Assembly: GCA_003693705.1 (NCBI GenBank) | Contig: RBZT01000673.1 | Span: 126,876-190,875 of the forward strand | Direction of reading: 5' to 3' | DNA from: Polymyxa betae A26-41 | Lineage: Eukaryota; Protista; Endomyxa: Phytomyxea | DNA length: 64,000 nucleotides | In this document: piece after piece, positions 1 through 64,000 of the stretch | How positions within the stretch are numbered: position 1 is the first letter of the stretch | How the letters are laid out: every line of letters starts with the position of its first letter | Translations under genes and position numbers: made by a program | The notes under the pieces: model-generated | Database searches by the model: none | What the model saw: only the letters and a program-made list of their open reading frames with translations | What the model was told of the DNA's origin: nothing

Positions 1-2
1 TT

Positions 3-149
3 GCAAGTGAGATTGTTGGCGAAGATGACGGTGATATCATCGAAGATGGCGAGGATGAGGCGCTGGAGATCGATGACGAACTGATGCACCGGGATTATGG
101 CGAAGATGATCTCGTTGATGAACTCTATGAAGATGGTGATGACTACTAA
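3..149 (+). CDS. 3' end of an upstream gene (acidic C-terminal tail), truncated by the window edge
   Basis: Open frame ...EDDGDIIEDGEDEALEIDDELMHRDYGEDDLVDELYEDGDDY* ends at TAA 147-149 and is followed by AT-rich 3' sequence. Confidence 0.6.
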   Translation, partial: ASEIVGEDDGDIIEDGEDEALEIDDELMHRDYGEDDLVDELYEDGDDY

Positions 150-495
150 TATTGTCTAATATTCCATGCCCTATGTTTAAATATATAAATCCCCAATACT
201 TCTATACTCTAGTCTCTGATAAGTCCTGATTTCTGGACGCCAGCTCATGGCTGGTGTTCTTACGACGTGCTCCTTTGCCACTTATATCAGCAGCGCAATT
301 GCCGGCTCATACCTATTGCAGATGATGTCGGAGCGCCTTTTGCTCATGGATCGGCGCTGTCCCTGTAAGTGGCATTAGGTTAAACTCAAAGATTGGATGG
401 ATGGGTACGGTTCGCGGTCAAGCCAGCCCTACCCGCTTAACACATCTGATCTTTTAACAGAAGCGGGCACCCAGCGTCCTTCTGGCGGCACCATC

Positions 496-3400
496 ATGGC
501 CGATGTAATCCATCATTGTTCACGTTCTCTTTGTTTTAATCAACGATACAGACATCCACCGAAGATGTGATTAACGGGGCGGAAATGAATTTGGCGTTGC
601 AAGCGAATGTTATTGAATCAATAGAACGCGACTTTCAGAAAGTGTTCGATCAGTTGTCAGCCGATGATTCTCTTAAAACGTTCCGACTTGAATATGAGAA
701 ATTACATGCTGCCTTGAGGAAATCTCACGAGAATGAGAAATTATTGATGAACAAATGCAGGGCGTTGAACGCCGATATCCTGCAGAATGCATCGAAAGTG
801 CACCAGGCTCTCCGTTTGAGCCAGGAGGATCAGAACTCGATCCAGCTGTTGAAGCGCGAAATCGACAAGGCTTGGAAGATGGTCGATGCCGCCCACGAAA
901 AAGAAAAAAATGCCAAAAAGACAACGCAAGCCTTGAAGCAGGAGATCGCTAACCTTAGCCGTCTGGTCGATCAAGGAGCCGGACTTAGCATCGGCCAGGA
1001 GAACACCGTCAATGAACTGATCGCAGACAAGAACAAGTTAGCAGCCGAGATCGTTCATCTCAATGAGACACTGCAAGGGCAGACTGCCCAGATTGACTCC
1101 CTCAAGAAAGATGCCGAACAATACGAATCGGTGAATTTGTGCTATCTCGCTGTCGCTGATCGGCTAACGTTTGATCTTAGCTCAAATCTGGGCTGGAGTC
1201 GTCGCTGTCCGAAGCTCAGTCGCAAACGGCTAAAGCGAAAGCCGAAGCGGAACGCGAAGCTCGTCGCGCTCAACGTCTGCAGGACGAAATGTTGGGGTTG
1301 AAGCAGTTCAGCGACAACCGCGAATTGGAGATTCAGCAGCTGAACTATGAGCTGGAGCAGGTCCGAGCTGAATCCGATCAGCTGCGTCTATTAATTAAAG
1401 ACAGCTCCATCAATCTAGAAAGGCATATCTCAGCTGTATCTTGGTTAATCTCGTCTAAAAGAAAGCTCGGCTAGGTTCCGTCGCGTCGGTGACGATCTGC
1501 GCCTGAAGAACGATGAATACGAACGACGCATTGAGGGCTATGTCAAACAGGCGAATCGGACCACTGAGCAAATCGAGGCGCTTCAGGCCAAAGTCGAGGC
1601 TAAAACCGATCTTATTCGGAAAAAGAACGAAGAAATCGAGCAAATGAAGAAACGCATTGCTAAAGCCGGGAAAGATCTCGACGTCATGACTGAAAAAAAA
1701 GAGGTTCGTACTGTATAATCGTACATAGGAACAATTCGCATAATTATGAAATGCAGGAGATTGAGAACCAGCGCGAATATCTGAAATCTGAATTGATGTC
1801 GTTCTCGAAAGAGATGGAGACTTTTAAGCGTCATGCAGACAGCGATGATCGTACGATTAAAGAATTGCAGTCTCTCCTGAAGAAGCTTGCTGCCGGTGTC
1901 CAACAATCCAAAGATAAAAACAAGAACCAGCTTGAACTGGTGAAGAAGCATAAAGAGGATAAAAAGTTAATACTTGGCTGATTGGCTCGTTCATTGATGT
2001 ATTGCTGACACAATGTTGTAGGCTGCTAGAGCAGGATATCAAGGTGCATAAGCAGCTGGAAGAAAAAATGATGAAGACGAACCATGATCTCGAAATAGGC
2101 CAAGAAAAAGCCTCTATGACAGTTCTATGCTGGCAAAAGAAATATGAGCAGGTCTGTGATCTATCTGCTATAGATTCATGTTATCTTTATCGTTGCCAAT
2201 ACCATACATCATTGATTTTCCATTTAAGATTAACATGCGTTTCCTGCCCCCATAGGAGCGTTTCTTATCTCTTCTGATATCGGCGTTTATCAGAATATCG
2301 GAATTCCTTGCAATAGAGTTCTGCAAATGATTTTTGCGTTGCACGGTTATAGGGCTTAATCGTTAAGCCATAATTTTTTCGTAGTCGTTTGAATTGCTGT
2401 TTGACTATATCATCGGGTTTATATGAAATTTTCCAGGCGGAAGAGCTGCTTAAGAGTAAAGAAATGGAAATCACGGAACTACAGAAGAAGATCAGCGAAG
2501 AGAAACAGAAATTAAAGGCGCAGCAGGCCCTCTACGAAAGCGTCAGAGCCGATCGAAATCAATTCTCACAGCAATGCGTGGAAGTTCAGGACGAGATTTC
2601 TGAGATGAAGAAAAAATTCAAGATCATCACACATCAGATTGACCAGCTCAAAGAAGAAATTGAGAAAAAAGATAACGTAACGAGCAAAACTGGAGTCTGG
2701 TGCATTCCTTTGCTGATGAAGATGTTCTGTAGGCCGTAGTCCAGCAACATTTCACGATCAAGAGTCTGAAGGAAGAAATCAAATCTCTAAAAAAGCAGTC
2801 TTCGAAGAAAGATACAATTCTGGAGAGCACCGATCAGCTTCTATCAAGTCAGGATGTCGAGATCAAGAATTTGAGGTTCGCTCTGATGGAAGCCGAGCAG
2901 GCACAGAAACAGCAGAGAAAGGTCTACGATGATGTCGTCGGAGAAAGGGTAATGGACATATAAGCGCTTTCTCATGCCTTTGATTTCGTGTCGCGGTTCG
3001 GCTTCATTGATTTCTGCTGTAAAACATTGCTTTAGCTCATAACCGCTTTTGATTTGTCGGCGCGATCCACCTCGAATGTTTCTGACATAGTCGTAGGATG
3101 TCCTCGGAGCACAGCTCATCCGACGCAACGACGAGCTGGCGCTGCTTTACGAGAAGATCAAGATTCAAGAGTCGATTGTCGCCAAAGGAGAAATCCAATA
3201 CCAGGATCGCATCACTGATATTAAGTTGATGCGTCGCGATATGGCCGATATGGAGCGACAACTGGCCCTGCGAACCCAACAACTTTCCAATACTGAGGCG
3301 TTAAAGGCTGAACTGCATCAGTTGCAGATTGAGATTCTACAGGAGAGGACTAAAGTCACAGCCCTTTCTGAAGAGCTTGAAACTCCCATGAATGTTCATA

Positions 3401-4132
3401 GGTATCTGAACCAACTTGACAATAATGCCATAGAAACCTTTACTCTTTCGATAATCTTTCCACGAATAACTGGACGTGGTTGAAATCGATTTATATTAGA
3501 CTTGAGTTTCAGCGACAATTGAGTTCAAATTTCAGATAATCATGGAAACAGCGCTCACCGCAAGTGATTTAGGTGGAGGAAACTGGAAGGTAGCGACCCG
3601 AAGGCTTGGGAGATGATTCAGAAGATACAGACGTTACAAAAACGGCTGATCGCCAAAACCGAGGAAGTAGTTGAGAAAAACTCCATCATCGAAGAAAGCC
3701 AGAAACTCTACAAGGACCTGAAAAACATACTAGCCAGGCAACCCGGACCCGAGATCGCCGAGCAGCTCTGTGTCTACCAGCAGACACTTAAAGTACGTTG
3801 ACGAAGCCGAAATCGTGAACGAATCGCTAACGGATTTGGTGGTCTAGGAGAAAACGCGGCAAATGAAAGCCATGGCAGCCGAGCTGAATATGTTGCAGGC
3901 TCAGGCTAATGAATACCGTTACGAGATTGCACAGATCACAAGCGAGCTGCAGGATGTAAAGCGCAAATATCTGGAGCAAAAGAAGATAATGCAGCTGGAG
4001 AAGGAAGCGCAACGTGCTGATCAGGTCGACACTAACGACCCGCTTTTGCGTCAGCAACATCAATTCGCCCAGCAACAAAATCGATTCGTTGGCGGCGGGT
4101 TCAATCTCAATGCAGGATCCACTAATGTATAA
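496..4132 (+). CDS. CFAP58: Cilia- and flagella-associated protein 58 (CCDC147/FAP189-like), multi-exon
   Basis: Spliced coiled-coil exons carry family motifs FRLEYEKLHAALRKSHENEKLLMNKCRALN, IDKAWKMVDAAHEKE, LYESVRADRN, DVLGAQLIRRNDELALLYEKIKIQ, ELETPMNVHRWRKLEGSDP, LARQPGPE and RFVGGGFNL. Confidence 0.92.
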
Positions 4133-4423
4133 TTTCTAATTTAAATAAACCTAGCTGAATTTGCGATCCCGAGTGATACATCCTGAAAAATCCCCATAAA
4201 TGTGGAAATCGAGCAAACAGGAATTTGATGAGTAAAAAGCGGGATTCAGCATCTAAGAGCAACGACTCAGAAACTACAAAACGGTGACAGAAACTTTTAT
4301 CATATGGCGAGACATTCAAAGTTAGTTTCGGCCACGTACGCTCCCATCGAGGTACGGTCCGACCAGTTGTGACCTCGAGAGTGGATTCGAGACGAATCTG
4401 CCTTCGTGGCGGACGGTGCCACC

Positions 4424-5018
4424 ATGATGAAGATCCGACCAAACATCATCCATCGGCGCGTTCGGGAACGCCCCGACCAGGTCCTAATCGAGAACCTCGA
4501 CAAGGAGTACCAACAGGAACAGGAGCGTGCGGAAAAGCGACGCCAACGTCGCCAAACCTTGCTTGACGAACGTCGCAAGCACCTGTTCGCAACTCCCGAA
4601 GAGAAGGCCGGAATCATGTAAAGAGGGGTTTCCACCAACGACCTGACCTTGAACCCTGAACAGTCGCGAATCACTGGAATCCCGACAGCGTTTGGAGAAG
4701 GCGCGGCAGGCCCAGAAGCAAGCGCTAGACCAAGAGGAGCGCTGCATCACAAGCGACGTCCAACAACATCTGACGGTGGCTGAAGAGATCGATGACATGG
4801 AGCAGGCCGCGCGCCGCGCTTATATGAGGAACCTCTGTCAGGAAAATCTGAAGGTTAACTATCACATTACTCTAGATAGATCGTCGTGTCTCTGATCGCC
4901 TCTACAGCTGGCTGAATACAGGCGCCGGCTCCAAGCTGAAGCCGAAGAGCGAGAAAAAACTCGCGAGCGAATCGCGTCCGGTTTCTACGAACGGTGGGGA
5001 CGCAACGCCTTTACCTGA
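4424..5018 (+). CDS. Small charged coiled-coil protein, 3 exons, possibly flagellar
   Basis: ORF pieces 4406-4621 and 4692-4895 join through GT-AG introns to a final exon LAEYRRRLQAEAEEREKTRERIASGFYERWGRNAFT*. Confidence 0.6.
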
Positions 5019-5670
5019 GAAGGGCCTAGCCATCGTTCTTCTGCTTCTATAATAAATTAGTGGGAAGACGTCCTCTCCTTTCGATCATCGTTCCTTTCAA
5101 CTCGCCGTGCAGGACGATCGTTTAACGAAGCCTGTCAGGAGACCTCAGCACAGGCTTTTATTTCTGGTTTCAGATGTGGTCGTCAACGGGTGAGATGTCT
5201 GGTCTGTTCTGAAGATCCAGAAGCTGACGCCAAAATTGTTTCTAAAAATATTTTGTCAAAGCGCCACAACGGGATAGCTGAATGACATCCGCCAAACAAA
5301 ACCGGAATGCAAAACATGACAAACTTGGCATTCAGTTCGTCAGAATCGTTGCCAATTGCATTCAGATCAGATTCTATTTCGTCTTCGACCTTCCAAACAG
5401 ACCGAGCTCCCAGCACATCACTCTGCTGATAAGCTTGTGTTATTAGATTCAAACCGTTGTTGATCGATCCAGCCCTTTTTTTATGAATGCAATCTTAATA
5501 AAAAAGATTTCCCCAGTTTTGGAACACCAACGTACAGCATTACTTGGCAAGACTGATTTGCATAACGAAAGATTGAATAGAGAGATGAGATTGAGTTACC
5601 GAATGGACGAGGAATGACTCTATCAAACCTCTCACAACAACCCAGACCCTTATTGGGCTCAGTCCATAGA

Positions 5671-6771
5671 ATGCAGATTCGATGCAGCGCCCCGGGTAAG
5701 ATCATCCTGCACGGCGAGCATGCCGTCGTTCATGGCGCCCCGGCCCTGGCAGTCGCCATTGATCGCCGCACCTACGTCACGATCACGATCACCCCGAACG
5801 ATACCTGTCGCCTTCGCATCCTTGGCGCCGAATTTATTCTGTCTCATTCCAGCCTCATCAAGCTCTCAGCGTCATTTCGATCACGAAAACAATCGTTCAT
5901 TTTGTCCGATCAGGTTGCTGACGAACTACAGCGATTCGTCGACGACAATATTAAATCGGATCAGCCCGAGCACGCTATCAGCCTCACAGTTTTCGCCTAC
6001 TTGTTTGCAGCCATCAGCAGTCAGTATCCGGAATCTCATCTGCTCCAAAAGGCGTTCGAAATCGTGATCGAGAGCGAACTGCCAATAGGTGCCGGACTCG
6101 GGTCGTCAGCATCGTTCTGTGCAGCTACGACCGGCGCCATTCTGTTCGCCACGACCAACCGTGAATTGAACGAAAACGATCGCGACAATGTGAATCGATA
6201 CGCATTCCAGGCCGAATGCATTGTACATGGCAACCCGAGCGGCGTTGATAATTTCGTGGCAGTTGGAGGCGGTGCTGTTCTATATCGTATTGGGGCCGAG
6301 CCAAAGCGCCTACCAGCTCCATTACAGCAGCGGGTCATCATTGTCGATACCAAGATCTCCAGGTCGACTAAGCATCTAGTGGCGAGCGTCTCTGAGTTTC
6401 GCAGACGGCATCCAGACGTGGCCGCCAAATTAATTGAAGCAATTGGTGAGATTTCGCAGGAAGCGGTCCAGAGGTTAAATTCGGGTTCATCGACTATCTG
6501 TCCCGAGCTGATTCGCGTCAATCATCGATTGCTGGACGGTCTAGGAGTCAGCCATATCGCCATCGAACAAATCTGCAAGATGGCCGAGCACCATGGAATG
6601 GCTGCAAAACTAACTGGAGCAGGGGGCGGCGGTTGTGTCATCTGTATCGTTCCTGAAGATTCTGATACGGAACAGTTTATGATCGAGGTTCGTCAAGCCG
6701 GGTTCTACCCATTCGAAACGACGTTCAGCAGCATTGGTGTTGATGTACGACATGTTGATGTTTACACATAA
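5671..6771 (+). CDS. MVK: Mevalonate kinase (GHMP family), intronless
   Basis: SAPGKIILHGEHAVVHG, LPIGAGLGSSAS, HGNPSGVDN and AKLTGAGGGGC motifs; an alternative upstream start exists at 5614. Confidence 0.95.
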   Translation: MQIRCSAPGKIILHGEHAVVHGAPALAVAIDRRTYVTITITPNDTCRLRILGAEFILSHSSLIKLSASFRSRKQSFILSDQVADELQRFVDDNIKSDQPEHAISLTVFAYLFAAISSQYPESHLLQKAFEIVIESELPIGAGLGSSASFCAATTGAILFATTNRELNENDRDNVNRYAFQAECIVHGNPSGVDNFVAVGGGAVLYRIGAEPKRLPAPLQQRVIIVDTKISRSTKHLVASVSEFRRRHPDVAAKLIEAIGEISQEAVQRLNSGSSTICPELIRVNHRLLDGLGVSHIAIEQICKMAEHHGMAAKLTGAGGGGCVICIVPEDSDTEQFMIEVRQAGFYPFETTFSSIGVDVRHVDVYT

Positions 6772-7095
6772 ACCGAATGGGTTTCTGCCCGAGAACATGC
6801 ACAATGCCATGGCTATACAGCAGTTTGATTAACATTCGCGTTCCGCATTCTATGTTCAAGATGTCCAGGAGCGTTTCATTTCCGACTCGCTTTTCAAAGT
6901 TGCTTGAATGATGCAGAATAATGATACGCGCCAGAAGAAAATCGAAATGCCAGATCGGGTAAAAAGGATTAAAGTTGCGTAGGATTTTTGCCACAGAAAC
7001 TGCGCAGAATTCGGCATTTTCAAAGGCTGCGCTTGGCTTAGCTGCGTCCAGGTGTTGAGTTTCGTGCGTCTCTTTTGACCGACACTGTCAGATTG

Positions 7096-8884
7096 ATGAC
7101 CATGAGTGTGTCTGAATCTGAACTAGCCGCTCGTCGAGCCCGGGCCCTGGCCATCGCCAGCAAGATCTCGTCTTCCGTTCTTGGCAAACATGCTAGATCT
7201 GAAGCTCCATCTTGGCCAGTGAGCGATGGCTCTTCGCACGCTCGCGACGGCAACAGAGTCAAGATTTACCTACCGAAAGATAAAAGTCAGCAGTTTGTCG
7301 ATATACTACAGGCTTCTGGCGGAGAGAAGTTAAGGCAAATGGAAAGACAAAGTGGTGCCCAGCTCTTTATTCGAGGAAAAGGTTTGTAAGCCTCTCTTGG
7401 ATTTCATGTTTAACAGATTTGCAGGAAGCAGTAGAGACGGCAATGACGAATTCCCAGACGAGGACATCCATATTCTTGTGGAAGGACAGAGCGAATCGCA
7501 AGTTTCAGCCGCCGAACGTATCATCAATGATCTTCTCTTCAATAAGTCCTCCCAGCTGGAAGATGCACAGCGCAAACCAGGCACGTTGGTCCTATCCGAT
7601 CGACTTTACGCTGCCGATATCGAATACTTGCCGTTCCGAGGCTCTGGTGACAAATCTAGGGTCATCAATGTCGCAGCGAATGCTGTTGGCCAGATTATCG
7701 GGCGGGGAGGCGAAACCATCAAGATGCTGCAGATGAAAACTGGTGCCTTTATACAGGTTTCGCGCGAATCCGATCCCAGCTCTAATATGAAAACGGTCAC
7801 AATCGAAGGGACACAATCTCAGGTTGATCATGCCGAAGATGAAATTATGCGAATTTTGCATGAAAACGAGCAGAAAGACCAACGTGGTCATGCCGGTTTA
7901 GGATTCGGTGCTGATACCACCACTGAGATCATTCGCATTCCTCACGACGCTGTCGGCTTGTTGATCGGGAAAGGCGGTCTGACTATCAAACAGCTGCAGA
8001 TGCGAACTGGCTGTAATATTCAGGTTCAACGTGACTGCGATGCCGACCCATCTGCAGTCACCAGAGATGTGACATTGACGGGAACGGATAAACAGATCGA
8101 GGATGCCAAACGTGAATGCGCTGCCTTAGTGCAAGGGCACGGAACCGGACTCGATATTCCTCTGGAAGCAGTCGCCCCTGGCATGATCGTCATTACACTG
8201 ATGATTCCAGGAACCTGTGTCGGCGGCATCATTGGAAAGCAAGGTGAAACGATCAAGGCTATTCAGCAACGTTCTGGTGCGCGCGTTCAGGTGTCGCGAG
8301 ATGCTTCGATGCCAGAACGTGAAATTACCGTTAGTGGCTCTGAACAGGCCGTACAAGTAGCCAAGGCGGAAATCGAGAGTATCGTTGCTGAGAATCAGGC
8401 GCGTGAATCTGGCGGTACGACTGGCCACCGGCGGACCAGCTATGGTGAATACGGCTACGAGAACGATCCGTATTCGAGACAGGCAGCGGCGTATGGCAGT
8501 GACGATTATTACCCTTATGCAGGTTATTACATGCCGTATGGGTATTATGGCTACGATGCTTCAGCTGTTGGTGGTGCGACTGCTGCTCCTGGACAGGCCC
8601 CGGACGTGGAAAAACCTGAGTCTGCTGCGAACCCAACTCCGTCTGAGGAGAATGCGACCGAGGCGCCCCAGCAACCTGGTGCTGATGCGACTGATGCACA
8701 GATACAGCAGTGGCAGGCATACTGCATGCAATATTACTCATACTATGGTCAGTATCCTCCAGAAGCGTATGGTGGACAACAGCAGTCTACAGATGGATCG
8801 ACAGCGGCCAACTTCGAATCTGGCAACGCCAGCCAGGAGGCTGAGACGCAAGCGTTATCAGAAGATGGTCAACCGAGCCGGTGA
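7096..8884 (+). CDS. Multi-KH-domain RNA-binding protein (FUBP/KHSRP-like)
   Basis: KH GxxG loops IIGRGGETIK, LIGKGGLTIK and IIGKQGETIK; an N-terminal SF1-like KH split by an intron (IRGKG|S); Tyr-rich tail QQWQAYCMQYYSYYG. Confidence 0.85.
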
Positions 8885-9378
8885 TGTTAGTGGTTCCCGA
8901 GTATAAATAATCCCATCCTGTCTATGTTTTTCCATTGTTCGTTGTTGTGGTGATCTGATTCTTTTTGTTCACGAGTTTCTTTATTCTAGTAGCAGATCGG
9001 CATTATCATACTCAAGATTTCGCCCTTGTCGTTGGTGAACAAAGGTATCGACACGCTGTCTTGTTCCTGTCTTATCATCATCCATTCATTGCCTAATGTG
9101 CGATATGTCCTTTTTATCATGTAGGTCTGCGACAGGGCAGATGTGTGAGCCTGGGGGCCTCTATACATCCCTGAATTACCAAGAACCTGTAGATTTGGTA
9201 TTTGCGACGTTAGATTTGTTCTGATTTTCGCCACATCCGCCAATACAAACAAGGTACCATATTCAAGTAGATGCTGTCTATCAAATCCGTGTCAAAAACT
9301 AGCACCTTTACGATATGATGGATAGCCGAGCATTCAATAGATGCATTAGTTGCCTTTATAATTGGACGAAGAGCAGGA

Positions 9379-10319
9379 TTAACGTTGGCTGCTGGCAGCA
9401 CGATCCTGCGCCTCTTTCTCCTCTCTTTCTCGAACCAGCTGCTGCATGGACCGAGACCATTCTGCGCGCAGGATAAGATTATCATATCCGAATCCTTGCA
9501 GTTTCTCGATCGCCTTGGCCGCACTTGAATGCGTGGCGAACGAGATGAAAGCGTAGCCTTTGCTTCGCATCGTGACTCTGTCTTTGGCCAGACGAATACG
9601 AGTAACATGCCCGAATGGCGAAAGCAGTTCTGACAAATCCTAAGACGAACATATTCAGAGAAGCCGCAAGGAACAGAATGAGGAAACTATACGTTTTCGG
9701 TGGTGTCTTCGCTGAGATTGGTGAGACGGATTGTGGGCATATCGTCTTTCGAATCGGTCGACGATATACGAGCACCGGCCCGCTGAGCAGGAACAACATA
9801 GCGTCCTGATGCGGATGATGATGTCGTCGTATCGGGGACATCGGTCGAGCCCGACGGCGTCTCATTGGGCAGCGCCAGCGTGTCGCGTTTGGGACATTTA
9901 AGCGTCCAGTGGTCTCCCACAGCGCCACACAATCGACAGATGACAATAGATTTGTTGCCGGCCAGCTTGTTGAGCGGATCGTCGGCTTCATCAGCATCGG
10001 TGCGCTTCGATAGATCCAGGATGATTTCGTCAGCAGCGAAATAAGTGACGTTTCGTCTAATTGCTTCAGTTTGGCCTTTCGCGTCGCCGAATTCGGCCAT
10101 ATGCTTGCGTCGTTCGACGTTCTTGTTGACTTTCAACTGGCGTGTGACAGGCTTGAACTTACGGATGACCTGGACCCGGCGACCTTTATCGTTAACATAG
10201 TACTCGGTTCGGGTGCGGATCCCGGTAGCAGCGTCGACGGCGTCGGTTGGCGGAGGCAGGACCGTCTCTAACAGGACGCTGTCGTCGTGCGATGCATCAG
10301 CCCAGTTAAACCCATTCAT
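9379..10319 (-). CDS. EIF3G: Eukaryotic translation initiation factor 3 subunit G
   Basis: N-terminal WAD, Zn knuckle CRLCGAVGDHWTLKCP, RRM with IRLTNLSEDT and SKGYAFISF...GFGYDNLILRAEWS; one intron near 9640-9690. Confidence 0.95.
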
Positions 10320-11273
10320 GATTTGATACAAAGAATCACCCAACAGATTCACAAGTCCGTCACGGATTTTTGTGAATGCATTCGGCCCAGCTCCAACTAT
10401 TTCATCAGCAAATGTCTGCCTGTAAGGCTGCCAACGAGCAGCAACAGACGTCATTATATTGGGCATAATCATGAGGAAATTCAGAAAATATAATACGAGA
10501 TTCCACTGTGGATGCAATTTGAGAATTGGACGCTTGTTTTTTGAAGGCGTTTTTTTCTAGAAGCGATTTCACTTCCAATGCAAACAACGTTGAGATCAGC
10601 TCCGTTGATCTGATGTCCAATTCTTGGTTTAATTTGCAGCCAGGGATTCTTTAGTTCCTGCGGCAACAATCGAGAAACTTATCAAACGAATCCATTGTCT
10701 CGATCTAATATAGATGGAAGTTTACAATGTTAATGATGTCTCAGCAGCTGTACCTCCACTTCAATGAGCTTCTACTCTCATCGAATACTTAGAGATTGAC
10801 AGTAGTTGACCATTGAAATAAATCCATACAAAAGAATGATCAAGCTCTTCCTTTTACAACATTAAATCACGCTGGGACTTACTGCGGTCATTGATGGAAG
10901 TTATCGGCTGGTAACAATTGTGGTAAAACGGATAGACAGGAAGTCTAATCTGGGAGTGCTTGTAAAAGCGGATCTGTTATCACTATCAACACAGTTGTTT
11001 GAACAACAAACAAAAAAAAAGAAATGAGAAACAGCACGTACCTAACGTTGTTGTCATCGTCATCACAGCTGATATCTACATTACTGATTGGGGTATCATT
11101 ATGCACGTAACAAATGGAGTATTTCGCAGGAAGACAAATTACAAAATCGCAACGACGGAAAAGCATTACAAAACGAACATGAAAAAAGCGCTGGATTTTA
11201 GGTCCTGGGTGACAGACGCATTAATTATTATTGGAGTTTTGGTGTTATTTTGGATCTGTTGACAATCAATCAG

Positions 11274-12276
11274 ATGATGGATTCATATCAGGTTTTATTA
11301 TTCTATTCATATCATACAATACCAGATCCAGTCCAACATCACTCCTGGCATCAACAGCTTTGTGAACGTCTACATCTGCATGGCCGTATTCGTATTGCAG
11401 GCGAAGGTGTCAATGGGACCGTCTCTGGGTCTGTCCCTCATCTACAGACTTACATGGCCTCTATTGATCATACTGGTCTATTCCCTCATATTCAATGGAA
11501 AGTATCTGATTCTCCTTCTGGTCATGCATTCGCCACCTTACGAGTCGATCTTCGTCCCAATGTAGGATGTTGACGAATATCTCCTGTCCACTAAGAGCCC
11601 GCTGCAGATTGTGAATATTGGGGCGGCTATCAGCCTACGTCCTGGACAGCATCTGTCACCTCATGATTTCCATCAGGCCCTGCTGGCCCAGGATTCGGTC
11701 GTTATTGACTGCCGGAATGTCTATGAATGGAAGATTGGGCGGTTCCCTGGCGCTATACGTCCCCCAGGGCGTCAGTTCAGTGATTTCCCTGCTCAGATCG
11801 ACGATCTCATCGCCCAAGGCGTAGTACGACCTGGACACCGAGTCCTCATGTATTGTACGGGCGGGATTCGTTGCGAAATGGGCTCGTCGTATCTGCGCGC
11901 TTGTGGCATCGAAGACGTTGCTCAGCTGCATGGGGGCATTCATGTAACCTGCTAGGGTTTAGGGTTTCGCTCAGGTCTCACTCTCTCTGTTCAGGAATAC
12001 CTCAATACGTTCTCAGATGGAGGCCTATTTCGTGGCAAGAACTTTGTCTTCGATGAGCGGATCGCCCTGTCATCAGGTTCATCAGAGATCGTTGGACGTT
12101 GTGATGCCTGCGACATCGAATTCGACGACTATTCGAGAAGACGCCGTTGTCGTCATTGTCGAATTCTTCTTCTAATCTGCGACCGCTGCGCCGAATCCAA
12201 TCCGGATTCCTTCGATTGCGGCTCCTGCCTTCTTCGACAATCATCGTCAACTCCTGCGTTGATCTCATCCTCGTAA
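11274..12276 (+). CDS. UPF0176/TrhO-type rhodanese-domain protein (TSTD2-like), 3 exons
   Basis: GRIRIAGEGVNGTV, VVIDCRNVYEWKIGRF, MYCTGGIRCE, QLHGGI, LFRGKNFVFDER and a C-terminal Cys cluster. Confidence 0.9.
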
Positions 12277-12332
12277 ACACTTATTATTGTCTTAGAGAGT
12301 GTTTGTTACAGTTTATTGGGTTTTATGATGAT

Positions 12333-13394
12333 TCAGACGGCTGGATTTCGATGTAGATAAGGAAGGGTGGATACATGAGCTGCCTGCTTCTCAGCTGGTT
12401 TACGACCGATATGATTTCCATCAATCTGAACAACTCGTGGTGCTGGTAGCTCATCCAAATCTAGATCTCGAGCCCCGGTCGTCTCTAGACATGACGTTCG
12501 TCGCTCCATTGAATCGATCACATTTCGCAATGATGTTCTTGAATGTATCCCCTTGAAATTCGCCATTGATTCATCAATCAACCTTTCAACATGATCGTCT
12601 TCATCATCGTCTTCTTTCTTCTCTGGCACCTCTTGATCTTCGATCAACATGATCGTATTCGGGGCGTTATTGTTTTGGTCAGCGGGAGCTAGACGCCTTG
12701 CTCTGACCGCCTCCGTTTCCGATGTAAAATCACCGCTACGATTGATATCAGCGACTCGTTTCTGGACGCTGCGAACCAGCTGCTGAATTTCGAGATCGTC
12801 AATGTATCTGCCGATATCGAGCTCTTTAGTGAAGCTCAGTAAATCCTCAACCTGAGCTCTGCTAGCTGTCTCTCCTTCCTCTTCTGTCATTGACCACGCC
12901 GGCTTTTGCATCTTCTTCAATTCGCTCAACGGCGCCGTGAACAGTTTCTCGGCCTCGGCTGCCGTTAATTCGTTTTCACCGCCTTTGATGGCTTCGCAGA
13001 TGCGGCGCCGAACGAACGCAGATCGTTCCTTGAAGTTTTGAAGCCGGATCTCGTCTGCAGTTTGCTGCCGGCGATGTTCGTCCTCGATTTGTTGGCGTTC
13101 ATGGCGAAGGTCATCAAGCCAGCGCCGATGCTTGCGCATGGCCGGCGCCATAGCCGATATACGCTTTCGTTGAAGCATGAAAGCTGGATTTGGTATTGGC
13201 GGATATCCAATATGATCATGACAATGACCTCCTGTTATAAAAGGAGGAGGATTACTGCCAGGAGGATGACCTCGCCCATGAGGATCCACGATCGACGACG
13301 CCGGTCGCAGCGATAGCATCACGCCTTTGTGTAGCAGCGTCCCGGACGATGTCGGGCGGGTCGGGGGATCGCTGAGCATGACGCCATGACTCAT
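12333..13394 (-). CDS. Hypothetical protein with central coiled coil (353 aa)
   Basis: Long intronless ORF with KPAWSMTEE and C-terminal LPYLHRNPAV; no family recognised with confidence. Confidence 0.7.
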   Translation of the reverse strand: MSHGVMLSDPPTRPTSSGTLLHKGVMLSLRPASSIVDPHGRGHPPGSNPPPFITGGHCHDHIGYPPIPNPAFMLQRKRISAMAPAMRKHRRWLDDLRHERQQIEDEHRRQQTADEIRLQNFKERSAFVRRRICEAIKGGENELTAAEAEKLFTAPLSELKKMQKPAWSMTEEEGETASRAQVEDLLSFTKELDIGRYIDDLEIQQLVRSVQKRVADINRSGDFTSETEAVRARRLAPADQNNNAPNTIMLIEDQEVPEKKEDDDEDDHVERLIDESMANFKGIHSRTSLRNVIDSMERRTSCLETTGARDLDLDELPAPRVVQIDGNHIGRKPAEKQAAHVSTLPYLHRNPAV

Positions 13395-14711
13395 CGACGA
13401 TCAAGGTACGCGATGTTAATGGGATAAATCTTTGGAACAGATTTCTTCTCTGACAAATGATGCCTTTGGAGGCGTTGCGGGATGCTGCTGATGGGATTGT
13501 GTGAATTTAACTCAAAAGATCGCTGATGCTGTAAGTATCGATAAAGATCTGCTGAACACAATTACTGAAGAACTGAGAAAACGAGGTCTGAGAATACTGC
13601 AGGAAACCATCGAAGAATTGTTACTGATCAGAAACAGATTCCATTTTAGAAACAATTTCACTCATAAGGAAGCCATAGCAGGAGATCCCAAATATGGAGA
13701 TATTCGCCCCATGTAGATATGATTCGACAAGCTGATAATTTGATAAGAAAAGAACAGAACTGACAGAAATTTTTGAAAACCAGCAGTATAGAGTATGTTT
13801 TGCAGGTTAAATGAAGACAGCCCGAACCCGACCTAGTCGTTGAGCATTATCTGATCCTAAACCATGAAATCAGATCATGAATATTCATGACCAGAACCCT
13901 ACTTGCAAAGCGGACGTCGTAAAGCCAGGACAGATGATGAAAATATGCTGATATATCATTGAGTGATATAACACCAACAGACCTGAATAACAGAGCTGGT
14001 TATGATACTCTCACATATCAGCACTGTCAGCAACAGCTATGTAGAATTTATTATTGCAGGGCGCTCCAAGGACATGGTCGTTCCCAATATCGTCTGATTC
14101 AGGGACTGTAGAACTGGCGTCTATTCCGTTCAAGCAGGCAATGAAACGAGACTGAGCAACACGTCAATCAGCAGCTCGACGCAGGTCTACAGGGCCAGGA
14201 GAGCACGACGTTAATCGGAGCTCTTCAAGAGTACATCTCACCAGTCTTACAATCAGATCGAGCTTGTTTCGAAGCGCATTGGAGACTTCGAATCGGTTAC
14301 GATATTGAGCGAGCGTGCCCCAACCGATTCCTGTCCATCTTCTCGTGTATATCGACCATAAAATTCGGCCTGAGCGGACGCCGGTTCATCTATCAATGTT
14401 CAATGCCTCGCTGGATTAGTCTACAAATCAACCAGGTCCTATCTAAAAAGACATGGAGTGATCCCGGGGCGAATGCAACCAATTCCTGGTCACGATCTCG
14501 CGTCTACATTGCAGAATCGCATCTCTCATCACCCATCATTGTGTATTATAAAAAAGGAGTTCAATCCTATCACATAACAACGTTTTCATTTCGAGAGTAA
14601 ATTTGATCTGAAAAAGTGGAATTGATGTGACGGGAGGTGTGGATGATGAGCTGGTTGATTTATTTATATTAGGGGATCTCCCTATATGTTCTATTGAATT
14701 AATGGACGCCC

Positions 14712-15827
14712 TCAGGCACTAATACGCTCCTGTTTCAGAGGAGCGATCCCCGTCTCCTGAATCAGAGCCAGCAGAGCGTCATGATCGTCGACATTCGGTG
14801 GCGTCTCCGGCGGCGTCATATCATCTATCGCCAATGACGTCTGACTGATTGTCGTGATCGAGGACGTCGTCGATGATACCTGATGTATATGGGCCTGATC
14901 TATAGCTCAGCGAACGCCATCTCATCAACCATCAATCGTACCATATGACGAATTAATCTGCCTGGCGTTGTGAATGATTTCATACATATTCGGCAGTCCA
15001 TTGGCCCAAGCTGTTTCTCAGCAGGAATATACGCTGTACCATGTATACTCGTCATATGGCGGTTCAGACGACCTGCCGTTGTAAACGTCTTCATGCAGAT
15101 GGCGCATTGGAGCGGTACACGATCATGAACCAGACCATGGATCTTGAGCTTGCTCCGACAGATGAACGACTTCCCGCATGTCTCACATTGAAACGGACGT
15201 GAACCTGAATGTACTCGTTCATGGGTCGTCAGCTAATACATTGGTCAGCTCCATTAACAAACATCGAGTCCATTAGATGCCATACGGTGTGTTTCTGCCA
15301 TAACACAAGTCAGCGAATGGGGGCCAGTACAACCCGGGTTTTGTTAGAACAGATCCCACCTGGGTGAATGCTTTGCCACAGATCTGACATTGGAATGGTC
15401 GATGACCGGTATGCGTCAGCAGATGCGATTTCAGATTGCCTTTCGTGGACGATGATTTCCCTGCGACGATTGATGGTTGGCGATATGTTGGATGACGACC
15501 TTTAGATTGCTTACCGCAGATAGGACACATATGACGTGTATCAGGGCTGTGGATACGCTCATGGACTCGAACTGATCCTTTCTGGCTGAACTGCTTGCCG
15601 CAGATCGAGCAGCGGTATTCGGTCGGGTTCTCGTGACGCGCCTGATGATTCAGGAAGTTGGCTTTGTGTGTGAATTGACGCGAACAGATCGAGCATGAAT
15701 ACGGTTTCGTGCCGAGCTGTGATGAATGATCGACGGCGGGTGACTCGGGACCCTGAATCGATGCGAAATGTGCTAATGTCATCATGCCTGAGGCGATGTC
15801 GTCCTCGACCACATCAATTCCGTTCAT
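14712..15827 (-). CDS. C2H2 zinc-finger transcription factor (multi-exon, about 8 fingers)
   Basis: Repeated CxxC-x12-HxxxH units with HTGHRPFQC and HSGSRPFQC linkers; last exon read as AHIHQVSS...QERISA*. Confidence 0.88.
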
Positions 15828-16130
15828 GAAATCGACAATTTACGAAAAGGAATTGTTCAAACTCACGATCTCGACATGGACAATGGAAATGGCCCGGCTG
15901 AATCCAACTAAATCGAGATTCTTTTTTGCGATCCAATTTGGTACGAGAACATGGCCTGAATAAGGAATTTAAATTCTAGAATCCCCAAGACCGGGTTTAT
16001 CTCGACAATATCTTCAGTTTCCGATCTGGAACCCTCTCGATCGTATCTAACTATGACATTTTGGGACACCCTCAAACAATAACGTACAATGTTTTATACA
16101 GAGAACTTGGGTGAATGCGACCTTTTCCGT

Positions 16131-17965
16131 TTAATTTTCATAGGCAGAACAGCTCCTTTGCAGAGCATCCTCGGATGAAAATACTGGCGTGTTCGACAGA
16201 TCATCTTCATCGTTTAAGGTCAAGCATCCAATGATGAATTCGCGATAATCAATCATAGAGCTGCCGTTAGCATCAAATGATAAAAATACCCGATTTGCAA
16301 ATTCTGCATCCTAAACAACCATCAAAACAGATTACAAAACGAGCTGGTCCCCTAAACGCACAATTGTGGGATTGAGCTTCACCACAAACTTGTCGAATTC
16401 TTCTCGATCGATGAGCCGATCACCTCTACATGTACATTAGACCCCTATGCAATTTATAGCGTAACCTAGCTAATACTTGAAATCGATTCGGTCAAAATCT
16501 TCAACGAGCCGTTTGATCTGTTCAAGCTTCACCTTGAATCGTTCTTTGAGCTCATAAATTGAAACACCAATCTCAACGCCTTCGCCCTACATGAAAATTT
16601 TAGATTCATAACTCAGAGCTCGTTGTCAAAGAACGAACACGTCGCAGTAGCCAATTATCGACAATCGAATCTTCGGCTCCGTATGGAACAATTGGAACAT
16701 TTAATGCCTGGGCCATCGTCTGGCAATACCTTCCATTCAGAAACTGGCAGCTAACCACAACCTAACCCGTCCATACCTTTCGAACATTTTCGGCATAGCG
16801 TTCTGGATTGGCCAGCTCACCTTTGGATGGTCGGCGTACCGGAAGGAAGATTATCTCAGCGCGTTGGAATGGCTGTCAGACACAAATTTCTGTATGATAT
16901 CACAATAACGGCAGTAACAGTCATACCTGACAAAGCATCTCTGTTATGGCGATCCAAAGAGGAGGGCTGTGATTTGTCCAGCAAGGATCTGAATGTTGCC
17001 ACGGGAACCTATAAAACGACGACGATGCATCAGATGGTCCAGTACGCCCATTGCCGCCCTCCGTACTTGATGAGAACCGGTTGAACCGGGTATCCAGTGG
17101 AGAAGGCGCCTTTCTTGAACCGCAGCAGCGTTCTGCTGTTGGATGTGGTGCCCTCCGGAAAGATCATGATCGGAGGGAATCCGCCGTGATGAGCTCGTTT
17201 TCTGTAAAAAAACGTCACAAACCATGAATCGCACGTCTTATCAAAAAATGTCGGAATCAGGAATTCGAATGAGCTCAAACTGACCCGATCTCGCTAAGGA
17301 CGTCTGCTCTGCCTTCAACGCTCATGCGATCCACGAAAATGAACTGCAAAGCTTTACAAATGCGACCGACAATCGGCACATCTTCGGTAGACTTTAGTCA
17401 GAATCAGCCAAAGAGATAATCGAACAGGTTGCTGAGTCAGAAACCTTTTTAGCCACAGCAATGGAAGGAAATTGAGACAATAGCAGAAATGCATCCAGAA
17501 TGGTAATATGATTCGCCACGACAATTCGAGCTGATTTATCGAGTTCTCCTCGGGTCTTGATCTTCCAAATACCGAAACATAACAACACAATCCGACTGAA
17601 GAATGAGCAACTTATATCCAGGACTCTAACCCAAATCATATAACATAAGCTTGGAGAAGAATTAGCATCCGGTAGAAGACCTACGTTCGTCTCCATCCAG
17701 TCATTGGTTCAATAACTCCATCTTTATCGTAAACGGGCTTCCGACCAATCGTGATCAGCTCCAGAATAAGCCATTGCAGTATAAAGCACACAATTACGAT
17801 GACGAACCGAACGATGGGAATAAGCAAAAGAGAGGCGATCAGCACCTTGAAGCAAATACAATCTCAGTATAACAAAATTGATAGGGACAGATCTCAATCA
17901 ACCTTAACAAATTCCCTTCTCGAATTCAGAAACGTCTCCCCGCTATATGTGAACGGTCGTGGCAT
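16131..17965 (-). CDS. Lysophosphatidylcholine acyltransferase (LPCAT1/2-like) with C-terminal EF-hands
   Basis: IVVANHITILD (HxxxxD), IFPEGTTSN, FKKGAF and PVQPV motifs; EF-hand DANGSSMIDYREF; many short introns. Confidence 0.9.
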
Positions 17966-18539
17966 GCAATAATCATAGGCGTCCGAGTCCCCTATTGGCC
18001 ATTAAAATCAGATCTGGACGCGATTGGTCGGCCAAGGTTCTGGCTGCCCGTACCGACCAAAGCCGATGACCTTCGCCTTAGACGCTGATTAATGTCTGTC
18101 ATTTACAGACTGACAGACACAGTTTTGATACGTAGTAACACTGGCATGCACTGACTTCTGTTTTCTGACGATTTTTTTCACTGACAAAGTCGAGTTTTTC
18201 GATCAAATTGCGTACTGTCCAATCTAAGTCAGAGTGCGAACTTGATCGTAATCATCCACGTTAATCTAAAACGTGCTCCAGCTGCGTTTGACTGCTTCTA
18301 AATAATACGTTCGTATTAGAGTCGACGCCGTCCGATGACCGAAAATGGAAGATCAGATGTGAATATACCCAGAATAGAATGTCTGCTTCAATCGCTAACC
18401 TAATAGCATGACTACTAGAAGCTGCTGCCAGAATATTGACTTCATAACGATCTCTATCTTTAGTATTGGTTTGATCCTTCTTCTCGTCGTCGTGGCCAGG
18501 GTAATGCTATCTTATGCATTCTTCAGACGCTGCTAAGGT

Positions 18540-18810
18540 GTGTGGAATGTGGATGATCCCAGCGATCAGGTTCATTCGACAAGCTGGTGATGTCATCATT
18601 GACTGCCCGGGCCCTCAACTTATCAAAAATTTCTGAAACGGAGCAAGAATGGCTACAGATTGCAGAAAACTTTAATAAGATTGCATTTTTTCCCTGGGCG
18701 CTGCTTTGCAGTAGATGGGAGTCTTATTGCTGTCGAAAGACCATCTAAGTACGAAGGGTGGTACTGTCGTAAGGGGTATTCCTGCAATCAATGCCCTCGT
18801 CATGTCTGGA
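18540..18810 (+). mobile_element. Degenerate PIF/Harbinger (DDE_Tnp_4) transposase relic
   Basis: Frameshifted translation EWLQIAENFNKIAFF(P)G / CFAVDGSLIAVERPSKYEGWYCRKGY / PAINALVM matches the Harbinger 'FPG..GAIDG.H/LI....P.....Y..RKG...N' core. Confidence 0.75.
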
Positions 18811-20078
18811 GTACTCCTTCGTCTTCCATCTGATTAAGGAAAATAATAGGAAACCGGAAAAAGAATATAAACACAGAATCAGTTGGTATGTAGCTTTTTA
18901 GAATATGATATACCAGATTAGAAATAGTCTTATTGACAGACATGAAGCATTTAACAATGAATAATATTAATAAATATTAATACCACTAAATTATTACGTT
19001 CTTGTCTGCATGTTAATACCGGTAGCGGAACTTGCGAGACATCGCAAGACTTGCAAATTATGCAATCCGCAACGCAAATGATGTTTTCGACGGAAATGTG
19101 TAGGGCTGCGCCTGAAATACAGGTAAGGATTTGCGCGCGAAGATTCAAAGAAGGAAGGTATTATCAGGTAGCACCATAAATGACACAAATAAAATGAGAC
19201 AGCAATTGTGGCTGCGGCGACGGAAACGGTTGCTTTTGCTTCTCCGACCAAGTTTCTGAATAAGGGAAAAACTACCTGTGGAGTGATTTCTGATTATTAC
19301 AAAAAATTACAGAAATGGCAATCAATGACCGAAATTCTTTGAGATTCTTGATAAGGGATGAACGCGTTCGACTTTACGACAATGTAATGTTCTTAATGCG
19401 CGGATACTCGAAGTTCAACTGCGCCTTCTGCCAGGCAGGCTGTGAGTCATCGACCAATCCTATTCGCATCATAGAGTTCAAGTTAACAGTAATCGTTGTC
19501 TATTGAAAAATCTGGATTATTGCATCTACTCCTTATTATAAGAAGTCATTTTCTTATGACAGGCTTAACAACTCTTGGGTTGCGTTGTCTTTTTGTTTTC
19601 AAACCACTTACCGTCAATCTTTCTGTTGAGATGAGAATCGAGCAGACAGACATTTGTACATTCCGATGATAAACCCTGGACTCCATTAACTTCAAACGAA
19701 GTGAACGAATTTGTATCCCAATGATGCAATATTTGTTTTTCAGATTGCATACGATGAGGAAACTTAAATCGGGTTCATGGACGTTCAGGCAGCTCATGAA
19801 GCGCACTAAAAGCGAATTACACAAGACATGGTGTTCGTAATGGCTGAGATAACACGTGTTTGATCACAATCGGTTTTATGGTTAAAATAGCTCAAACAGA
19901 GGAGCCCAATCAATGTTCAATGCAGTTACGAGATTGATCAGAAATATATTCAGATACGGATGTTGACTCATTCGAAAAGATTTCATCCCCTTTGGAATGT
20001 CATCAAAGTGAGTCAATGGATTGCCCGCCCTCGGTTCATCCTCATTCCCTATTTTGAATTCAAGAAGAAAAGACAATA

Positions 20079-20585
20079 ATGTCGATCGAACTATTCCTTA
20101 CTATCACAATTCTTTCATTAGCACATGCTGATTTTGCTGAACAACCAGACAGTGCCATCATAGTGAGCGGTACCTCATTAATACCAGGCGATAGCCGCTT
20201 CAGCAAGTCCCAACAATACAAGCTAACGTTTGATGGAGATATTCATTTGATGCAATGGAGTGTTGATGCATATTATCCTGAAGGCTGGTATGGGACCTAC
20301 GTCTGGAGTATCTGCAGTAATCAGACCGGAGCGACATTCAGCATGAGATACGATGGCAATCTGGTCTTAGAAGATGCTTATGGAACCCTGTTATGGTCTC
20401 ATGATCAGAACAAAGATGGATCAACATCAACTCCGTATTATGCTATGGTTGGCGATGGAGGGAATCTGGTTGAGTTCACTTACAGTGGAATCATGATCTG
20501 GAACAGCTCGAACCCCGATACACAAAATAGTGGTACGAGCCTCGCCAAGTTGAAATATGGGGATTGCTTATCTGTCAATTGGTAA
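20079..20585 (+). CDS. Secreted bulb-type (B-) lectin-like protein
   Basis: Signal peptide (..SLAHA-D); beta-prism II-like repeats MRYDGNLVLED..GTLLWS and VGDGGNLVEF..IMIWNS; paralog at 48612-49163. Confidence 0.7.
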   Translation: MSIELFLTITILSLAHADFAEQPDSAIIVSGTSLIPGDSRFSKSQQYKLTFDGDIHLMQWSVDAYYPEGWYGTYVWSICSNQTGATFSMRYDGNLVLEDAYGTLLWSHDQNKDGSTSTPYYAMVGDGGNLVEFTYSGIMIWNSSNPDTQNSGTSLAKLKYGDCLSVNW

Positions 20586-20723
20586 AGCCAGTATTCTACA
20601 AAATAAAATCTATTGAAGAATTAATATCGCAATGTTAGGGGCCTAAACGTTGCATGAGAAAGCTCTCTATATGACAGCGATGTTCGAGTTTATTCCCATT
20701 TAAAGCTAAGCGAGCATAGTCGT

Positions 20724-23697
20724 TTATTTGCTCTTCATTTTTAGAATGGCATACATTGCAATACGGTAAGCAATGATCTGTCCCAAAAGCACTAAGGCCC
20801 AATGAAACAGGTTGACGTCATCGTATCCGAAATCTTTCAACACGTCGAGTCCTGTGAATTTACATTGGCTGTTGAGATCGCTCTTATAATAACCTGACCA
20901 TAACTCAGCACAGCAATGGAAAACGATTGTCTACTAATTTACAGAAGCAATTGGGTCCCGAGCCACATGAGAATACAAGACCGTCAAAATCACTTTTAAC
21001 CAAAGCTTCAAAGGCATAGGTTTGGTATGACCACTGAAACGTCATCAATAATAAATAACAATCTGAATACTTGATACAGTACTTACATAATGGGCCCAGT
21101 ATCGCCAGAATGTTGGTAAAGAAGATAATCGAACAAAGTAGCCTTGCACACACACTGAATTAAACATATTAAAGATCTAAGGCAATATACAACAGAGCAG
21201 GATCTTACTGAAAAAGCCATTCAAGAAAGCTGCCAATGCCAGAGCGATTACAAATATGGGAATCATGGAAGCTCTAAATCAAAGTTAGGGAACGTTTAGA
21301 GAAAATTAATTTATAGTACAAGCAAACCACAATTGACTCCATTGTATACAGAGCAAGAAACAGGAACAGAATGTAATTGAGCACATTGTCAACCGTATTT
21401 TGAAACATGATGAGAGGGTATCTGTAGATGTTTCAGCAAATGTTAAGGAATTTCGAATTCAATCTGACACAATGGCTGTGAACAGCAATGTGATAAGCAA
21501 AACAAATGGAGCCGATACTAATGTGTTTGACACAACGAACGATCCAACATTGTAGGCACCATTTAGCACTTCTCGATCGAAAACCTGTTTCTCTTCAAGG
21601 ATCCCAGGAATACTGGCAACTGACTGAAAAGTTTCGTCAAAGGCGAATTTCTGTACATCTAATCGCATTGCGAACCATGAAGCAAAGAAATGCAACAGCG
21701 AAGAAATGAGCTGAGAATCGATCTTGAACCTGAATGGAGTCATTGGATCTGACAAAGACAATGATGATTAGATAACATACTTCGGTTTGCAAAAGGCCAA
21801 CATCATAGAAAGTCGTACCCATCAATATCGCCATCCCGATAAACACTTTGTACAGTTAAAATTTTCACCAAATTCATTCACAAAAAACGGTTTTTACTTG
21901 CGGCGCGAATCCAATAAAGAAGCAGGTTGCGACCTCGTTTCCATTCAATGTTAATGGAATCCGATTAACAAACAACAAAGAAACTCTCACCTGCGTTCTT
22001 ATATGCCCTCTCAGTTAAAATCATGATCTGACGAAAGGAGCTAAAATTGGCATCAGAGCGATCTGGTTCCAATTTGTAACAGGTTTTTTTTACAAATAAA
22101 CATGAAAGAAAAGCAGAACCGTCCAAAATCCTATCAAGTTACTGACGAATATTTACCTTGCACCATACGATTCTGAAGCCACAACTTTGCCGGGTTTGGA
22201 TTCAATCTCTTTTAGGCTAGCTGCTAGCTTGGATCCCGTTTCCGAATTCTTGAATGTATCCGCATGTTTACAGATAACGGCTTTGCTTTCTGCGGGTGAT
22301 AATGAGAAATCTGTGTTCAGAACAGATAAATAATGATCAGGTGGATTATAATGACTTGGGCAGGGCTATACAACCACATATTAGAGCATACCAAACAGAT
22401 TTACAAAACCGCAGCTCAAATTGCAATTTGATAAACTGGAATTTAATCGAACCTTCTTCAACTCTGATTCAAAGTAATCAAGGGCCTGATCGCGTGACCC
22501 ATGAAAGATTGTTCGGCTTTGAGAGAGCAGTCTAAATTGCAATCTTCTAAATGATAACAAGACGGGGAAATTTGTGTGCATTACGCGATCTTATCGAATA
22601 AAGCAAAAACATCGGAGCTGGGTTGATGAATGGTGGCGACGATCGTCTTATTATATTTCTTTGCTAATTGTGATAGGAACAATACAACCTGCTTGGCAGA
22701 TTCACTGTCAAGACCTGATGTAGGCTGCAAAATGATAATATCAGTATGATTGAGGCTGGAACAGTATTATGACGAACTTCATCAAGAAATATAACTTGTG
22801 GATCAGTAACAAGTTCAACACCTTTTACAAATAATTACAAAACGAAGAGAAATGAAGCCATTTCCTTACAGATGGATACACGACGCCGTTCACCTCCGCT
22901 AATTCCTCGAAATAGGAAGTTCCCTTCGACATGGTTCTTTCAACAACGATTGTCATGCTGGCCAGTTCATACCGATCTTGGTATCCGCGCAACGTTGCAG
23001 GCCCATCATTGCAATCATCTTGTTAACTTTTTCATCGATGGCAGATTGGGACAAGACGGAAGATAACCTGAAGTTGTGACATTGGAGTGTGTTATGTCTG
23101 TGTATACTGTATGAGACTTACTGAAATCTAGCAGCATATGCGATTGTCTCACGAACAGTTAATACAGCTGAACATAGTTTAATGAGGTAATATTCAAATA
23201 TTGAAATAGAATTACGTATCAATGCGTCTTCTTGTTGGACATATGATGCAATATGCTTGAAAGATTTTGTATGAGGTGACCCACTGTCAATATGTTAGTA
23301 AACATTCAATCATTGTTTTGTCATTCTACTTTATTAACACTTTGCCGAACGTTGGTTTGATACGACCACGAATCGTGTCCAGTAGTGTACTGACAAAAGG
23401 TTCAGAATTTTGTTAAATAATGAGGGAATTCTGTTGGACCTCTTGCCAGCTCCTGAACCACCCATTATAGCTAATAATTCACCTGGAAGTGCCTATTTCC
23501 AGATTATTTGGCAGTCCTCAAGAAGACAGCTGAAATTATACATGACCGAAAGCGCCATCGAGAATGACTTTTTCTGGTTTTCCTTTCTGAGACACTTTAC
23601 ACTCAAGATCATGCCATGAGATTGTTATTGGATTGTCATTGGAAGTATTTCGATCAATGACCTCCACAATCAACCCTTCATTAACATCTTGTATCAT
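20724..23697 (-). CDS. ABCG (White-type) half ABC transporter, many introns
   Basis: ISWHDL, ELLAIMGGSGAG (Walker A), GISGGERRRVSI, FLDEPTSGLDS and ATIHQPSSDVF, followed by a TM domain (FDREVLNGAY, WSYQTYAFEALV). Confidence 0.92.
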
Positions 23698-24218
23698 TGT
23701 ACTTCTTGAGCAAATTAGCAGCCAATAATACTTCTAGACATTACAAACCAGTCCAACACACATGACAGCTTGTTACAGTTACATGCAGGGTATGACCAGC
23801 TTGTAAATAGAGGAGAAGAATCAAATGAACATCTCAGTATGATTCTTGGGTCAAATGTTTGGTATTATATCTATTACCACTATAAACATATGAAAAACTC
23901 TATCAATAATACGGTTACTACCCGTACAAGGTACTGCAAATAATGAAGATTTGTCATATACAGGTCAATGTAAGGCCTACTGTTTCTTGTTTAATTCTGC
24001 TACAGTATGAACAGTTGATTAGATGCCATCACCTAGCCTGTTTGCAACAAAACCATCTCTGTCCTTCCAGATGCCAGCTAAATTCCAGTTCAGGAGTGCA
24101 AACCTTCATTCCAATCATCAGTCAAATGAGACTGCTGGACAATTGTGAAAATGTCACGTAAAAATCCAACATCATTAACAGGTTTAAATAAGCGGATATG
24201 GAATATTGGGTTTATTGA

Positions 24219-25599
24219 TTATAGAACAGGACCAAGATATAATGTATCTAGCAGAGGACGAAGAGCATGCTCCTTGACATCCCTAAACCCAACTAACATC
24301 AGGTAATATTGATATTAGTAATCAGTGAACTTACTTATTAGGAACAGTAACAGTTCCCATTCGTGTCAGAGTCTTTGGATCCACTTCCACATTATCAATT
24401 GTTAATAAACCATGATTTAGCAACATCAACCGAATCATGGTTTCATCTGGCGTTTCTTTCTGCCTACTGGCCCAGGTCGAGGCTAAAGAACGTGATTGCA
24501 ACGGTATTGTGCCTCGAAACACATTATCGAGATTGCAATCGGCTAATGCGTCTGAAAGCCAGATTAAGGGTCCAATTGCAGTTGACCAATGTGGACCAAA
24601 TTGTTGAGTTGCCATCAAAACATTGATTGCATATGGATTATGGAGACGATTGCCTTCACGCTGAGCGTCAGCACCCCAGCTATACCCACCATACCATTCA
24701 GATAACTTATTGTCAAGATCATCCACAGAGATCTTCAAGCGATGATGTAAGCCCATCAATGCATCATGAAAGTTCGAGTGAATCTCATCTGCTGTATATC
24801 CGCATAATCGTGAACCAATATCCTCATCAAATGTTAAGTCACTGATATGTCCAGGGATGATTAATGATGACATTGATGTGACTCCAGTATACATTTGGAA
24901 TCGAAGTTGGGATTCGAGATGTTCGATGGCCGAAGTGAAATCTCGTAATGTTCTCTGGTTGGTAGCTCGGATCTGTTGCTGCTGATCCAGAGGTAAATGA
25001 TGTAGGACGTCTGTAATCGGGGCATCAATTTCGTCGATGAGAACCACGACTTTTCCAGATCGTGATTTACGAGCCATGCCTGAGATTAGATCGCGCGTGG
25101 CGCTTTTCACAGAGCTTTGTGAGATCTGGCCGACATCGTGTTCTTCTGCCATTCTCGTCAATGTGTCGAGAAGAGTGTTGCGAAAGCCTTTTCGACGAGC
25201 AACGGTTTCCATGTTCAGATGAAAAACGGCATGAGTTTCAGCCCGCCAATCCCAACGACTATCGGCAATGGACAAACGTTGAAATCCTAAAGATCCATCG
25301 AAAAGGTGCCTCTCGCCACGAAATAACGATGCCAAGGTCGATATTGTGATACTTTTACCGAATTTTGGTGGACGACATAGCAAGAATTTCTGATCACTAG
25401 AAATCATACGTTCCATAGCTAGTGTCTTGTCAACATAAGCAAAACCGTGCTCGATTAACATATGAAACGTCGATGTCGATGCTGTGATACGTTTTCGTTC
25501 AGCAATTGGCGGCGGCTCTATTCGGATTATAGCATCGGTCGTTGATGATTGAACAAATCGGCGCCTGGAAGAAGCCAAAGTTACAGAAGCTCTGAACAT
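24219..25599 (-). CDS. AAA-ATPase-like (PF09820-type) domain protein with putative mitochondrial presequence
   Basis: YVDKT, RPPKFGKS, VVVLIDEIDAP, TGVT, CGYT..EI, WYGGYSW and HNPYA motifs; a GT-AG intron after PNK gives PNKDVKEH...PVL*; Arg/Ser-rich N-terminus MFRASVTLASSRRRF. Confidence 0.85.
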
Positions 25600-26786
25600 C
25601 AGATGAAGAGTTCGCTTTCAGGTAAGCGATTGATATAAAAACAACCCTTAAAGGTTGAGTGGAAAGTCAGGTCGGAATTCTGCATTCACCGGTAATCATG
25701 TTCATCGGAGAGTAATAATACACAGTGTAATGTTACACATCTGGTATAGGACAATTGTGTAAACATATTGCAGAACACAGACTGAATACGACTCCAAATT
25801 GGAAGTTGATCTCGTTACTGGGCGGGTTTTTTCGAAGCTTAAAAGTGTCAATTACAGAATTTGGTTTTGCCCACGACTCTGGCCTGGGTTTTTCATTGAC
25901 TATCTATGCATGCTGCATCAATCGTTAGCCTCACATGTATAGATTGAGATCCAAGAGTTTTATCATTATTCGTGTCGGAATTGTATTGCTACAGCGGAAG
26001 GTTCCAACAAAGATGACAACATTTCTCGTATTCGGAAACTGTTTTTGAAAGATTCAGAAAGATGTATAGACTGAAACAGCTATAGAGAAGGCGACCATAA
26101 GTACTCGATTGAATGATTACAATCAACGAAATTGAATGGTAGTGGGTGACAGTTGCATGGACTCTTAAAGTTGCAAAGTAGATAAAGAGGGAAAATACGA
26201 TCGTTTGAGATAAAACGAATTCCGGCTACAAATAGTTATTGCTTGACAGTAAGTGATTCGGTGACAATGGATTGCCAAAGAGTATCGCGTATGCGTTAAT
26301 ATCATGATGTGTCCACTGACTTTATCGACAGATCAAAGTTTGCAATAGTGCAACTCCGCATATACAATTCAGAATTCGCACCTTTTTTGAGTATTTTGTG
26401 TATTATTTTCATTTATTTTGTGACTGGCGTATGTCAGATTTTCGAGTCAAAAAAAGAATGCGTAGACCCTTTGACAATTAGGGATCGGCCACGTTCGGGA
26501 TCGCCCAGACAAGTCGCGATTTAACTTCTAGGTCATCTGAGGTTATACTGATTACGATTAAGCCACATCTGACAGCATCATCGTCAACCCAGTTACAGGC
26601 CCTGAACGAGCATGATATGCCGAGAGTGGTAGAGGGTTCTGCTCAACCAGGGCCTGCAAGCCTCGGCCAGGCCTCGATCCTAAAAGCGCCGACCACACCG
26701 CGCGCTCATTCCAAACATGTCCGTTTTGATGTCGGTTTATGGCATGACCGTTGCGCTCCCGATTGCTGAATCATGCTCAGGTTCCA

Positions 26787-28518
26787 ATGGATACGGAAGT
26801 AGAACGTGAAGTCACAACTACCGAGCTCAAACGAAATGCTGCTATACAGGTATTGGTGAATCTTTACATTCGTATTCCTATCTCCTTATTTTTAGTCTAA
26901 GGCTCGTCTTCGCCATCGACGCTGTTCACCTGGTCGGATCGATCCCGATTACATTGCCCTGCATAATGCATCGCTGGCTTTGGAGTCGCCAGTGTCGACA
27001 GAACCAGAAAGCAAAAAGCGTCCAGCTCCTGGGCTCGCATTCAGTCGTGCGAAACGTCTGCAGTTATTGGCTAGTTCGTATGCTTCAAATCCCAATGTAC
27101 TTTGCTCCTACCTCCTCCCTATTCAGTTCCCTGATCTGGTCATTTAGGATTCATTGTCCGAGAATTCAACTTCCACAGGACGCTTGGACTTTAAGGGAAG
27201 CGGCGACTTGTTTTCCTCAGCTGGGAAGGCCTTCAATCTTCACTCTGGAAACCTCAGCGCAAGTGTCACTCCCTTGATGAACGATGTAACCTTGGAAGTT
27301 GAAGACAGCAATCTTAATTCAGCACCTCAAAACGGTCACATTGCGGTCGCTGATAAGCAACTTGAGATGGGACAGTCTGCAGTGCAACCCTTGGCATCAT
27401 TGCCTGGACAGCAATCCAGTGCCTTCCGTTCCGTTTCCAATTTCGCTACTGCTATGGCTTCATCAACATTGTTGTCAACACCTTCTGCATCTGGGCCTAA
27501 TTTCGTCAGGACGCTTTCTCCTGGCATTCGTCGCCACTCTTGGCGACAGGTTCGTGCAGCGGTTGCTAACAAGCAAATCCCATTTACAGGGGTTCATCAA
27601 CCGACTATGTCATCGGGCAATCATGCCCCAATGGTGTCGCCAATGGCATCCATATCTCAGCAATCGCAATATGAATCAGAGCTACAGAGCGTTCCGAAAC
27701 CTGTGCCCATTCAGGCTCCTATGCCTTCTTTCTATTCGGCTGTTTCGAATTCAGACGATCGAAATCACCGCACAAGCCACAAATGGCGCCAATTACGTCA
27801 TGCTGTCACTAATAGGTTCACTCCTATGTATCGACAGATGACTCAGCAACAGTCAGATGCTAACAACGTGTATCCTACCAAGTCTCAGGACCAGCACTCT
27901 TCTCATAACAGAGTGTTTCCTGGCGGAACACCTGCTGGAGCTACGATGCCTTCTCTTCGACAAGCGTTTCCTCCTGAGTTATATGCGGCGACTGCTGGTG
28001 GTGAAGTCGTTGATGCTGACGACGACAATGGAGATGAGAGTGGTTCATCAATGAGCGATTGCGCCCCAGGTCCCTCTACCATAGGCGCTATAGAATTTGG
28101 CCGTACTTCCGGGCATTATAAACGCCCTGCTGCTACTGTCGGTGGCGTGCAAACCAAAACTACGCCGTCTTCTCCATCCGGAAAAGCAAGAGGGACTTTT
28201 TACGCGCGGCAAGTCGCATCTACTGAGACGCAAACCGATCCAGTCATTGTTGAACGTTCAGATGCCTGCGTTCAAACGGACTTCTCGATACCACTTTATC
28301 CATTCGCATCGGTCAAGCAAACATCTTCTGCAGAAACGCAGACAGATACATTTATTTGCATGCGGGTACATCCAGATATGGTTTCAACAATGACAGTAAC
28401 CGAAGATTTCATTAACTGCGACAATAATAATTTATCAACTTGTGCAACTTCGCCTAGGAACCCAGTTGCCAACATTTTCTCTCGTATAAATAAAACACTG
28501 CGATGGAAGCAGTCTTAG
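26787..28518 (+). CDS. Hypothetical, largely disordered Ser/Gln-rich protein with TQT repeats
   Basis: 454-aa terminal ORF plus two upstream exons starting MDTEVEREVTTTELKRNAAIQ. Confidence 0.7.
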
Positions 28519-28673
28519 TCTTTAAAACCAGTTTTGAATTAGTTTAATAAATGCAAGGATAGTGCACACTAATGACTGATTAATTAATTGAATTAGTGTG
28601 AATCACGACTTTTTCGCCAAACAAACCTTGGTTGACCAATCTAATACTGAATGGGAAAAAAGCTCCATATAAT

Positions 28674-29161
28674 TTAAAGAGCAAGGCCTGAGGTCCATCT
28701 AGCTGAGTAGTATCGAACTTGCATAGCATAAAGGACTGCAAGTAGTATCGCTATTAACGTAATTAGGAAAGAGTTCGCCTCGAACGTGTATCTGCGCCGG
28801 TATGCCTCATATCCGAAGCTTGGATTAGTTAGCGACGAAGCGCGACGTCGTCGATGCTGTTCGTGGTTGTCGACAGGCACGGGCCCTGAAACCGTCTCAA
28901 AATTGATCTAATGAATCAAAAAGCCAATGATACTGAGTCTCTGAATGAGGCGTTTTGGGGAAATTTCGCGAGATTGTTCTAGATCTAAAGATAACGATGA
29001 AAATAGAAGTGTTCAAGGATGGCTGGCAACCTACGCGCTAATGAACGGCGGGAATGGTGTCGTGATATGCGACCATTGCTCGCTGCTGGACGACAAAACC
29101 AGCAGTATTTGATGAACGAGCCACCTGCAATGGCTGATCCAAGAATTGCCAAAGCCAGCAT
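28674..29161 (-). CDS. Small putative membrane protein (spliced)
   Basis: Hydrophobic N-terminus MLALAILGSAIAGG and C-terminal TM FLITLIAILLAVLYAM in nearby ORFs; exon joins uncertain. Confidence 0.4.
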
Positions 29162-30000
29162 GGCTGAGGAGCTGTATAACTGGTGAAAGCTATGGCACTT
29201 TTTCTCAAATCCAGAAAATTTGGAAAATGAGAAAATACTAACGGTAGTCCGAATACAGAAAATATTTTTTCGAATTACGCAGAATAGCACACCTTTTAAA
29301 ATAATTCTAGAATGGCACTTACGCAAAGTTTCAGAAACCCGCCTATTCAAAAACCAAGAGTTTGTTCGACGACAGCCTTGCCCAGGGCATCTGCAACGGA
29401 CCTGATTCCACGCCTTGTCTGGACTGAAAGCTTATTTCTGTTTTATTTTCTTGTAGCAGGTGTTCCTCGTGGACGAACAACATGAGAGAGCAGCATTTCT
29501 TGAAACTCCAGATTCGCCAATGACATGGGGATATCTTCACAAGCCTCTCACTATTCGATTCTTTGTAAATTTCTGAGACTAGATTGGAGCATTTGTACTT
29601 GAATTGCAAAAGCGCAGGCGTGACTGCACGGCATTTAAGAAATTTTGAGCAGGAGCAAATTCCGAAGACAACCAAGAAGGCGGGATGTTTTTTTAAACTC
29701 TCCGTTACATTTGTGATATTGTTGAGAATTTGAAAAAGCAACAACATATGATACTCTTCAGTCTTCTGTATAATACGGTACGCCAAAAAAGTGTGATAAT
29801 CTGTAGAGCTGTCCGCAAATGACAAGAAAGATATGTACCTTTTGTTTAAAGAAATTTGGATTTTTGCTTATGCGATTTTATATTAGATCGTACGAAATCC
29901 AATAGTGTTGTACAGTACGATTTCAAGAAGTTAAAAAAGCCAGAAATGCCTACCTTCGCTCCTTTTTTAAAAAAGATACGTTGTCGTTCTATTGCCATTA

Positions 30001-30480
30001 ATGATGGATTTCGCCACTGTCACCATGTCGCCTCTGCTAACCGCCAGTTCTGGTGACCTTGTTGAAGTGACGCCAAAAAACGATGCTGACCCTTTGAACC
30101 TCAGTGATCGTGAGGCACAGTTAGCTGCAGATAGACTCGAGAATAGCGTCTTCTCGGGCGATGAAAATCAATCGCAGCCCGGGGCTCTTCTAGATATCAA
30201 ACAAGTGGAAATGATTAGTAGGAGAGCTACGGACTTCAGTCTATGCCCCGGGACTAGTGCCGACCATCTTGCCGAAAGGCACGATAATCCAATCCAATCC
30301 GATCATCTCGGGCTGAATGCATCACCGCACAGCTATCATGAATGCAATGGCGCTTTTTATCAGACGCATTTTGAAGCATTCTGTCAAGGGAAAGACCAGC
30401 TACAACAGATTCCTTTCGTACGAACAGAGCGTAAGTATAATTTAGAAAAAAAGCGAAGACATGATCAGAATCTGCCATAG
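30001..30480 (+). CDS. Hypothetical protein (about 159 aa)
   Basis: Single ORF with protein-like composition; no recognised domain. Confidence 0.45.
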   Translation: MMDFATVTMSPLLTASSGDLVEVTPKNDADPLNLSDREAQLAADRLENSVFSGDENQSQPGALLDIKQVEMISRRATDFSLCPGTSADHLAERHDNPIQSDHLGLNASPHSYHECNGAFYQTHFEAFCQGKDQLQQIPFVRTERKYNLEKKRRHDQNLP

Positions 30481-31625
30481 AAGGTCTGGGTAAAAGTAGA
30501 GAGATATTTCTGTACAGTTCTTCGAAGGCCGAGATATGTTCAATCGACGACGTCAATTACGTAGTATCCAACCATTTGTCTAAAAAGACTTCAACACTGA
30601 GACGGCCGATTGTAAGGGCGGTGCCAAAACAGAGCTCCAATCTGTTGACATCCCCTTTCCGCCACTAAGAGTATCAGCCATGTCGATGTCTCAGTTTGAG
30701 AGATCGCATATCTTTCAATGTCTCTTTGATTCGCTTTGTTTACGAACAGGCCAAAAATAAGGAATGATTCTATATTTATCATACATTCATACTGTAGACT
30801 ATAGAGCGTAAATCTGAAAAGGATGCATTTATTTCCGGACAGCTCTTAGTGTTATTTTTCATGTAATTTTCTTGGAAAGTTGAGCAAAATTCGCCAAAAA
30901 AAGGCTAAAGTGATTTAACGAGAGTTGAATTTCGCTTGTCAAAAAATCCGATCAGCTGGAATTTGGAAGGAGCTCTAACCAGTAGGCATTTATAATTGCT
31001 ACGATGATGTAATCTATTCATCCTTCTAAATTTACAAAACCTCTCCTCTGGATGTCAATTTATCTGTTTATATATAAAGTTTCTTAAACGAAACTAAGCT
31101 AAGCTCATATCAACCTCATTTCTACAAATTTGTCTAAAGAAAGAAAAATAAAATAGAATTTTAAGCTAAATTTGCCCCTTTAAGTTTCGTCGACATCAAA
31201 AATGAAAGTTTTTGATATAGCCTGTAGGTAGTGGAAGATAAACAGTGCATGCCGACCCGTACCTGGGACCGAACATCACGTATCCGGGAAACTATTACCA
31301 CCTGACAGAACCCGGTCCTGCACGGCTGAGTCTGCCAACCGGATAGCGGTTGTGATTTGTGAACCAGGGATTGTGGCCGTGGCTTTGATAGTTGATTGGC
31401 CTCTGTTACGAGAAGGGTCACTCACTCATCATCCCACCACCCCATCATAGCATAATCAAGAGTACCCGGGTTGGCCTCTCCATATTAGTCATTTATCAGT
31501 ATTGTCGCATCTCTATCGTACGTCATCGCCGCTGAACGACATTCGTGGCGCCGGCGTCTTTTACAACCGACGCAATCCTGACTTTAGACAGCGCTGGCGC
31601 CGGCGTTGCCGCCCGTGACGCCAAT

Positions 31626-33685
31626 ATGTCGGTTCGTGGACTAATCAAGACTTTTAAGCGACGTATTAGTAAAGACGGGAACCTACCCGGTTCAGGCGCT
31701 ACCAGCCCGCCTGCACTTACAAGAGCTTTGTCTGGCACCTCTCAAGATGGTCAGAAACATTTTTCAAGATTGTTTCTTGAACTTTTGCGATTTTATATTA
31801 AGTTGTCATTTGTCTGAAGTTGGTTCCTAACAAACCAAAGCAGCAAATTCAATCTCGTCGAAGAAAGATATATTACAACCATTGCCAAGTTTCAGGGAGT
31901 GCCCAGCCTCTGAAAGACAGGTCTGATGATTTGGTTTCTGACATAAATTGCCATTTCCCACAAAATGGCCCTCCAGGCGCTCATGATCCGCAAGTTGAAA
32001 CTTTGTACGATTATCTTTGATTTTTCTACAAATGATAACGGTAAAGATAATCTCGGAAAAGAGATGAAACGCCAGATGCTTCTCGAGCTTGTCGACCATT
32101 TAAGTAAAGTATTTTTTTGGACACTGTTCCGAATTTTATTTTGTTTCTAGGCACAACAAAGACTTGGTTTTCAGAGCAAGTTTGTCAGGAAATTATCAAT
32201 ATGATCCAGTGCGTGTATGCTAAATTTTGCAGCCTGCTTTCTGATTGTTAACAGGACAAATCTTTTTCGAACTTTGCCTCCTTCACCTTCAGAAACTGCC
32301 TTTGATCCAGAAGAAGACGATCCCGTGCTGGACCCTGCTTGGCCTCATCTTCAGATTGTCTATGAATTTTTATTAAGGTACAATTGCTGTAAATTGTTGT
32401 TTGCAAGTTATACAAACTCCACTATAGATTTGTGGTATCCTCGGACACGGATGCAAAAATTGTAAAAAAATATGTCAATGGTCCATTCGTTCTCCATATT
32501 TTGGATCTTTTTATGAGTGAAGATCCGAGAGAAAGAGATTACCTAAAGACTGTACTGCACAGGTAAATCCATTCTGGTTTCAGTTGATAACTCTAATTTG
32601 CTGCGAAAGAATATACGGAAAGTTCATGTCGCTTCGATCTTTTATCCGCAAAGCCATCAATAATGTTTTCTTTACTTTTATCTACGATACTGAACGGCAT
32701 AATGGCGTTGGTGAGTTGCTGGAAATTCTGGGCAGTATAATCAACGGATTCGCCTTACCTCTGAAAGACGAACATAAGAGATTCTTGAAAAATGTTCTTA
32801 TTCCCCTTCACAAGGTTTTACATGCGAGAGAGAGACATTTTGTACTTCTCAACATTCGGTTTAGGTCCGAACATTAGCGTTATTTCATCAACAGCTGGCG
32901 TACTGTGTAACACAGTTCATTGACAAAGATCCGTTATTGGCTCCGACCCTGATTCTCGGTATTTTACAGTACTGGCCCATCACGAATAGCTCAAAAGAGG
33001 TGCGAGTGCATCGTTTTTGCACAATGCGTTTTTCAATGCTGTGCTAGGTTCTGTTTTTGAATGAACTGGAAGAGATTTTAGAATTAACCCAACCAGATCA
33101 ATTTCAGCTGGTAGTGGAGCCTCTCTTTAGACAGATTGCAAAATCCATCGCTAGCCCGCACTTCCAGGTATATATGACTTTAAGAAAGATCAATGTATCT
33201 TACTATTGGATTAGGTTGCTGAAAGAGCTTTGTTTATGTGGAATAATGAATATATATCATCACTAACGACAGATTTTCGGAAAAAAATCCTTCCTATATT
33301 ATATCCTGCGTTGCATGCTAACAGTGAGACATTGTGTTGATAGTTTATCTTTCTTGTAACCAGCCCATAGGCAAAAAGCATTGGAATACGACTGTGCATA
33401 CGTTGACTTTCAACGTGATCCGCATGTTTATGGAAATGGATTCGGAATTATTCGATGCTCGATCGAAGAAGGTATTGACGGCCTTCGAGCCTCTTATGTC
33501 TGCTTAACATTGTGTCAGTTCACTGAAGAATCATCGGCAAATCAAGATAATGCTAAAAAGCAAGAGGACATGTGGGAACAGCTCGAGAGGCAGGTTGGTG
33601 ATATCCTTCCATTTACTCATATCCGTCAAATGACAAGACCGTGTAGGCTGCTCAGCAAAAAAGACTGTCTTCTGGGGCCTCTTAA
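31626..33685 (+). CDS. PPP2R5: Protein phosphatase 2A regulatory subunit B' (B56)
   Basis: [85 protein letters not shown] and SPHFQVAERAL. Confidence 0.96.
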
Positions 33686-33902
33686 TATTGTTTCCATCTT
33701 TCATACAATGTATTCATTTATGTCATGAATATTCTCTAAATCGTCGTATTATTAAATCTACTTTTTAAGTAGAAAACCAAAGCTCAACGAAGCTTTTCAA
33801 CTGCATCCGATCAAGCTGATATCTAAGTGAAAAGGAATCGAATGTGCTAGGCAGCAGCTGTGAACACCCGAAAGAAAACTGCCATAAATAATTGGGGCGA
33901 TT

Positions 33903-35908
33903 TCATTGTTCATTAACATCAACATCATGAACAAATACAGTCGGTTGCAATGTTGTCTCCTGAGCTGCTTGATTACGCTGCAATTGACATTGCAGCATTG
34001 TAAGCCGCCCTGATAGCGCCATCAAAGACGCAGCACCTCTTTGCCGATTATCTAATAACTGAACCCAGAATCAACCTTTACTGTAATACAAGAGTAATAA
34101 CATACTAGTTTGGCTTCTGCAAGCTGTTCAGCAACGGCCGAATTGCCCAGCAAGTAAGCAGTATGTCGTTGCAAAAGGCATTGAAACCAGTTGATTGTGT
34201 TCGCCAGATGTTTCGGTTTCATGGAAGCTGATTACAACGATAAGGAACGACTACATCAGACAAAATGCAACTCACATCGAATACGCTTGACGAGTACAGT
34301 AATCAATGAAGGGATCAAAGCCGGCGGAAGGCGCGACAGCGTTGAAGCGATAAATGAGTCGCGAGTCTGATCCAGAACCAAGCACAGCTTCTGGTTATCG
34401 TTGGATTTCAGGCCTTGCACTAGTAAAGTGATCATAGAATCGGCGGATGCTGCAGCGTTATCATCATCCAGAGGAAGAGGCCTAAGAGAATGATCAGAAC
34501 TAATCGGGAATTTGAAGAAAGTTACCGACAGCGTTTCTTCGGCAGTAATGGCGACAACAACTTTGTCAGTTTTGGGTTTTTTGAGGGTTGTTGAGACGAC
34601 TTCTACCGGAGCCTCAGACTTGGCTCGCTTCCTTGGAGCGCGATCCAAGGCGTTGTCCGCTTCTGAAATGACGTCAGACAAATCACGATAGCTGATGTCT
34701 GGTTTTACGACCAAACGGTGGCAAGTCGTGAGATTTATCGATGGCGCTGGATTGAAACACAGGTTGGGCAATGTGTCCGCCCGCGATCATGATCGCGTCG
34801 TCGCCTGTAAAACGCACAGCTAACGCCACACCGGCACAGTTCAACGAGACGAATTCGGTCACTGATTTCTGCTTTGAGGACTTCTTAACTTGGCCGATCT
34901 ATACAATCGAACTTAGATATAACAAATTGGCAACAGAGCTTCAACTTTACGTTGAAGATTGCGATGTTGCCGGTCTGAGCAACGCAGGCGATGGCATTCG
35001 CGCCAATCGCCAATGTTCTGGGCAAATCGATTCCGAGATAACAAACGGCAGCATCCAATGTGTCTTTAGAGATCTTCTTTAACCTGATCGAAACGAATAA
35101 GGACGGGGCGATTACAGTCTCATGAAGGAGCAGAACGGACCGGAATGCGTTGATGGTTCGATCGCCATGAGCGATACTATACAAGATATCGCCAGCTGGA
35201 TTGAACCTCATCATGACAACATCAGAAGCATGACCACGCAGCTTCATCACAGGCTTTAAGGACGCCAGATCCAATAGGCGAATCGTGCTGGAACCTAGTT
35301 AGAGCGGTCAGACAGGGAAGTCGACATATGCAGGAACAGCAACAGCACCGACCGCATGCCAGCTGTGTGTTATCAGGGCTGATAGCGATCGATCTCGTGA
35401 CAGAACGTTTCGAAGGACGGAATTGGCGCCTTTTGACGAATTCGTCCTCGGACAAAACCCATTCTGAGCAATAACCATCATTACTACACATATACAGTTT
35501 CTATTAACAGAAATCAGTAATGGATGGATAAGGACATTGATATCAGATAGAGACATACAGTAGCATCAGATGTAAAGCAGAGGTCGTGAATACGATCATT
35601 ATGAGCATTGGTCTCATGTATGATGGCGCCTTTCGTCAAATCCACAATAACGACAGAACCGGAGGTCATGCCTAACAATAGATATTCAGTGATTGTATGG
35701 GAGTATTAGAGAGGGGAATGAGACCAATTGCTAATAATCGGCATCGTGTAGACAAGCAATGTGGAATATGATCAGATGGAAGACGTAATTGATCACCGTG
35801 AGGCGTTCCTGTCGCCGTCTCAAAGCAGCGAAGGCGCTGATCAGCAGTGACGACAACGAATATTTCGCCATCGTCTGTAAGGCATGTCAGGACCGGTTCA
35901 TCTGCCAT
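33903..35908 (-). CDS. WD40 / Utp12-domain U3 snoRNP protein (UTP5/WDR43-like)
   Basis: WD repeats (KLRGHASDV); C-terminal LLVQGLKSND..LCLVL....IASTLSRLP and WFQCLLQRHTAYL. Confidence 0.8.
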
Positions 35909-37107
35909 TGTCAGGGCTGCCGGATCCTGGAAAATGATCCGAAACAAATATTCCAGTTCGTGGTGAGATTTACTGATCGATCACGCAGTCCGTCTCGGAC
36001 TGCGTAACGGGTTTTCAACAAAATTTCGCAACAAAATCAGTTTTAGCTCCCGATATTTTTCAAGCTCAGTCGAATACGGAATACTCCTTTCTGCATTTTC
36101 GGATCGCTGAAGTGTGCGTCAGATGCTACACGTTGGTTGTTAGACGAAAGGCATTTTGTGAGTCCTTCTTTTTTTAATGAAGGAATGGAATCAACCGTCT
36201 AATTTGTTGATCAAAATCAACGGGCGATTGCTGTCATCTTCAGCACAAAGCCATTTCTGGCGACAATCATAATGCACAAGATACGATTTTTATGGTATGA
36301 TTTGGTGCTATATTGTGGGACTCGATACACATGCTCATGGAAGAATCCTGAATCTATTGCAAAATGAATACATTATGGACAGATGAGCTTCATACAGAAT
36401 GTTGAACATTATTATTTCACTAATAAAGATGTTATACAATATATGGTATGAGACTATAGTTCACCCATATATTCGCAAATGCTCTGGATTATGCTGTCAG
36501 CGATCATTGCTTCAACGTATATCGTCGTATAGTTACTGGATCATGTTGGATGAAGGCTCCTTCCAGAGACTGTTTGCATTCCAGTATTATATCATATCTC
36601 GACAACAATCTCACAACCAGTGAATGACGTCATGCCGGGCTGCCTGTTTCAAACAAGATCAAAATCATGTTATGGTTCACCATTGTGAGGAAGTTGCTCA
36701 CCTTGGAGGGGAATAGTGTGTACAGGACCGCCCTCGTAGAGATGGGCATAACGGGGTACTTTATGGAGCATTTCCAGAGAGGGGAGGAATGTCAGTAGCT
36801 CCTCAGGAGTACATCTTGAGAGATAGAGCAAATGCATTCACCGATATATGGATGAAGGTCACAACTCTTAATCGTGCTGATAGTCCTCGCCGCATCCGAT
36901 CAGATCCCCCTTGACCATAATGTCGTATATCTGCTCTGGCGTCACAGGGCCAGTACGTCCAAAGCTGCACTGGTTGACCATTCACCTCCCACAAATCATA
37001 GAGGGATTAATATCTAATCCCCCTGGATGATATTTCGGCCTCAAGACATTAGCATGTTCTGCTCGCGATCATCTAGGATCTACGATGTTTGAGGTTTTCC
37101 GGGCTCA

Positions 37108-37130
37108 TAGGGTTTTAGGGTTAGGGTTTA
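37108..37130 (+). repeat. Short interstitial telomere-like (telo-box-like) repeat
   Basis: tagggttttagggttagggttta about 90 bp upstream of the Acinus-like ATG. Confidence 0.5.
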
Positions 37131-37220
37131 ATTGTCAGCATGTGCGGAGCGCAAAACAGTGTTGTTGTATCTCATATCTGTTGATCTTCCATTGCTGTAC
37201 AGTATTACGTCAGAGCTTCC

Positions 37221-38155
37221 ATGTCACAGGCAGAGAACGGATCTACAGCGCAGGCGAACAGCGCAAACAGAAGTACGACTTCTCGTTCGCGTTCCGTCTC
37301 GCCTGCATCGAAAACTCAGCAACAGCGCTCCAAATCGCGATCACGATCGCCTCGTCATAAATCTGAGGTTCGACGCTCAATGTCCCGGTCGCGTTCTCCT
37401 GCTGAAGACAGGAAACGAAACCATGGCCGAGACGACATGGGATCGCCCTCACCCTCTCCTTCTGCAAAGAGACAGCGAAGGTGATTGCCGAGCAGCGTTG
37501 GCTCCAGGCTATATAGCCTATTGCTGAATCTGTTTCAGGTCACGCTCTAGATCAGAATCCAGAGACAGAATAGCTGAAGCTCCTGTTCAACCTACTGCTA
37601 CTGACACTATTCAGATAAACAACTTCGTGAGACCTCTGCGAATTGGTATGCCTTTGGACCAGCAATATATATTCTGGTTGAGATCAGTTCCCATTCAGAT
37701 GATGTTCGAGAGCTACTGTCCAAGTATGGAAATGTTGAATCTCTGACAATGGACAAGTTTAAGACGCATGCTATTGTTAAAGTTGGTTGGAATGCGAAAG
37801 ACATCATGATCACATTCTAAAAAGTGTCCTGCAGTTTAGTTCACGAAATGAAGCGGCCGAAGCATATCAGAACTTGCAAGGTTTCTCATTTCAACCAGAG
37901 AGCGGTAATTTATCTGCAAATGTTTCGATGCCGATTGTCAACTATGTTGTAGGGAAGACTCTATCTGTAAGTTATATTGGTGGTGAATCTAGTGGGGCAA
38001 GTATTCCCAATTCTGGAGCTTCATCAGTTGAAGCACCAGCTGTAGAACTTAGTAATGGCATTCCTCCTCCGGCTACTGATACTGTCACCCTCGATCATTT
38101 ATTCAAGAAAACGACCGCATTACCACCTCTGTATTGGCTTCCAAAGAAGATCTAA
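37221..38155 (+). CDS. Acinus-like splicing/ASAP-complex protein (RS region, RRM, RSB motif)
   Basis: RS-rich N-terminus, RRM start TIQINNFVRPL, C-terminal RSB motif TLDHLFKKTTALPPLYWLP. Confidence 0.8.
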
Positions 38156-38251
38156 CCGGCTTCAATAAATAATCCCTTCCGGAAGTATCATCATTCTCTC
38201 AGTTTTCACATGATTTCCCTTTCTATATAACAGTATATAATATTACACAGT

Positions 38252-40072
38252 TCACAGCAATGGATGTGGTGGCTTTTCCTTGATGTCTTCTGCGACCGAA
38301 TCGAATGAAAGGTTTCCAATCAAGACATCCTTGATCAGTTTGATTTTAGCAAGGCACTGCAGTAGGACGCCCTGATTGCATTCTAATTGCCTGTATAGAT
38401 TAGCAAACCAGTAGCGCATGTCGTCCCAACATTCAGGTCGTACCCTTTCCGTATTTCACGTTGCATTACAGCAACCAGCTCTTCGAGCTTGTTTCCGAGC
38501 ATCTCGTTGTTTGTTAACGAGTCGTTTAGGTTTCCCGGTAAAGATGGAACCCTGTCCTTTCTACCAGGGCTAAGCTTTGGTAATTTTTGTACGTGCTGAT
38601 TTGCTGAATGTTTTGGAATTTGCTCCTTTTCCGGTTCCGTAGGAACAGGGACGAATACAAACGAACCCACTCCTGACAGTTTTTCGCCTTTCAGCAGACG
38701 CTCGGCACTGCGAATGTCAAGATGAAACAATATTACAAATCGTCCCAAATCAGATTACCTGACAATGAGTTCTGACATGTCACCAACTGGTGGATATGAA
38801 AGCATTAGTCTAATACAAGCGCTGTGATCTCCCGATAACAAATCTTTGCGAACATATTGGAGCATTGCCACACAAAAGTAATCCACGAAAGGCAACGGGT
38901 ATACACTCTCAGGTTTATGATGGGAACTGGAGCTGAAAATCGCATCCCAAATAACAAATCTAGTTTCGAATGCATCAGAAAAGTTCCATTTTGTGGTAAT
39001 GCAGCTTACATATTCGCAAGGGTAAATTCCCGAGCTAGAAGAAGGCGTAACCATCGAAGTCCATATAGTTGAGGTTGAACGCCAACCTGACAAAATTGCA
39101 GAAGGCCCATAACGTGCCGACATTTTTATACCTTGCTGAGATGTAAATACAGCTCGGAATCTGCGTCTCTAAGTAAAATATTCTGAACGTATTCCGACCT
39201 AAATGATCAATCAAGATAAAACCAAGATGTCACAGCAGCCGCAAACCTGGCTACGATCGGAGGAGGCTGATTCTCAGCATCCGAAGGTTCTGAGATAAAC
39301 AGATTTGACATATTAGACATTAAGACATCAAATACAGCAAATGAATCATGCTCGATGAAGTTTCTGTCTGCAAACTGTTATATTCAGCAGAAACATATTA
39401 TTGTAAGGACCTAACCAGACAAACAACGAATCTCTTCGGAAGAGCATTCGTCAACGTCATCGGCATCGTTGGATCTGGCCAAAATGATAGGCGATAACAG
39501 CTCGTTCATTCCTTGTCGATATGAGACATTCGGGTTTAATTGCGCCCAGACGAATAAGATGTTTCGCATCTGCATCTGCGTTTGTGGCGACTGGAAAAAA
39601 GGTTTTGTGGGATGTGTTCGAACCAAATCAAGATCGATGGTCGATTGTAGATCAGCTGACCTGAAAAACTGAGACCTAAAAGAACAATGAGATGATGTGT
39701 GAGATTCAACGGCAAGAACATCAAAGAAGTAATCGATCGTAAAACCAGCAGATACCATGAACTTCGCTGATGTTGTGAAAGAGGATTGTTAATCTGCAGG
39801 TCGTCATCGTCATTAACAGGAGCCGCCGTGAACTTCGCTAACAAGCTGCTGTACGTCCCCCGTTGCTGATGAGCTTGTTGGACCCATTCGGCGGGATCGA
39901 GTCCTTGAAAGACGCCAAGCCAAGACCTCCACTGCACCGACCTCGGCAGGTGATCGAGATGATGCTGTGTGAATGTCATAGATATGATTTACTTGAACGT
40001 ATTATTAATAGTATGTAGTATTACGGTGCTAAAGATGGTGGCCTCCCTGGCTCCATCATTTCTATTATCCAT
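38252..40072 (-). CDS. TBC-domain Rab GTPase-activating protein (TBC1D5-like)
   Basis: RSVQWRSWLGV, INNPLSQ..SSW, IDLDLVRTHP, YRQGMNELL, FVIWDAIF and VAMLQYVRKDLL. Confidence 0.88.
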
Positions 40073-40484
40073 AATACATGCAATGCATGGCATCCTTTCA
40101 TTAGCAATCTTCGCACAATCGAACTGGGATTATTCTCCAAATTGTAGCTTCAAGTTCGTCCATTAATATCATGGAAAAGTGATGACAAAGTTTTCAATTT
40201 GTGTATTTTTTATTCAGTTTTACTTTGGGATAACGCAAAATCAGAAAAGAAAAAGATGAATGGTTTTTTTTCCTAAAGCCTAATTCAGTTCGAAATGAGA
40301 TTTATTCTCGATATGGATTGGATGGTGGATTTAATCGCAGAATTTGTGTCGTTTGTTGGCTCAGATATTGTTCGACGCTGTCATGACGTTATCCCCAATC
40401 TAGACGCCTACAGCCAGACATAGATCATTGTGGCGTCAGCAGTAAACATCCATCCATTCGTCGTCTGTTGATCTCTTCGTTGTC

Positions 40485-42532
<2,048 letters not shown>

Positions 42533-42933
42533 ATCCCATTTCATTCAGAGCGCATCGACTGCAGTTTGTTAGGTCTGGGTATCTGACAAGTAGGCTAAAC
42601 ACACCCATTCTTGATATTTAAGAACCTCGCCAGACCAGTGTGATGTGTCATAAAGCCAGGGATGGTTTTATACTCATATAGAGAATTAGAACTGGAAACC
42701 CTTTACTTCCATTCCTGTCTAATTGTCTAATTGACATTGAAAGCCGCCTCACCCTTGCAGCTGATTCAATGCAACATTTGTGTGTTGTCGCATCAGCTCA
42801 AGTTAGCGACAACTGTTTTCTGCAGCATTTGAATGAAGCCAATACATTCTCAATAACGGTTTGATGACAGCTGGATGATTGGCACGCGGTCACGAGTTTC
42901 TATAAATATCGGGACGACGACTCCTGACTGATC

Positions 42934-45384
42934 ATGTTCTATCCAAGGCTCTTGTTGTTATGTTCTGTATTCATCATAATCTTGGTATCATGGTCGCAAG
43001 CATTGTCGTGTCGTACCTGCTCGCAGCAGGCGACCGGACCCCAAACTGATGCCTTGATTGTTGCTCATTTCACAGATTGGAAGCATTATCTAATGGTGCC
43101 TCTTGGCGGATTGATATCGATTATCAATGGATCTCTTTATACACATCTGGTTATGGGTGTGTCTTCTGTATCAAATGGTCTCTGCATAATTGCTGATGGC
43201 TGGGCTTCCCTACAACTATCATTTACAAGCACATCATTGGGATCTGATGTCAATGACCCATACAAAGGGAACCTGAACCAAGCTCGACGTTTGAAACTCG
43301 CCTATCCACACTTGAAAACAATCCTGGAGGTGACCTCGTCTGGAGGTTTCAGTACAGCAGCTGCTGATTCGGCAAATCGAGCGAAGCTGGCCACATCGTG
43401 TGTTAGTTTGATGCAGCAATACAATCTTGATGGTATTCAGATCAATTGGGGTATGTAACTACCATTAACATCTTTGTTATGCTCTTAATAGTATATTATA
43501 GCCAATCCTGGAACATCAGATTATAACAATTTTGCACTGTTGGTTGCATCATTTCGATCTGCGATTCAGACCTCAACGTATCCAAATGCGACATTATCAA
43601 TATCAGCAAACTTCGATCCTGCAAGATGGAAGTCTGAGTACAATATCGCGGCCATGGCTCCGTATTTGGACTGGATAAATGTCAGATCGTTTTGGTATTG
43701 GGGTGGATCTAATTCTATAGTTGGTCATACAGCCAATCTATTCCCAGCTGGTCCATCATCACCACATTCTCGTTCTGTTGCTCAGGATCTGCAATCTGTC
43801 CTCGACCTACCAATGTCTTCGTGTAAATTACTTATGGGAATTCCGTCATTCGGATCAGTATGGAAGCTTCCATCGGCGCCGGCGTCTCTGACATTGCCCA
43901 GCTTTTATGCTGTTGGCGCAAGCACTGGCTTAGAAGGCGGTGCTGAATTCTCAAGTTATCTAGACTTTGATGTTCAAAGGTTATTATCGAATGGGACATG
44001 GACGACCATTTGGGATTCAACAGCTCAAGCTTCTGTTTATTACAACCCATCATTACTCAATTTCATCACATACGATTCTGCAGAGTCACTGAATGCAAAG
44101 ATGCAATGGGTACTGGACAATAACCTGGCAGGAGTTTCAATTGAAGACGTAACTGGTGATCTCAGATATAACAGGATCTCATCAACAGCTGTTAAGAAGT
44201 TCGAGTCATCTCGACCCTATCCCAAATCAAGAAGCTCAACGAAGAAGTTTCTAATCACCAGCTCACAACAGCTATTTAGTGTATCCAAACAGGGCCCTAT
44301 CTCGACATCATCCAGATCACAAAGCCAAACATCAACAACAAATTCACCGTCTTCAACGATTTCGTCCATTCAGAAGACGGCAAAAACGTCGTCATCATCC
44401 CAGAGCAGTTCAATGAACATATTGTCGAGCCATTCAAGTTCAGCCAGTTCTGGATCGTCTAAATCAATGCCAAGTCCTGTTGTAGCAACACCCTCTATCG
44501 TGGGATTTTCTGCAATCGCCCTCAGGTCTACAAGCACGCGATTGGCGCCGGTCTCCCCCTCGCAGAGCTCAGGCAGCAGATCACGTTCCAGATTTCCTAC
44601 GATGTAAGTGTATTGGTTACGAGGTCGTGTAGAATATCAATCTCTCAACAGAACTGATACCTCTATTGGCACCTCATTCAACGCTTGGATGGTCTCCTTG
44701 GCCATTCTTTGTGATACTCGACAGTACACCGATGATAGACGTCAATTGGAAGATGCCTATTTACGTAGTGCCCTTTCGAAGTCGCTGAATGTCGACCAGA
44801 CTCAATTCGTAAATGCACAGCTTGTTTCAAGTACTCAGGCGACAACGTCAGTCTCGTTTTTGGTGCTGCCGAGATCGTCATTGGGCGTTCCTGAAGGCGA
44901 TGAAATCTCTGCACTGTTCACATCACAGATGCAAGAAACGTCGAGCTTCTTGAGGCAGAATTCTATTCTTGGTTTTGCGTTGTCACCGCCGACTCCAATA
45001 TCAGTATCGCAGGTGTCTGTTCGTCGTTGCGGTCAAGATTCCTACATAATAATTAGATCTAACAGCGACAAATGCCCTACAAACACGCTCGCAACACAAT
45101 CAACAAGTTCAAAAGTCACAATCATTGGTGTCGCTGGTGGAATTGCTTTCTTAGGGGTCTTGGGCGTAGGCCTTTGGCTATATCGAAAACCAAGGTTGAT
45201 GGGCCTCGAACAGCCTGCCAACGTTGTATATTTCAACGGAATGACCCAAGAAGATCCTGATGGCCATCCGTTGTCGCTCAAAGATGGTGCTGTTATTCTG
45301 GGACCTTTCACGACCAGCTCTTATGGTAGTAGTGACCAGGCATTCACGAGCTACAGCATAGTTCAAAGGACGAATACTTTGTAA
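42934..45384 (+). CDS. Type-I membrane protein: signal peptide, non-catalytic GH18 domain, Ser/Thr stalk, SEA-like domain, TM and short tail (about 783 aa)
   Basis: Exons 42934-43450, 43502-44603 and 44652-45384 join in frame; GH18 motifs (KGNLNQ.RRLK..YPHLK, YLDWIN, WDSTAQA, ITYDS.ESL..K); catalytic motif reads DGIQINWA; TM IIGVAGGIAFLGVLGVGLWLY. Confidence 0.88.
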
Positions 45385-46247
45385 ATAATATAATAGATGT
45401 AATATACAGGTATTATTGTAGACGTGGTACGAACTCGTAAAGTTCTAAAGTACTTAAAGGTTCAGCTCCGAGGGTTTCTGATGTTCGGGATCTTGGTCAG
45501 ATTGGATCCCTAACCACCCGGATCGAAACGTTGGATACCTTTCCCGAATATATATGGCCTAAGAACCCGGAATGGCGATGCGCCCATTTGTGCTGCAGGA
45601 ACATAATGGACCGAAATAATCTATATTCGAAGGCATGGGTAATGCCCAAGGTAATTCAGGTCCCATACAATTACAAGTCAGAAGAGCATCGTAGGTCGTC
45701 AGAAAATCGAATTCTCTGGCCGGACAATAATGCCAGCCCAGCCCCGATCGACAAGTCGCCGAATTCAACGCTGATGTCGGTTTTGAACAGGCGGTTCTTT
45801 AGAGCGTTTGTTAAAGCAGCTGGAAAGCGTTAAGCTTGACAAAGTTTCCCCTTTCCTGAGTAATTACATTGAGTAATTGGTGAAAGGAATCAGAAATTGG
45901 CAGCAGCGGTTCATCTAATACATTAAGCTTCGATCCTGATTTGTCTCTCTAAAACCAGGACATAGCGAACACCACGAAATTGATGTTGTCTTTCAAGAGC
46001 AATCCGAATAATTATTTGGATGTAGTCGTTGTTCGCGGAACAACCGAGCCATGATACTTCTGAAGCAGGAACATTCCACATGCTCATTCATTAAGCAATT
46101 CTACGTGGGAGTAATGAAAGCGATGTCGCCTTTCTACGTCGTAAAAGTCGTGGATAACTTCCGATCTCGTTCATGTACTGATCGCCTATATCGATATCTA
46201 AGCGATACCGCTGGTAAATATCTCTCCTCGAATTGCCTCAAACGTCC

Positions 46248-48581
46248 ATGAAAGCCGCTCTTCTATTCCTAACTCTTCTATTCCACCAAGCCCAATCGTT
46301 ATCATGTCGAACTTGTGCCCGGGACACAACTGGACCTAGAACTGATGCGTTGATCATCGGTCAATATATTGATTGGAAATACTATACATTAGAGAGCTAT
46401 GGAGCTGTCATATCTAATATTAATGCGTCTATATATACGCATATAGTGATGACTGTATCATCAGTATCTAATAAGTCATGTATCATATCAGATAGATGGA
46501 TCTCATTACAGAACTCCTTTACTAGTACAACATTAGGCTCAGATACCAATGATCCATATAAAGGTATCCTGAATCAAGTTCGGAAATTGAAGCTGCTCTA
46601 TCCACATCTGAAAGTGGTTCTGGGGATGACTGATGCCCCTCCATCCACCAAGCTATCTGTAGTCGCAGCCGATTCCACTTTCCGAACTCAACTCGCCCAA
46701 TCCTGTGTTAATATGATGCTGCAGTATGGTCTGGATGGCATTCAGATCGATTGGGGTCAGTTTCTATGATCGTTTTGACTGATACCATTATCATCTAAGT
46801 ACTTATTTCATAGCTAAGCCAAATCCAACCGGTTCGACTCTAGCCGATCCTAATAATTATATTCTATTAGCGGCCGCTTTTCGTTCAGCGATAGCCAGCT
46901 CGACCAAACCGACGGCAACACTGTCTATTAGTGCAATATTCGATCCTTGGACAATGAACCAACATTTCAATTTGACAGGAATAGCTCCATATTTAGACTG
47001 GATTAATGTTAGACCATTTTGGTATTGGGGCGGTTCAGATTCTGTCATTGGTCATACTGCTAACTTAGCTTCACCTGGCTCATCATCACCACATTCTCGT
47101 TATGGAGCACAAGATATACAGACCGTTATCAGTAAATCTGTACCATCATGCAAGATAATCATGGCTATACCAGCCTTTGGATTTGCATGGCAGCTGCCAT
47201 CAGCACCATCATCGCTGTCACTTGCGAATTTCTACAAAGTTGGGACATCTACAGCGATATTTGACGGCTCCGAGAATGGACGGTACATTGATGTTGATAT
47301 CCTGCCTCTGACAAAGGCGGGATCAAACGTCACGACTGTTTGGGACTCTACAGCTCAAGCCTCGGTTTATTACCAGGCTTCATCCCGTTTACTGTTTACT
47401 TATGAGTCGACACAATCTGTTAATGCCAAGATGCAATATGTTGTCGATAATAATCTCGCTGGAATCCTTGTCGATGATATGGGATGTGACATGAATTGGA
47501 ATCTGATCGCAACAGCTGCTTTCAATAAGTTTCGGTCACTACGACCTTGCGTAGCAACCAGCAAAAATCTGACTACCAGAAGATCATCTCTGGGTGTGTC
47601 AAGCAATACGAGAATTAATTCGGCGTCGTACCAATGGAGGTATCCGTCAATGGTAATAACAGTCGTTGATTTTTCTCTGCATTGATTGAAGCCTTGTTTG
47701 CAGCCGATCACTAATCCGTCGACCTATGCAAGCTCAGCGTCAGCAGATTCGTATGTATACTGTAATAGCCATGTCTAATTTGGTCTTCTGAGGTTTCATG
47801 TAGATCGGCGAATGGAACACAAATTGACATGCCATTCTGGGCAGCCATGGTATCACTGCCCTTGCAACGAAGTCTGACAAAATATTCATCGGATAGGAAG
47901 CACACTGAGCTTCAATTCTTCATTGCTGATGCATCCAACGCTCTGTCAATCGATTCTAATCAGATTGTTGATTGTGTGTTGATGGCGAATGGACCGTCTG
48001 CAAGCATATTATCATTTACATTGCTGCCTGGCTCACACACAGCTCTGGATACAGCAAATGAATTCTTCAATCAGATGCAAGATTCTAGTAGCAGGCTACG
48101 CCAAGGAGCGTTGCTACAATTTGCCCCAGAGCCTCCCTTTGTCATCTCAATCACCTCTGTTCGAGTACGTCGTTGTTCCGGCAACATGATTATATCAGCG
48201 AGCTCTCAATGTTCCGATTTGAGTTCTGAGAATAACCAATCACACTTCTTTATGATGCAAACCACGTCGATAATCGCATCAGTATGTGGCTTGATGTTAG
48301 TATTAGCTTTGCTGCTGTGGATTTGTGTTTATAAGAAAAAGAGTCATCTACGTAATGTTAAAGGGCAACACCAGCAAGAGACTCCAGTTGGAAAAGAAGT
48401 TGCTGTTGGGCCGACAGCAGTTCCAGAGCCTGTACAAAATCTGGTATCGTTCTTCCATCAAGGACCTCTTGATAGCCCTACACCTATGCTAGATGTAGCT
48501 AGTTATTACTCGTCAGATGACGCATGGCATCAGCAACAACAGCAACAGCAACGACACTATCGACCTGGTCAAACATTATAA
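46248..48581 (+). CDS. Tandem paralog: type-I membrane non-catalytic GH18 protein
   Basis: Same architecture and highly similar GH18 domain; introns about 46756-46813, 47653-47703 and 47751-47803; catalytic motif reads DGIQIDWA; TM IIASVCGLMLVLALLLWICVY; poly-Q in tail. Confidence 0.88.
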
Positions 48582-48611
48582 TACATTATTACAGCCAGCA
48601 AGAACATAATT

Positions 48612-49163
48612 TTATGTAGACAACAAACTGCTACTACAATCACCATATTGGAAGCAGGCCCCTTTGCTACTGCCAGAGTTCTGGTCGGTACCATTAACAG
48701 TGGACCAGATCAGGTCACCGTTACTCGATGTGTTGTAGTATGAGTATTCGTTCAACTGAGCGGAATCGTCCAAACTGACCAGATATGGACCATAGTGTGT
48801 GCTGCCCGAGCTTACGTCGTTAACAGGATTCGACCACAACAGAACTCCAAGTTTTGATCGCATTTGCAGGTTGCCCGCTTGGTTCAGCGTCAATGTTTCG
48901 CCAAGCTGGTCGCCCGTTGGGCAAATCGCCCATAGAACCGTCTCATACATTCCAGTTGGATGCTGTTCGTCGGACGTCCATTGAAGCAATTTGACAGCTC
49001 CATCGCGAAACACGAGTTTGAAATCCTGCTTGGGGCTGTACAGGCAGGCATCGCCATCGTTTGTCAATGTGAATCCAACTGGTATCACACTTGATTGTGT
49101 GGAATCGCCATGGACCATAACACCAAAGGCAAATAGTAGGAGCGTCGTCAATGTTCTTACCAT
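48612..49163 (-). CDS. Secreted bulb-type lectin-like protein (paralog of 20079-20585)
   Basis: Signal peptide; LTLNQAGNLQMR..GVLLWS and LDDSAQLNEY..LIWS repeats; shares LxQW, W(S/A)IC and QNSG....YGDC with the 20 kb paralog. Confidence 0.7.
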   Translation of the reverse strand: MVRTLTTLLLFAFGVMVHGDSTQSSVIPVGFTLTNDGDACLYSPKQDFKLVFRDGAVKLLQWTSDEQHPTGMYETVLWAICPTGDQLGETLTLNQAGNLQMRSKLGVLLWSNPVNDVSSGSTHYGPYLVSLDDSAQLNEYSYYNTSSNGDLIWSTVNGTDQNSGSSKGACFQYGDCSSSLLST

Positions 49164-49336
49164 GGCTGTGAACGTTTCGAGAGAGTTAAACTTATGAAAA
49201 ATGAACTCTTACGAAAAAACCAATTCAAGAAACGAGCGAACGAATGACTCATGGTGACTCACGTCAGACTATAACACTTCAGAAATTTAAAAAACCAGAG
49301 TTGAATTATATCGTGATGAATTATATCGTGAATATA

Positions 49337-51375
<2,039 letters not shown>

Positions 51376-51742
51376 TTGCTGATAGAGCAGGAAATGATCC
51401 AGAACTTTCAGAGTGAAAGTCAGTGACAGAAATCCGAAAAATTCAGGATATTTTGCTACAGCACTGTTCAGCTCAGCCTTTTCCTCCACTTAGCAAAAAG
51501 ATTGTGAGTTGTTCCAGTTATTCACGCAGAGTTTCAAAAAAAATTTTTGCAGAGAAATTCATCTCAGGGATGGCTAATTAGTTTAATGGCATCCACTGCT
51601 GAGCGTAAGGCATTTGCGAATTTATCGGAGCTCTACGACCTTTCAAACATTTAAGATTTGATTACTTATCTCAAAGAATTTGCTGATATTTAAATCAAAT
51701 TAATGATTAATCCCAGTAAAGACTCCTTTAAATGCACAAATA

Positions 51743-52535
51743 TTATTGTTGATGCTGAATATTGAAGGACGGCCAGTCTGCTTTTGGGTATTCCCGCTTG
51801 AGGATTTCTTCAGGCTGTTCGTCGAGCATTCTGAAACAAGAGGTAAGCCGACGATCGCCCAGAGATAGCATGAGTATTACCGCTCATATTCTTGTGTCAT
51901 AAACAAGTTCTTTTTGCAGTCGACTTTATCTATAAACAAGCGACCGTCTAGGTGATCGATCTCGTGTTGAACAGTCCTGGCATTAATCCCATGCAAGACA
52001 GTGCTTTGTGGCTGAGAATCGGCATCGAGATAATCAACCGATAAGGAATGCCATCGAGGAACCAGTCCCGTTAATCCTAAACAGATATAATCCCAGACAG
52101 CTACTGATTTCAAAATACGAGCACACCTGGAATACTGAGACATTGCTCCCAGTCGTTAATGATATCATTACAATGCGATTTGATGACCGGGTTGATCATA
52201 ACTATAGGAGGCAGGAATTCATCGAGCTCTTCTGAATCCGAATTGTCGACGTATGGGCAATACAGGAACATTCGAAAGCTACGCTGAACCTGGGGAGCAG
52301 CAAGCCCGATTCCATTCAAGGTTTCGTCGGATAACATCGACTGCATTTCTTTGATTAAATTTTGAAATTCCGGTTTGGATATCGCACTGCGCTCGACAGC
52401 TAGAGCTTGACGACGAAGAACTACCGACGTGGTCAGCAACGGAAACCGCATTGTAGAGCAACTCTGACCTGGATTGCCTAAATAGCATAGGCGTAGGAAA
52501 GACTTGGCAATCTGGCCGACCATTGGCGGTCCCAT
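51743..52535 (-). CDS. PDF: Peptide deformylase (organellar)
   Basis: GIGLAAPQV, EQCLSIPG and QHEIDHLDG motifs; short introns. Confidence 0.92.
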
Positions 52536-52804
52536 TATGGCAAAAGACAAGTCGGAAACGATCGAGATTGCAGTTGAAAACTGCTTTTCGTCAGAAGTAC
52601 GCAATTGTTGGCAGAGTCATAATCCTGTAATTCAAGGGATCGGGAATTTGTGATTCATGACATGGAAGGGATCACCGCTGCACCAGGAATCGGCGAAATT
52701 GTCCACTAATACTATATGACCAGTTTTTGAATCAGTAATGATCGAAGACGTCAACGGAATGTATGTTTCTTTATTAGAACAGTTTAAATGCAAATACGGA
52801 GCAC

Positions 52805-53562
52805 ATGTGGGCAAGCTTCGCCAGGACCCTCCCACGTGTCATAATAGGATTCTATCTGATCAATTTGTAAAATGCACCACCATCTGCGACGTATTCGTCC
52901 GGCTGCATCTAGTACTCTAGGACCTTGCTCCGTCCTCTTTTTTAATACCATATTGGCTGGAGCAGATTTTGAACTCTATGTTGAGTAGTTGTCTGGAACC
53001 AGAATTCGTCCCATCATGCCACCTGGACGTCAAACCGGACAACAGGCAGAAAGCTGCAGCTGGATTGGGTAGGAGTCGGGCCATGATGTATGTTTGGCAA
53101 CTGCATGCTTCCAACGCTTCGAGCCTATGCGATTGGTCTCTATCTCCATCCCGATGTCAAGAGAAGAAAATCGTTGACGGGGCTGTATTCAAGCAATGAT
53201 ACGAAACGTGTTTGTCAATTCTGCATAGACATGTTAGCGCAGATCATTTCGCTGGAGGTTTCTGATTTATAAGAAAACATTTGAATGTTCCAGATTCTGA
53301 TGAATCAGAATCCGATCTGAAAGAGCTCGTTGCCACCTTCCAACGTCAAGGATTGGTTCAATATTGGGATAAACTCGGTTTCGTTTGGAACACCGATCGA
53401 TCATTACTGGTTTACAAAAACGAAATGATGTTATTCAACTCGAACTCATCAACCGTAAGCCAAGCTGCGCTTCAGAATTACATCGGCTAAGACCCGATGT
53501 CGTCCATTGCCAGAGATAACTTTCGTAGGCTCTTGAACAGTATCGCTTTAGAGCAATCGTAA
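52805..53562 (+). CDS. Possible spliced hypothetical gene
   Basis: Exon-like segment ENILNVPDSDESESDLKELVATFQRQGLVQYWDKLGFVWN flanked by AG/GT sites; 5' structure unresolved. Confidence 0.3.
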
Positions 53563-53755
53563 TGCTTCACAGAAGTATAACAAGGTATCATTATCATCTT
53601 CATTCTCAGATTTTGTCAATCCTTGCACATTGTAAAGAAGTCTACTGGTTATCCTGGATAGAACGATCGATGGTACGTAATTACTGGATAAGGTCGAGTT
53701 TATGGAGAGAGTTACTGAACCATTGCCATGTATTTTAGCCCTATGAGTTACTGAA

Positions 53756-56700
53756 ATGAATTTTAGCCCTATCTTCTACATTGTTGTCGTTCTTTGCATT
53801 GACAAATGTAAAGCTTATTTACCATGCCAGTCATGCACAGTGTCAGGGCCAAAGACGTCTTCGCGTTTAATTGGTTACTACTATAGAACCAAGGTCGATG
53901 CTCTTCCAATTGAGTCGATCGATGCTGGATCGTTGACGCACCTGGTTTGGAATGGATTCACCGTCGCGAATGGCCGTTGCGAGATTTCTAATCTGAATAC
54001 TGATTTACAACAAACGTATGGCTCGAATTCGCTGGGTATTGATGTTGATGCCGCATATCATGGTCAACTATATCAGCTTCGCTTACTAAAGCTCAAATAT
54101 CCTCACTTAAGCTTGCTCGTCACGATCCCTGGAATTTTTCAGACTACCGGTGTTTCCAGTCTAAATACAAGAGCCTCCTTGGTATCCTCATGTGCTGCTT
54201 TGGCTCGGCAGTACCTTTTCGATGGCGTCGAATTCGATTGGGGTAAGCCAGAATTGAGGCCTCGCCATCACTGATTGTATACCCAGTCATCACCACCGAC
54301 GGCGATAAGTTCGAGTTTGCTCAACTGTTGTCGGCCTTCAAGCAAGCAAACGCAAACCTGACTGTCGTCTCTCAGATCAGGGGCCCTTTAGCGACTATGT
54401 ATTCACGTTATGATTTCACTACCATCTCTGCCAGTGTCGACTGGGTCCATTTCTCTGCATTTAATTTATGGGAGTCAAGTCTAAGACCAGGTTAGTGGAG
54501 TCCAGTCGGTGATGTTACCCCGCATTAAATAACCAATTGTAGGTCATCACTCGCCTCTCTACTGGTCTCCTTACTCTCCAGTATACGACTCGGTTGACTC
54601 CTGGGTCCGGTATTTGCTAAAGAATGGAGTTCCACCTTGTAAGATTGTGCTGGGACTATCGTTGTCGGGGCCCGCCTGGTCGTTGACGGATTCGGTTTCA
54701 CCGACCAGCCCAGATGCCATCTTGGCGATATTCAATCAAAGCAGGGCCATGGTTTACAGTGGCAGGTTTGCCGGCGGTTACCGGCTCCGTTTTAGAGACG
54801 TTAGCCATTCCTTCAGCTTGGTTTTTGATGCCGCTTGTCAGACCTCAGGCTACCTGAGTTCTCAAACGTTTGCATCTGTGGAGGGGATTCAAGCCATGCA
54901 AATTAAGGCCAGATATGCATCGCATCAGAATTTGGGCGGCATCTATTTGCATGATCTCAGTGCTGATATCCCTTCAAACGGAATTGTTCAGGCGGTTCGG
55001 TCAGCGCTTGTTCCGCTGACGCCATGCAAGAATTTGATCGCAAACACTCAATCATTGTCAACGCCTACGAATTCAGTTAAAAGCTCTACTGCCACGATTA
55101 ATACCAAAGTTGTCACTTATCTTACTATGAACAATATCGATCATGTTGAGGGAAATCAGTTCACTCATGCTATTTACGACCAGTTGAATTGGACCAGTAT
55201 CTCGATGGATACGCGATCGTCCATGATCGATCTTAACCTTCGCCGCATTGCTACGTTCAGAAAAAAATACCCCCAAGTCTGTTTATTGCTACAAGTTGGC
55301 AACAACATCGAGTTTTCCAAAGTCGTTGGGAATAATGCAACGAGGATGGCTCTTGTATCAGCCATTATCGCCAACGTCAACTATTTTGAATTCAATGGCG
55401 TATCTGTAAACTGGGGTATGAAGTGCAAATGCTGCTTAAGGATTATTAACGGGGTTTGTAGATGATACGTCCGGACAGATTAGCAACAAGTTTCACCTTG
55501 CTACGTTTATGTCTCAGCTGCAGTTGCGGCTGAGCTCAGATTCTGCTTTAACAATGGAACTGAAATTCCGGACAGAATCGTTCGATGTCCGTTATAACTT
55601 GACTCTCGTCGATTCTTTCGTCGATTGGTATCATGTACGACCTTTTGATTTCGGGTTTGTTGGATAGAGATTCTTGTGATCAAGTCTGAATCCGATTTAG
55701 ATTGCAGGTAGCAGTTCCGTTCACATTCTCTTCGTGGTATTTGCCTGACACTGGCGCTAATTTCTTTGACAAAGTTTTGGTGCTATCGGCTTTAAACAGG
55801 ATACTAATTGAACCCATTTTACCATCCAAAATTGTTTTGGTCCTGCCAATGTTCGGGCTTCAGCTAATTTCCACGTACATGGACACATGGATGTATCTCG
55901 CTTGGTATTATCCAGCCATACTACAATCGTCCGTAATTCCTAGTGCAAACGTCATCAAGGCAGCAAATACGGCCGGTTGGGTCCAGTTAGCTGATCCAGT
56001 CCCTAATGTTACTTTGCTTTATCAACAATCTTTGGCACAAATGATTCTCTACGATGGCATTGGAAACATCATCACCAAAGTCGATCAGGCCAAGACTTGG
56101 GGTTTAGCGGGAGTTGGGTTTTATGACGTGTCGACTAATGATGCTCGAGTAGCAACTGCAATAGCAAGGTTACCAAAAAACGACATAACCCCCATATCAT
56201 CATCACCTCGACCTGTTCTGACGTCCGCAACATCTGTTCAACCGAGCTTTTCGTCTCAAGACTCGTTAATGCCCCTTGGCGTCTGTAATCAAATTTCTAT
56301 CAGCAAATTAGTGCAATGGAATATCGCGGATTTTCCGATCATGCTCCAATCAGTTATCCCAGACCCAAGTGTTCTACTTACATCTGGTTGGACTTCACCG
56401 AAACTTGATCTCTCGTCTGCTTCTTTCGTATTAAACTCTCCCGCTGACCTTGATCTGGTTTTATCATCACGATCGCTAAAGGAAAACTATGCTGGTCAAC
56501 GACTATTCTTCTTTCTAAACCTTTCGTGCTCTGATCCTAACCATTCCAGACCTACTAATGTTATCATTCCAACGTCGTTGGCAATTCCGCCTCGCACACC
56601 AACCCCTGAAGGTTTGACAATCACACCAAATACTGGCGAAGCGCTTCTCACTGTTTTCAATCTTGAAGTAAGTGGCGATTATCATCAATCGGCATGCGCG

Positions 56701-58966
56701 CGATACTTTGTTTATCTCGGCAACGCTCAGGTCCCACTTGGTGATGGGAACTGCATTCCGACATTTTTCTCTCTCAAAACCGTGTTACCAGCTTCAGATA
56801 ATAGTTCGGTTGTTATAGTCGCTGTCGAAGTTGTTGATAATGGCGTTGTTTCGGAAGGACTGGCGAATGTCACTGTTCAGATTTCAGCTCCGGAAATTTC
56901 TTTAAATTACATCGAAGACATATTTACACCCAACTCTAGAATACCTTTTTGCGATCACGTTTTGTCCACAGTATCCATAATCAGCCGTCTTTCAGTCAAC
57001 ACAACAACGGTACGAGCAAGAATAATGGAGATGATAAAAACGCAGTATCTTGAAGCACCTGCATGCCCACCGGCTAGTTATCAAGATCTTGCTTTTATAA
57101 CTGTCACATCAGAGCTCTTGAAGGTAATCATGTTTGTCATCTGCTTCAGCTCGACTTATTAATCTGTAGGATCCGACTGATCTCAATAATGGTATCGCCC
57201 AGGATGCATTAGATGTGATCAACAAGGCGATGAATAAGACTGATGTCATGCAGCATCGTCTTTTGCGGGAAAGAATTGCTATTTTATTATCGTCCTTGTT
57301 GTTATCTAAAGCGTCAAGTGGGACTTTATCTTACATGCAGTCGATTCGAAACATTATCGATCGCTTGGCAGTGAGCGGTCTCAGTAATTTAGCGGGTGGG
57401 GAACGCGATTCGTGTCGTCGCTCAATTAGCACCGATGCTTTCAATATCCAAACATACAAGCTACATGCACTTGGTCTAAATTCTGCTCCTTCGTGCTCTG
57501 TTACGCTGCCTCTGGATTTAGTTACCCGATATCGAGGCAGAACAGTTGGTGTAGTCTCAACAATTTATCAGCTTGTTTCGGGGTTACCGTCTACGACCAA
57601 TCTCGTCCATTCTGTTAATGTATATATCGATAACAGTGGACCGGCTACCATTCAGAATGCAAGCTCGCCATTTAAAATCAATATGGGATTAATGCCGTCG
57701 TCTGGCGTTCGTTTGGAGTGTGGCTGGATTCTGCCCAATGGGCGCGATATATCGAAGACAGGATGTGAAACCCAAATCGCTGAAAATCGTATCGTTACAT
57801 GTAACTGCTATCATCTAACCGATTTCGTTTTGATAATCACTGAAAGTGAGAGTATTACTTTCGTTAGCTCCAATACCAAAGATGTGCAATCCTGGGCGTT
57901 TTCACTGGCGAATCTATTTAATCTCGCTCTTTCGGTTGTTTCTTTATTTTTAGGATGTTTCGGAAAGTACGTCATAACAAATGCCGAATCATATAAGACT
58001 TTCTCGATTATGGCAATCCTTATTGTGGTAAAGTGTGTCGCTCGAGCTGCATTCTATGGTACGATACTGTTTGGAGGTATCAGACCCAATGGCGACCTCT
58101 TTCTTGCTAGATTGATGTTTGGCACAATCACCCAATTCTCACAATTTATGATTTTCGGTTATCTGCTATGCCTCCTCATTATCATTCTATCATCTATCGT
58201 AACAATGAACGAGAAACCCCTGGCGCTTCGTAATTTCCTCTTCTTATTTCAGTCTGTCATCAAGGTTCTTATTGTAACATCGCTTGGGGTTCCTGCATTA
58301 CTGATTTACGGGTCGGTTCGTTTTGACAGCCAAGGAATGTTTTTTGCCGCATCTGCTTACATTCTTATATTAAATATACTACTGACTTTATCTATTCCTG
58401 CCACCGGAATCATCATCGCGCGATATCTGGTAAATCATTCACACAAGAGAGTTATTTCAAACAACTTTGCTATTAAGAGGTCTGGTATTCAGTCACTTTG
58501 TCGAATGGAAGCATTAAACGAAAAAATTAGGTATTTAAAACTGGCGAAGTTTATGCGAATAATTACAATTGCGATGGGCATCTGTTTATCATTACAGGCA
58601 GGACTCTGGACATGGTCAATTGTTGGTTTAGAATCATATAATAAGAACACTAACGGCAGTCTGGCCTTCGTTGTTTTGGATACGGTTGCTACTTGTCTTG
58701 TTCTGACCTATCAATGTAATGTGGCCTGGACACAATACTGCAAAAAGAAACGAGAAGAGTCTCTTATCGAGAAGAACGTCGCTGCTCACTTCCGTGATGA
58801 CGCCGTTCGTGTTGTCAACGAGCAGTTCGTATACGTGGAATCAAAGCGAATCAAGGAACCCTCTGTTTGGGACAATGTCTTTGATGAGTTTGCTAATGGA
58901 CTTGGTTCTAAACATATGTCGTTCGATAATGATTATTCAAGCGATGATGGCAGTAGGCCTTGGTGA
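53756..58966 (+). CDS. Adhesion-GPCR-like receptor: signal peptide, 2x non-catalytic GH18, REJ/PKD-like, GAIN/GPS, 7TM (about 1650 aa)
   Basis: ORFs 53756, 54614, 55702 and 57215 join via five short GT-AG introns. GH18 motifs DGVEFDW|V and NGVSVNW|D; REJ-like PP..P.GLTITPNTGEALLTVF; GPS CGW...GC...TCNCYHLTDF; seven hydrophobic helices follow. Confidence 0.85.
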
Positions 58967-59460
58967 AATCCAAGAGCATAGAATAATATAGAACATAGAG
59001 ATCATTAACTGTGATGTTTGGACTCCAATGTGATTCCTTTGAAGTGACTTAGTAGTCTGATGCGTTTGTAACGACTGATGTTTGAATTCTTGTGTACAGG
59101 TATAGTAAAAGGCAAGAAGAAAAAGCTCTTCTGATTCCGCATCCATGTATTTAGTTTGCGTTCGCAAAACGTTTGCGCTTCGCAGTCGCATCGCGTTCCG
59201 AATGTCACAACGGTTTCTCCCTACTGCTGCTCGTAATGGCTGCAGATCGCTTTTATCATGGTCTGACCTAGGTTCGGTTGTCATATCTATACGATAGCAA
59301 AGCTGACGTCTACTAGCGACCATTTATCCCTACACGACACCATTGCGATTGTGTTCGGTGACGAAACAGAGATTTCCGTCTGCTTTCCTAATTAAATTCT
59401 GTCGTCCGCGTTCATCATCTGCCAATCCGAAGATCGTCCCTGATGGGCTTCGTCGGCGCT

Positions 59461-60050
59461 ATGGAAAAGGATTCTGGGTTTATGCAGATTATAGAGCGGT
59501 TCAGTTAATGTTGAGCAAATGTAGAGAAACAGCATTGTAACAGTTTCATGCTAAGGGATTATTCAGATTTTGATACCAACCTTAAGACATCAGCTCTAGA
59601 GGTTCTCCAAAACGAACTTCAACTTGCATGTGAACGCTCACTAAAAAAGATTTATGTACATCCGGTTTTAAGAGCATCGGCCGATAATCAACCCCACGAT
59701 AATGCAGCATTCTATCTCGTTGCTAACGATATCAATGTGAAAAGTCTTCTATTATCAGATTATAGGTATTGTTCATCACCTTTTCACTAGTACATTTTTT
59801 ACGCTTAGATAGATTGAATGAAAACGTCCCGATATATTGCCTATTTCCTCTTGGGCTTCTACAAGCACAGTTAAGAACTCAGAACCAACATGAAACAGGT
59901 AAATGATGTATGAACTGCTTGATTACAAATGTATTGAAACAGCTTGAAGGCATATTCAAATCTGTAGTTGGAGTTTCAGCAGCAAAGCTTGCCATAGAAA
60001 TTCGAAGATTGATAGCGGCAGGAAAAAATGTGCATTTCATCAAACAATAA
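59461..60050 (+). CDS. Small hypothetical protein, 4 exons
   Basis: MEKDSGFMQIIERF... joins via GT-AG introns to ...LAIEIRRLIAAGKNVHFIKQ*. Confidence 0.5.
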
Positions 60051-60321
60051 ATTCAACTGCAAACCTAGCACATCGTTTCAGGTTTCTCATGTATATTTTC
60101 ATCAACAAGGTCTTGGAGCTGGTTACACACTGATAAATTTGATGCCTGTTTCTGTAGGCAACTGAGCCAAGTGCAGCAAAGTGCATTCAGAGCAGTTACA
60201 AAACTGCGCTGTGATTTCCCAAATACGCAAACTGTGAATGCTGGAAAATGCGCGAAAGCAGCATTTTTGTAGCCCGTCCTGAGAATTCTGCTGCTATCGC
60301 CTGCCTGTGATTCACTCAAAC

Positions 60322-60772
60322 ATGAATAGGGATACTGCCAGTTTACAACGCCTGCTAAAGATTAAAACCAATGCTGTAGTGCGGCTTGGTAAGGAACTCA
60401 AATATTATATGAAGGAGCAGCAGGACTATGAATCCAAACTTATGCAGCTTCGTGAAGAACAGGCTGACGCATTACAAATCAAGAAAACAGTAAATGGCAT
60501 TACTGCTCGACATCGTTGGGTTAAATACTTTATTTACAGGAAGAGTTCGTCGAGGAAAGTTCGAACGCTGTTCGTGATACCCATTCGAGATTGTTTAAAA
60601 GTTTCGCCGACCTTCAAGGATTTGTCGTAAGCTGTCTCCATCCCTGTTGCAATGGTCGTTTCTCACTTTTTCTCAGCAAATTCACCAAATAGAAGAGGGA
60701 ATCGCCGGTACTGAAGAGCTTATCAAAGCTGAAATGACTATAGGCGAAACTTCCAACCTAATTTGCTCTTAA
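60322..60772 (+). CDS. TBCA: Tubulin-folding cofactor A
   Basis: LKIKTNAVVRLGKELKYY.KE, IKKT|EEFVEES and RL...FADLQ; 3 exons. Confidence 0.88.
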
Positions 60773-61056
60773 TGTTGTCACATCATAATTTGAGATCCTG
60801 CTTCATTCTATTGATAAATATCAGAGCTTCTATATTATCTCTTCCTTATCAGAATGTAGTCTATCGCATCAACTTCTGGTTCTGGAAAAATCTGTACACT
60901 TAAGGTTTTGTAGCAAACATCACACCGTTGATTCCCGATTGCGGACGTCCTGTGCAGAAAGGGCGCCAAATTCGAGACTATCAGAGGGGTTGGCGGCTAC
61001 CTGACCATCCCTGAAGATATTTTCATTCCTGTAATTAATTTCAGTCATAACTCACA

Positions 61057-61491
61057 ATGATGAGCAAAGGCCATCCAAGACCAGCCGATTCTGACACAGA
61101 CGACCAGCAACATGCTCGTCGCGGACGGCCCAGAACACGACCGCCTTCTGGTTCGTCGCCACGCTCGACAATCAGGTCGCCCTCAAGATTTCGTCAAGCT
61201 TTGAAAGCGCCTCCTGCCGCTCCTAGGAAATCTCGCCCATATGCCTGTCGAATTGTCGATCTCGGACATTATACCAACAGAAGACTTGATTTTGGATCAG
61301 ACGACGAAAATGACAACAAGAACACAGAGAAATGCTCGCGCAGTCGACGACGAATCTCATTTGGCCAGATCTGTCGCGATCTTGCTGATATTATTGACGA
61401 CCAGGAGACTATTATTCCAAAAAAATTCGATTTATCCGGCAAAAATCGACGAGTAATGTTGATGCCGGTAATCAGAACCGAGGCAATTTAG
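61057..61491 (+). CDS. Basic disordered hypothetical protein (144 aa) with PPAAPRK and RRLDF motifs
   Basis: Single ORF between TBCA and PGLS, convergent with PGLS. Confidence 0.6.
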   Translation: MMSKGHPRPADSDTDDQQHARRGRPRTRPPSGSSPRSTIRSPSRFRQALKAPPAAPRKSRPYACRIVDLGHYTNRRLDFGSDDENDNKNTEKCSRSRRRISFGQICRDLADIIDDQETIIPKKFDLSGKNRRVMLMPVIRTEAI

Positions 61492-61521
61492 AGCCTCCTA
61501 GATTAGAAGATTAGTAGTATA

Positions 61522-62442
61522 TTATGTATAAAGCTGGGAAATGCCAGGATCTGCATCCGAATCTATAAACCAACAGACTGGTCGCATTGTATGGACCAGG
61601 CAAGCTGGTAATAGCTGTTCACCTTGCTCGCATTCCTTCTTTACGATTCTTGCTAAAATCTCACGCTTGCTTGAACCGCAAACAACGAACAGTCCACGAT
61701 ATGTTAGCTGAAAGCATCGCAATGTCATAGTTATTCGACAAGGCGGCGGCTTTGGACTAAATGAAAAACTTAGCCAACATCCTTGGCGGAGACAGATGTA
61801 AGTGACCTATCATTTACACCTTCAAAAAGAGGCCCATGACGAACCATTTCATGATTTCTATTCGGAAATAAAGAAGCAGTATGACCATCAGGGCCAACAC
61901 CAAGCAGAATCGTATCAATAAAAGCACAACCGTTCTGCCAGATGGCTGCCAAAAGATCAGCATAAAAACGACATCAAAATAAACATTTTTGATACGAGAT
62001 GATATGATTCGCTTCTCGTATTCTTCTGCAGCAGCTTCAGAGCCAGATCTCATAGCTTCTTCACTAATTGCGAAAATTTGCTCCCCAGGGATGTCAATGT
62101 GTGATAAAAAATGTTTCTTAAGCAAACCAAAATTGGATTCAGGATCCGAATGAGGAACGCATCGTTCATCAACGAATAGAACCCACCATTTTGAAAAGTC
62201 GCTTTCTCGCTTCACTAATTCAGGCCTAAATAAACTAAGAAACTGCGATAGATGCTAGAACGTAACTCGAAATTATACCCAATGAGAGCCGGGATCGAGC
62301 CACCAGAGAACCCAATCACAAAACGCTGCCTCAGTTCAATGGCTTGTTTAGCTTCATAGAAGACAAGATTGGCGACATGATCAGCGACCTGCTCTGTTGA
62401 CGACAAGACGTGGACTGTAGGTGGACATTGCTCTAGAGGCAT
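61522..62442 (-). CDS. PGLS: 6-phosphogluconolactonase
   Basis: IGFSGGS, FVDERCVP.SDPESN, DTILLGVGPDGHTASLFP, PKPPPCRITMT and LLPACLV. Confidence 0.95.
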
Positions 62443-63021
62443 TGTGAGATACAGTTAAGAGATATATCAATACAGTTATGAACATGTCCGCTTCAATCGA
62501 TTATATTCGAGAATCTCCAGAATCGATATAGATGGCCAATATCAATCTGTTTCAAATCTAATGATGGTATTGTTTCTTTATTCATAGTGAGTGGTATCTC
62601 AACACAAATTTGGAATTTTGAGTAGAGCTGCCTGGACATTCTATACAGTGCGCTGCCTCTGCATGACTGAAATTATATCTCGCGAGTAATCGCATTCTCA
62701 ATTCTGAAAGGCTTTCTGAGGTCATCTTACAATATTTGGCAGAAAAATCATGATCCTCTCATGACTCGCAATTCGTACGTCAATCTTGAATGACATTGGG
62801 CTATTTGCTGATGCTTGCAAATATCGAGAGTTTCGAAATAAGGTTGCAGCGGTACCGAAACTGGGCGGTCGGTGCCTGCATCTGGTGATGACAATAGTTT
62901 CAGGCGATGCGACGGCAAGATTCAGCTTCAACGGAAATTAAGGGAATCCGATAAATCATCATTACATAAGGGATGCTGTTGGCCATTTATGGATCCATCA
63001 TTCTATAATCGCTTGGATACA

Positions 63022-63955
63022 ATGACCACATTCAACTTGGTGTTAGTTGCTGTCGTGTGTGTGTTGTTAAGCGGGCATACATCTGCTCAGTCAGGCTCGG
63101 GAGGATGTACTATGCATATGTACTTATCACAGGGTTTGATTTTTTTAGTTGAACATGTCATAATTGCTAATAAACTTATTGCAGATAAAGTCAATGGAGC
63201 ATGTGGTGAATATTATGCACAAGTTCCTTCGTCAGTAAACGGAGGCTTTATTACAGCCTGGCGAGATCTGCCTGGTGATAACAAAGCTGGCTGCGGTGTC
63301 TGCATTCAAGTAACTTCAACCAAGACTTCCAAGTCCACCCATGTGTTGGTCGTAGATCGTGGTGGTGCTATGGGTCTAGATCTTAGTCAAAACGCCATTG
63401 AAGCTATCGACCCCGGATGGGCAGCGGCTGGAAATACTCCATGCAAGGTTAGGCCTGTCAGAGACTGGACGTTTGGGTTAGTGACGTCAATTTTAGTGGG
63501 AAGTCGTCGCCAGCAGCAACTGCCAAGGAGCGTCCAACAATCCTTCCGCAGGCAGCCAATCTCCATCGTCGGGTGGCAGCCAACCAGGCCAGAATCCATC
63601 ATCTGGTGGTTCACAGCAAGGACAAGGCGGCCCAAGCCAAGGCGGATCACCTTCAACGCCAGCGCAACAGCAGTCTGGTGGTTCTAATGGTTCACCCCAA
63701 GGACAGCAGCAATCCTCATCTCCAGAGAACCCATCATCTAACGGTCAAGCCCCAAGGTCTGGCGGTCCCGGAGGAATGGTCGGGCCACAAAGTGGAGGAA
63801 TGGGAGGGTCTCAAGGCAGCATGGGAGGATCTCAAGGTGGAAGAGGAAACTCTCATGCAGGTATGGGTGGACCTCAAGGAGGAATGGGAGGAGGAATGAT
63901 GGGCGGACCTCAAGGAGGAATGGGAGGATCGATGGGTGGACCTCCAGTTCAATAA
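63022..63955 (+). CDS. Secreted DPBB (RlpA/expansin-like/barwin-like) protein with Gly/Ser/Gln/Met-rich tail
   Basis: Signal peptide MTTFNLVLVAVVCVLLSGHTSA; GACG, GCGVCIQVT, VLVVDRGG and LDLSQNA motifs; two introns; low-complexity tail ends GGPPVQ*. Confidence 0.82.
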
Positions 63956-64000
63956 AGGCGGGTGGCTGGGCCTCCAGTTCAATAACGGCGGGTGGCTGGG
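63941..64000. repeat. 30-bp tandem repeat (at least 2 copies, runs off the window)
   Basis: cctccagttcaataaaggcgggtggctggg / cctccagttcaataacggcgggtggctggg. Confidence 0.85.

Follow-up and report, generated by a model that had tools for sequence, protein, structure and literature searches.

Three genes in the Polymyxa betae window, by which we mean the whole 64,000-nt stretch analysed, encode membrane-anchored proteins with GH18-fold heads that have lost the catalytic glutamate. The reading we prefer, with a probability of roughly 0.6, is that these genes (A, B and C) specify surface proteins whose non-catalytic GH18 heads serve as glycan-binding adhesins or sensors, C being built to the design of an adhesion GPCR.

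Gene models and organization of the locus

All three genes lie on the forward strand within 16 kb, from the start of A at 42934 to the end of C at 58966, confirming the clustering of membrane-anchored dead-GH18 genes described in the initial annotation. With GT..AG introns of 44–58 nt taken out (five introns of 44–52 nt in C), each reads as one open frame, and the spliced gene models give proteins of 783 (A), 723 (B) and 1658 (C) residues. Splice sites were assigned from frame, intron size and homology; intron 47653-47703 of B is also absent from database protein P0018, a fragment of gene B, and gene C is collinear over its entire length with Spongospora CRZ05295.1 (P0003). Alignment of the heads displays the common N-terminal motifs noted earlier (CxxC, GPxT and LG.D...Y.G..Q.R.LKL.YPHL), and the two types of membrane module also hold, with one transmembrane (TM) helix each in A and B, and a GPS motif and seven hydrophobic helices in C (Table 1).

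Four GH18 genes of this clade were recognised in the 27.09 Mb genome, and by our own arithmetic the chance of three of them falling within 16 kb is ~1e-6. Unrelated genes, for example a peptide deformylase (51877-52604, reverse strand), separate gene C from the B-lectin-fold gene next to B, so the cluster is not contiguous.

Table 1. Features of genes A, B and C and of the two B-lectin-fold genes in the window
Feature	Position	Strand	Details
Gene A	42934..45384	+	Exons 42934-43450, 43502-44603, 44652-45384; introns 51 and 48 nt, GT..AG; order: signal peptide, dead GH18, Ser-rich linker, SEA-like domain, one TM, 68-aa tail
A GH18-like head	43006..44199	+	aa 25-405; motif DGIQINW|A spans 43429-43503
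A Ser/Thr-rich mucin-like linker	44200..44574	+	Limits approximate; from translation
A SEA-like membrane-adjacent domain	44665..45078	+	aa 545-682; AF2 model
A TM helix and cytoplasmic tail	45109..45381	+	TM 45109-45177, aa 695-713; hydropathy scan
Gene B	46248..48581	+	Exons 46248-46755, 46814-47652, 47704-47750, 47804-48581; architecture as in A
B GH18	46302-47511	+	Motif DGIQIDW|A, codon G|CT
B SEA-like domain	47823-48212	+	
B TM	48264-48332	+	aa 621-639; hydropathy scan
B-lectin-fold protein	48612..49163	-	183 aa, secreted; ORF with signal peptide
B-lectin-fold paralog	20079..20585	+	168 aa, signal peptide; 28 kb upstream, beside unrelated genes
Gene C	53756..58966	+	Exons 53756-54242, 54287-54490, 54543-55415, 55462-55654, 55701-57123, 57170-58966
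C GH18 domain 1	53819..55036	+	aa 22-395; PF00704; motif DGVEFDW|V (G|TC), intron 54243-54286
C GH18 domain 2	55094..56178	+	aa 415-745; strongly decayed; motif NGVSVNW|D (G|AT), intron 55416-55461
C middle region	56179..56943	+	aa 746-1000; aligned and conserved with Spongospora P0003
C GAIN-like region and GPS motif	56944..57859	+	Cys/Trp pattern C..W..GC..CxC
C seven-helix TM block	57896..58720	+	aa 1303-1577; hydropathy scan
C cytoplasmic tail	58730..58963	+	Y-SSD 10 aa before C-terminus

Loss of catalysis in the GH18 heads

Searched exon by exon, all four GH18 domains match PF00704, with E-values from 5e-8 to 4.4e-22 (exon 2 of A, exon 1 of which gives 2e-13); C domain 2 matches weakly, at 7.7e-6 for its first half and 0.051 for its second. 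The solved structures closest to the A head are those of chitinases from bacteria and insects and of the chi-lectins YKL-40 and Ym1. A catalytic motif previously read as 'DWG' is an artefact of translating into an intron, every one of the four copies being spliced after TGG G. In each domain the codon that once specified the Glu is interrupted by a phase-1 intron (43451-43501 in A, where G|CC gives Ala), and because the spliced codons read Ala, Ala, Val and Asp (DGIQINWA, DGIQIDWA, DGVEFDWV and NGVSVNWD), the description of the heads as dead GH18 domains still stands, though not by way of 'DWG'.

In the alignment, all four domains have also lost the YD of MxYD, the -1 subsite Trp and one Asp or more of DxDxE, while the two canonical chitinases of the Polymyxa genome retain all of these motifs. 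The Spongospora and Plasmodiophora counterparts have lost these residues too, with partial exceptions in the second Spongospora domain (D2) and in the fourth Polymyxa gene, D (contigs C991/C132; DGINLDW|EYP), both of which retain the Glu. No member of the clade keeps the Trp on the floor of the -1 subsite (GGxxxWE), where E, D, H or M stands instead, and Asp215 has become an aromatic residue in A and B (FWYWGG). Since the -1 subsite has been remodelled, chitin binding is not assured, and the binding of GlcNAc oligomers by the heads is an assumption.

The SEA-like stalk of A and B

The GH18 domains of A and B are 58% identical, and of all parts of the pair the dead head has changed least (dN 0.33, against 0.80–1.12 elsewhere, the linker diverging fast at 1.12). 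An AF2 model of the domain below the linker, built from a 13-paralog alignment, has a pLDDT of 87.3 and a beta-alpha-beta-beta-alpha-beta topology, and its VIA matches include Trop2 (Z 9.9), IA-2 (7.6), the SEA domain of MUC16 (6.8–6.9) and PCDH15 MAD12 (6.6). On this confidently modelled fold, the A/B stalk is predicted to be a SEA-like domain of the membrane-adjacent type. It shares with these proteins the ferredoxin-like fold and a place immediately next to the membrane, with a Ser/Thr-rich stalk on its outer side, but it has no sequence similarity to them and no G-S-V-V-V cleavage motif, and differs from them in a conserved Cys pair after the last strand. The genome holds this stalk and TM cassette at 24 loci or more, and three of these copies bear SUEL lectin domains; such true lectins on paralogous stalks suggest that the head position is one used for glycan recognition. 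No recognisable signalling domain was found in the tails of A and B. A motif scan located Y-G-SSD 20 aa before the C-terminus of A, and a Y-x(0-1)-SSD element near the C-terminus is common to A, B and C alone.

The adhesion-GPCR-like module of C

The GAIN-like region of C contains CNCYHL|TDF, with the HL|T triad at 57812-57820 and a Stachel-like strand, TDFVLII, from 57818; GPS, triad and strand are kept in four homologs. PF01825 scores 19.3 bits by hmmscan and 23.2 bits, above the cut-off, in the genome scan. A profile of the GAIN/GPS region (A1) returned adhesion GPCRs for all of its top 14 PDB matches (best ADGRL3, 5.7e-6), and hhalign gave 94% over the GPS, the only part that it aligned. 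For the TM block, phmmer found a mussel ADGRL3-like receptor (6.9e-4), and BLASTP shows collinearity from GAIN-B as far as TM4; C also keeps the TM6 Trp. Pfam 7tm_2 does not match C, and single-sequence AF2 modelling of the TM exon yields seven long helices but at low confidence (pLDDT 40.7). With at least eight G-alpha loci in the genome, the GPCR-type output proposed for C is plausible.

GH18 domain 2 of C sits on a very long branch (4.13), with no firm position in the tree, and is so heavily decayed that it may be just a spacer. For the middle region, searches gave no Pfam match at E <= 0.1 and no PDB sequence match, and it does not resemble the REJ gene that the genome carries.

Phylogeny and relatives

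Against the canonical GH18s of the Polymyxa genome, the four window domains form one clade (98/100), and A and B are sister tandem copies (100/99), which bears out the proposed duplication. C domain 1 groups with the first domains of the Spongospora and Plasmodiophora proteins (100/98), a dead domain thus being kept across three genera. Given these orthologs, the lineages split before the three genera diverged, and the dead-GH18 clade is plasmodiophorid-specific and older than the genus split. Domain shuffling is upheld, the same type of head being found on three anchors, but the locus is not the product of one recent event. The anchors are the SEA-like stalk with one TM in A and B; GAIN/GPS with seven helices in Polymyxa and Spongospora, where the whole architecture of C recurs; and a plain linker with one TM in Plasmodiophora PBRA_008583, the counterpart of C. 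In P. brassicae, no other GH18 gene and no lectin gene lies within 10 kb of this two-GH18 gene.

The clade is probably the one that Schwelm et al. 2015 (PMC4471660) describe as 'Pd1 chitinases', a group likewise plasmodiophorid-specific and drawn with TM segments, which includes PBRA_008583 and a two-domain Spongospora transcript. That article attributes Pd1 to gene duplication and internal domain duplication, reports expression of the P. brassicae genes mainly at spore formation and germination, and terms the proteins chitinases working on the spore wall; its text and legends make no mention of catalytic-residue loss, a GPS motif or a 7TM module.

Discussion

If A, B and C are glycan-binding surface proteins, their heads would hold a glycan without cutting it; the foremost candidate ligands are chitin and chito-oligomers, coming either from the spore wall that the parasite itself makes or from its surroundings. 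A and B might serve in adhesion or in sensing the wall. In C, binding of a ligand, or a pull on the cleaved N-terminal fragment, would expose the tethered TDFVLII strand, which could activate the seven-helix block and, through it, one of several G-alpha proteins.

The least unlikely alternative is that the heads are blind to sugar and that the proteins are adhesins or binders of host proteins; GH18-fold proteins do serve as protein-binding or structural modules, as in XIP-I, narbonin and concanavalin B. The replaced -1 Trp, the aromatic residue at Asp215 in A and B and the decay of C domain 2 would all suit such a role, but the head is the most constrained part of A and B, and the SUEL domains on the same stalk point to glycans. 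Somewhat more doubtful is the idea that the GPS-7TM module of C works not as a GPCR but as a G-protein-independent anchor for adhesion or mechanosensing, or is a polycystin-type relative. The missing 7tm_2 match, a family-B TM3 motif that inspection did not recognise and the PKD/REJ-type identity of the genome's only other GPS gene favour it; against it, C has seven helices rather than eleven, a TM1-TM2 loop without room for a PLAT domain and nothing that matches REJ, and resembles adhesion GPCRs in its collinearity through TM4 and its TM6 Trp.

A little less credible again is the system proposed in the initial annotation, in which A, B, the lectin and C work jointly as a receptor with its co-receptors or decoys, a cooperation that would have held the genes together. 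The close spacing of three of the four clade genes, the SSD element restricted to A, B and C and the proximity of the lectin to B speak for it, whereas the intervening unrelated genes, the lectin paralog elsewhere and the solitary P. brassicae two-GH18 gene speak against. The lectin gene does lie tail-to-tail with B, as had been claimed, since their stops are 30 nt apart on opposite strands, and its B-lectin identity follows from the ESM Atlas (feature score 0.90; 10/10 structure rows in B_lectin clusters, TM 0.56-0.64) and from the paralog (42% identity, E 6e-22), which itself matches PF01453 at 6.6e-5. Its QxDxNxVxY sugar sites appear degenerate on inspection, and it is probably a mere neighbour. 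That the proteins are working membrane-anchored chitinases remodelling a chitin spore wall, as the Pd1 label implies, is highly improbable: the GH18 fold, the sporulation and germination timing of Pd1 expression (PMC4471660) and the Glu of gene D and Spongospora D2 are in its favour, but every window domain has lost residues at four sites that the canonical chitinases of the same genome keep.

Among known systems, adhesion GPCRs (class B2, such as latrophilin/ADGRL3) give the best PDB and database matches to C and likewise combine a large modular ectodomain and a GAIN domain ending in C-x-C-x-H-L|T-x-F with a hydrophobic tethered-agonist strand and seven helices. C differs in its ectodomain of two dead GH18 domains, in a 7TM block too diverged for Pfam 7tm_2 and in its organism, a rhizarian parasite where the receptors compared are animal. 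Polymyxa betae parasitises sugar-beet roots. Literature searches returned no description of a dead-GH18 pair joined to an adhesion-GPCR-type module. Chitinase-like lectins (YKL-40/CHI3L1, Ym1 and insect IDGFs) are likewise GH18 folds with the Glu replaced, selected as non-enzymes, and sequence matches to them reach 1e-8 to 1e-10. They are, however, secreted and soluble and retain their groove tryptophans, whereas the Polymyxa heads are membrane-anchored and have also lost the -1 Trp and the YD motif. With the plant LysM receptor kinases CERK1/CEBiP and with the GH18-ectodomain kinase CHRK1 the shared concept is a carbohydrate-binding or chitinase-like ectodomain on a membrane signalling module; the Polymyxa proteins have no LysM and no kinase, their output being GAIN-7TM or a short tail, and the likeness is one of functional analogy only. 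Latrophilins carry a SUEL/RBL lectin head on the receptor itself, while in Polymyxa SUEL domains occur on single-pass paralogs, the stalk and TM cassette being a common chassis in this genome that in some copies bears SUEL lectin heads.

Gene models and layout of the locus

The forward-strand ORF map of this region (40-48% GC) is fragmented; once GT..AG introns (44-58 nt) are taken out, three predicted genes, A, B and C, each read as one continuous frame (see table). The Polymyxa betae draft genome was published without annotation (PMC6328671); the genome searched here comprises 27,085,814 bases in 1001 contigs. For database searches and fold prediction the exons were taken one at a time, and the joined, spliced models served for alignment, tree, hydropathy and dN/dS only. 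The exon structures of B and C are independently supported, since P0018, a protein filed under Beta vulgaris, is a near-identical piece of gene B that likewise lacks intron 47653-47703, and P0003 (Spongospora CRZ05295.1) is collinear with gene C from end to end. Over its full length gene C comes closest to a protein of Spongospora subterranea, at only 32% identity. P0018 is listed at NCBI as "hypothetical protein BVRB_028890, partial", from a source contig of 801 bp, and is root-parasite contamination in the beet assembly. Because a peptide deformylase gene lies between the lectin ORF that adjoins B and gene C, the GH18 genes do not form one contiguous block. The locus finding itself is real and beyond chance, and the build of the proteins is well supported, with dead GH18 heads carried by two different membrane chassis, one of which has the adhesion-GPCR design.

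Coordinates of genes and related features (window positions unless a contig or a genomic locus is named)
Feature	Position	Strand	Description
Gene A	exons 42934-43450, 43502-44603, 44652-45384	+	783 aa; open frame after intron removal
Gene B	exons 46248-46755, 46814-47652, 47704-47750, 47804-48581	+	723 aa; open frame after intron removal
Gene C	exons 53756-54242, 54287-54490, 54543-55415, 55462-55654, 55701-57123, 57170-58966	+	1658 aa; open frame after intron removal
Lectin ORF	48612-49163	-	183 aa, secreted; stop 30 nt from the stop of B
Lectin paralog	20079-20585	+	
Peptide deformylase (PF01327)	51877-52604	-	two exons; between lectin ORF and gene C
Gene D	C991:285-725; C132:3-1775	-; +	loci L003, L006, L012; split across two contig ends
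SUEL + stalk ORF	L021:1579-3630	-	
SUEL + stalk ORF	L024:1633-3558	-	
SUEL + stalk ORF	L013:961-2217	+	
Stalk + TM cassette loci, examples	C872:34805-48457; C841:2565-8773; C244:4234-9964; C857:15109-20636		
C-terminal Y-x(0-1)-SSD, genes A; B; C	45310-45381; 48500-48578; 58930-58963		within the last 25 residues
Second GPS locus (L028)	C892:15000-21000		PKD/REJ + EGF + GPS

The GH18 heads have lost their catalytic residues

PF00704 matches all four GH18 domains (one each in A and B, and two, C1 and C2, in C) with per-exon E values of 5e-8 to 4e-22; the second half of C2 reaches just 0.051. The DxxDxDxE motif with its catalytic Glu is absent from every one of them, the spliced readings being DGIQINWA, DGIQIDWA, DGVEFDWV and NGVSVNWD. 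Each copy has a donor site directly after TGG G, and the phase-1 intron cuts the former catalytic Glu codon, which after splicing reads G|CC, G|CT, G|TC or G|AT. The 'DWG' motif of the initial annotation is thus an artefact of reading through this intron, but the view of the domains as dead GH18s holds, on spliced motifs that have no catalytic Glu. In the alignment MxYD is also lost, with YD changed to FW, FN or FD (A and B read FWYWGG), and the GGxxxWE Trp that floors the -1 subsite has given way to E, D, H or Y. DGVDI.WEYP, MxYD and the Trp are all retained in two canonical GH18 genes elsewhere in the genome (contigs C720 and C1), which have their intron at another position. Judged by these residues the heads are catalytically dead, and their GH18 fold, replaced catalytic acid and continued conservation are those of GH18 pseudoenzymes.

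A fourth gene of the clade, D, retains the catalytic Glu (G|AA, DGINLDW|EYPTGGG), and its C-terminal half runs on into an A/B-type SEA-like stalk and a single TM. Its intron, here about 146 nt, occupies the same position as in A, B and C yet the gene encodes Glu, which indicates that the phase-1 intron predates the loss of the Glu.

The heads form one old and constrained clade

Twelve GH18 domains, among them the canonical Polymyxa chitinases and one metagenomic chitinase, were compared in a maximum-likelihood tree, where nine domains (A, B, D, C1, C2, both domains of Spongospora P0003 and both of PBRA_008583, the Plasmodiophora counterpart) make up a single clade (98/100). The four GH18 domains of the window are therefore monophyletic with respect to the GH18s in this tree, as expected if the initial annotation was right to treat them as one family. 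Its proposal that the cluster arose by duplication stands for A and B, which are sisters (100/99) and a recent local pair; it does not extend to the clade as a whole, which is old and has no other recent local duplication. D adjoins the A/B pair (84/93). C1 clusters with domain 1 of both the Spongospora and the Plasmodiophora protein (100/98), whereas their second domains pair with each other (86/91); C2 has a very long branch (4.13) and an uncertain place within the clade.

All three genera have an orthologous, dead domain 1, in which the Glu has been replaced (V, L and V). Between A and B, dN is 0.33 in the head, 1.12 in the linker, 0.80 in the stalk domain and 0.95 in the TM and tail (dS is saturated), so that constraint is tightest in the head. 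A dead domain kept this well argues for a working pseudoenzyme and not a relic.

The architectures of Polymyxa, Spongospora and Plasmodiophora place this one type of head on three different anchors. Spongospora has the complete C architecture, and its domain 2 retains the Glu without the two Asp. In PBRA_008583 both heads are dead and are followed by a Ser/Thr linker and one TM; the protein lacks a SEA-like stalk, its locus has no 7TM nearby, its neighbours are unrelated, and tblastn found no downstream 7TM exon there. An exhaustive HMMER search likewise gave no P. brassicae homolog of C's 7TM.

Pieces of this finding have database entries, filed under names that say little, and earlier work took note of the family as 'chitinases'. 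In Schwelm et al. 2015 (PMC4471660) the GH18 tree holds PBRA_8583 and a two-domain Spongospora transcript, and 'Pd1' is described as a plasmodiophorid-specific group born of gene and internal domain duplication. There, Pd1 proteins are drawn with TM segments, are named chitinases, and are expressed at spore formation and germination.

A and B belong to a large family of stalked single-pass proteins

The last exon of A has matches at 24 genomic loci, many of them arrayed locally, and in three long ORFs among those tested a SUEL-type lectin domain precedes the stalk. A and B accordingly belong to a large mucin-stalked single-pass family whose heads are of carbohydrate-recognition type. An AF2 model of the stalk from a 13-copy alignment (pLDDT 87.3) has the order beta-alpha-beta-beta-alpha-beta, a predicted ferredoxin-like fold beside the membrane, as in SEA domains. 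Its best structural matches (VIA) are membrane-adjacent domains, namely Trop2 (Z 9.9), SorCS2, CELSR1, IA-2 (7.6), MUC16 SEA (6.8-6.9), TMPRSS6, PCDH15 MAD12 (6.6), the dystroglycan complex and Gpr126. These middling Z values point to a fold shared with SEA domains, with homology not proven, and neither Foldseek nor a profile search of PDB sequences returned anything significant for the stalk. The SEA autoproteolysis motif G|SVVV is absent, the equivalent strand reading LSFVxLP without the Gly-Ser.

The tails of A, B and C have a Y-x(0-1)-SSD motif in common, and other tails of the stalk family, as well as that of PBRA_008583, end in SDSD-type acidic serine clusters. Such acidic serine motifs could represent a shared signal for sorting or for CK2-type phosphorylation.

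Gene C has a membrane module of predicted adhesion-GPCR type

The last exon of C, whose GPS-7TM module is single-copy in the genome, runs from a Cys/Trp pattern (C..W..GC..CxC) through HL|T and TDFVLII into seven hydrophobic helices. PF01825 (GPS) scores 23.2 bits in the genome scan, above the cut-off, and 19.3 bits in hmmscan, and by hydropathy TM1 begins about 26 residues past the HL|T triad, so that GAIN and GPS stand immediately ahead of TM1, the arrangement that marks adhesion GPCRs. HLT and TDFVLII are kept in Spongospora and in two metagenomic homologs. By sequence, C has the adhesion-GPCR triad, with HL|T as the predicted cleavage site, and a candidate tethered agonist.

For the GAIN/GPS part, similarity searches agree with this assignment. 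A five-sequence profile of the region has adhesion GPCRs as all of its top 14 PDB matches (best ADGRL3, 5.7e-6), and hhalign gives 94% probability over the GPS stretch only. An exhaustive HMMER search with the 7TM exon found 11 relatives: among them are the Spongospora ortholog (two GH18 domains, GPS and 7TM), a close pair of metagenomic fragments, a GPS-7TM protein from a metagenome that has no GH18, receptor kinases and REJ proteins that bear a GPS, and a mussel ADGRL3-like receptor (6.9e-4) that combines GAIN, GPS and 7tm_2. By BLASTP, C is collinear with this receptor from GAIN subdomain B through TM4. Pfam 7tm_2 itself did not match the helix bundle of C at E <= 0.1, and the bundle is a candidate homolog of family B. 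AF2 on the GPS-7TM exon without an alignment gave a pLDDT of 40.7, too poor for a fold search; ESM Atlas feature scores for the 7TM part (0.79-0.83) fall under the useful range and were treated as noise; and a metagenome scan with the GPS-7TM alignment returned two loci that match in the GPS only and did not deepen the profile.

REJ proteins are among the relatives found, and membership of the polycystin-1/REJ family was weighed for C and rejected, as there is no REJ match, the helices number seven and not eleven, and the short loops leave no room for PLAT. A REJ identity for the middle of C was set aside as well, since that stretch matches nothing in Pfam or the PDB and does not resemble the REJ gene of this genome. 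The sole other GPS locus in the genome, on contig C892, is of polycystin-1/REJ type and is related to P. brassicae SPQ98477.1 (LRR + REJ + GPS + SH3). Two HMMER matches to the 7TM exon, P0004 and P0007, combine LRR repeats, GPS, one TM and a protein kinase domain; they are examples, outside animals, of receptor kinases with a GPS/GAIN-type juxtamembrane domain.

Possible function and significance

Plasmodiophorids, which cannot be cultivated, parasitise roots and transmit viruses; their spore walls are built of chitin, and to our knowledge essentially nothing is known of how they sense the host and their own wall. The function that we infer for the dead-GH18 proteins follows the most economical model, in which the heads would recognise glycan at the cell surface without hydrolysing it. 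Chitin is the first candidate ligand, given these walls and the P. brassicae relatives that peak at spore formation and germination; caution is due chiefly because the -1 subsite is remodelled. In gene C, cleavage at the GPS and the tethered strand would pass the signal to a G-alpha protein, and the genome has at least eight G-alpha loci. The fullest form of this reading, to which we give about a one in four chance, would make C and its ortholog in Spongospora the first GPCRs with a chitinase-derived pseudoenzyme as ligand-binding head: a wall-tethered or chitin-gated adhesion GPCR through which an obligate parasite of plants, itself a virus vector, reports spore-wall state or chitin-type cues near the host root to G-protein signalling, with the single-pass paralogs as parallel sensors on a signalling-mucin-like chassis.

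The initial annotation had also suggested that the genes of the locus possibly act together as receptor and co-receptors or decoys. What speaks for the receptor/co-receptor idea comes down to their proximity and the short Y-x(0-1)-SSD motif common to the C-termini of A, B and C; we make no claim that these proteins bind one another.

Chi-lectin pseudoenzymes and adhesion GPCRs are both known kinds of protein, and the locus combines variants of the two. We know of no GH18 ectodomain of this type in animal adhesion GPCRs, and our literature search found no report that joins GH18 to a GPS or 7TM module. The analysis recasts a published 'chitinase' group as putative non-enzymatic surface receptors, singles out one candidate GPCR for which the class of ligand to try is plain, and would extend the adhesion-GPCR design of GAIN/GPS autoproteolysis and tethered agonist to Rhizaria. 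It also offers a clean natural case of one binding head moved among three membrane anchors, of relevance to protist signalling and to adhesion-GPCR evolution.

The lectin gene beside B

The small ORF that lies tail-to-tail with B has no Pfam match, and its B-lectin assignment comes from ESM Atlas (features at 0.90; B_lectin in each of 10 structure rows, TM 0.56-0.64) and from its 42% identical paralog in the window, which matches PF01453 at 6.6e-5, under the gathering score. A profile search of PDB sequences gave weak matches to monocot lectins (0.032). By inspection all three mannose-binding QxDxNxVxY sites of the ORF are degenerate (for example NQAGNLQMR). The paralog sits amid unrelated genes, and so there is no evidence that the lectin belongs functionally to the GH18 genes. 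The paralog, which is likewise secreted, has beside it a C2H2 zinc-finger ORF and a 422-aa ORF of no relation to it, and of the two lectin genes it keeps the better site, of DGNLVLE type.
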